Assembly: GCA_021613535.1 (NCBI GenBank)
Contig: CP075495.1
Coordinates: forward strand, 2,542,001-2,606,000
Source of the DNA: Adineta vaga
Lineage: Eukaryota > Animalia > Rotifera
DNA length: 64,000 nucleotides
Reading direction: 5' to 3'
Under the pieces are notes generated by a model. That model was not told the DNA's origin and made no database searches. It saw only the letters and a program-made list of their open reading frames with translations. The translations under genes and the position numbers were made by a program. Shown one piece after another: positions 1 to 64,000 of the stretch. Position 1 is the stretch's first letter, and each line of letters begins with the position of its first letter.

Positions 1-541
1 TACACATACTCATATTATTAACGGCAACATACATCCATCTATTTCAAAAAAAAAACGATGCATCAACTTGAACGTTCAAAGTTTGATTACGTCTGTACTT
101 GGTCATGAAGTACATACATTTGATTTTTTCAATTTGAAGAGAAAAAGAACGTATATAACCTCTGCATAATAAGCGGATGGTAGAGAGAAGTATAATCATT
201 GAAAAAAAGTTATGTACAACACAAAGAAATGACGATGGTAGTGGCAGTATAGGAAGAGAGAACTATGTGAAGTAACGACAAACGAAAGCTCTCTCTCTCT
301 CCCCCTTTATATATATGTCGCTAAAGGTAGGAAACTGAACGAAGAAATAGAAGTTGTAACACATAAGAAAAAGGTCATGGTCTTCGGAAGAAAAAAAGTT
401 GTATTGAATCGAGCTGAAGAAGAAGAAGAAGAAGAAAGAACAGAACATAGTGTTCTCGACATATACAACGACAGTAAGAAAAAAAGGAGGTAGAAGAAGT
501 AGTAGTAGTAGAAAAAAAACCATTTAATATCTCTATTCAAT

Positions 542-1843
542 ATGATCTATAATGTTCAACTGATTTTTCTCTTACAAATCATAATCTGTTCGACATTTAG
601 TAAGTGTCACTTAACTTGTCATTATAGTATCATTTATCTGCTGTCATAAATAGTCATCAATGCTAGCCGTCATCGTCGTCAAATATCTGATGGTACGAAT
701 AGTATCGCAGGTGTACCACCGTTGTCGTCGCAAAATCTTCAAGGGTCTATACAATCAAATAACATTCCGTACAATCCATCGAATAATCCAAACATTGCCA
801 TCACCAATGAACAGATCAATCAAAAACAATTAAATTCGAATAATCAATTCATTCCTCCTCCCTCACAAACACAAATAGATCCAATTCGTGGTCGTGGATT
901 CTATAGTAGTTCAGCATTTCAACCACCACCATTTACAGGTGATAAACCATCAGGTTGGTTTGGTACGAGTCATAACAATTGGGTATCAAATCAAAATGGT
1001 GAATTAGATAAAAATAAATTAGCTGCAGAAAAACATGCAGCATCGAATAAGTAGATGAAATTTTATCATTGTCATAAATTTCTGCTTTGTTTCTCCTATT
1101 TGAAAAATAGAGTTCAAACGAATAATGTTCAAATGCGTCAAGATGGTGGACAATTTTTTCTTGCTAAAGTGGCGAAACAATATGCAAGTAAAGGTGTCAA
1201 AGCTTTTGATATGAGTCCACATGAAAGTAAGAATACGTCGTCATTTATCTATAATGAAATAAATTCTTTCATAGATCTTCAAGGACGTGGTTCTGTTTGT
1301 ATTAATCATGATAATTTTGATGGATATGTATTTGGTCGATTTCCATGTCCGTTACCAGCAAGTACAGGCATGAATCAACTTGATCAATTTTGTTGTGGAT
1401 TAGCTAATTATCAATATTGTTGTAATGCTCAGTTCGTATTCATTAAGAAAAGTCTTTCGAAATTATAATATATTTGATTTTTAAGAGAATTTAGTCAAAG
1501 TCAACGTGGTGTATATAATGATAATCGATATATGAATGATCAACGTTTTCCACGACGATCAACGTATTCTACATCAACGAAACGTATACTTACTATTATA
1601 ATACCTATTGTTAGTTTCATTGTTCTCACTGGAATTATTAGTCTCATTGTATTATATTATAAAAAATTTCGAAAAGAACAAAATCGAACGAGAAAACCAT
1701 CTGGAGCTATTCGATTAGAAGATAATTATTCAAGTAAAACATTTCCTATTAAATCAAATTATAGAATCAATTAATATTTTACTTTTAGTTGTTCCACAAG
1801 ATCCACCAGTTGATAAACTGGGCTATGCTTCGGATGAACAATG
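542..1843 (+). CDS. Shisa-like single-pass membrane protein (6 exons)
   Basis: Hand-spliced exons about 542-599, 654-1050, 1111-1226, 1275-1430, 1486-1733, 1789-1843. Signal peptide MIYNVQLIFLLQIIICSTF, RHRR site, Cys domain CINH..FPCP..FCCG..YQYCC, TM ILTIIIPIVSFIVLTGIISLIVLYY followed by KKFRK. Confidence 0.7.
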
Positions 1844-2072
1844 AGAAATCACTCAATTGCGAAGTATACTTTGCGTCTCTTCGATCTATAATGTACATTC
1901 TTTTTTGAGTTTTTTCGTTAGCTAGTCTTTATACATTCACTATTCTTGAACAGTGTTTCGTTTCTTCTTCATAACCTATATATATATATATTTCTATTTC
2001 TTTGATACTATGAATCTCCTCTAATCATCATAATAATAAAAACATCTTATTGAGTAGATTAAAAGTGTATTT

Positions 2073-3916
2073 CTATGATTTGTTCATTCGTTGTTTTAAT
2101 GCTTGATAATGTAAACGACGATCTTTTTCGGCTTTAGCAAAGATTGCGCGATTTTCTTGTGCTCGACGTGTTAAATAAGGTAGAAGACGATCAATTGGTC
2201 CATATGGAGTTAATTTATAAGCATCATAACCAGCAGCAGCTAAAACAAGTCATTTTATAACAGAGAAACTTGAATTAGTCGCAAGATTCTATTTACCTAA
2301 TGGAAATGTGAGATAGTCACACATACCAAATAGAGTAGCAAATGCGACAAGACCATCATCACGTTTCACGTTCATTTCATTCATTCTGAAATATTCAAAA
2401 ACACGATATTATTTGTAACTTATTCGATACAAATGAAACCCTACGTTTTCAGAGCAAATTCAACTGTGTTTTCATTATGACTGGCAACAAAGACATGAAA
2501 TTGTTTGGGATTGATTTTAGCATTTTCGAGAATATCACAAAATGCTCGATGATAACATTCTGTTGTTGTGGGAAAATTTGGATGGATCGGGTCATCTGTA
2601 CTCAATTCTATTGCTCGTTTTCGTTCCTAAAAGTCAAGATAAAGTTTCTTTTCTATTTATATTGTATATTAAAAGATAGGAAAAAGGTTAGATTAGATTC
2701 AATAAAAAATACATACTTGATCCATATAAGCACCACGTACAAGTTTAAATCCAATACCAAATCCATTCTCTTTTGCTTGCAATAAATCCTTTCGAATTAA
2801 ATCGAGTGTTATCTAAAAATCACGAAAACAATTTTCTCTTTAACGAAAAATCTTTAAAATAATTTCTTTACTTTTCGATAACATTGATACGTATTATAAA
2901 CGATCAGTTGATCACGATTATAAGATTCTTGTAATTCAAGTACTAGTTTATGAATAGCTGTTTGAAAATAAGATTGTTCTGCATCAATAAAAATTCTTCC
3001 TCGATGTTTTTTCACTTCCTACACAGTTTTTTGTTTTTTTTTGTAAAAAAACATCAATTCGATTATAGAACGACATACTTGCACAATACGATCGATTCGT
3101 TGTAGAAGATGTTCAATTTCGATCAATTCATTTTTGTTTATCTACAACGAACAGAATATTGTGAATAGCAAAAAGAAATAAAATCTCTCATACCAATGTC
3201 GTATTCGATGCTTGTTTGAATAAAGAATCTTTATTAGAAGATTGTTGTTCGACAACTTGATTTAACTTTTGAAGAGTATCTGGTGAAACAAAAGCAGTTA
3301 TTTTAATCGCTGTAACTGCTGATGGACCCGATAATTCTGAAGCTGATTGAACATTCTTCAAAGATTTGACCATATTTTCATTATAGATTTCTTCATTTGA
3401 TTGAATCATTGTTTGCCTAAAGTACGAAAATACTGAAAACTTCATTTCATTTAATTATTAAACAACTTACGGATGAGCACTTGCTACATCAGTTTCCATA
3501 GAATAATCAAGAATTAATTTCACACCATGTTTACGTAATCGTTCAACAATCGGTTCTAATTCTGTTTTATCCGTTCCAGCAACAAAATGTCCATAGAGAG
3601 TTGAACGCATAATCGATTCAAATAGTGATCGACCAAGAATACGACGTGATACATCAATGAACTAAATTAAACTTTCAAGTCAATCAATATTTTCTATGTA
3701 AAAATTTACTTGAGAAAGATAATTAACAAGCGATGTATACGAACATAATTTAAAGACGAACCAACCACGAAATAATTCATATTTCGATTTATAACCATAC
3801 GCGGCTGACATCGAATCAAATCGAATATTTCCATCGATTTTCGAAGTATTGATGACAGACGAACGTATATTTTGAATTCTATACAATTTACCATGTCTAA
3901 TCAGTTTCGATAACAT
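2073..3916 (-). CDS. PRODH: Proline dehydrogenase family, copy A (multi-exon)
   Basis: Spliced motifs TLYGHFVAG, LILDYSME, AIKITA, IFIDAEQSYFQ, YNTYQCY, KLVRGAYMDQER, ASHNE, YKLTPYGP, PYLTRRAQEN. N-terminus resembles a mitochondrial targeting peptide. Confidence 0.9.
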
Positions 3917-4147
3917 GTCTGAATACTTCACTCATCAAATACGATTTTGTTCTTCACAATAAAACGGAAGAAAAACGAAACCTTTTGATTTTATCATTGA
4001 TCTTTGTTATGCAAGACCCTCATCATAGGTACAAAGAATTACGATGTATATTTTTTTTTCAAAATAGATAAAGGAAAGTATATGAAATATATACATATAT
4101 ACAATCTATTCAGATAGATTCTGTGTGGAAAAAAAGGGACAAATGAG

Positions 4148-5955
4148 TTAATTAACTGATTTAACCAATCGATCTTTTAATGCTTTGAGATGAAAACGTC
4201 GATCTTTATCAGCTTTTTGAAAGATTGCACGATTTTCATGAGCACGTCGAAATAAATATGGTTGAAGAGCTTCAATGGGTCCATAAGGTAAATATTTATA
4301 TGTTTTATAACCGGAATTTGCCAAAGCAAATGCCACATAATCACTCATACCATAGAGTGATGCAAATGAGACAATTGATGAACCACGACGAATATCGTAA
4401 TCTTTCATTCTAAATAAATCATTAGGATAAATCAGCACAAAGAAAAAGAACTCTTTCTTTAAAAATACTTTTGAATTGCATATCGAACTGTATCTTCATT
4501 ATGTGAAGCAATCATAACTCTCACTTGATTTGGTGATCGTTTAACTGTACTTTTCATCACTTCATCAAAACATGCATGATACATTTGTGTTGTTACTTCA
4601 AAATCATCATTTATTGGATCTTCATAATCATGTTCTCGAGCTAAACGTCGTTCCTGTTCCATATATGCACCACGAACAAGTTTAGCTGCAAAGATATAAT
4701 TATATTTTTCTGCAAGAACAAGATCCTGTTTTAAACAATCCAATGTTTCCTAGAAAATAAATTCATTTGAAATGAAAGAAATTCTATTGGATGATCAAAA
4801 TTTACTTTTAAATAACATTGATAAGTTCCATAAATAAAAGGAACATTGTATTTATTATAATATCGTTGTAATTCATTTGCTAAATAATTGATTGCCGTTT
4901 GAAAATATGTTTGTTCAGCATCGATCATAATTGAAATTTTATATTGAACACATGCCTAAAATGAAGAATTCTATAAAAACTAGTTTTATTTTCTTTCTTT
5001 CTGATACTTGAGCTATTTTATTTAATCGTATAAGAAGTTGATAGATTTCTTTGAGTTCATCTGATGTAAAGACAATATTTGATGAGAGTTCTTTCTGAAA
5101 AAAACAAACAAAAGACAATTGATCGGATTCATGCGAACTATTGATTAAGAAATGACTTGATGTTTTGTCAGAGATTGTTGAAAATAAGTAATTGCTCTTT
5201 CATTTGGTTCTTCTTCATTGAGTAGTTCAAATAATGCTGGTAATATCATCTGATTTTTTATTGATTTTAATACTGTATTGAATTTTTTAAGAACACTTGG
5301 TCGAATTAAAGCAGTAACTTTGATAGCGATTAAATTATCGATTCCACAAATATCATGTGAAGTTTTAATGCATTCAATGAATTTCATCATATTTTCATCA
5401 TGCATACGATCGAGTTGATTTGATCTATATATTTCAAATTTTACTTGAGGTTTTCAAACGAAAAAATCTTACGAATCTGTATCATCACTTTCTACACTGT
5501 AATCTAAGATTGGTTGGACATGATATTTTTGTAAACGATGAATAATTGGAATGATCTCTTCCGGAGATTCGCCACCGACGAAATGACCGAATGCAGTATA
5601 TTTCAATATCTTTTGAAAGATCTTCTCACCTAATAGTCGATGACCCCAATCAGCAATCTATAGAATTCGAAATTTTCGATTCATTTTTGTTATTCATTCG
5701 ATGTTCGTTTACTTTATTTTGATTATTAACAAGGAAATTGATTGAGAATAATCGATAGACAAAATAACCACGAAGAAGTTCCAGATTACGTCGATAACGA
5801 TAACCAATTTGATATTGATTGAATGTCGTATCAAGTAGAGGATATTCTCGACGAATATCTTGTTTCTTCGTTTCATTTAATATCGGAACAGAAGAAGTAG
5901 TAGAGGCATAATGACCCGACTTTGGAAAGAGTTTTACTTTTTGACATAAACACAT
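4148..5955 (-). CDS. PRODH: Proline dehydrogenase family, copy B (multi-exon)
   Basis: FGHFVGGES, ILDYSVE, AIKVTAL, MIDAEQTYFQ, YGTYQCYLK, KLVRGAYMEQER, ASHNEDT, YKYLPYGP, PYLFRRAHEN. Start codon uncertain. Confidence 0.9.
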
Positions 5956-7011
5956 CGTCGACTTTGTCGAACAGAAATGTTTTATCTTGATAATTAAATT
6001 AAGTTTTTTATTTTGAAAAAAGCTAAATCTATTCTCTTACCGTCAACATCTGCGATTGTATTCTACTTGTTTTTCAAAAGTAGACGTAAGAAGAAATTAT
6101 TCGAAATGTTTAATGACGCGATAGAAGTAGTATACTCATTCGCTCTTCGCGAGACTTTTTTTTCCCGTCGAGCGTGGGCCGTGAATGGAAAGAACAAGAA
6201 AAATCAGTTATTCCGTCTTTGGTAAAAATATGTTTTGCTCGCATGACACCATAACAAGACAGAACGAGAGAGAAAAAAAACACACGCGGAAATTATTAGA
6301 TCAGAATTGACTTCAAAACACATTCTTGTTTTCTCTGGTAAATAATATAGAAATGAAGCGATACAAAACAATCAGTTGAGCGAAGGAAAAGCTTTGGTTC
6401 TGCACTTGTTTTTGATTGTAACAATAGAAACAGAGTAACATCAATTGATTTAGTTTTGACATGAATGAATGTATTATAAAAGAAAATCATATTTCTCATG
6501 TCTATAAACTAGAATTCTGATTACAAAGTACAGTCTTCTTATCAATAGAGAAAACCTATTTTTGGTGATGATATTTATAGCATCTCGAGCAAATTAATCT
6601 ACTCTATAATTTTGTCATTGTCGGAAATCCCATGGAGAAAGAAAAATTCACTTTGACAATTGCTAGAAGTGGAATGTAGACATACACACACACGCACACC
6701 CCCTTCATCCCCACCCCTACAGAAAAAAATTGTCAGTGGATACGAAATGTTTCGAATATAAACTAAATTTTTTTACGGATAAAACTCGGCGCAAAAAGAA
6801 TTTCTTTGTAATAAACATACTTTGATTATATCGTACAGAAATAGTTGAAGATGGCGCGTATTTGTTGTATCAATTGCCATTCTCTATTGTATTAACTATA
6901 GTAAACATTATATACAAATCAAATACATATATATATATATATATATCAATTAATATGATTTCTATTTCAACTAGAAACATTCAATTCTGATCGAAATAAA
7001 TAGTAATAAAC

Positions 7012-8879
7012 ATGTCCAATCGAGCTTTTTGTGATTCGAACAAATTCTTACAAAATTATCGATCGAAAAATCCTATGGATAATCCAAATCGTTGTAAATT
7101 ACCCGCAATTAATAATGGAATAGCAACAATGTCACCCATTTGTAAACCACCCATAATCAATCCATCTGTACTCCAAGTTAATTGTGAACCATCTGGAACA
7201 GCAGTCTACAATGCTCGAACATCCTCGTACATTAATTCTAAACTAAATTGTCCATCACGTGATGTTTCTCCAACAAATTCAAGAATGTGTAATGATACGC
7301 AACAAGTATCAATGAATAAAGATTGGTCATCAAAACAATACAATAGTATCGGTAAGATGAGTACCATCAATCCTGATATAAAAAATAATTTATCAATGAA
7401 TCAAAATTTGAATTGTTCTCCGCGACAAAAAACGGTTGTTCGTGATCGACATTTAGCAAATGAAATTCTTCAAAAAGCAGGTATTTCATCAACTTTAACT
7501 CCCAATGATTGTCTCGAAGTGATTACGGATACACCGGTAACTATGAATGATCCTGTCAATTGCGATCCTAATCCATTATGTATGAAAAAATCAGCTGATT
7601 GTCAAGTAAAATTTATTCGTTATCTTTTTTCTAACATTCTTATTTTGTCTTTTTGAGGAATGTTATGAACAATCCATTATTGTTCGACATTTACAACCGT
7701 AATGAGTTCTCCTATGATGTTTTTCATTGAAATGATTTCTTTCCATTACATAGACCACGACCACCTGTACCAGCACCAATCATTATTCGGTTTGATTTAT
7801 ATAAGTTTTTCTTTTTGCAAAACTACTCATATAATTTGACTTTCTTTTCAGTGAACGTTGCGCTCCTCAACCACCACCGCAACCACCGATTGTCATTCGA
7901 CAAATTCCACCTCGACCGTGTACACCACCAGTATTAATCATTCGTGAATGTCCGCCACCAATGCCTGATATACAAGAGCCCACTATTATTGAACGAGAAG
8001 TTCCACCACCACCTCCACCTCCTCGTCAGGTTATTGTCGAACGATTGCCAACACCACCACCTAAACCGCGTCGAATTATCTTTGAAAAATGGCTTCCTTA
8101 TGAAGAACCTGTCGATCGACCATGCATTGTAGAAAAAGCTGTAACTAATGAAATGCCTCCACCAAAAAATGTAATCATTCAATATGAAGCACTTGAACCA
8201 AAAATTCAACCACAATGCATCAATGAAGGTATATCATATGTTGATCCAAAACAATTTGTTAATGAACAACCGAATGGAAATGCTGAAGTTTGTTATGTTG
8301 ATCAATTGAATAATTTAGTCAGTATTAAATCTTCTTCTTCTTTTTTTTAAATCAATTATTATGAATATATTATTTTAGCCTGATCATATCAAATGTCAAC
8401 TAAGTTCACAAACACTTGCTGCTATTGGTATTAAAAATGATAATAAAATAAATACAAAGGAAAATTCATTCGTTGCTCGTACGAATCCTACTCCTTATTA
8501 CCAACAAAATAGTCAGCGTCCATGTCATTCAATATCTTCTATGCTACCTAGACAATCGATGATGGTAAATAATTGTCAATCAACAAAACCATCATATTTC
8601 CATGCATGTAATCCAAATATATATCGTGAACAACAAGCAAACAATCGTGCTCTCTCAACATCAGCTACTGGTCTATCTCAATGTTTTAATAAATATAATA
8701 CAAATATATTAGCTCGACAAAATAATCAAGGTATAACTAATTGCAATCGAGCACAATATAATCCGGTATGATAATATAATTTTCATTCTCAACTCAATCG
8801 AATTTTTCTATTATAGTGGGCAACAACGTATCAAGTTTCATATACAAATAAGGCACGAGGATTGTGTCGTGCACGTTAA
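7012..8879 (+). CDS. Pro-rich repeat protein (PPP..IIIRE/IVERLP/IIFEKWLPY type), uncharacterised
   Basis: Exons about 7012-7605, 7658-7698, 7754-7789, 7852-8317, 8379-8766, 8817-8879 join in frame. Repeats of hydrophobic-I-R-E/Q followed by poly-Pro. Confidence 0.7.
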
Positions 8880-11224
8880 CTGATCTATTCTTATATTCGG
8901 TATAGAATTGAATGTTCTTGATGAGATTTAGATTTTTTTGTTTGATATGATCTCATATTCAAGCGTTAGTTATGAGGACATTAAATGATATGATACTCTT
9001 CGATCACTACTATAAACAGAATATGTCTTGTAATAAAAAGATCTCTCCTTATTGATAATAATGAACGGCAATATCTCTGAAAAGAACAATCAGAAGATTG
9101 TGAAAACATCGATATCGTTAAAAATCTGAATCATTGACAATTTTGTTGATATTTCGTCAGCGTTGATGAATTCTCTCTTTCAGTAATGATACATTACTCT
9201 ATAAAATAGGAAAATAAAGTACAAATCACATGTATTCTCTTTGAAAATGATAAGTTGAATTGAGTGTTCGATTTATAAATGACACAGGTAGAATCAACTA
9301 GATGATTCTGCATTCTACTTATCAATAGATAGTAATAAAGAATGATCATACTGAATGTCGTTTTCAAATTTTTATCAATGGTATAGATCCTTCTTGTTAA
9401 ACGATCTTTTAATTCAAGTAATATAACATTTATAAATTTGCAACACATATCTTCTATAGAATCTAAACAGATTCAATATATATCATTGACTGGCGACATC
9501 TGAACGTACACTTATGCATTTTAAAATGATAATTACATGATAAAGACACGAATATTTTGTCTTAATATGGATATTTCTTATAGATATTTTTCACAATTGA
9601 AGTTTGACTAAAAAGAACTCATTTTTTAATAGTATTTAAGCACCAAATTAGAGTCTATCTATTGTCTAATAGACATTGATAATGGTAGCATTTATTATGT
9701 TATTGATGTTTCTTTCAGACACATTATTACTCTTTTGATTATTCTATTTTTTTTTGACAATATATTATTATTAAAAAAACAAATTTTACAATTAATTTTC
9801 AACTTTTTTTATCGATCAGTTATTGGCAATCATATTCGAGTATTCATTGTTAAAATAAACTTCTCAAACTTCAAGACGAGCTTCACAATACAACGAAGCT
9901 CAAATCGATACAAATTAGGTATGTGTTATTTCTATATTATTGATTGAATACAGAAATATTGTATCAGTTAGATGTAACGATTGATTTTAGAAATGTATTA
10001 GTTCGATTATTTTCCAGAAGAAAAAAAAAGTATATCTCGTTTTGATAAGATAAAATATATCAAATTCTAATCTGTCATTTCTTTTCCTTTTGGAATATCT
10101 AACAGGTGTAGAAACGAAAATTAGATAATCTTAGCAATATGAGAAAGAATAATCTTATTTGAACAATGTTGATCTTGTCAAAACAGAATCTATTGATATC
10201 AATGATCAAATTAGTAATGTATATATATATATGCATAACTCATTAGATTGAGCAATTTTCTTTTCTCTGATCTTGATGATTTTATTAGATTTCATCTTTT
10301 TTTTTCTCTTTGTTGACATTGTCTTTAGAAAAATGAGGATAATTTTTATTACAAATATTGTTGAATATAATGAATTGATTCTGTTTGTTTGATATATATG
10401 TATACACATTTATCTATCGTTGATATGAAAATAATTTGTAAAAATGATGTTTGAACGACATCACATCTGTCATTATCCCACACAAATCTCTGCTTGCTTG
10501 CTTGTTTCTCTTATCAACAAGCGACATATATATTCTTAACTTTCTTATTCTTGTTCTTCTTCGTTTTTCTTCTTCTTCTTCTTTCTTGTTCACTCGTTAA
10601 TTCATCTTCGAAATGAGGAGGGAACTGTGTGTCAAACTCGTCACTCGCGGCATCATCGTTGTCGGGTATATGCCTCTCTTCGATAAAAAAAAAGAATAAA
10701 ACCGACTAAGTAACAAGAGAAAAGATGACTGAGAGTGAAGAGCAGTAGAGTGCTAGATAGAGATACCAGAAGATTATTTTGTTCACCTTCAGTTCTAGTG
10801 AAAAGATTTTTGTTGTCTTTCTCTTATCATTTGGGTTCAACCGAAATATTGAAAAGAAATTGCGATAACTATATCTTTGATCTTTTTTTTCTTCCATTAG
10901 AATGATGATAGATATTGCATTTGAATTTTGTCTGCTTTATATCAACAATCATATATTTCGATCTTTCATTAGACAATGATATTTCCTACTGATATGAGAA
11001 ACAATAACGATGATGGACGTTGGTCCTTTTTGTCTATTCACATCATTTATTAGTGATGCCTGTTATCAAGTGGAATCCTTCTTCTTTCCCTGATGGTTGT
11101 TTCTTTTTTTTTCACTAGTAGTAGCGTTAGCTGTGGCAGAGAACAGACGCGACTGCAAAAGAAGAAGAAAAAAAGATAAGAACGACGCCATACTGATGTA
11201 TGTCTGTATGTGTATGTGTGTTAA

Positions 11225-11270
11225 AACACACACACACACACACATACATACACAGGCGGCTTCTTTCCCC

Positions 11271-11306
<36 letters not shown>
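11225..11306. repeat. (AC)n and (CT)n microsatellites
   Basis: Directly visible dinucleotide runs in the long non-coding region upstream of GNB. Confidence 0.9.
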
Positions 11307-12645
11307 GTTTCTCTATGGCGTTCGTTACTCGTCGTTGTCGTCGCGTCAAGTAATCATTACTTCCCGTTCTTTCGACTGACGTCGGGTTGAGCTCTCAGTG
11401 GTATCCAACGGTAGTTCCCACCATTGGTCTTGTTCTTTCCTCCTCATTGTGCTCTTCTTTTCCTTCTTTTTCTTCTCTTTCCTTTTTTTTTTCAAAAAAA
11501 ACGACTAGTTCGCATTACTAGAATTATGATTATAGAAAGACGAATAGCGGTAGTAGCGACGACGAAGCCGACCGTTGTCGATAGTCTAGTAGCGAGAGAG
11601 GAACGCAAAGAAAATTATCATCAACAATAGAGCTGTTCATCAGCATCGCATCATCATCAATGCAAGCGAACTGTTTCAGACTGGGCTTCGACGTGCATTC
11701 GCGTTCTTCTTTTTTTTCCTTTCCTCCTGTTTCTTGTCGCTTAGAAAAGGAAGAAGATCTTTCATCTATATACAATATGTACTGGCATCGCTCTTTTTCT
11801 TCGTTTTTTTCCTCACCCTATTGCTGCCACATATATGCAGACTTTTTCCTCTCGGTTGCCATTGCTAGTCGGCCAAGTTTTTCTCTTCGTTGTTTCACCC
11901 GCCCCGTCCGCTCGTTCGCTCGCCCGAGCAGCAACAGCAAGCACTAACGTCGCCGATACATCGTCGTTTTTCTTTTTTTTTTGCTTCTCCGTTTTTTTTT
12001 GTTGAAAAAACTGAAACAAACCAGTAGTCGAGCGTGTATGTGTATTTATTATTTGCCACATCTTCAAAGTGTATGCATAAATGATAGAATTTCAGACAAA
12101 ATCATCTTTTTTCTACAATGAACACACGTAATAAACGGAAAATAAACGATCAAAAACAATTCGACTATCAACATTATCTTCATTATTATCATCGTTTTAA
12201 TTACTGCACCAATGATCACGTCTGTTGTTCATTATTATCATCTTCTTGATGGTCATTCATCATTCTTCTAGTTTCTATCATACAATAAAACAGATCAAGT
12301 AAGATAAATATAGAAATGAAAACAAACATTAGACAATAGAGCGAAAGACTTGATAGAAATGTATTTTCTCGTGTTTTTTTTTCCTTTTAATTTTTAAAAT
12401 TTTTGATGTACGTTAATGCGCGCATGTGCGTGCATGTGTATATAAGATGTTATTGCATATGCAACAGAGATTGGCAAGTCTTCTTCGTGATGTATATATA
12501 TATGTATATGCGTGCCGTCATTGTCGTGTAAGAATAACATGTTGCGGAAGAAAAGAAATCGCGCGAGTGCGTCACCCGTTTCAAGTAGAGAATAACACGC
12601 AGGCACGTACGCTACCATCTAACACTCTTGTGTCGCCATCAATGT

Positions 12646-12693
12646 TGATGATGATGATGGTAGTAGTGGTGGTGGTGGTGGTGGTGGTAGTGG
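12646..12693. repeat. Compound (GAT)n(GTA/GTG)n trinucleotide microsatellite
   Basis: Directly visible; produces spurious poly-M/poly-V ORFs. Confidence 0.85.
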
Positions 12694-13608
12694 CAGCAAA
12701 AAGCAATAGTAGATAGTACACACACACATTGACTGTCACACAGTCAGCAGCACCATTGTCGTCGCGGAAGACGAGACATGAGATAAATAGATAGATAGAT
12801 AGATATATTTAGAGAGAAGAGAACGAACAAGGACTGTCGTGACGCATGCACAACTAATATTATCACTAGTGAGGAAATAACACGAGATTTTCTTTATCTG
12901 TTGTATTTTCAAGTCATTTCTGTCGAGAGAAGATATTTTGTATGATTTCATAAACTACTGTCGAAACGTGTTTTTTTTTCCTTCCCTTTCAAAGTAATAT
13001 TGGTTTCTCACGCACATCAGACGATTAGATTATTGAAGGAAAATATTTTTTTCTCCTTGATTACATTACATTTTGAAAAGAAGAAGTTTTCCTGATGAAA
13101 TCAGAGTAGAAACACATATTTCAAATATCAACATTGAAATTTGAGATTGTCGATGAACGCAAGAGAAATCGATCTTTATAAACGGATTTTTTTTAAAATC
13201 TTATCCAAAACACCTTTCTTCTAGAAAACATCATTATTATTATTATCATCATCATTATTATTCTTGATGAACTATTTTTCTTGTCGACTACAGAGCAGCA
13301 ACATCTAGAAATAATAAAAGACGATCATTAAAAATTGGAATTTTTATCTGTCCAATAGGAAATATTTCGATAGAAGAATTAATTAAAACTTAAATTTATC
13401 TATAAAACGAATGCAAGTATTTAACGACGGTTTAGATTGAATAGATTAATAAGAAATCATAGATTTTAATTAAGAATATAAATCTAAACATATTTGTTTC
13501 ATTATAGGTTTGTTCAACAGTCACAATTTGCAATTAAATCAATTTTTCTCCTTACTTTCCCATTATCTTATCCCTTAACGTTTTATTCATAACAAATCTT
13601 AGTTCACA

Positions 13609-15136
<1,528 letters not shown>

Positions 15137-16438
15137 TCACAATTACTCATTATCTTTCTCACAAAAAACAAGATCTGCTTAATCACATCGACGACAACAA
15201 CAATAAGAGCCAGCCTTCTTACCTATTCTACCTCAAACAATACAATAACTTTAACTTCTTTCTCTCTCTCTTTCTCTTTCTCTATTTCTTAATTCTCTAG
15301 GCTGGTGGACATATTTTTTTGTACGTTTGGTATTGCCAATTTTGCTTGTTGTCCTTTTTTTTTCTTTCTTTTTTCTTCTTGTCTTCGTTGTACTCATGTT
15401 GTTGTTCTTTTCTTTACAGTGGTTAAACATGTCTGTCAAACACAAACACATACATACATACATACATATGCAGACGTTTTATCTATTTCTCTTATTCCCT
15501 TCAAATCGATACGGGTCATTTCTTGCCTGCATTCTCTCTCTCTCTCTTCTTTCTATGAACTGCTTTTTTTTGCTTGATACCTCTAATATTCTTTTCCATA
15601 ATCGTCAGTAGTTACGTATGTATGTATGTATGTATGTGAATGTGCATGTGTATGTTTCTCTTAATTGTCGTTTCGTTATGGATCGGGATCGTGTGAACAT
15701 AGTTCTCACACCAGTCTTCTCGTCCTACTTCTACTACTTCAGCTGTTGTGTGTGCGTGTGTGTCTTCTCAGAGCGAACGCAGTTGTTCTAGTCGTTTTAA
15801 TCAGCGCGTGTATCATTGTGTTTTTTTCTTCTTTTTTCTCTTTTTTCTTGTCTCACTGCTCTTTGCTCTGCTGCTAAGTTTTTTTTGTCTTTTTTTTTCT
15901 TGCTGCTTGATCTGTTTGTGTGCGTGTGTGCGTGTTTCGCAGAATGAAGACCAACACAATGTATTTGATGTTTATCTTTTTTTCTCGTTTGGTTCGCTCT
16001 TACTTTTTTTCTCTCTCATTATATACTTACTTATTTAAAATACACACTCAACAGTCTATACAAACAAAAAACAAATAGAAAAATTATTCGTCTAGTTGAT
16101 ATCTTCTTTTCTTTCTTTCTTTTCTTTCTTTTTGTTTTTCTTTTTGATGGGTGGACACATAAAAAAAGAGTTTGCCATTTGGGAACAATGCTATTCTGAT
16201 TTATGATTAAATAACACAAGAAAGAAAAAGTGGGTTTTTCAGTTTGAATTGATTGATTGATTGTCGTATTAAAGATAAAGGAGTAAGAGAAAGAAAAGAA
16301 AAGAAAAAGAAGTAACGGATGATCGCGCCATTTGTCTTACACAGTATGTAAGACATGTGTAAATGAACATGATTTATCTTTTATTTCTCAATGTTTATTA
16401 TTTCTACGTTTCACTTTAGATTAGGATTATTAATAACA

Positions 16439-18265
16439 ATGAGTCAGAATGGTACGACACCTACTACAGATGAAGTATAACATAACATTGTTTGATATTG
16501 GATTAAAACATTTTCTTTCTAAATCGATTTCTATGTAATTTAGAATCGTCCACCAGCATCTATTCCCACTTCTGTATACTTTCCAATGGTGCCAATGTTT
16601 ATTCCATATAACAATGCTAGTTCAGCTAATCAACAATACTATGGTCAAGCATTGTATCCAAATATTGCACCTTATCCATCTAATGGTACTCATCGTCATA
16701 CAAATTATGGTATCGGTTATAATCCATTTTATGCTCCATTTTATCCTACTCAAACAAATCTCTTACCTCCAATGTCTCATATCTCAGGTTCATCAATGTT
16801 AATACCACCACGTCCACTAATGTCATCGTCATTATTCGCACCCAAAACTCAATCTTCAACAGGTTCATTACCGATTGGCAATGATAATGAACGAAATAAA
16901 AATTTAAATATTCGAGAATGTCAATCACCTGTTTTGAATGAAACAAGAAAAGAAAAAAAACCTTTACAAATTATTGAACCAAATGACAATCATAATACAT
17001 CGGAACGAATACGAAAAGATTCATCATCTGCATCTTCATTAATATCTCATCTAGGTAATTCTCTACAATGATCATAAAGCGATCATTTCTTTTTTAATTT
17101 CAGTATCTTCTACACAACACGATCAACATCCTTCTCGTTCAATATCTTCCACATCAGTACAAGAAATTGATTCAGATAGTCTTCAAGATGATTTTCTTAC
17201 ATTCATCGAACAAAAAACGAAAACAACAGCAATGCCAGAATTGAATCCATTTGCAAGTGAATTTTCTTTTGTTAATAGTAAAACTCTTTCCAACGAATTA
17301 CCAATAACAACGAATGGTATTGATCATCTTCCAGTATCAAATGAAAATCAATCATCTTATCGTTTATTATTCGATAATTTAATTGAAAAAAGTCTTGAAT
17401 CGATTGAAGCAATTAAAAAATCGGCAAAGTAGAAAAGACTTCTCGAACAAGACAAAACTCTTCATCATTATCTTTTCTTTATCTTCCATAGGAAAACATC
17501 TGTTAACGATATATCTGTGCAATGTAATCAAATCAATGATTGTGTCAATCGTTCAACACAAACAGTAGATCAAACCAATCATGTGGATCTTATTACTGAT
17601 TATAGTCTACGTACCGTATGTTATACTAATAAGAAAATAATTCATTGAATTATGACGTTATATATCATTCTAGATCAAATTAATGGATGAATTACTTGCA
17701 AATTTTCGAAATCTTTATTCTTATGAATATCAGAATGAATGTAAAACAATGGCACAAACATGTGATGAATTACGTCATTTAATTTTATTTATTCATCGTC
17801 TTACATCATCTTTATCAGATCATAAGGAAGAGAAATATTCTTTAGGAACTGATGCAACAAATCCATTTAGTATTCTAATACAAGATCTTACTAATGATAC
17901 GACAAATATTCCTAAATATCCAATTCTATCACATAATGTTGGACGTGGTACACGTCGTTTAATAACATCAACAACTCATCCATCGATACCATCATTTTCA
18001 TGTCGACAGATTGATCCAGTTACAATAAATCGAACAAAAGTATAATCTTATTTTAAAACAATTCAAACTATTTCTCTTCTTACATTATTAGTTATGTTTA
18101 CTATGTCAAAAACCACTTGATGATGGCGTTGATAATAATGATGATATTATGCATAAATTAGTATGTCATTTGTTTTACTGAGAGAACTTTGTTTTACTAT
18201 ATAATCTCGTTTTGTTCTAGTGTCGCTCATTGATATCTCGTCCAAATATGTCCACTAATACATGA
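16439..18265 (+). CDS. Orphan protein with Pro/Tyr-rich N-terminus, PAM2-like motif, TQT motif and C-terminal C-x2-C-x15-H-x2-C
   Basis: Multiple GT-AG-joined exons. ELNPFASEFSF at about 17238-17270, RSTQT at 17550-17564, last exons 18092-18160 and 18221-18265. Confidence 0.7.
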
Positions 18266-19244
18266 TTGAGAACATATATGTTTTGAATCACGTCCTGTTT
18301 TGTTTTTGTATCTTGGTCGGATAGAATTGTCTGGTGAGAAGTTTATCTTCTGTTTCTTTTCTTTTTTTCGAAACACATAGATCTATGTGTGAATGAATAT
18401 ATATGGTGATATTATGTTTCTTTCCTTGAATGTGCATTATTATTATTATTATCCTTGATTGTTCTTTCTTTTTCTATATAAAAGTTAAAAAAAAAGTGTT
18501 CTATTTGTATTAAAGAAAAAGATTACTGGATGAATGATATATTATTTTCTATGAATATAATTGTAAAAGATCATTTTTGTTAGAAACCAAATTCCAGTTC
18601 GTTTAGTTTACATTGATCGAGGTACTATACAACGGAAGTCATCATTTACTTTATTCATATTCGAGATATTTATTCCGGCACTCTACGAATTTATCTTCTT
18701 GGTTATGTTTCTATAATGAACTATTGTCAAGTAAAAGATAAGATGAGCGGAAAAGGATGTTCATACTGTTTTGCTAAGATATACATTCTTATTCTTCAAT
18801 TCTTTTTTTGATCCGGAAATTCTTTTTAATCAGTCATTGTAACATAAACAGAAACGATTTTCAATAGATGGCGGAAGATCTCACTATCTTCATATCATAT
18901 CGTTTGCACTCTAGCGATATAAAAAAAAGTTTTTATTTCAAAACAATTGTTAAAAAAGTATAAATTAGATTTATTATTAATTATGTTTAAAATATCCAAT
19001 AAACAAATTTATTTAAAAGTCGAAAAATGAAGGCAACATCGTCTTCTTCTTAACAGAGGTATTATCATACTAATGGCGATATGTTGTACCGTATTATTAT
19101 GAAGAGTATGCGACGTAAATACTTTCTCATTTCACTGTTTCTTCATTATGTTTTATACATCGTTTCTGAAATCTTGATCATCAGACATATTTATTCTTTT
19201 CTAGAAAATTTCCTTTTTAACATATTTCGATTTTACGTACTAAT

Positions 19245-19902
19245 ATGGCCGAAAATACAGCTGCCGCTCATGATGACCATGATGAAGATTTCACACAGGG
19301 AGATGCTGGAGCATCTGCAACGTAAGTCTTTTTTCGAAGATTTTCTTCGGATTAAGATTTGAATATTTCTAGCTACCCGCAACAATGTTCAGCATTACGT
19401 AAAAACGGCTATGTTATGTTAAAAAATCGCCCATGTAAAATCATGGAAATGTCGACATCAAAAACCGGCAAACATGGTCATGCTAAAGTATGAATTGATT
19501 TTTAGAAGATAACCAAGAACAATTTCGTTCTTTAGGTTCATATGGTTGGTATTGATATTTTCACAGGAAAAAAATACGAAGATATCTGTCCTTCAACACA
19601 TAACATGAGTGTTCCAAATGTTAAACGTATTGAATATTCAGTAAGAGATATTTGGCCAAACACAAAAATAAAAATCGCCTTTTTGGTTTTTTCAGTTGAT
19701 TGATGTTGATAATGAAGGTTATGTTTCATTAATGGATGATGGTTCGGACACACGTAGTGATATCAAACTTCCTGAAGGTGAATTAGGTCAAGAAATTCGT
19801 ACTAAATTCGAAGCCGGTGATGCATTGAAAGTTACGGTTCTTCAAGCACTCGGTGAAGAAGCTATCATGTCATACAAACCAGATCAAGAATCAAGAAAAT
19901 AA
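19245..19902 (+). CDS. EIF5A: Eukaryotic translation initiation factor 5A
   Basis: [20 protein letters not shown], hypusine motif [30 protein letters not shown]; 4 coding exons. Confidence 0.97.
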
Positions 19903-20444
19903 ACAGTTTTTTTTTCATTTACACATCACTACTCTTTCTCTTTTCGTCTTGTTACTATGTCATCAGCTATTTTATCTTTTATGTGAAACCAAGTTCTTGC
20001 ATCATTGATTAAACATGAAAAGAAAAAAAGAAAAAGAAAAAACAAACAAACAAAATAGAGAAGAGAAATTGATCATCTTTTTTTTTGTCATATCAAAGTA
20101 GTTACAATCATTTTAACTTGAAGAAGAAAAAAAAATTCATACACACATAAATACTAATCAGAAACATTTATTCACTTCTTTTTTTTACTGTGAACTTGTG
20201 ATATTCTCGCATATTTAGATTGCATTGATTCCTTTTCTGCTCTTATTTTCATTGTTAGTTTTATTTTTATTACATATACATATATATTTACTAAAAAAAA
20301 ATTTCGATGATAAGGAGGTGATGGTTAAATTCATCTTTAGTGCTTTATTGAATGTTCGAAAGGAAGGAAGAAAAAATATGACCAAGATGATGTACATGAA
20401 ATCAACGTAAGAAGTCTATAGAAAACAATTGATTTCTGTATTAA

Positions 20445-21539
20445 TTAATCTTCATCTACTTGATATGTTCCACAATTGGCAATTTGAATCACTTTTATTG
20501 GACGTTGATTGATTGTTTCCATACGTTCAAGTTTATCTAACGTATCAAAACCTTCAATAACACGACCAAAAGCTACAAAACGTTTGTTCATCCATTGACA
20601 TGTGTCCGATAATGTAATATAAAATTGACTTCCATTCGAATGTCGATAGCCTTTATTTGCCATACCTAATACATAACGAAACTTCGATTTTTCAGAATCA
20701 TACTGATGTTATAATTACTTACCAGAATGCCTCGTTGATTATGTTCAATGGTAAACGCTTCATCGGGAAATGTTTCACCATAGATAGATTCTCCACCATT
20801 ACCTCTTCCACCTCGAATATCTCCACCTAGAAATCATGAGAAAAAAAACGAATGGATCTGAATTATCGTAAAGTTTCGAATTTCTAACCCTGAATCCAAC
20901 CATTTGGTACAATACGATGCATAATTGAATGTTTATAATGAAGTATTGTACCCGTTTTTTCACTTTGTCCTTTATCACCTGTACATAATGCTCGAAAATT
21001 TGCACATGTTTCAGGTACTTGTTCATCAAATAATTCGAAAACTAAACGTCCAATTTCGGTTTTCTGTGATGTTTCTCGATCTTCAATTTGAAAATCGAGA
21101 AAGCAAAAACTATTTTTACCATCATTACGATCATATCGACGTCTAAAATAAATCGTAGTTAAACTTTACTTCTTTTCTTTTCCCAATCATCATACTTGTA
21201 ATCTTCATTGGAAAATACATCTAATAGATCATTAGCACGAAAATCTGTATGATCAAATGTTGTTTTAGCCCAATTAAGAAATTGTTCAGCATTTCCTAAT
21301 AATTTTTTATCAATAAAAACCATACAATTATTATTAAATGCCCATGTTTCACCACGTAATTCCGTACGTTTCTTTCGAATAAATGAATTCCAATCATATT
21401 CAAGCAATGGATGAAGTTCCGAATGAGCTATTTGTTTTGCATGTGTACGTGTTATATCTTCTAAACAATGTTTAGCAACTTGATACTCATCAGAATTTAA
21501 AAGACCATATATAACTATATCAAACGATGGAAGTGCCAT
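20445..21539 (-). CDS. PPIL6: Cyclophilin PPIL6-like (N-terminal thioredoxin-like region plus cyclophilin domain)
   Basis: PLLEYDWNSF..W, FCFLDFQI..IGRLVFELF..PETCANFRALCTG, HRIVPNGWIQGGD, GESIYGETFPDE, MANKGYRHSNGSQFYITL..WMNKRFVAFGRVIEG. Confidence 0.88.
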
Positions 21540-21565
21540 AATACAAATGAAAATGATGTTAAAAT

Positions 21566-21578
21566 GTTACTTAGCAAC
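21566..21578 (-). promoter_or_regulatory. RFX X-box-like motif GTTGCTAAGTAAC, 26 nt upstream of the PPIL6 ATG
   Basis: Imperfect palindrome GTTGC-TAA-GTAAC fits the RFX consensus; PPIL6 is a motile-cilia gene. Confidence 0.6.
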
Positions 21579-21717
21579 AAGAAATGAATGTGGAAGAGAA
21601 GAGAAGAGAACAAATCAAGAGTGTATTTATTTTCTCGCACGGAATTCTACTCGATAAGTGTAGATGGCACTATGAAACATTTTTTACGTTTAAAAGAAAT
21701 TGAAATAAAGAAAAACT

Positions 21718-22659
21718 CTATGCAGAATTAACAGTATTGTCAATCAATGATAAAATCATTTGTGTTAAAGGTTGATCTCGTTTTTCTAATTGTTCTATCA
21801 CATCAAAATGATCGAAATTATCCATTTGAAGGATTTTAACATTAGTAAAACCGATCTGTTCTAAATATGAACCATATCGACGATTTTGTTCATGAAAACT
21901 CGGAGGATCATATTGACCATGCACACATAGAATTGCTACATTGTTCAAAGCTGACCAATAATCATCTTTGATACGATATAATGAACTGATATTTTGAGCA
22001 GTTAATGTAGTCATACCAAGTGGTTGATTGATATAAGTAGACACAAGTGGAATAAGATCATAAACACCAGAAATAAGAAAGAAACCGGCAAATATTTCAT
22101 GATCAATATTATATTTTTCTTTCCAATTAATCAGTAAAAGCGTTGAAGAAAGATGTGCACCAGCTGAATGACCACAAATATATATTTTAGTCGAAAATTT
22201 CATTGCCAATCTCAAAATTTTAACTAAAGCTTGTTCAATACATCGAATAATTTGATCCATTGTTGCATGTGGAGCAAGTGGATAACCGACGACAGCTGTT
22301 ACAATCTGTGCATCACTCATTGTTTGGGCCATGAAAGCACTTTCATTTCGAGAAAGAAATTGCCAATAACCTCCATGTATGTAAACAAAAATAGCTTTTA
22401 TTTCACTCATATCACTGATGGGTAAATCTGTTTTAGTATTTGATGGAAAATAGAAATCAACAAAATGATCAGATAATGAAGTTATTGGATCAACAATCGA
22501 ATTTAATAAACAAGGTATATGAGCTCGTGCAGCTTGTGTAGCATTTGTTATAGTTTTAACATGAGATTGAATGACTTTTTCTGCATCATGGAATCGATGA
22601 GACCATCGAGATGGTGAATACGCATAATCAGCATCGATATCTGTTGTTGTTTGTGTCAT
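21718..22659 (-). CDS. AFMID: Kynurenine formamidase (arylformamidase), intronless CDS
   Basis: YSPSRWSHR, FVYIHGGYWQ, GHSAGAHL nucleophile elbow, SGVYDL, DHFDVIE. Confidence 0.92.
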   Translation of the reverse strand: MTQTTTDIDADYAYSPSRWSHRFHDAEKVIQSHVKTITNATQAARAHIPCLLNSIVDPITSLSDHFVDFYFPSNTKTDLPISDMSEIKAIFVYIHGGYWQFLSRNESAFMAQTMSDAQIVTAVVGYPLAPHATMDQIIRCIEQALVKILRLAMKFSTKIYICGHSAGAHLSSTLLLINWKEKYNIDHEIFAGFFLISGVYDLIPLVSTYINQPLGMTTLTAQNISSLYRIKDDYWSALNNVAILCVHGQYDPPSFHEQNRRYGSYLEQIGFTNVKILQMDNFDHFDVIEQLEKRDQPLTQMILSLIDNTVNSA

Positions 22660-23127
22660 CTAAGCGAGAGAAAAGGCAATTTCCATAAATCGTTGATTTT
22701 TCAAGGATTTGAATATAGAATTTCTTGTTAATCACCAGAATAAAAACGTCTACAATATTTTGTTATTTTTATCAGATAAAGAAAAAACGAAACAACTGAT
22801 AGGCTAAGTAAACCTATCTGTATCGTATTCTTATTGATTCTCAATGGTTTAGTTTTACCAATGCAAACGATATAAATATATCTAAATAATTCGTCGGTTC
22901 TTTTTCTTCGTTCGTTAGGTGTCAGACAATAATGGTGTTTAGATTTCCAATCTAACGATTCGTTTCTTTTATTTTTGTACTAGAATGAATATATCTTATT
23001 TACATTCTCGAACATCAACTTAAAATCTCTTTTTATTCTCCTTTCTTCGTTTATCGATAAACTATATAGTTATATGCATTTATTGATAATAACAATTGAA
23101 TAAGAGACAAGAACGAAATTCGTCGAA

Positions 23128-24675
23128 ATGTCGAATCTTCTCTGTGAAGATGATGATTGTAATCAACTAATTGTTGCTAAATGTATGCATTGTGATCAGC
23201 ATTTATGTTTAAAATGTTTAACTCGACATCAACAACCGATCGAAACACAAATTTGTCAATTAACAAATGATATGAATAAATTATTATCCTTATCATCAGT
23301 AAATATCAATAATAACCAATCAAATCATCCACAAATTCATGCAAATAAACAATATAAACTAGTTTTAGAACAAATTGATCAATGGGAAAAGACAATGACA
23401 GAAAAATTAAATGATTTAGTTTCACGTGCACGTCAATCATTACAAAATTCATTCGAACAACTTTCATTTGAAATCGAAGAATGGTCAACAGAAAAACAAG
23501 TTGAATTACAACAATTATCCGAAGAGATTGGTAAATATTTTCCTCTTTTTTTCCAAAGAAAACTTCTTTCTATCGAAATCATATTTCATTTAGAACAATT
23601 ATCATCTGAAATGAACGATAAATCAGATATTCGAATGAAAGTTGATACATACAATCGACAAATACAAAAATCTATGAAAGAATATGAATATGCACATGTT
23701 GAATTAAATCTTATTAATACTGATTTAATCCTATTTCCATCGACAGCATTACAATTATTTCATTTATTTGAACATTCAATCAATTTTGATCTATCATTTA
23801 TTCATGATCCAGCTCAGATTTGTTTTGATGCATCTGTAATATCATCATCATCAACATCTTCATCACCATCGAATTCTTCTATACGTCGAGAGAAAATGTT
23901 TTTACCAAGTGTTTTAGTTAGTTCACAAAATCGTATTCTTCTTTTTTCCAATAAAACTAAACAATTATATATTTTTGCAACTAATGGAACATTAATCGAT
24001 CAATTTACTTGGGATCATAGTGATATCGTTGACATCTGTTACGATTTCTGTTCATCAACATTTCTCGATGATTTCTTTTTTGTTTTATCAACCAATGGAA
24101 GTATCTATTTATTAGAATATCATGTAGATCAACATACATATACATGGTCAAAAATGATTGCCGTTAATAATCAAACATATTACACACAAATCTTATGTGA
24201 TTCAAAATTATCTTATTTATATTTATTTATGTCAAGTAAACATCGACTTGATCAATGGACAATTAATCCAACAAAACGAAATCTCATTCATTGTTCAAAT
24301 CAATTGATTATAACGAATGATCATGTTGAACATTTATGTACATCAGATCAACAATTAGCTTTGTTATTACGTGATAAACAAAAAGTTTTAAATTATCGTA
24401 TTGAATTACGACATTTTACTGATTTACTTGTTACAATATGTTCTATAACACTCGATCGATTATCAAGACCAATGAAACTATTTTATGATAATCGTCATGG
24501 TTTTATTTTAGCTCATGGAAATCAATTATGTTCATTTGGAAACGATGGAGAAATGATATCAAAACGTACTTTCGAAGATATTCAAGAAATTAAACGAGCA
24601 ACATTTTGTCAACGATCCACTTGTGCTATTCTAACAGATAATGAGCAACTCTTATTTTATATACTTTCGAAATAA
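23128..24675 (+). CDS. B-box / coiled-coil / beta-rich C-terminal protein (lineage-expanded TRIM-NHL-like family)
   Basis: C-x4-C..CMHCDQHLCLKCLTRH B-box-like motif, then coiled coil and beta-rich C-terminus. Probable stop-free 63-nt intron at 23531-23593. Confidence 0.75.
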   Translation: MSNLLCEDDDCNQLIVAKCMHCDQHLCLKCLTRHQQPIETQICQLTNDMNKLLSLSSVNINNNQSNHPQIHANKQYKLVLEQIDQWEKTMTEKLNDLVSRARQSLQNSFEQLSFEIEEWSTEKQVELQQLSEEIGKYFPLFFQRKLLSIEIIFHLEQLSSEMNDKSDIRMKVDTYNRQIQKSMKEYEYAHVELNLINTDLILFPSTALQLFHLFEHSINFDLSFIHDPAQICFDASVISSSSTSSSPSNSSIRREKMFLPSVLVSSQNRILLFSNKTKQLYIFATNGTLIDQFTWDHSDIVDICYDFCSSTFLDDFFFVLSTNGSIYLLEYHVDQHTYTWSKMIAVNNQTYYTQILCDSKLSYLYLFMSSKHRLDQWTINPTKRNLIHCSNQLIITNDHVEHLCTSDQQLALLLRDKQKVLNYRIELRHFTDLLVTICSITLDRLSRPMKLFYDNRHGFILAHGNQLCSFGNDGEMISKRTFEDIQEIKRATFCQRSTCAILTDNEQLLFYILSK

Positions 24676-24882
24676 AATTTTAGATTGTTTCTTTTCTGAC
24701 ATAAAGATTGTTCATGAAAAATGTTTTCCAACACGGCTTTTCATGCTTGTTGGACGATAATGAATTTGATTTATTCGTTGAATAAAAATCATAGCAAAAA
24801 TATATCTACATTGATAGTGTTTCATATAACAAAATCAGGAGAATGTGAAGTAAAATAACTTGTATTAAAAAAATAAAAATTT

Positions 24883-25867
24883 CTAGGACGAGAACATATC
24901 ATCGAGAAGACTTTGAGACTCGGGTGTCATTGGTGCTAAATCTGTATTATGAAAGAATTGATCAGAATTAGAATTTGTTTCATTCAATTGATCTTCATTG
25001 TCATCAGAAAAGGAAGAAGAAGAGACAATAACAACACTAGGTTTCGTTGGTAATGGTACATGCTTGATTTCAACAACATTTCCTGTCAATCGACGTTCTT
25101 GATCTTCGTTGTACAATGCTAAATTTTTCAAAACGAATGATTTATCATCATCAATCATATGTAATGGACCAAACTTTGTAATAAGTCGTTCACGTTCCTA
25201 TAAATATACTCATTCGTTTTGATTGTTTTCGAGAAAGAAAATAGCTGAATCATCCGATGATTTACTTGTATCATCAATTGATCATGGAAATGTTTTAATT
25301 GTCGTTGAAATGCAAAATTTGGATCAACTAATGTTCGTACACCTCGAAGACTATTGATTACATCAGACCATGATACACCAGTAATTGTCATTAAATAAAT
25401 ACAAGCTATCGATGGACTTCGACTTTTACCTTCCACACTAAATTAAATCAAAGCTAATGAATAATTCATTTGTTTTTCGTAGACATACCAATGTATGAGA
25501 ACTTTGCCTTGATTAAGACGAGCATTGTGTATAAAATCATTACATTGTGCAGTATATTGTAATAAATCTTGCGAAATATGATCTTTAGCAGGAATTAATA
25601 GATATTGTCGGTGCTAGAACAAGGCAAAGTATACTTTGAATACGGATATCATATTCTACTTCATTTACTTCAAATGGACTAATTGGATTCTTTTGTATTG
25701 AAATAACATGTGTAATACCAAATTCATCTAATACTTTTCCTTGTCGAGCAACGAGTGCACTGGTAACATACAGACCGGATGCAACCTAAACGAAAAAAAA
25801 CAAACTCCTTCTGAAAATCATTTTTCTACAATAGAATTCTTTCTACTTCGCTCATTCCTTGACCCAT
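24883..25867 (-). CDS. Atypical dual-specificity phosphatase, DUSP22/DUSP15-like
   Basis: MGQGMSE N-terminus (myristoylation-type, cf. MGNGM), ITHVISI, FIHNARLNQGKVLIHCVEGKSRS P-loop, R..VDPNFAFQRQL. Confidence 0.88.
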
Positions 25868-25933
25868 TTTGATCGCTGTTGATTATTCTCTTAACATCTA
25901 GAAAAACAAACAGTTTTGAACGTTTTTATTCTA

Positions 25934-27439
25934 TCAATTAATCGCTTTTTCAAATTCTTCATCGGTACGTTGTTCAAAAGGCGTATTTAAATCTAATTCC
26001 TCAGGAAACTTCAATTTCAATCTTTCTAATGTTTCATAAAAGTATGGAAATGGTCGCGCTTGATAATGAACAATAGCTGGTTGTCGTCGATATTTTTTCG
26101 GAAGATTGAAATCAGTTAGATGTAAATGTAATGGACAGGCAATTTGTTGACCATAGAGATCAAGTGCTAGACGAATATGTTTAGTCAATTGCTACAAAAG
26201 GAAAATTGAATTAATGAAACAAAAAAAGGTCATTGAAATCCTTTGAACTAACTTGTTTAGCTGGATAAATTTCATGTTTAATTGGATTGATATACATCGG
26301 AATACCACCGACAGATTTGACTCGATTCCAATATTTGTGATCACCGAGTAAAGGAGCACACTGACGTAAACAATACAGTTCAATGAAATCCCATGTGCCT
26401 AAAAAGAATATTTATTAAATATTAGAAATAAAATGAAGAAATTCTCATGTATTCGTACATGTCGTCGTTTTAAATTCAACAAGAGCAACTTTTAATTCAT
26501 CATTAATTGACAATGTTCGATGTTTAACAGTTCCATTATAAACCCGACCATTTTTAATTGCATTCGAACTTGCATCAAAAATTTCATAGGACTAAAATTG
26601 GAATTTTTTTGAGTTTTGAAATTTCTTTCAGAAAAGAAATCATTCTTACTAAATATTGTTCATTATAAAGATGTCGTTCAACTAACATTTCATGAGAATC
26701 TTCTAATTTACGTGGAATTAATGTTGTTATACCACTAAAAATAGATCTAATGATTCAGATTAAACTTAATCTTTGAACAAAATTTGATTACATACTAAAA
26801 GGTTAAATATGGTTCTTTCATTTTCCGAAACGAACGCATTGCTGTACTTTTTATATTATCATGTAATTGAGCATTTTGAGTATAGATGAGTAAACCACTT
26901 GGTTCACTAAAATAGAATTCAATTTCGATAAGAAAAGAAAAGTTATATCTTACTTCGGTGTTCGTATACAAGGAAAAAAATGATCCCATTTAAGAGCTGA
27001 ACGAAATTGTGGCATATGATATTGAATTGTACAAGAACTGGAATTCGATAGAGTAGAATTTTGTTGTTGTTGTTGTTCTACTTCTTCATCTTCATTAGTT
27101 ACTTGTGTTTTTCTATCCCATGTTTCATCTGAATGAAGAAAAGATCATATCAAAAAGATGAAAATCGATTCGTCATATTTATACCAAGAACCATCACACC
27201 AGGTGGTTTATTAAATACAATAATTTTTTCATCATGATGAACTATATTATTTAGAATGCATGTCACTAAATCTTTTGGTTGACGAATTGGATTTGCTTGC
27301 AATAAATAATGAACATATCTTTGATTAGTTCGAGAAAATCTTATACTAAAAATAAACAAAGTTATTGTTTTCTTTCAACAAGTTTAATTCTTTTTGCAAA
27401 ATATTACCCATGAGAAATAAACCGATTGAGAATATTCAT
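25934..27439 (-). CDS. RluA-family mitochondrial pseudouridine synthase-like protein (RPUSD3-like), catalytic Asp absent
   Basis: IVFNKPPG motif I, motif II reads PCIRTPNEPSGLLIY, APLLGDHKY, PLHLH near the C-terminus. Confidence 0.78.
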
Positions 27440-27681
27440 GTTGATAAATAAATGAAAATATGAATTAGTTTAAATCAAACGATATGTTGTTTCGTACCAA
27501 TCATATTAAATTTAGTTACCATGCAATATCCTATATGTCGCCACGAGTCATTGTAACACAATCGTCTTGATCCTTTACTATAAGTTGTCTTAAAAGATTG
27601 TACTTTTTAATATTTATTTATTTATATGTTATACGAAAATATACTAACAAATAAAAAGTCATGAATAACGGCTAAGTAACA

Positions 27682-28977
27682 TTACTGAATTTGATATATG
27701 CTAACACCCTGTTCTGTTAAAATTGCTAAAAATTGATCTTCTAATTGTACAGCATAAAGTGGTGAAGATTGATAGAAACACTTTTGTTTAATTTCTCCTT
27801 GTGTTGTTATATGAAGAAGACGATTGTCAGCAAAATTCACAATTAACCAACCTTTCTCGTTCAATGAACAACATGAAAGAATATTGATTTTCTCATCAAT
27901 CTGTAATGATATAGTCCAAAGTTGATTGTATGTTTCCGTACATCGTAAATCTAAACGTCTTTCATTAGTCAATTGATTTAATATAATTAAAGCTAATGTT
28001 TCATTATTCGAACATTTCATATGTTCAATATATTCATTTTCTGTACAACAAATTTGTTTTCGTTGAAAAGAAAATGTGTTTTTACCAATTCCATATTCTT
28101 CAATTGTTGAATGTAATTTTTGTGTAGTTAGAAATAGACTTTTATCTGAACAAGTACAACAATACCATGATTGATTTATTTTTGAAAAGACTTGCTGTTC
28201 TTTTTCAATATTCATTGTTTGTTCATCCAAAGTAAATATGTCATTTTCTGCTATGATAATAAACTTTCCTAGAGTATTTGACGTACACATATCTCTAATA
28301 CAACCATGAATCCATGATATTTGTTTAATTAAATTGAGATTTTTATCAAATAAACATAAATATTCTTGGTGGCCAATGAGAAAATATTTCGAATTATTAG
28401 TCATAACAATACAATCATCTTTTGAGAGAGATTTTCTTACTAATTCTGATTGAATAGTTGAATAGAGATTAAAATTAACTTTGGATTTATCGAATTGAAT
28501 AAGATCATCATTGAGAATTAATGGTGGAATATCTAATTGAAGATTTTCATGTAATGTTTCATTGAATTCACGTTGAATTGCATTAATCGCTGCTTTTAAT
28601 GATTGAATTTGTTGGTGAGTTGCATTTTGTGCACGAATTAATTGAACAATTTTCATTTGAATCCATTCGAGAACTTGACGATTTTGATTGAATTTGTCAT
28701 CGTGAATTTTCATTCTATCAAGTTGTTGACATTTTTTTTCATAATATGAATCAATTGTTTGGTGCGATTGATGTCGCCATTGATCCAATTGTTGACGATA
28801 GTGATCACGATATAATTCCGACACATGATTGACTTCATTCGTTAATTGATATAATTCCGAAAGATAAACTTCATTATGATCTTTTATATGTTCAATACAA
28901 TAATTTTGTTTACAACAGTAACATAATACTCGAGCTAATCGTACACAATTTGTTATCGTACAAGAATGCTCAGACAT
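27682..28977 (-). CDS. B-box / coiled-coil / beta-rich C-terminal protein, intronless
   Basis: MSEHSCTITNCVRLARVLCYCCKQNYCIEHIKDH, QQLDQWR coiled coil, IRDMC and LDLRC motifs shared with the 23128 gene. Confidence 0.8.
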   Translation of the reverse strand: MSEHSCTITNCVRLARVLCYCCKQNYCIEHIKDHNEVYLSELYQLTNEVNHVSELYRDHYRQQLDQWRHQSHQTIDSYYEKKCQQLDRMKIHDDKFNQNRQVLEWIQMKIVQLIRAQNATHQQIQSLKAAINAIQREFNETLHENLQLDIPPLILNDDLIQFDKSKVNFNLYSTIQSELVRKSLSKDDCIVMTNNSKYFLIGHQEYLCLFDKNLNLIKQISWIHGCIRDMCTSNTLGKFIIIAENDIFTLDEQTMNIEKEQQVFSKINQSWYCCTCSDKSLFLTTQKLHSTIEEYGIGKNTFSFQRKQICCTENEYIEHMKCSNNETLALIILNQLTNERRLDLRCTETYNQLWTISLQIDEKINILSCCSLNEKGWLIVNFADNRLLHITTQGEIKQKCFYQSSPLYAVQLEDQFLAILTEQGVSIYQIQ

Positions 28978-29467
28978 TATTTTCAATGAGAAACATATGA
29001 AAAAGTTTTAAAGAAGCGCATACATATTTATATGACGTGTTATTTTTCTAATTATAAATAGTATAGACTTCACTGTTTTTTTATATGCTTAGTATGATTT
29101 TTCTGTGGCATCTAATAAATTCATGTCATGTTAAGTAGTTGGTATTTTTTCTCTGATGATTCATTTCTTATCAACACGACGTACTGCAATAAATAATCAG
29201 TTACTAAATCATCAGGACTATATTTTTCAATAGAATGTGATTTAAAAAAATTCGTTTTTACAATTAATGAATGATCTTTTTGATAGCATATCGAGCTTTG
29301 ATTTTATTCTCTAATATTAAATAAATTTATTTTGTTCATAGATAAAGACAATGTGACACATACAATTGACAATCTACATATTAATTAATTAAACAGCTAG
29401 ATTGAATTAGAAAATAAGAAAAGTAAAATGTCATGCATAATCATTCTGTGTTGTTACTCCTCATAAT

Positions 29468-37197
<7,730 letters not shown>

Positions 37198-37339
37198 AAT
37201 TGCTTATTTTTTATTTTCGAAGAAATATATTCAATACAAATACAACCTATTCGATACAGGAAAAGAAGAATTATACGGTATTATGTTATATTTGATGCAC
37301 CTACTGTATGGAACGTTTATTTTGTTGAATAACAAGTGG

Positions 37340-37489
37340 TTATATAGTATTGTTGTTAGTGTTCGAGAAGAAAGATATAGAACTATATTTCCTCCCTCCT
37401 CTCTCTCTTTCTGTTTCTAGCTTTGTTAACTTATCTAAAAATACTAACATTAGTTGATCATCCGAAAATGGATAGATATCCAAAATTGG
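37340..37489 (-). promoter_or_regulatory. Muscle-type promoter of myosin: TATA, MEF2-like site, CArG box
   Basis: TATATAA (minus strand) 37340-37346; CTAAAAATAC 37435-37444 (1 mismatch to MEF2); perfect CArG CCAAAATTGG 37480-37489; near-CArG CCGAAAATGG 37462-37471. Confidence 0.6.
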
Positions 37490-38311
37490 TATTACTCTCT
37501 GTCGTTCTCTTTCTGACCAACAATAACCGAAATTTCAACACCTATTATCTGATTACAATGCTGATGAGCTGGAAAAGAAAAACGACGTAGAAAAAGCAGA
37601 AAGACATAACAACATCAACACTTTCTCTTCCTACAATGGACATTTTTGGAAACATAGACAACAACTCATTGATAAACTATCCGAATATTCAGTATAAAAT
37701 TCTTTGTACTGAATAAACGTGATACACGTTAAATGTAGACAAACATACATCATCATTAATGTCAATTGTTTTCTTATATTGTGAATGGATTTCCATCGGA
37801 TTGAATGAATGTTTTAATTCCTAATCATGAATTGTCACATAGCACTTTTTCAATTATTTTGCTGGCGACAGAACAATGTGGAGGAGTGAATCGATAAAAA
37901 CCACAATAGGGCATAAAGTACATATCCTATCACCCCCGCTAAAGTTTTCCGATGATCTATTATATGCATGAATACTACTGACACACTGCATTACAATCCA
38001 ATCTATACATAATCTTTTTCGACAAGTGAAAAAATTGTTATGAAATTAATAATTTCAATAAGGATATAAGATCGTATACTGAATCTTAAATATCAGTTGA
38101 TTTCTTTTGATCTCGATCATAAAAAACTTTATCAGTGTTGATAGAATGATAAATTATTAGTTTTTTTTTTATTATTGCCTATAATTACGTGATGATATAT
38201 AGGTTGAGAAGAAGATCAATTACTATAGAATAGATTTTATATGAAATTTCGCGCACGAAGATATTGTCTGTCATAGTATCATTTTTTTTCCTTTGAAATT
38301 TCTTCCAAAAA

Positions 38312-39478
38312 ATGTTTTTCTTAAATTTCTTAGTATTTACTAATTTGTTTCTTTTACCTTTCTTTTTTCATCCATTTAATATCTCTCGACATCTGATTCA
38401 TATTGGTCATGAACCATTTCAACCGGAAACTTTACCAGTCAACTCCTACGAATTTTATTTATACAATATCCTCGAAAATCCTAAATCATACATTTCTATC
38501 TATCCATTTATTAAACAAAGAAATCTTTTTCAACGAATCTATAATTCTCTTTTTCCATCACAAAGAAATCTCTCGAGAAAATTATTCTATCCAAACTTAA
38601 TCCGATATACCTATATGTACATTATCGATCATGATATATCACTATTTCTTAATTCATTTCTCACGATGTATATATCCTATTTTCTATTGACTTATATTTC
38701 ATTACTTGTACATGTTTATCGAATATCAATGAATAAAACAAAACGAAAATCAATGAATGAAATTCGCGATTGTGCTAAACAATGGATTGAATCATCGTAT
38801 GTTCGATGGATTTCTCATGCTTTATTTTGGAAATTTCTTGCGGTTGTTATTTCTCATGTTTTCTATGTGATGGCAATAAAAATTACCATGCAGAGATTAT
38901 TTATTTCCTATGGACATTATCAATTGAATGATAAATCGATATATAGTTCATGGAATCTTTATAAAAATCTAAACTTAATTTTAAAATATGAAAGATGGAA
39001 TGGAATTTTTAGTGGAATTTGCACACGAATGATCTATGAATTAGGTATATTCAATATTCCCAGTAGCATTTCTTCTCATTGATAAAATGTCTCAGACGAT
39101 CTCAAGAGTATTTTCATATCACTAGGCATTACAATTCTTCCTCGTTTACTCTGGTGGCCATTTCGTACCATATTCCTTCAATCAACATTGCAATCTTATT
39201 TTCATGCTTCATCAACTGAATTTTATTTTCTACATTGTATCTGTGAACAAATTCTTCGATGTTTTTCAATTTATCTTCAGTTCTTTGCTCGTCTAACAAC
39301 AATAGAAATAGTCAATCAAATGCATGATCATCCCAATCTAAATAAATATCCTCTTCTATCCCTATTACGACATCATCATCATCTTAAGCAACCATGCTCA
39401 TTTCTTCTATCAATAAATCGAATTGATGCAAAACTAATTACAAATGGTCTCTCTTTCTTTCTTCGACAAGCTAATTAA
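38312..39478 (+). CDS. Divergent mitochondrial carrier homolog (MTCH-like)
   Basis: HPFNISRHLIHIGHEPF (cf. MTCH P..VKVLIQVGYEP); ISHVFYV..ILKYERWNGIFSGICTRMIYE carrier-like repeat; intron at about 39046-39125. Confidence 0.6.
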
Positions 39479-39655
39479 ATGAACATGGAGAATAAAAAAA
39501 ACAATTCCATTGTCACATTTTTCTCTTTATTTATATTTTATTATCTTTATAAAATAATAATAACAAAAAAAACCTGATCTGTATGACAAAAGGAATCAGA
39601 GAAGAAGTAGAAGAAAAAAGAAAACACAAGGCACTCGTGATCATTGTATTTAAAA

Positions 39656-41206
39656 CTAAAATGTAAACGAGATTCTATTTGCATACATGAATTTCCACAA
39701 GTTTCTGACAAGTTTGACATTGTACAGAACAGCACCATATAAATTTACAATTGCACTTTTCTTGAACATATTTTCGTATGGTATTATAACCTCTTCCACA
39801 ACACATCGTTGCACAACCATCAGGTCCATGACTGGTTCGATTACATTTACGATTTTTCGTACCAAATGATCCGATACGTCGATTATATTCACAAAAATTT
39901 GAATCTTCAAAATAGATTAAATCATCTTTAGTTGGTCCAGCAAATCGACGATCACGAGAACGTAATTGTCCAAGACGACGTTGATATCGAACTTCAATAG
40001 CACTATCGTATTTTTCTTTGAGAAACGCACCTACTTCACGAAACGTAGGTAATTGTTGATAACATGTTCGAAGACTAAACGAAATCGAATGAATTGAACA
40101 AATGAAAAAAAACGTATTTCAAATTTTTCTTACCTGCAAGATCCACTGACACCATGACATTTACAAACAACACGTGTCAAACGATAAACAGCCTAAAGAA
40201 AACAATTTCTTCTCTACATTGAATTATATCTTTCTTTCTAACATACTCGTCGTCCAACTTCATTGTTATGTATATTCATTTGTCGTCGTATTTTTCCACG
40301 ACGAAGAGGTTTGCGTTTTCGTCGTTCAACTCCTCCTGTTTGATTGGAATTAATAAATGTAATCGGTGTTTGAATTCGATTTGCATCAATTTCTTTTTCC
40401 GGTGTATCAACAAAATCTCGACCAAATCGATAGCCATAATCAATATTATCGCCACATCTATTTTATCCATTCAAAAAGAAAGAACGATTAATTTTAAACA
40501 ATTCAAATCTATCTCTTACCCTCCCCATGTCCAATCGCGTGGTAGATTTTTGGGTCGTGTTGATCGACTGCATGAACATGATTTTAATAGACCTTGTTTA
40601 CACGCACGACTAACAGCATAAGTCACACCAGCAGAGAGCATCGCATGAGCAAAAGCAGTTTCTCGATTAGCTAAAATAAATCGAATAGAATTGAGAAAGA
40701 AATTAAATATAAAACATACCATGATAAAGAACAGGTCCAAAAACACTTCCATCTCGTATAGTCGAACAATTCCAATGACGATCTTGAAATTGATATTGAC
40801 ATTCTTCAATTCCTTTACTTGCACCTATAAGAACAAACAAGAAAATTCATAGTCTATTTTCAGAGAAAAATCAAAATATAAACCTTGAATAACAACAGGC
40901 ATATGATCAGCATGTAATAAACATATTTGTTTTTGACCAGTAGTTAAACTTTTTAATGTTGATTGACAATAAGGTGATGGATCATCATCAATTTCATAAA
41001 GATGATCTGCATTCATCGATGTATAGGAAGTAATGATACTTTCATTTTCACGTCTAAGACCAATATTCCTAATATAATTATAAATAATTTTATTCATCCA
41101 AATATCTTTATCGATTTCTTACTTACCACCAAACTTCATTTCGTATCACTCCATTAACCAATTGATATGAGTAAAGAAAAATCACAATCCAAAGCATTTT
41201 CATCAT
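39656..41206 (-). CDS. WNT5: Wnt ligand, Wnt5-like
   Basis: Signal peptide, [53 protein letters not shown] (lipidated Ser), [17 protein letters not shown]. Confidence 0.88.
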
Positions 41207-43941
41207 AAGCACATATTATTCTACAATATAAGAAATCAAGAAAAATGACTGAATGATAGAAACAAGCTGTTCATCTAATCCAATACGAGAGAGAGAGAGA
41301 CAGACAGACAGGTGCCGATCGTCAACTAAATAACGAGCGGCAAGATCGAACAAATCAATAGAAAGAGAGACATATATATTAAGACAAGGTCAATACTCGA
41401 ATACAAACCGTGTCAATATTCAACCTATCGGTCACTTTTGATATTTGTCTTTTCTTTCCGAAAAGAAATAAACCGTGTTAGAATGGATTATGTAAGTTTG
41501 TTTCTACATTGTTTTTATTGATATGATGATAGATTTATTCTTTTTATGTCTTAAAACAGTTACACATGGTCAATCAACAAGTGACAAACTTAACATAGTC
41601 AACAATTCTAAGAAGAACTGTTAATGGCACATGACGATTATGAAGAAAAAAAACATTTCTTTCGAAGAGCGAGAACAAGGTGTGACACTCATCAACTTAT
41701 TCAAATATGAATATATATATATATATATATAACTCATATTCATATATGTACGTGTCTTTTACTTTTTCGATACAAAATCCAAACAAATATTCATATATAT
41801 ATTAAAAAAAGAAATCGTTTGATCATGAAGATATGGTTTCATTTCAAGGAAAGACTAATAAATCAATCTAAAGAAATTTCGGATTGATTTGCATATCAAT
41901 TGAAATGAACTTTGATATCTTCGATCGATTCAATGAATTGAAACTGACTTTTTTTTGAAAAAAAAATCAGATCATCTCTATTCATAGTTCAATGCACACA
42001 TCTCAATCGTTTACAAATAAAGAAAACAAAAAAGGCGATTCTTCTCACTTCTCAATCTCATATCATACCGACAATTGTTGACTTGTTCATTCACAGTTTT
42101 GATTTAGATCAGAGAGAAAGAGAAAGACAACAATTGACAGTTTCTATTTTTCGATAAAACAACAAATTTCTTTTTTTTTATGAAGATGAGATTCTCTCAT
42201 CGACACACATATCTCACGAATAAATGAACATTCAAGTATTAAATTTCCTTCTCTCACCAATGACAATGACGTGTTAATCAAAGACAAATAGAACCTGCAC
42301 TTCTAATTCTCTGCTTTCGTGTTAATTTTAACTTAAGCTTATATCGATTTATTTGCATGTCTTAATAAACTAAAGAAAATTGCATCATTAATCCTACTGT
42401 TCATCAAGCTCTGATCGAAGGGTAAACGTTAAGACTTAATCTTTGTCGATTTTCTTTTTAATTGATTCATATAAAAAAATTCGAAGAAAAAACGAACTTA
42501 CCAAAAAAGAATTTATTGAACAACAAAAATTTTCTATGCAAGATATTGATTATTTGATACAAACACGAGTGCTAGAATAACAGTCAGATCACCACTGTGA
42601 ATTGCGATGACGGAGATGTTTGTTCAACTCGATCGATGTATATGTTGATATATATATATATATATATATATGTGTCGATTTCCTTCTCTTTTCTCACTCT
42701 CACTCTCTCTCCTCTCCTTTCTTTCTTTCTCTAATCTATTTTGTACATACATGAGACGTAACATACATACTCGTGTGAAAAGAAACGTATCAATCTATAA
42801 CAAAAGAATCTTCGTTAAGACGGATATATCACAATGTTATTTCATTTCCGGTTTTTATTTATTAGATAAAATAATCCAAATGAATTCATGACGAACTTGT
42901 ATATTGTTCTTTTTATATTCTCGTTCGTTCATATCACTATCAATCGATCTTTTGCTACTGTAATCCTTAATTGACCTGCATGGTCGACAATAATTATCTT
43001 TACTTCCATTCTTTTGTTTATTATTCTTTTCCGATGATGTTCGAAGAATATTAGTGAGTGTTATGTTACTGAAAAGACGAAGAATAGGAAAAGCAAAGAA
43101 AACGCTCAAGCAATGTGTTTGATATAGAGATACTTCGATGAAGTTGGTTGTTCATTAGCATAGAATAGATTGATTCCCTAAAGGTCAATTATGATCTATC
43201 TTTCCTCCTTTTCTTTTCTGCTTATCAATAATGATGATGACAATTAGACAATGCTTTTCCATAGACAAACTTCTTCGTCTCGATTTTCTTTTCTTCAATA
43301 ATAAATGATCTTCTTGTCACGTTCAGGTGAAAAACAGTTCGAATGTAAAGGTCGTAGACGGATATCTTTTGAATGTCAACGATTCTTGGACGCCTCACTT
43401 TTTCTTGATAATAATCGGCTATGAAGCGTGTTCACATATGTAGACTAACGATCGTTCAAGAAATGATGCTTATTCCAATTTCTTTTTGTTTTGTTCTGTT
43501 CATTAGCATACGACGACATACTCATACATATAAAATCTATTTGGTTCATACAGACGAATAGTATGTATGTATATATATATATATTGATAGTAAAAGTCTG
43601 CTGATCTTTAGTTATCATCATGTCTGTTTTAACTCCAACGATAATGACGAAATACTACATAAAACATTTTGTTCATTATTACACAAATATATATATATAT
43701 ACTCGAAAGAAACAAAAACCAGAAAGATATACAATAGAGAAAAAGAAAGTAAATGACTAGAATGAAAAGGAAACATAAAGAATGGCAGATCTGTACGAAG
43801 AAATTCGCTGAACAATATTGACTGACTTGTTTTTCGTTTTGAAATAAAGATATTTACAAAGAACAAAACGAGATTTGATTGAGAAGATTAACATTGATTA
43901 GAAAGTAAATAGAATAAAGACGAAAATTGATTGGAGGATTA

Positions 43942-46900
43942 TTAAGCAAAACTAGATTCATCATCGGACGGTGTTATTGGACGTCGTTCAACAATTGCAC
44001 GAGTCGTTGACATTGAAACAGGTTCGTTAAGCCATGGATGTTCACATGATTGATTATCATGTCTTGTTACTAATGATCGATAAGTATTAAAACTAAACAA
44101 AATCAAAGATTATCAGAATGATTAACAGAAATTTAACCTTGAAAAAAATAACTGATACTTTTCATTAGGTCCACAAGGTCGAATATCGACTTCGATATTT
44201 GCACGTTTTCGTTGTAATGGACTACGTGTACTATTTAATGAACTTGCTGCAGCAGCGGCTGTTGCAACCACGATTGTTTCATCTGTTCCCAATGGTAGAA
44301 TGGCATCTTTATTTCTTTTATTACTTGTTTTTCTTCTTAATTCCGTTTGTTGTTGATGAAATGATGTTTCAATACATTTCAAATCAAAATCTTCATATTC
44401 TTTTAATTCATTGGGTTTCTGAAGATTTTCTTTTAATTCATTATATTTATTATCAAAATCAAACATTTTTGATTTTTCATAGGTATTATCTTTTGCTATC
44501 GATGGTTGTAAATTCATCATAATAGAATTCAATGTTGCAGTATTATCTTCAACTAAAACATTGAATTCGTAAATTCTTTCAATTTGACTTTTTATCAATC
44601 AACTTACTGAACAGATCTAAACTAGGCATTGTTGCTGCTACTGCCGCTGCATTTGTTAATTGAATATCATCTTCAAGAGATTCGATCATTGCTAGAAAGT
44701 AAAATAATTTCGTTCGTAAGAAGAAGAAGAAGAAACTAACCTGTTGCTTCTGTTGATTGTTCAGTTTTTGTTTGTGGTACATTAGTAAAATAATTGATTT
44801 TTTCATTTGGATTTCGAACAGAATTTATTTGATTATTATGAAAATTTGGTCGATAGATATTCTGTTCATTTTCACGAACGGCTTGTAAACGACTCATTTC
44901 AATTGCTCGAAGTAAATCCATTACATCATTGGAAGGTACAACAGATGCTGTAGTATCATCAAGATTTTGTTGTTCAGATGTTGAATCATTTGTTGAAATA
45001 CTTGTTGTCATGGACATATTATTCGTAGCTGTTGGATTTGTTAATGTTGTTAAGCTCTGTTCCAGTTCTTTTTCTTCTAGAAAGCAATGAATAATAAATT
45101 ACAAATGATAGTTATGTTTTCAAAAATGATCTTAAAACCTTTATCGCATTGTTCAGTACGATCTAAACGTAAACATTTCAATGAACAATAATCGAATGAT
45201 ATAGATGTTGTTGGATTACGAGCACGACGTTTAAAACAATTCCGACGTTTACAATATGCACCTAAGAAACAAATTTCTTATACTATCAAGAATTGTTTTT
45301 TTATCTCTACCATCGTCACATGTAATTAGACCAGAATCCATTTCCATTTCTAATTCAGGCCATTCATCAAGTAATGTAACAAGATTCGTATGTCGTCCTT
45401 TTCGATCAACAATCCAAGGATTCTGAAATATAAAAGAATTTCATTCGTAGATTTTTTTTCTCCATCAATAAAATCTTACTTTTGGATCGAGTTCTTTTAA
45501 TGAATAAGCAATCGCTTTTTTCAATTCATTATCATCACCATCAACATCATCTTTAAGTAAATATTTCCATCGTTGTCTGGAGAATTTTTTCAAACTAGGC
45601 GGTGTATCAGGTGGAATAAGACCACGTGCAATTGTTTCTAAGAATTCTAAACGTTTTCGTTTGACATTTTTTGTTACTTGAACAATTCGATGTTTTGGCG
45701 TTCGTAGATAGGGACGAGCAATAATTTGCGAAAGAGTTTCAGTACATTCTTCAAATTCCGTTTGAATAAATTCAAAAATCATTTTCTTATGACCAGAATT
45801 TTCAAGATAATAACCATATACATATGAACAACGAAGAACACGTCGTGCACGTAATAATTCTTTAATTGCATCTTCAATAAATTTCGTTTGAGATTCCATT
45901 GTATTTTCATCAGTTGTTGTTGTTGTTGTTGTTGTCGTAATTGTTTGCATTGGTTGTGCTGATTTGGCAAAGATAATTTCACATTTTTCTTTCGCAGTTT
46001 TCGATAAAGGTTCTTCAAGTTTATAAGAATTTTCATGATTTTTAAAACGTGTATAATAATGAATAAACTAAATAGAGAAATAAAAATAAATTGTGATGAA
46101 AACGAAAATATTACTTTATTTAATTCAACCATTCGTATATGACGTTGTTCAGCAACAGTGATTAATTCTTTTTCTTTCGCTATAATTTTATTTACAGTTT
46201 CATATCGATTGCATTGAAAATAGCCACCGGTTGTACTTGAATGTTTTTTCCATGGTTCCAAACATACCCAACAAAAATCATATTTACATTTAACACATTT
46301 TATATGATTGCAACCTATATGAATCGGCTTGTGAATGTTACTACTGTAAAATGGAGACAATTGATGTACGAACCTTCATTTTTTTGTATAGAAATTGAAC
46401 AATTCGGACATTTTTTCGAATTTGTAACTAACCATAAACAATTCGCAGCGATTTCTTCTTCTTCTTCGGTTCCTTTTACTAAAACGAATATATTAACAAA
46501 ACTTTCTTATTTATATTTAATTCTCTCATTACATTCTTCTGGTTTTATCTCTGCTATTTTATCAAACCAATCTTTCCAATTCTCACATGATGCCGGTTCA
46601 TGACCTTCTTGTAAACAATCCCAACTGAAAGAAAAAGACATCAATTCAAGTACTTGCAATTCTCTCATATTTTACCAAAAATAATGTCCATTTTGACAAT
46701 TAACTGATTTGGAAAATTCTCTCATATGTGATGATTGTAAACGATCAAATACGGGCGATTGAACAGCTAACGTACAATTACTATGTGGACACCATTTAAA
46801 ATTTGGATTCGAATCAACAAACGCTTTGATATCAAATTGTAAATAACGTCGTGCCATATTTTGATCAACACATTTTTCAATAATTTCATTAGGAACAAAT

Positions 46901-49900
46901 TTAAAACAATCAATAGCTGGACAAAAAATACTATGCACAGAACCTTCGACAATTTTCATTGTTAAATATCTACAAGAAGAAAATGTCAAACAATGAAATG
47001 TTTTTTCTTTCTTTGTTTTTCATTCACTCACTGTTCCCAACAATCTTTACAGAATTGATGATCACATGAGATAACAATTCTTTCTACACCACTTTCGAAT
47101 TGTTTTAAACAAATGCCACACTAAAACAAGAACATAAATAAAAACGAAATTTTTATATGAAATTCTTACCTCATTAGAAAGATTAACTGTATCAAAATCA
47201 TTGATATCAATTGTTGTTAAACCACGTTCATGTAAAAGACTTAATGGAGGATTTACACCGGATATTTCACAACAACGAATTGGATCTTCAATCCATGATT
47301 GTAGAAGATATTCTTTTGACCATTCTAAAAAATCAAATTGAATTCATTGTTTTTTCTCATGAAAATGAAAGAATATTTCGATTCAATTTACCATAATTTC
47401 GAAGTAATGCTTCAGCAGTAAATAAAGGAATTTGTAACATATCAGCTGTTTCCACGAGAAGTAAATCTTTTGCTTCTTGTAAATCTTGAATACGTAAACC
47501 ACATGAGATCTGTAAAACAATATATTCAATTAAAATTAAATTCATATTTAGTACAATTACATCATCGGTAAGCAACGGTGATTCATCATTTTCGAAATCT
47601 TCGCAGCTATTCTGAAAAAGAAAAGATAGAAAATAATTTCACATCATCAAATAACAATTTTCATATTCAACTTACACTAAAAATCATTCTCGATTCCAAA
47701 TAAATTGCTAAATCTTTATGACCACTTTTCTCAGCTAAATATTTAAAAAAATCACTGAAAATCGATTAATTCAATCTGAAAATCTTACCAAGTTCACAAG
47801 GTGTTAACTTTTCTCGATTTTCAACGTAGAGTGCAGCACCGGCATTTAATAAACTCTAGAACAAATCAATGAATTACCGTTGAATAATTATTACCTATTA
47901 ACTAAACTTACTTCAACACATGATTTTAATCCATTTTTTGCTGCATAATGCAATGCAGTATTATCATCCTAGACGAAGAAAACATAACATTATGAATTCG
48001 ATAAACAAGTTTCAATCTTTACTGAATCTTTAGCATCAAGATCGGTTGTTTCATTCGTTTGTTTTTCTTTCCATTTTAATAATAATGTTAAACATTCATT
48101 TCGACGAACTTCATTTCCCGTTTGTAATAAACAATGAAGAGCTGATTGATTTAAATGATTACGTTTATTCACATTTCCATTATGATCAGTAAGTAAATGT
48201 CTACAGAAATAAAAACGAAAATTGAAAATTATTTTCAATTCAGTACTCCACCCACAAAACAAGTTTTAAATTTCGGATGATTTAATTACTTTTGTACTTT
48301 CCCATAGATTAAAGGTTACTCATAGATCAATTTTCATCAATATTTTTCTGTCGATTAGACGCTAGTGAAAGAAAACATTTAGTTCGCTAAAAATCAAATA
48401 TTCACTTTTATATGACGATATAAATCATGTTTTGTGCATTTAGTTTCTTATCTGATGAGAAGCTTAGTTGTCAGGTTATTTAATAGATACTTTTTTTCAG
48501 TTGAAAAAACTAATTTTCTTCTTCTTTATCGACGATATGTCGTGTAAAATATTCGTGATTGTTTTGTTATTACTTCAATGGAATTTAGATGTGTTAACAC
48601 AAGGAATATTTTCACCTCCTGAATTTACAACTACAAGCTGTTCTGGTAATAATCAATGGACAACATGGTTTGATTCAGCTGATCCACGTCCTACTCTTGG
48701 TGAATTCGAAATAACAACTCATATTCAACAAATCTTTGCTTCATTTATGTGTCCAGTACCTGTTGCTATTGAAGTAATGAGATTCTATGTTAATATTTCT
48801 TTTGTCTTATCATTGATAATATATATTCTAGGCTCGTACATTAACTGACGGAAATCCAGGACAAACTGGTGATTTATTTCGTTTATCACCTAAAGATGGT
48901 TTCTTATGTTTAAATCAACAAGTTGATGGTTTTAAACAAAAACAATGTGCAGATTACAAAGTACGTTATTGTTGTCCATCGCTTACAATGGGACAAACAA
49001 CGACAACAACAACATTTCGAACACCAATTACTATGAGTAATACTTGTGGTCGTCAAACATTTTCACCGTCAAGTTATCGAATTGTTGGTGGTGTTGAAGC
49101 TATTCCACATTCATGGCCATGGATTGTTTCATTAAGAATTCGTGATCATTTCTGTGGTGGAACTTTAATTGATTCACGACATGTTCTTACAGCTGCACAT
49201 TGTTTAATCGGTGCATATCCAAATTCGCTTCGAGTTGTAGCTGGTTTACACGAAAGATTAAATACTAATACAGGACGTACACAAAATATTGGTGTAGCAC
49301 GTATATTTATACATGAACAATACAATTCAAGAACACAAGCACATGATATTGCCATCATTCGTCTTTGTCAACCAGTACAATTAAATTCCTATGTCAACTT
49401 AATCTGTTTACCAGGACCTGATCCACAAGAATCAACATCAGTAACTGTCGCCGGTTGGGGATCAACATATCAAGGTAGCCCATTACCACCTGCTCTTCGA
49501 CAAGTGACCGTTAAAGTAACAAATGCTCAAGCTCAAGCAGCCTATCCAGCTAATTTCAATGTTCAACGACAAATTGGTGCTGGTATACCTTATGTGGGAG
49601 GAAAGGATAGTTGTCAAGGCGATAGTGGTGGTCCTCTAATGTACAATAGCAATGGACAATGGTATCTATCAGGTGTCGTTAGTTTTGGTTTTGAATGTGC
49701 ACGTGGAAATTTTCCTGGTGTTTACACACGTACAAGTGCTTATCTCAATTGGATACAAAATAAAATCAATACGAAATAATAATTTAAAAAAGAAGATTTA
49801 ACTCATCAAAAGATAAATAAGAGAACATAGAAGAAGAAATCCTGACAGTATTAATCTATTGTGACTTTTTCTTTCTTTTATTTTAATCTCTAGTAAATAT

Positions 49901-51594
49901 CACATTCTTAACTCCATTGACTTTTCATGTTTTTCTTCGAAAATACAAGTTCAAGATTCTATATATATATATATATATTCACACGTTTGCTTTACTAACG
50001 ATTCTTAATCATATTAAATAACAAAACATGTCTTCGAATAATATAACATTCTTTTGTTTTCTTCTTGCCATTGTTTTCTTTCAATCAATCAATGGAATGA
50101 TAATTGGTGAATGTAAAGAACCAAATCAATGGAAATCTTGGTTAAATGTTCATCGTCCGAATTTGATTGGTTTGTCTTTTTTCTTTTGATAATATTTCTA
50201 TCATAATCGATAGATTTTGTTTTATTTTGATTCCTAGGTGAATTTGAATTAGTTCCACATTATCAGAAGATCTTCGCTGGTCAATCATTTGTATGTTTAA
50301 AACCACCAGCATTAGAAGTTTTAACAGCTGATAATCGTGAACCATCAACAACAGGCGATACATTTCGTTTTACATTTACTGAAGGTTTTCTTTGTCTTAA
50401 TCAAATAATCAAACCGAAAAAGAAAGCCTGTACAGATTATAAAATCAAATTTTGTTGTCCAGCTTCATAAAAACTTCATTGAAAAAACTTTTGCTATGTA
50501 TTAAAATAACCTTGCTTCTTATTGAACAGATGATAATAAAGAAACGAATGATTTTGGGAGAGAAATAAGAGAAGAAGAAGACGAAGAAGAAGAAAAAAAC
50601 AATAAAGAAACCAGCTCGAAGATGATGGATAGAATTAGTTGATATTGATGAGATGTTGTTGATAGTAGTATAGACACGCCGTCGTCGTCCGATGATATGA
50701 ATGATAGTTGAAAGAAATGACCGTCTTTAGTTCTGACTATCGACACTAACAACAGCAACAGTAACAACAGTAGCAACCTAATTTATCGATGGTAACAAAT
50801 AAATTTCGACTTTTGGAAAGAAAAAAAAAACGATCCAATCTTTCGTTTATTTAGAATTCATCTTCAAGAAATTATAATAATTCCATACCTTTACATGTCA
50901 ATAGTAAAGGTTCTTTTACATATCATTATGCTGTATGGCCATACTTTTGCTTATTTACTATTATTATTCTAGTTTGGCTTGTTTTATATCTTTCAACAAT
51001 CTATTCACGTAGACATCTTCCAAAAGGCGAACGATATCGATTATCATCGATATGTCAAACACAAGATTTTACAACGATCGGTATCGGTGGTAGTGGTGGT
51101 GGCGGTATTGTGACTGCTACTGAATATGAAGTTTCAACAGTGTTATCACCATTGGATGTATAATAATCTTCGAATTATGAAATAAATAAAAAAACGAACT
51201 TTTAGTTGACACTCGATGACAGGATATTAATGGATCTTAAATACAAACGACTAAATATGTTTACACAGATAAATGTCTTCTTTTCTTCCGTGATTATTTC
51301 TCCACATTTCTGCTCTTTTGTCTAATGATATTATAAGTGAGATTAACACAGCAAAATAAAACGCGAAATATTCTCTGATGGTAATTTATATAGAGAAAAC
51401 TTTTTACTCTACCTGAGAAATGTTTTCATAGCAAAACGACTGGCATAATGTACAAATGTGTCTCCATCTTCGTTTAAAACGTAATTAGGATCAATATGAC
51501 GACGAATATCCGAACGTGAACGATAAATTTGTAGAACTTGCATTTCATCTCCTCGCATCATTGCTCGTTTTAATGTTGATTTATTTGAACCCAT
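43942..51594 (-). CDS. ANKIB1: Ankyrin repeat and IBR domain-containing RBR E3 ligase
   Basis: Exon 1 [23 protein letters not shown] joins [14 protein letters not shown] across intron 48201-51412. RING1, IBR (KWCPHSNC), RING2 KNEGCNHIKC..FCWVC, Ariadne-like helices, UIM-like LLRAIEMS. Confidence 0.9.
48537..49779 (+). CDS. Secreted WxxW-domain trypsin-like serine protease, nested antisense in the ANKIB1 intron
   Basis: Signal peptide, [37 protein letters not shown], Thr linker, R|[23 protein letters not shown]; intron 48774-48831. Confidence 0.92.
50028..50470 (+). CDS. Secreted stand-alone WxxW-domain protein (about 124 aa), nested in the ANKIB1 intron
   Basis: Exons 50028-50169 and 50238-50470. 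Signal peptide, [34 protein letters not shown]. Absent from the ORF track. Confidence 0.85.
50789..51163 (+). CDS. 103-aa single-pass membrane microprotein, nested in the ANKIB1 intron
   Basis: ATG|gt (50789-50791), 63-nt intron, then 309-nt open exon 50855-51163: [46 protein letters not shown]. Confidence 0.65.
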
Positions 51595-51888
51595 GCTTTG
51601 AATTTTTTCAATATTTTTGTAGCGTAAAAATAGAATATATACTTGTTAGTTGAGAAAAATAAATAATTATAATTTATTCCAAGGATCTTAGACTAGGAGA
51701 AAATAGGGCAAGAAAAGAAAAATAAGATAATAAACAGAACAGAAAATATATATTTTTTCAGATTGGTTTATTATTTGTTAGAATTCCATTGAAGAGGTCG
51801 CTCGAAGATAATCAATGAGTCATACATGAAATGAATTCATCTCTATTCTTATCATTTATATTGTTTATTGTTTCATTTTTCAGAACAA

Positions 51889-52731
51889 ATGTCTACACCA
51901 TCACCACTTTTACTTCTTGATGATGAACGAAAAGCTCAATTAGATTTATTGAATAAAATTGATCAATCAGGTAAGAATATGATGAAGATATTTTGAAAGT
52001 AATTCTTTCGATTTTATTTAGCCGCTGTTGATATTTGTAATGCAGCATTAGGTTATCTTTCAACAGGTCTAAATACGAAATCTATCACTAGTGCAGCAAG
52101 TATGTACTAATATCATACAGAAAAAACTCATTGTTCTTTTTTGTCAAAATCTTTATTTAGATCATCTTCAATTAGATGTTGAAACTGTTCGAACAACAAT
52201 TGATAGTCTTCTATGGTTATATACTGAATGTGCGAAAACAAAAGTAAGATCTATGAATATGAGAAAACGATTTTAATTATAAAATTTAGATTTCATTTGA
52301 AAGTCTAGAAGAATCATTGAAATTACTTGGTTATAGTAGTCCAATTCGAGAAAGTTTTATTGAATGTTATAAATCCAAAGCGAATGAATTACAAAAAACA
52401 TTAACACGTGATCTTGCACTTTCATTACCTTCTTATAAAAATTTAAATTGGCGATTTGATGTACAAGTAAGTTATCTTAATTCAATTTGTTTTTTTTTCT
52501 ATTTATTTCGAAAGAATTTAGATTGCAACAAGAACAATGCGTAGTCGAAAACAATTTGAACCATTTTTTATCTTAAAATTAACCTTAATCAATGCAAATA
52601 ATGATAAAGAACAAGTTCATCTCTTTCAAATTGATCCATTAACATTAGTACATATTGTTGAACAACTTGAAGCAGCTATGAATGAATCCCGAAGTAGTCA
52701 CGCGAGAAGAATTATGCAAACATTCCGATAA
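51889..52731 (+). CDS. COMMD2: COMM domain-containing protein 2
   Basis: LLLLDDERKAQLDLL N-terminus; LSLPSYKNLNWRFDVQIATRTMR..LEAAMNESRSSHARRI COMM domain. Head-to-head with ANKIB1. Confidence 0.85.
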
Positions 52732-53209
52732 TTATGTCTGGTTTTTTTTCTTCTTCCTACTGTGATACTCAAACTAATGCAATAAACTAGTTTTTTTCTT
52801 CTTTTTTTTATTCACTGTAATTTCTTCTTTCTATTTTCTAGTTCATTGATAGATAATAAAATACATTTGATCATATGTAAAATTTTACTTTGAAACATCA
52901 GCTAGAAATCACGAGTTCTGTTCAATAATAATATCAATAAATTATTGATTAAGAGATAAAATGTAAAATCGATCTAAGAAATTTCTTGTTTATTCATCAT
53001 GCAATATTGTTTTTTGTTTCGAGAATAGAATATTCAATTTATCTAAATCATAATCTTATATTAAATATCAAAATTCGTTTCAAATAACTCCTGATATCGT
53101 ATGGAAAAAATAATCTTCTTAGATTTCACTCTCGCATGTATACACGAAATCTTGTTAATCTACATAATCATTGAATTTTCTTACAAATGAGTTCATTCGA
53201 ACGATCAAA

Positions 53210-54376
53210 ATGAATACAACAGAAGCAACATCGTCACCTTCAACAGATTTTAGCATTCGTCCACATTTTATATTATTCGACATGTTCTTAATTAGTTCTA
53301 TCTTCTTAGGTTTTATTTTTTGTGTCTCATTCATCTGTATATCAGTGGGTTATCGATCCTGTCGATCTATTTTAACTTTACTTTCGGCTAATTCTTGTAT
53401 TGCTGGCTTGATTTTTAATGGTGTTCAACTCAGTAATGCTTTATTATTATTTCGAGATGATATTCATCTTTCAACATCAAATTATAATCAATATTGTGAA
53501 GTTCGTAATTATCTTATGCATGTATCTGGTAGTCTTCTCTATTATTCCTATTGTGTTCAATCCATTTCTCGTTTATTTTTTGTTGTCTTCTATAGACATA
53601 CATTTCTTTTAACTTATCATATACATTTTATTCTTATTGCAATTCAATGGACACTTGGTTTAATGTTACCAATTTCAATTTTAACATCTGGTCATCGACA
53701 ATATCAAACTGAAACAAGTCAATGTTTTATTACGATTAAAGATGTTTCACAAACATTATATGGTAAGAACATGAATAATATTTTCGTTGAAAGATGAATT
53801 GAATCGATTCGTTTTTTGTTTTAGGAATGATTTCAATGTTTCTTTTACCAATGACAATTATTTCAATATGCTATACACATATTGTTTGTTTCGTACGTGC
53901 GGCCGTTCAACGAGCAAGAAAAGCAAATGCAATGCCAATACGAAAATTTAATATTATACGAGATCAAGGTAGATGAATTGTATCTTTTTCGAAAATGAAC
54001 ATCTTAGAATTCATCTTATTTCTAAGGTGCAATACATATAAAACATCGATTTTCTAATACGAAAGATATCAAAGTATTTCGACATATAATCATTCTTATT
54101 ACTGTTCTTTGCATCGGTAAGATATACATGAAATAATCAATTCAAATGATTCATCTATTGAAATATTTAGGTGGTTTTCCTTATTCAATGTTAATGGTTT
54201 TAAACACTCAAAGTATTGCTCCATTCTCTGTCTATCGTCTTTGTATTACAATCTTCTCATTGAGTGTAACAGTTGATATGGGTGCAATATTTTTTTTTAA
54301 CAAAAATGTTCGTACAATATTTTTCAACTGTTTTCAAGGACAATCTAATCGAATCGGAATACTTGTTCGCGGTTAA
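53210..54376 (+). CDS. Divergent class A-like 7TM receptor
   Basis: Exons 53210-53762, 53825-53968, 54027-54116, 54171-54376. Seven hydrophobic segments, Cys at top of TM3 (YCEVR), QSISRL in place of DRY, ECL2 Cys. Confidence 0.75.
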
Positions 54377-54447
54377 ACAATAACAACAACAACTACAACA
54401 ACAACAGAAAAAAGAAGAAATACATACAACAAAAAACAACAAATTGT

Positions 54448-55943
54448 TTATGATAACCATTGACAAATCTGTTCCCAACTTGTTTTATCATGCATATAAC
54501 CACCATGAGAAAGTTTCGGTGCCCAATAATAAGCAATATTCTTAGCTTCTAAATATTCTTTAACTAAACGTACATTAACAATACAATCACGTCCAGATAG
54601 AAGAACATGTATAGGTGGATGATATTTTGTCGATTGTGAATGTATTTGTTCAAGAAATAAATTGTTTTGTGTTCCCCAAAAATGACGACTTATAACATAA
54701 GATATGCCCAATTCTCGACAAACGAAATAATACATATAAAGATGTCCTAATTTATACGGCATACGATAAACAAAATTGTAGATAACATAAGGTTCAAAGA
54801 GCGCAAAACAAATTGGATCAAGAAAAATTAAACGTGAAATATATTGTGGACATTTTTGTACGATCCATGATAAACATGCTGTACCATAACTAGAGAAAAA
54901 GAAAGATTATTTCCTTCATCAAATGTGTTCTTTGTTTTTTCAACGAACCTATGACCCATGAAAATGGCTTTTTCTATTTTGTAATGATCACATATCAATC
55001 GTACAGAATCAGCTGTTTGTGACATATTTGGAATATCTGTTAATGTTGGATAACGCATACAAATACATCGCATGGATATAAAAATTAAACGACGTCGTTG
55101 AGAAAATTGCTTATGAATACGTGCAAGAAATGGTTGATACATTAAAAGTCCTGAACCAATTCCATGAAAGAAAATAATTGGTTCTTCTTCATCATCATTA
55201 CCAGCTGTTTTATCATGATATGTCCAAAATGAAAGATGACCAATTCGAACAAATTCATAACCTCTAAGATAAAAAATACTTGTTGCTAAAATTCCATTCA
55301 ATAATGTATCAGTAGCGAAATAGAATACAAATGGACGAAAAATAACACGAACAGGATCGAGATTATGTTTCATATGAGATACTCGACCAGTTGTTGAATC
55401 ATTCGAAACTGTTAATTGATAATCATGTTCGATTTTGCCGATAAGTTTATCAATTTCTTCAAGTTCATTTTCATTTAAGTCTTGATAGTTTTTTGTATAA
55501 AAAGCAAATGCTAACCAACTGATTACACTTCGACGATCAATATTTTCAAATGGACAATCCATAAACCATTTACTTAATGTTTGTGGAAGATCTTTAATAT
55601 TTGATAAAACATTGGAAACAAATTCATGACGTTCCAACGATGGTACATGTGGTGTCGAATTATGTCGTTGAATGATTGAATATAAATAAGCTTGATAAAT
55701 TAAAAAGATGACTTCTATTGTTGACCATACTGTTAAAAATGAACTTAAATATGGTGATGATATTGGAATAATCCAATTATCAAGGAATAGAATTTGAATT
55801 AACCAAAGAATTGATAATGGTATGACTGATGATATGAATAGAATGAGAAGAAATGAACATACAGCAAGAAAACGATTGGAATAGTAGATTTCCAATAGAC
55901 CATCGAGAAGAGATCGATGAATAAATCGATTATCTTGTGACAT
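54448..55943 (-). CDS. Membrane-anchored alpha/beta-hydrolase, fungal/protist-type (HGT candidate)
   Basis: PIIFFHGIGSG, GHSYG (Ser codon split by intron 54890-54948), FLDPICF, YNFVYR, RELGISYVISRHF, LSGRDCIV, SHG. Confidence 0.8.
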
Positions 55944-56797
55944 TATTTTAGTTGAAAAAGCAACCTAAACTTGTGTTACTTCAACTATTTATAGAGAATT
56001 CTTTGTGTAGACGTCAATATTGGACTTCGATTCAAGATATGCCACGCACGAACACGTGTTTAGTACCGAATAGGTCGTTGAAATTTATATATACTAAAAA
56101 CAAAGTGCATGTTAAGTACGAACGTACGTTGATGAGTCATCCTTTAAGAAATGAATCGTACTAAGATGTGAAAAGAACGAAACATATTTTTGAATCATTT
56201 TATCTATTCCTAAATTCATTCAAATTTAAACAATATCACGATGTCTTTCTTTCCAAAATCCATGTTTTTTGGCAAAAGAAAAATTGCCGTCATAAAATAT
56301 CTCATAAAACTAACGTTTCTTTTCTTCTTCTTCAAATAGATCAAATTACATACAAATCTTTTTTTCTTCTTCGTATTTTACTAATGTATAAGAAAAGAAT
56401 TCTGATCTTCAGATATTTAATCGATTTCAAAAAAAGGGTCATCTATTCTAATAATATATTTCAAAATACGAAAAAAAAACACGAGAACAAATTAATTCGT
56501 CATTCATTGGTTGTATTCACACGCACGCACACACACACATATATCTACTAGACAACATACACATCTGTGATAATCAGACAAGAATAATTCGTAGTTACTT
56601 TTCTCTAGTCGATGAAGAATAAGCATTTTTTCTAAGTTTTAAAAAAAGAAAAGAAATGAGTCATACATACATACACACACACAGAGTAGAAGTTCTAAAG
56701 TTTTAAGTCAAACATTGCTCGTTTTTTTTTGTTTTCACACACATTTAGTTCATCAAATATTCGTACCAAAATGTACAGCATATCTGATCTATTATTG

Positions 56798-56831
<34 letters not shown>

Positions 56832-56998
56832 AGAGAAAGAAATCAACAGAAGAAAAATAATAATAAACAAAAACCAAAACTACACATAGCTATGTCGTTT
56901 TTTCTTGTGATCTGACATTGAAAACAAAGAGAGAAAGAAAGAAAAAAAAAGAGGATTTTATCTGACATAAGAAAAAAAAGATTGAGAATCTTTCGTAA

Positions 56999-58490
56999 TT
57001 ATTTTGTTAAACGTGTTAGTGCAATTTGTACAAAAGCACTTTTACAACAATTATGTTGTGCTATTGAAAACATATTACTTTGTGAGAATTTTTTTTGTAC
57101 ACTCTTTAATTTTGTTGTATCTTGTCCGATAAGTAATTGACCCAATTGTTCGATACCTTGACGAAGTTGTTCAAAAGTATAACCAGTATGAAATAACATA
57201 AATTTTTCTGGCCATAAATGTTCGATTAATAACGACATGGATGTTGAAGAAGTAACACGTTTATATGCAAGTAAATAACGTGAAAGAAATGAAGCACATG
57301 CTGATATGTAAGATGGAAGAAGATGAGAAAATGAATGATCAATAAATGTTAAATCAAGAAGATATTTGCCTAAGGTATGTTCAAGATCAGTGGCTTGAAT
57401 TATTTTAGAATAACGACGAAGATAATTAATTGATAATGGACGACCAAGATCGTAGGATAAGGTTGATATAATACGTCGTTCCATTTCTTTCATGTCTTCT
57501 TTAGAATAAGCATTATCAGATACATAAACGAAATCATTCATGCCCGGAATAGTCATTTCTTCATATTTACAGGCTAATAATAAGGCTAAAATAAAAAGAG
57601 ATTCAATTTTAATTTCTGCGAAAAAATTCTATGAACATCTCGTCTCTGTCAGCTTTTAGAATTCATATTCGAAATCAGATAAGTTCATTTCATTCTTACC
57701 AGCCGATCCAATAAGTTGCAATTCATGTTTGGATACATCAACTAATTGTAAATAACGATCGATAAAATTAATAGTCATATGAAATGTATCCGAAAGAAGT
57801 TTAAAACGATCATGAACTTGATAAAGCCAATCAATTAAAACGGCGCGATTTTGAGGCGACGCTGTGCCTAAAAAAGAAAATCTTTTCTTACAACTATTCT
57901 TTCGATGATTTCTTATTACCTTCACGACGATTGAGAAGAAAATTTTGTCGAATGGGTGTGTGTTGTTCAAGTTCCCTCCAATATTTACAAATGTCACCAA
58001 CATATTCCGAAGCAGTTATAATATTATGTCGATCACCACTATCACAATCAAATTCAACTGGTATATCGGATGAATAATCATCTCCTTCGTAATTTGATAA
58101 ATTTTCTTCAATTTCTTCATCAACAATCGTTGTTGTTGTTGTTGATGAAACAGGTAATGGTGGTGGTGCTGGTGGTAGAATACTAATAACCGATTTTGAT
58201 TCAATAATTGTAGCAATAGACGTTTGTTGTTGAATTATTTTTGGCTTTGAAAGAATTGGTTTATTGGTTAAGGTCATGTTTCCAACTTCACCAAGAATAC
58301 CACGCATTGTACCTTTATTTGAATTCGTCGTTATTGTCGATTGTTGGCCTTTGGAGACATGTTTGAGAATTAAATTTTTTATTGTCGAATTTTCATCTGT
58401 TTCATTCTTTGTTGATGATAAAGTATTACTACTAATGGAATTGTTAGTTTTCCCGAGATAGGGCCGAAGAAAAGCTGAATGTTGATTCAT
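56999..58490 (-). CDS. CCNB: G2/mitotic cyclin B
   Basis: D-box RGILGEVGN, SEYVGDI, NRAVLIDWLYQVH, LQLIG, ACKYEE, DFVYVSDNAY, RPLSINYLRRYSK. Confidence 0.9.
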
Positions 58491-58687
58491 GATAGTGATG
58501 GTCGGAAGTTGTTAATAGCTCTATGGATAGATGAACTCTACAACAAGAAAAAATTGAGAATTTTTAGATTCACTAAAAGTAAAGTTGTGAATGTATTCAA
58601 CACGCACACACACAGATGAATATCGGACGGACGACTATGAATAGACTGATGATGATGATGTGAAAAACGATGTTGGTCAAGACAATT

Positions 58688-58729
58688 GCGCGAAAGAAGA
58701 AAGAACACGAAAAGCTGTTTCGTTATTGG
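58688..58729 (-). promoter_or_regulatory. E2F-consensus TTTCGCGC and CCAAT box upstream of cyclin B
   Basis: GCGCGAAA at 58688-58695 and ATTGG at 58725-58729 on the + strand, about 200-240 nt upstream of the cyclin B ATG. Confidence 0.5.
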
Positions 58730-59044
58730 TTAAGAAAACTATAGACAGTGGCGACAATTAGTTCTTTCTTCATGAACATAATGGACTATTGTTTAAAGAA
58801 AAGAAAAGAAAAGAAAGCATTCGAAATGTAAATTAGTAAATTATTCATTATGATGATCTAATAAATTATCAATATTTTTTTCTTCATTCATTTCGACAAA
58901 AATTCGAAAAAAGAAGTTTTGAAATCGTTTTATGATTTATCTTAAGATATATATATATATATTCACTGATAACGTCAGTATTATGTTATCTTCTCAGCAC
59001 GTATAAGACTTTCTTTTTGGATGTGTAAAACGATATATATATAT

Positions 59045-59341
59045 ATGGGTTGTACAAATTCAACAAAAAGACAAGACAGTGATGTTGGAGGACGTAAACT
59101 TAATGAAGGTGGAGTTAAGAATTTGTTTTATGCAACAACTGAATTCGATATATCTGCATCCGAAGATGAGAATGAAGATGAAATTCTATCGATAAAAAAT
59201 ATGAATAATAAGAATACGAAACGACAATTAACCAAGAAAATTGACGAACTTTCAAGTGGATTAAATACAACAAATACGAATTCATCAACAGCAACGAATA
59301 CTACTTTATTAGACAATCGTTTGAAGCAAACATCGATTTAA
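59045..59341 (+). CDS. Small protein with N-terminal MGCxxS dual-acylation motif
   Basis: ORF MGCTNSTKRQ.. with acidic SASEDENEDE patch; 3' end may be spliced. Confidence 0.5.
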   Translation: MGCTNSTKRQDSDVGGRKLNEGGVKNLFYATTEFDISASEDENEDEILSIKNMNNKNTKRQLTKKIDELSSGLNTTNTNSSTATNTTLLDNRLKQTSI

Positions 59342-59574
59342 TAATCTGAGAGTGTTTTGCGTTTCTATTTAGTCAAATATTACTCAAATGATTTTAATAA
59401 TATTTAGTTGATTTCAAAGTCTCGTTTTGAAAATAAATACATAAGTATGTTATACTTTCGTATTTCATTACGATAAAAATAAAAAGTATATTTTTTTGTC
59501 TTCTCATTTGAATTCTAATAGAAAAGAAAACCTTTCCTTTCAACTAAGAATGACATATTTCATTACGGAACGAT

Positions 59575-60283
59575 ATGGTGAGTTGAAAGTTGTATTTATG
59601 CTCGAAGGTGAAGTATCTTTATGTTACTTAGAATGAAACATTCAGTGAACAACAATTATTCGGTAATTTTCTTATTGAAAAGATTGTCAGAAGATTTCTA
59701 TTTTTTTTTTGTTGAAAAATAAACAGATTTACGTCATGCATTTTCAGCGGTTGATTATAATAATAATGGTTTAGTTTATACGAAAGATATTCCAACAATA
59801 TTTGTCAGTTTAGATGAAAGTTTCAAAACATTCATCATCGAAGAAGATGAATTGCAATATATTCTCAATGAAATCGATCTTGATAGTTCGTTTCTTTCCT
59901 TTTGTTCTTTATTTAAAGTTACAATTTTTTTTTCTTTGAAAAAAAAACACAGATCTTGTTCAAATTACTTTTACTCAGTTCCTAACATTATTGGCATATA
60001 AAATCAATATTACTGATACTGTTGAAGAATTACAAGAAGCATTTCGTATGTTTGATCGAACAGATTGTGGTTATATCACGTAAATGATTTGTTTATTCGA
60101 AGAAGAAAAGAAAAATACAATAATTCTTCTTTTTTTAGAATCGATGATCTATGGCGTGGAATGAATAATCTCGGTGAGAATTTATCGAAGACTGAAGTTG
60201 AACAAATGATGCAAGAAGCTGACAAAGATTTGGATGGCAAAATTACTTTTGCTGAATTTATTGAAATGATTCGATATAAATAA
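59575..60283 (+). CDS. Divergent calmodulin-like EF-hand protein
   Basis: ATG|gtgagt first intron typical of the calmodulin family. FSEQQLFDLRHAFSAVD, TDTVEELQEAFRMFD, NLGENLSKTEVEQMMQEADKDLDGKITFAEF. Confidence 0.85.
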
Positions 60284-60408
60284 TTTTTTTTCGCAAAACA
60301 AGAAAATTTCACTAACTCGCTTTGAAATTGTTCCCTTATGAAAAAGAAGAAAAAGAAAATAACACATCTGACAAATGAAGGCGAATGTAAATTGTTCTGT
60401 TTGTTTTC

Positions 60409-63289
<2,881 letters not shown>

Positions 63290-64000
63290 TATTTCTCTCG
63301 TTTTCTTCTTCTTCTTCTTCTTCTTCTTCAGTAAATCGTCTTGTTAACCATATGACGTTGCTTATATTTATGTGTCTTTTGATCTAACAAGAAAGAAAAA
63401 TCTTGTGAGTATTTTGCGTAGGATTTACATTTATAAGTTAGTCTGTTTGGCGTAGGCATACGTCAGAATCATCGAACCGAAACAATAACATTCAAGTAAA
63501 AGGAAAATAACAAAATGAAACCTACCTAATGACGAACAACTGAAAAAACAACGTTTTCACTGATAAAAAAGAAATCAATACACACATTTTCTTTTCAAAT
63601 ATTCGCTACATCGATGATCTCCTTCATTTTATTTATTATAAGTTGACAATGACTTCTATTCATTTTATTTAATATAAAATTGAAGATAAATGAATAATTA
63701 TTAATCTACCAATGTTTCCTATCATGCATTCAAAAAGATTATTTAGAAGAGAAAACCTTCAACAAATTATACATTACTTTCGTATTGAATATTTCGATAA
63801 CAGTACTATACTATCCTGTAACGTTTGTTATATTTGAATGAATGAGAAAGAAAAATATGTCGTTATTAGGAAGAAAAAATAGAAGAGAGTGATATTCTTT
63901 TTTTTGTAGGTTCCGTGTTCTTAAATTGTTTATTGACATTTGATCAATATGTACGATCGACTACGATGACCTAAATGACATGCGCAATCTTAAATATCTA

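Follow-up and report, generated by a model that had tools for sequence, protein, structure and literature searches.

[quoted passage not shown] 2006, PMC1488885). The SL1-type operons of Caenorhabditis elegans, a minor class, likewise show little intercistronic sequence or none, and use the general SL, with an AATAAA in the upstream cistron (PMC1488885). The SL2-type operons use a specialised SL and have an intercistronic region of about 100 nt. Within the Gnathifera, the superclade to which rotifers also belong, operons of the chaetognath Paraspadella gotoi were called where genes on one strand lay within less than 250 bp of each other and SL evidence was at hand (PMC12460157). For rotifers themselves, operons are stated not to have been reported (PMC7986045), the 2025 chaetognath study names rotifers among the trans-splicing and operonic lineages but holds no rotifer operon data (PMC12460157), and we found no later report of rotifer operons in the searchable literature.

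Here we analysed a 64,000-nt stretch of the bdelloid rotifer Adineta vaga (hereafter the window), which lies in a 100.8-Mb assembly of six contigs. Two co-oriented genes occupy its minus strand, an RluA/RPUSD-like gene followed by a DUSP22-like gene, and the distance from the stop of the first to the ATG of the second is 66 nt. The reading that we favour, with a probability of roughly two in three, is that the pair forms a two-gene operon, fed mainly from the upstream promoter and resolved by SL trans-splicing.

The upstream cistron, I4U23_006572 (P0061), spans 25934–27439 (−) and encodes 354 aa in nine exons, from the ATG at 27439 to the stop TGA at 25936–25934. The downstream cistron, I4U23_006571 (P0044), spans 24883–25867 (−) and encodes a DUSP22/15-like phosphatase of 249 aa in five exons (25867–25847, 25785–25669, 25613–25489, 25437–25266 and 25197–24883); our own five-exon reading was identical to the annotated gene. 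Its product matches Pfam DSPc (5e-26), the closest solved structures in the PDB are human DUSP22 (1.2e-28) and DUSP15 (1.3e-26), and both the active site HCVEGKSRS (pattern HCxxGxxRS) and the N-terminus MGQGMSE (MGxxxS motif) are conserved in orthologues. To judge from its sequence, the product is a member of the DUSP22/DUSP15 atypical dual-specificity phosphatases, and its N-terminal MGxxxS would allow myristoylation. Exons were used singly as queries, the full-length proteins being database entries (P0018, P0044 and P0061), and no second copy of the RPUSD-like or the DUSP gene was found elsewhere in the A. vaga genome, where both are single-copy.

The identity of the upstream gene is a more tentative matter. 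A Pfam search with its product returned no match, the single PDB match was RPUSD4 (E = 0.008, over 49 residues), and among the annotated orthologues (P0058–P0063) one source names the Rotaria sordida protein ‘Pseudouridine synthase RsuA/RluA-like domain-containing’. A very divergent RluA/RPUSD-like gene is a plausible assignment that these weak matches suggest, and the label ‘RPUSD3-like’ in the original prediction is likewise plausible but weakly supported. RluA-family enzymes have the catalytic motif HRLD...SG. At this site, P0061 and its bdelloid orthologues read IRTPK/N-EPSGLL (about 26960–26890, −), and the product of I4U23_006572 may be a non-catalytic pseudouridine-synthase-like protein. 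A third collinear gene, encoding 434 aa with a cysteine-rich N-terminus, lies at 27682–28986 (−), 242 nt upstream of the pair, so that the 434-aa, RPUSD-like and DUSP genes form a collinear block; its position is kept in L017, L018, L022 and R. sordida L036, where the products are 425–429 aa long. We treated it as a separate unit, since the ATG of the RPUSD-like gene has no adjoining acceptor.

The spacer between the two cistrons, read on the minus strand, opens behind a double stop (the TGA and then TAG at 25933–25931), directly 3′ of which stands AATAAA (25930–25925), which may serve the upstream mRNA as its poly(A) signal. The pyrimidine tract CTGTTTGTTTTTC with its TAG (25913–25898) is the predicted trans-splice acceptor, the joint falling at 25898/25897. 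A mini-uORF (ATG TTA AGA GAA TAA, encoding MLRE; 25897–25883) opens right at the acceptor, and the main ATG of DUSP (25867–25865) follows 30 nt past it. All of these elements, including the four-codon uORF that starts exactly at the acceptor, lie where the original prediction had placed them. Its further claim that the gap contains no donor also stands: we found no convincing splice donor between stop and ATG, where the GTs (CGTTCA, TGTTTG and TGTTTT) are unlike the donors of the neighbouring introns (GTAAAT, GTAAGA and GTATGT). The window has two copies of the 12-nt acceptor core YTTNTAGATGYT, against 0.26 expected. The other copy, TTTCTAGATGTT, is at 13300–13311 (−) and is also preceded by a pyrimidine tract.

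Relatives of the locus were found by two routes, 14 with the upstream gene's last exon and five more loci by alignment with DUSP exon 2. At every genomic locus that reaches the junction, the two genes stand in the same order on one strand. Ten bdelloid lineages keep the stop, the pyrimidine tract, the TAG/ATG of the mini-uORF and the main ATG within 39–77 nt (66 nt in A. vaga and 39–77 nt in the nine others), which is the conservation of pair and spacer that had been proposed as a check; the lineages listed with the tight pair are A. vaga, R. sordida L036, L017, L018, L020, L022, L024, L026 and L029. The tight pair therefore spans two bdelloid orders, with A. vaga in the Adinetida and R. sordida (68-nt spacer) in the Philodinida. 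Across lineages, the acceptor (pyrimidine tract and TAG) lies 15–47 nt past the stop, the main ATG lies 24, 30 or 36 nt past the acceptor (in ATGGGNCAAGGNATGAG), and the uORF that begins at the acceptor has 1–5 codons. An ATG directly 3′ of the acceptor opens a uORF in eleven lineages, in ten of which the contig includes the main ATG as well. In Didymodactylos carnosus only the gene order is kept: the spacer is about 310 nt, including a 10-N gap, and an acceptor-like TTATAG abuts the main ATG.

In a multiple alignment, TAGATGYT was conserved, whereas the flanking introns and the remainder of the spacer were not alignable. Because the acceptor and the ATG occur at the same place in ten lineages with surroundings that cannot be aligned, and because the core is over-represented, we argue that the layout of the spacer is not due to chance. 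The AATAAA is another matter. The signal named in the original prediction is present in A. vaga, but between stop and acceptor it recurs only in L021 (NCBI GCA_024509735.1), several other lineages having AATAAA downstream of the acceptor instead; at such AT-rich composition, about one in ten 66-nt stretches would contain it by a rough estimate, and taken alone it is weak evidence.

Two further features of these loci were observed. In all of the lineages listed above, the uORF ATG shares the reading frame of the main ATG, from which a stop separates it, and the uORF of L021 is nothing more than ATG-TAA; the in-frame ATG may be left over from an in-frame insertion of 8 codons, or it may be functional. 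In the lineage of L025, L026, L027, L029 and L034, intron 1 of DUSP has been lost, and genomic contigs, as long as 117 kb, run from exon 1 straight into exon 2.

We then turned to RNA. The 23-nt SL exon sequence of rotifers was taken from PMC3795323 (Table 1), and the A. vaga genome (G000) holds 42 SL RNA genes with an identical exon sequence followed by a GTAAAT donor, in agreement with the bdelloid trans-splicing that the original prediction took as its background; no Rfam family matches the rotifer SL RNA. The DUSP exon-2 alignment search led to a full-length Rotaria protein (P0018), a word search with this protein yielded near-full-length proteins on short contigs, and a cluster look-up added two more. 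Near-full-length DUSP proteins on such short contigs indicate that the contigs can only come from spliced RNA. One of them, L033 (JGI 3300030740, 963 nt, environmental), is a DUSP mRNA contig from which all introns have been removed. Its 5′ end consists of GG and the complete 23-nt SL (GGCTTATTACAACTTACCAAGAG), joined exactly to ATGTTTAAATAA, and the main ATG lies 24 nt past the joint, so that the mini-uORF is present in an SL-bearing mRNA. Blastn aligned L033 with five genomic loci from the shared AG onwards, and none of these loci has the leader. L032, from a second sample and 99.4% identical to L033, begins with the final 6 bases of the SL, joined at the same point. The predicted addition of the SL at this AG was thus found in an environmental orthologue, whose protein is 77% identical to that of A. 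vaga, and we consider SL trans-splicing at 25898/25897 in A. vaga itself to be very likely.

The contigs had other features as well. The last 90 nt of L033 are the reverse complement of 804–893, a fold-back (880–963) that is an assembly artefact and leaves the 5′ joint unaffected. L032 continues for about 330 nt past the DUSP stop (790–1098), antisense to the end of a convergent ORF (23128–24675, +; about 24630–24700 in the window), which suggests either that the convergent 3′ ends overlap or that sequences were merged in assembly. In a third, more distant lineage, L030 and L031 give a spliced DUSP mRNA with a 71-nt leader starting GAG, a start too short to be called an SL. A composite pattern in which 14 SL bases are followed, after a gap, by the DUSP start gave no match in a metagenome contig collection; since L033 fits the pattern, this blank means only that such transcript contigs are absent from that collection.

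As monocistronic genes are also SL trans-spliced, an SL on the downstream mRNA would not by itself be sufficient to call an operon. Unresolved polycistronic RNA was found in two Logan contigs of 99.1% mutual identity, L029 and L034 (from the runs SRR22100213 and SRR22100216), both of which contain a fully spliced RPUSD-like ORF, an unprocessed 77-nt spacer and a fully spliced DUSP ORF. The exon blocks of a genomic relative, L027, are about 90% identical to them and are interrupted by introns that the two contigs lack. The dicistronic pre-mRNA that had been predicted is in this way represented in orthologues, by assembled contigs rather than single molecules and in a lineage other than A. vaga. 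A search of the protein collection with the spliced RPUSD ORF returned no monocistronic RPUSD transcript contigs, and a DUSP protein tree did not resolve the placement of the RNA-bearing lineages.

Candidate promoter elements were sought on both sides. The motif GTGGCGACAT (27535–27544, −) lies 105 nt upstream of the RPUSD-like ATG, and as GTRGCGACAT it precedes the orthologous ATG in A. vaga, L017, L022, L025–27 and R. sordida L036. Its extended form GTRGCGACATC has 53 copies in the A. vaga genome against 12 for the reversed control, an approximately four-fold enrichment that makes it a candidate transcription-factor site. An inverted CCAAT box, ATGATTGGTAC (27494–27504, −), lies 56 nt upstream of the same ATG; six lineages preserve TGATTGGYA, at −55 to −87, and it can be read as a putative CCAAT/NF-Y site. 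Both motifs, shared by five to six lineages, are candidates for a promoter role, and their combination occurs at two sites in the genome and is not a common module. Conserved non-coding motifs were found upstream of the first gene only. Within that gene, the last intron is not conserved in the multiple alignment, and where codons specify the same amino acid, identity at their third positions was 0.65 in the last exon and 0.55–0.59 in its last 30 codons, compared with 0.72 in the penultimate exon. Since synonymous identity in the last exon is not above that of the penultimate exon, the coding sequence gives no sign of buried promoter elements.

These observations bear indirectly on the possibility that the pair consists of two overlapping but independent units, in which transcription of DUSP would start within the upstream gene, towards its 3′ end, and a short outron would be removed by trans-splicing at 25898. 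The dicistronic contigs would then reflect a minor degree of read-through, or overlapping RNAs that had been merged in assembly. Operons with internal promoters do exist in C. elegans, and much of the SL trans-splicing in other animals takes place on monocistronic genes. Moreover, contigs are no proof of single molecules: an assembler could merge overlapping transcripts that have about 31 nt in common, a low level of read-through would suffice for contig continuity, and the spacer of about 310 nt in D. carnosus leaves room for a promoter. In some lineages, however, the stop is just 15 nt from the acceptor, and a DUSP promoter of its own would consequently have to sit in coding sequence or in a short intron. 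The unconserved last intron, the last exon without extra constraint at synonymous sites, and the restriction of conserved motifs to the region upstream of the first gene all speak against such a promoter, as does the tight adjacency kept across two orders. We regard independent overlapping units as the most serious competitor, albeit one clearly less likely than the operon.

Far less room is left for two other explanations, both of which concern the acceptor itself. An acceptor without a donor of its own could pair in cis with any upstream donor, such as the GTACCG at 25968 named in the original prediction, and an upstream non-coding or RPUSD exon spliced to 25897 would give an alternative transcript from a shared promoter, or a fusion. 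Yet the orthologous mRNA carries the SL rather than an upstream exon at the joint, the dicistronic contigs contain no such splice, a junction with 25968 would shift DUSP out of its frame, and GTACCG is not conserved; cis-splicing is accordingly disfavoured and very improbable. The remaining explanation is chance packing in a compact genome, with a functionless AG and tract and with DUSP transcribed from within the spacer. The AT-rich sequence, in which an AATAAA comes as often by chance as estimated above, lends it some support, but the acceptor core persists in ten lineages while its surroundings drift, the expected count of the core is well below one per window, and the acceptor is used for SL addition in L033. 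A functionless acceptor is refuted by this joint, and we give chance packing the least credence of all; even together, cis-splicing and chance account for only a small fraction of the probability.

Taken together, the operon reading leads to the following model. RNA polymerase II would start at the region of GTGGCGACAT and the inverted CCAAT box and read through both genes. The resulting precursor would be cis-spliced in both ORFs with its spacer intact, as seen in orthologues, and the general 23-nt SL would be joined at the AG equivalent to 25898/25897, again as seen in orthologues, to form the 5′ end of the mature DUSP mRNA. In A. vaga, this mRNA would consist of the SL, 30 nt and the ATG, the first three bases of the 30 nt opening the conserved mini-uORF. 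The upstream mRNA would end at or just before the acceptor, with the AATAAA at 25930–25925 as its putative signal in A. vaga. Little or no intercistronic RNA would be left, by analogy with tunicate and C. elegans SL1-type operons, and one precursor may give one or the other mRNA. A bolder extension, which we offer as a speculation with rather low odds, is that bdelloids have tunicate-type operons in which the poly(A) and trans-splice sites coincide, each precursor yields one mRNA, and the mini-uORF gates translation of the phosphatase, for example during recovery from desiccation. If this is true, the AUG of the gating mini-uORF is the first base after the leader.

The pair is probably an operon, and its layout is new to the rotifer literature, as far as the papers searched go. 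Three lines of evidence come together in this one pair, namely conservation across two orders, a complete leader joined where predicted, and dicistronic RNA, and by virtue of this combination the bdelloid pair shows two of the three features by which the best operons of Ciona were judged. It argues that operons should be allowed for in bdelloid gene models, in the assignment of promoters and in studies of expression, and it is a data point on whether operons arise wherever SL trans-splicing evolves.

The likeness to short-spacer operons of nematodes and tunicates that was noted in the original prediction can now be made more specific, the tunicate and C. elegans SL1-type operons being the closest known kinds; we think it probable, to the same degree as the operon itself, that the bdelloid pair belongs to this class and is resolved by the general SL. 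An SL2-type operon was rejected: L033 carries the general SL and all 42 SL exons are identical, and the stop-to-acceptor distance of 15–47 nt differs from the longer intercistronic region of that type, with which the pair shares the co-orientation of its genes, a precursor that is polycistronic, and trans-splicing after 3′ end formation. The chaetognath operons resemble the pair in having no operon-specific SL, but they come from a genome-wide study of another phylum with unrelated SL sequences (PMC12460157). Compared with C. elegans SL1-type operons, A. vaga has the same upstream AATAAA in an independent lineage, and mutually exclusive processing is a conjecture here. Compared with tunicates, the bdelloid pair likewise has a very short spacer and a general SL, most bdelloid lineages also lack the canonical AATAAA that A. 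vaga has, and the same types of evidence apply, namely dicistronic RNA, a downstream SL and an unusual genomic structure (PMC1488885). It differs in its phylum, Rotifera, in that a complete absence of intercistronic DNA would be a conjecture here, and in the conserved mini-uORF with which the downstream mRNA begins.

Follow-up and report, generated by a model that had tools for sequence, protein, structure and literature searches.

A nest of three opposite-strand genes in the first coding intron of ANKIB1 in the bdelloid rotifer Adineta vaga

Introduction

In insects, the TipE/Teh genes form a nested cluster within the last intron of CG18675 and have coordinated expression (PMC3240667). There are also cases in which a nested gene was kept after the loss of its host, namely lrrtm3 following the loss of ctnna3 in Xenopus (PMC3933685) and miR-499 following that of MYH14 in teleosts (PMC3716903). 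In respect to the protein domains relevant here, the CysD domain of MUC2 has ten cysteines and five disulfides, and mucin CysD domains dimerize non-covalently (PMC3195396). As for transcript processing, spliced-leader trans-splicing is present in rotifers, bdelloids included, and operons have not been reported in them (PMC7986045). We found no literature on the locus under study, on nested genes in bdelloids or on WxxW-trypsin proteins.

We have analyzed a locus on chromosome 2 of Adineta vaga, comprised in a window of 64,000 nucleotides (contig CP075495.1, positions 2,542,001 to 2,606,000), where ANKIB1 lies on the (−) strand and three genes nested in it, here termed A, B and C, lie on the (+) strand. 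The arrangement resembles the TipE/Teh nest in that several small, partly paralogous genes for membrane or secreted proteins share one intron, the host is unrelated and widely conserved, and the association has been held over long evolutionary time. However, every TipE gene is a paralogue of the others, their common target is known and their co-expression has been measured, whereas in the present case C is unrelated to A and B, which have a domain in common; moreover, the present nest occupies a first intron, and other introns of this genome are of about 50–65 nt. The homoeologous locus is comparable to those of lrrtm3, where the duplicate keeps the nested gene in its syntenic place with the host gone, and of miR-499, where the host was lost from one duplicate and the nested gene kept. 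Unlike in those cases, two protein-coding nested genes (A′ and C′) persist together, and the loss is common to Adineta and Rotaria, within a paleotetraploid asexual lineage.

Results

Exon 1 of ANKIB1 (51413..51677, (−) strand) has its ATG at 51594, a 5′ UTR extending to about 51677 and a donor GT at 51412-51411; its coding part (51594..51413, from the ORF list) comprises 60 codons plus 2 nt and starts with MGSNKST. Intron 1, as read from the sequence, spans 48201..51412 ((−) strand, 3212 nt, GT..AG, acceptor AG at 48202-48201), and exon 2 (48022..48200, (−) strand) contains the remainder of the first ankyrin repeat, which starts in exon 1. The further exons (45152..47966, (−) strand) encode ankyrin repeats, RING1-IBR-RING2 and the Ariadne region, with a Pfam match to IBR at 46678-46968. 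In tblastn searches this body is collinear with Ank+IBR+Ariadne proteins, and with ANKIB1 orthologues down to 45152, the limit to which the gene was mapped; the orthologous models of Rotaria and A. steineri carry Ank_2, IBR, IBR_1 and Ariadne. The exceptional length of intron 1, pointed out in the initial annotation, is confirmed by comparison with nine other ANKIB1 introns, which measure 49–67 nt as given by CT..AC joints in the RNA contigs of run X1. An Rfam search over 47800-51800 returned no RNA family, ruling out a snoRNA or other known RNA as the reason for this length.

Exon 1 is 87–88% identical to its Rotaria and A. steineri counterparts, with dN/dS of about 0.1, and is homologous to residues 1-62/63 of the named ANKIB1 proteins of Nematostella, Babylonia and Ptychodera, while exon 2 aligns with residues 65-113 of protein P0163. 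By homology search ANKIB1 is single-copy in the A. vaga genome: a homoeologous second copy was looked for there and not found, the remaining matches being rejected as Ariadne-type paralogues. A JGI metagenome ANKIB1 of unknown organism, not taken as an outgroup, has its N-terminus encoded without any intron.

Gene A (48537..49779, (+) strand; I4U23_006578) encodes 394 aa in two exons (48537-48773 and 48832-49779) separated by a 58-nt intron (48774-48831), and its transcript ends at about 49913-49920, past an AGTAAA at 49892; the public protein P0001 is 100% identical to it. In the product, a signal peptide is followed by a WxxW/CysD-like domain (residues 41-127), which a Thr-rich linker connects to a trypsin domain. 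Both domains, already assigned in the initial annotation, are recovered by Pfam (Trypsin, 9e-64, 215.7 bits, cut-off 20.6; Mucin2_WxxW, PF13330, 1e-16, 61.8 bits, cut-off 22.4), and the trypsin domain matches the solved structures of plasminogen, enteropeptidase and kallikrein with E of about 1e-45 to 1e-46. The catalytic residues are His202 (AAHC), Asp251 (DIAI) and Ser344 (GDSGG), Asp338 (KDSCQ) is placed in the S1 pocket, and the activation site YR/IVGG corresponds to R162/I163. On this basis, A is predicted to be a secreted trypsin-like S1 protease zymogen: after removal of the signal peptide, cleavage following Arg162 would free the Ile163-Val-Gly-Gly N-terminus and result in an active enzyme which, from Asp338 (189 in chymotrypsin numbering), is expected to cut after Arg/Lys. 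In the alignment Cys151 corresponds to the Cys1 position in chymotrypsinogen, and a predicted disulfide to Cys271 (122) would tether the WxxW/CysD-like domain, which could position the enzyme on an extracellular partner. The R/IVGG site, the His/Asp/Ser triad and Asp189 are shared with the mosaic proteases (enteropeptidase, plasma kallikrein, plasminogen, chymotrypsinogen C), and the cysteine at the Cys1 position with chymotrypsinogen, as in the type with a disulfide-tethered N-terminal domain; unlike in mosaic trypsin-like proteases, the N-terminal module of A is a WxxW/CysD-like domain. In clusters with at least 50 members, the combination of WxxW and trypsin was found in only one, which is of rotifers (166/166 members with known phylum). 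This rotifer-restricted architecture, a reduced CysD fused to trypsin, is a candidate for work on rotifer extracellular biology.

Gene B (50028..50470, (+) strand; I4U23_006579; 100% identical to the public protein P0125) encodes 124 aa in exons 50028-50169 and 50238-50470, with an intron of 68 nt (50170-50237). Its transcript extends from about 50001 to about 50570 ((+) strand), with an AATAAA at 50535, and a (TA)9.5 tract at 49960..49978 ((+) strand), some 25–40 nt upstream of the start of the B RNA contig (50001, run X5), is likely its TATA element. The protein is made of a signal peptide and a single WxxW/CysD-like domain, in which there are six cysteines and the motif WKSW, and Pfam finds Mucin2_WxxW only (4e-13, 50.4 bits, cut-off 22.4), as initially assigned; the tryptophans of WTTW in A and WKSW in B are invariant, and a DPY19 gene, of interest for a possible C-mannosylation of these motifs, is present. 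Against PDB, the B sequence gives only a weak match to the CysD of MUC5AC (E 0.5). A fold model of B (pLDDT 69) retrieves mucin CysD domains in all of its top 8 Foldseek matches to PDB, with probabilities of 0.99–1.00 in seven of the eight and 0.51 in the eighth, TM of 0.40–0.65 and weak E values (4e-3 or weaker).

The rotifer domains resemble mucin CysD (Mucin2_WxxW; MUC2, MUC5AC, MUC5B) in scoring above the curated Pfam cut-off, in the WxxW motif and in the C-terminal pattern G-F-L-C-x-N-Q ... C-x-D-Y-K ... C-C. However, the invariant cysteines are six across 11 rotifer WxxW domains, against ten in MUC2, and the set of ten cysteines and five intradomain disulfides of MUC2 CysD is not present in the 11 domains compared. 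Also, the rotifer domain is found outside long PTS mucin regions, either as a stand-alone domain (B) or joined to a protease (A). Judging from these sequences, it is a reduced variant of CysD. In the tree, B falls outside all A-type domains with support 100/100, and it appears to be an old, partial paralogue of A, comprising the WxxW domain only.

The transcript of gene C (50649..51301, (+) strand) has a first exon that starts at or before 50649 and ends at 50791, a 63-nt intron (50792-50854) and an exon from 50855 to at least 51301. Its CDS (50789-50791 plus 50855-51163, (+) strand; 103 aa) has the ATG, at 50789-50791, as the last codon of the first exon, and the leader carries five upstream ATGs; the public gene call P0121 is 100% identical. 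Hydropathy analysis agrees with the small membrane protein initially described, and places a single transmembrane helix at approximately residues 29-51, which is followed by a basic RRH and preceded by an N-terminal tail with two N-x-S/T sequons. Pfam gives no match to C, and a protein-cluster atlas search returned only generic small single-pass membrane clusters. We predict that C crosses the membrane once, with the N-terminus outside, and that it is specific to its lineage. Its orthologues and homoeologues are intact at six loci, with identities of 41–64% and dN/dS of 0.38–0.79. As a small membrane protein restricted to bdelloids, C is a further candidate for studies of rotifer extracellular biology.

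The transcript data agree with the initial description of three intact, spliced and co-oriented genes antisense to the host. The introns of A, B and C are all represented by GT..AG joints in RNA-type contigs (A, 48773/48832, in runs X1 and X6; B and C in X1 and X5) and none of them in the DNA run X16. For A, B and C, the RNA contigs span 48624-49913, 50001-50570 and 50649-51301, respectively, and none extends beyond 48201-51412; they are unstranded, and transcript ends are not readable from them. The three genes are on separate contigs, and 50571-50648, between B and C, is a simple repeat uncovered by contigs. Depths differ several-fold, with the A:B order reversed from X1 to X5 and A the only one of the three present in X6, contig depth being a poor measure. 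The mRNA contig of an A orthologue is monocistronic and its 5′ UTR matches the genome, without a leader. All parts of the locus have dN/dS below 1. Two of the three genes had indeed been missed by the mechanical ORF list, because exon 2 of B and the whole of C have no in-exon in-frame start codon; all three are already gene-called in public data. Our searches were run exon by exon, the full-length proteins being the database entries P0001, P0125 and P0121.

Comparison with relatives, one of the checks proposed in the initial annotation, revealed the same nest in Rotaria sp. Silwood1 and A. steineri, where the order ANKIB1 body, A, B, C, ANKIB1 exon 1, COMMD, 7tm_1 is also found. Homoeologue 2 in A. 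vaga, A. steineri and Rotaria has the order wnt, A′, C′, abhydrolase, without ANKIB1 or B. From the shared order and this partial second copy it follows that the nest is probably older than the bdelloid genome duplication. The nested genes outlive their host: A and C survive the loss of ANKIB1 on homoeologue 2 and are therefore independent of it. A permissive search for relics on homoeologue 2 gave one weak exon-1-like match, just past C′ and in Rotaria only; the other short matches were not taken as ANKIB1 relics, since they are spread over several frames and resemble non-coding DNA conserved upstream of wnt. The neighbouring unrelated genes (wnt, abhydrolase, cyclin) hold their order equally well, and the linkage of A, B and C is therefore not above background synteny. 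Didymodactylos, the earliest-branching bdelloid, was left out of the linkage comparison, its contigs being short and possibly paralogous.

Discussion

The nested reading depends on the ANKIB1 mRNA joining 51413 to 48200, which we infer, in agreement with the initial annotation, from the depth arithmetic of one contig and from gap-free collinearity with orthologues across phyla. By bin arithmetic, an X1 RNA contig of depth 6.01 covers exactly 51413..51677: a depth of 0.27 (6.01 × 9/197) sets the beginning of coverage exactly at 51413, and one of 3.91 (6.01 × 128/197) sets its stop exactly at 48200, with no X1 depth in 48270-48466, while an X1 loose end at 48022 has the letters of the preceding exon. 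The 48200/51413 joint is not among the listed joints, a listing that is short of one joint. Were the exon at 51413-51594 instead a separate small gene, A, B and C would be mere intergenic neighbours of ANKIB1, as could be read from the public models of Rotaria sp. Silwood1 and A. steineri, which stop ANKIB1 before A and call this exon separately (84 and 66 aa). We regard this as scarcely credible: the exon is homologous to residues 1-62 of named ANKIB1 proteins and the following residues are in exon 2 (residues 1-63 align on 51594-51412 and 63-152 on 48202-47909), the first ankyrin repeat is divided by the junction in a compatible reading phase, a single contig depth accounts exactly for both exon edges, and upstream of exon 2 there is no in-frame ATG in A. 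vaga. The join would thus correct the two public models, in which a conserved first exon was cut off as an 84- or 66-aa gene. It is also very improbable that the trio is operon-like, with one (+) precursor for A-B-C resolved by 3′ processing and spliced-leader trans-splicing. The genes are indeed co-oriented and closely spaced (the A and B contigs lie about 80 nt apart, and the uncovered gap from B to C does not exceed about 80 nt), and such trans-splicing exists in rotifers, bdelloids included; however, the RNA contigs are separate and several-fold different in depth, the monocistronic mRNA of the A orthologue has at its 5′ end the genomic sequence upstream of A instead of a leader, a TA tract sits at TATA distance before the B contig, poly(A) signals follow both A and B, and no operons are reported in rotifers (PMC7986045). 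Read-through from B to C across 50571-50648 may occur.

The initial annotation also proposed a co-expressed extracellular module, in which selection would keep A, B and C together as co-workers sharing intronic regulatory elements: the CysD-like domain of A would bring the protease to a glycan or to a matrix resembling mucus, B would compete for this docking or regulate it, and C would be membrane anchor or substrate. In its favour, A-B-C have the same order and orientation in three species, A and C remaining together on both homoeologues despite host loss, A and B have a homologous domain of a kind whose mucin members dimerize non-covalently (PMC3195396), transcripts of all three genes occur in runs X1 and X5, and coordinated expression is known for other nested clusters, such as TipE (PMC3240667). 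Even so, such a module seems unlikely: B is dispensable on homoeologue 2, the unrelated flanking genes are equally conserved in order, C evolves fast (41–64% identity, dN/dS up to 0.79), and, with the caution that contig depth is a weak measure, A, B and C are on separate contigs of unequal depth, with the A:B order flipping between runs and X6 having A only. A complex prediction for mature A and mature B scored 0.00 and carries no weight either way. That transcription of the nested genes interferes with the host E3 ligase, also suggested in the initial annotation, would be speculative. Equally doubtful, and rather improbable, is that the three genes are a selected, co-regulated extracellular unit linked since before the duplication, with the ANKIB1 intron as an insulated regulatory domain, A as a CysD-tethered trypsin-like protease, B as a competitor or regulator consisting of free CysD, and C as a dedicated single-pass membrane partner; if true, this would be a rare animal case of a functionally coupled cluster preserved inside a host gene and surviving host loss.

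The explanation that we consider probable is that of ancient nested genes: intron 1 of ANKIB1 holds three separate opposite-strand transcription units. Splicing of the 3.2-kb intron would simply discard A, B and C from the ANKIB1 pre-mRNA. The trio would have been beside or inside ANKIB1 already before the bdelloid homoeologues diverged; one homoeologue would later have lost ANKIB1, B, COMMD and a GPCR, A and C having stayed, and gene order may be held by ordinary synteny, and by the fact that genes within an intron are hard to delete, rather than by a functional coupling. The arrangement is an ordinary nested-gene case, as there are examples in other lineages of conserved nests of several genes and of hosts lost after duplication, and it overturns no current ideas; its interest is that of a clean, datable multi-gene intron nest in a tiny-intron genome, in which nested genes outlasted their host after genome duplication. 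Against this explanation, the adjacency of A and C on both homoeologues, in three species, could reflect selection instead of inertia.

The first intron of ANKIB1

In this region of ~30% G+C, which spans G000:C2:2542001-2606000, ANKIB1 lies on the minus strand, where the exon 1 reading frame starts at 51594 (MGSNKST...) and reaches a GT donor at 51412-51411, and the frame resumes in exon 2 at 48200, after an AG acceptor at 48202-48201. The sequence check thus returned the very coordinates that the initial annotation had given for a 3212-nt intron 1 (48201-51412). On 46300-52200 we have mapped contigs from the RNA-type runs X1, X5 and X6 and from the DNA run X16; nine other ANKIB1 introns are seen in X1 contigs as CT..AC joints of 49-67 nt, so that intron 1 exceeds them about 50-fold in length.

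The 51413/48200 joint itself is not among the joints listed, a list that leaves out one joint, and the proposed join is supported by three lines of evidence: depth arithmetic, homology of exon 1 and gap-free collinearity. Depth being one figure per contig, the X1 value of 3.91 in bin 48073-48269 equals 6.01 x 128/197, which sets the end of coverage exactly at 48200, and the value of 0.27 in bin 51225-51421 equals 6.01 x 9/197, with 6.01 across 51422-51618, which sets its beginning exactly at 51413. Depth is zero in 48270-48466, and the arithmetic indicates that a single X1 contig (depth 6.01) spans both exon edges with nothing in between. A whole-library search with exon 1 retrieved long proteins matching through their residues 1-61/62, which bear Ank, IBR, Ariadne and UIM domains and include the source-named ANKIB1 of Nematostella, Babylonia and Ptychodera. 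Using tblastn of ANKIB1 proteins against the window, residues 1-63 fall on 51594-51412, residues 63-152 on 48202-47909, and the remainder is collinear down to 45152; zero residues are lost at the junction, which divides the first ankyrin repeat between exons 1 and 2.

Directly upstream of ANKIB1 is a plus-strand spliced gene (51882-52161, joints 51968/52020 and 52099/52161); the orthologous position carries a COMM-domain gene. A 7tm_1 GPCR-like ORF (~53171-53800) lies there too, and both are missing from the chromosome 5 homoeologue.

Nested genes and their transcripts

Three co-oriented spliced genes had been proposed on the opposite strand, and their exons and introns are borne out. On the plus strand, gene A (WxxW-trypsin, 394 aa) is encoded by 48537-48773 and 48832-49779 with a 58-nt intron, gene B (WxxW only, 124 aa) by 50028-50169 and 50238-50470 with a 68-nt intron, and gene C (small membrane protein, 103 aa) by an ATG at 50789-50791, the last triplet of its first exon, and 50855-51163, with a 63-nt intron (50792-50854). 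All three introns show up as GT..AG joints in the RNA-type data, that of A in X1 and X6 contigs and those of B and C in X1 and X5 contigs, and none of them in contigs of the DNA run X16. B exon 2 and C were missing from the mechanical ORF list because both are without an internal start codon. The products of A and B are identical to NCBI A. vaga I4U23_006578 and I4U23_006579, and the database entries P0001, P0125 and P0121 are 100% identical to the exons of A, B and C; exons were searched singly, the full-length proteins being database entries only. RNA contigs of gene A start at 48624, leaving the CDS uncovered over its first 87 nt in X1, X5 and X6, probably as a result of contigs breaking at two variable sites.

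The three genes lie on separate contigs, with A/B/C depths of 104/22/7 in X1 and 29/77/10 in X5, and A only in X6, contig depth being a poor measure of expression. Contigs of A stop at 49913-49920, past an AGTAAA at 49892, and that of B starts at 50001, some 25-40 nt past a (TA)9.5 tract, and runs through an AATAAA at 50535. A 1378-nt JGI contig carries an uninterrupted, monocistronic A orthologue, and its 5' end is genomic sequence from upstream of A, not a spliced leader; no operons have been reported in rotifers (PMC7986045). Between B and C, a simple repeat (50571-50648) is uncovered by contigs, so that read-through from B to C is possible there.

Encoded proteins

Protein A has a hydrophobic N-terminus that looks like a signal peptide, a Mucin2_WxxW domain (residues 41-127, 61.8 bits), a Thr-rich linker and a trypsin domain (163-387, 215.7 bits) with YR|IVGG at 162/163, His202, Asp251 and Ser344, and Asp338 six residues ahead of the catalytic Ser, at the trypsin S1 pocket position. 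Among solved structures, plasmin, enteropeptidase, plasma kallikrein and chymotrypsinogen C come closest to it (E ~1e-46 to 1e-45). Cys151 aligns to chymotrypsinogen C residue 1, and an ICLP motif contains Cys271; in such proteases a Cys1-Cys122 bond holds the N-terminal piece on after activation, so that, judging from the alignment, the WxxW domain would stay tethered to the active enzyme. Among Atlas clusters of at least 50 members, only one was found to combine WxxW and trypsin, and it is rotifer (166 of the 166 members with known phylum).

Protein B consists of a signal peptide and a single WxxW domain (Pfam, 50.4 bits). Its AlphaFold model, built with 11 rotifer domains, has a pLDDT of 69, and all eight of the PDB structures that it matches best are CysD domains of mucins (MUC5AC, MUC2, MUC5B; TM 0.40-0.65, E 4e-3 or weaker). 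The 11 rotifer domains share six invariant cysteines and both tryptophans, whereas MUC2 CysD has five disulfides (PMC3195396), which makes the rotifer domain a reduced form. The A. vaga genome holds at least 12 WxxW loci and a DPY19-type tryptophan C-mannosyltransferase gene (G000:C2:1876664-1878806), so that WxxW motifs could be C-mannosylated. Within gene A, RNA contigs of a foreign locus match only the 60-nt WxxW piece 48864-48923, with 5-6 mismatches and differing flanks (depth ~820 in X5, 4.8 for the one in X6), and X1 has loose ends at both its edges; a WxxW paralogue at another site in the genome appears to be expressed at a very high level, in X5 at least.

Protein C matches no Pfam family, and similarity search returned generic look-alikes only; homology searches found its relatives in bdelloids only. 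It has an N-terminal tail of ~28 residues with two N-x-S/T sequons, one strongly hydrophobic helix (mean hydropathy 2.6) followed by RRH, and a C-terminus ending ...SPLDV. Six loci retain its open frame intact, dN/dS is 0.38-0.79, and on these sequence comparisons the gene is coding yet fast-evolving. Five upstream ATGs in its leader (50649-50788), together with a start codon that closes the exon, suggest weak or regulated translation.

Age of the nest and loss of the host

Rotaria sp. Silwood1 and Adineta steineri have the same nest order, with ANKIB1 body (-), A, B and C (+), ANKIB1 exon 1 (-), COMMD and 7tm_1. There exon 1 is 87-88% identical, with dN/dS of ~0.1. Public models for these species make it a separate gene of 84 or 66 aa (L020:13351-14773, L022:12552-12861, L024:12561-12870) and give ANKIB1 an alternative start adjoining exon 2.

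In the 100.8-Mb, six-contig A. vaga assembly ANKIB1 is single-copy. The collinear homoeologous region on C5 holds wnt', A'2, A'1, C' and abhydrolase', and ANKIB1, B, COMMD and the 7tm gene are all absent from it. The arrangement wnt, A', C', abhydrolase is also found in A. steineri and Rotaria, and the losses are thus older than the split of these genera. In the WxxW domain tree B stands apart from all A-type domains (support 100/100), which places its origin before the A/A' divergence. In the simplest history, the A-B-C nest would predate homoeologue divergence and one copy would later have lost host and B.

The initial annotation had further suggested that A, B and C may form an extracellular module and that their transcription could interfere with ANKIB1; neither idea finds support. 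Linkage of the three is not above that of flanking genes unrelated to them, one homoeologue dispenses with B, and A and C persist there without the host. Such survival of nested genes after duplication and host loss is known for lrrtm3/ctnna3 (PMC3933685) and miR-499/MYH14 (PMC3716903), and the TipE cluster is likewise a conserved multi-gene nest (PMC3240667). Since the module is unsupported and multi-gene nests and host loss are already known, we regard the ANKIB1 locus as correctly observed and as old and tidy, yet as an ordinary instance of gene nesting; its by-products are a correction of the ANKIB1 model in other bdelloids and a CysD-trypsin architecture that is rotifer-restricted among the Atlas clusters of that size.

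On the Rotaria homoeologue without ANKIB1, a weak exon-1-like match (NDVLNDASNKIVHFGSQFAKKTNLK, L027:12641-12715 (-), 48% over 25 aa, E 4e-4) directly follows C' on the expected strand and is possibly a remnant of the lost gene. The WxxW-trypsin duplicates on C5 (G000:C5:14700669-14702120, L018, and 14715055-14716503, L019) share 94% identity over 1.46 kb and lie 14.4 kb apart, the duplication being limited to the gene itself, with no ORF of at least 120 aa between them. Finally, ~42590-43430, between wnt and the 3' end of ANKIB1, shares short matches in several reading frames with the spacer that separates wnt' from A' on the second homoeologue of Rotaria and A. steineri (L027:6930-7830 and L029:8800-9410); these matches resemble conserved non-coding DNA lying upstream of wnt.
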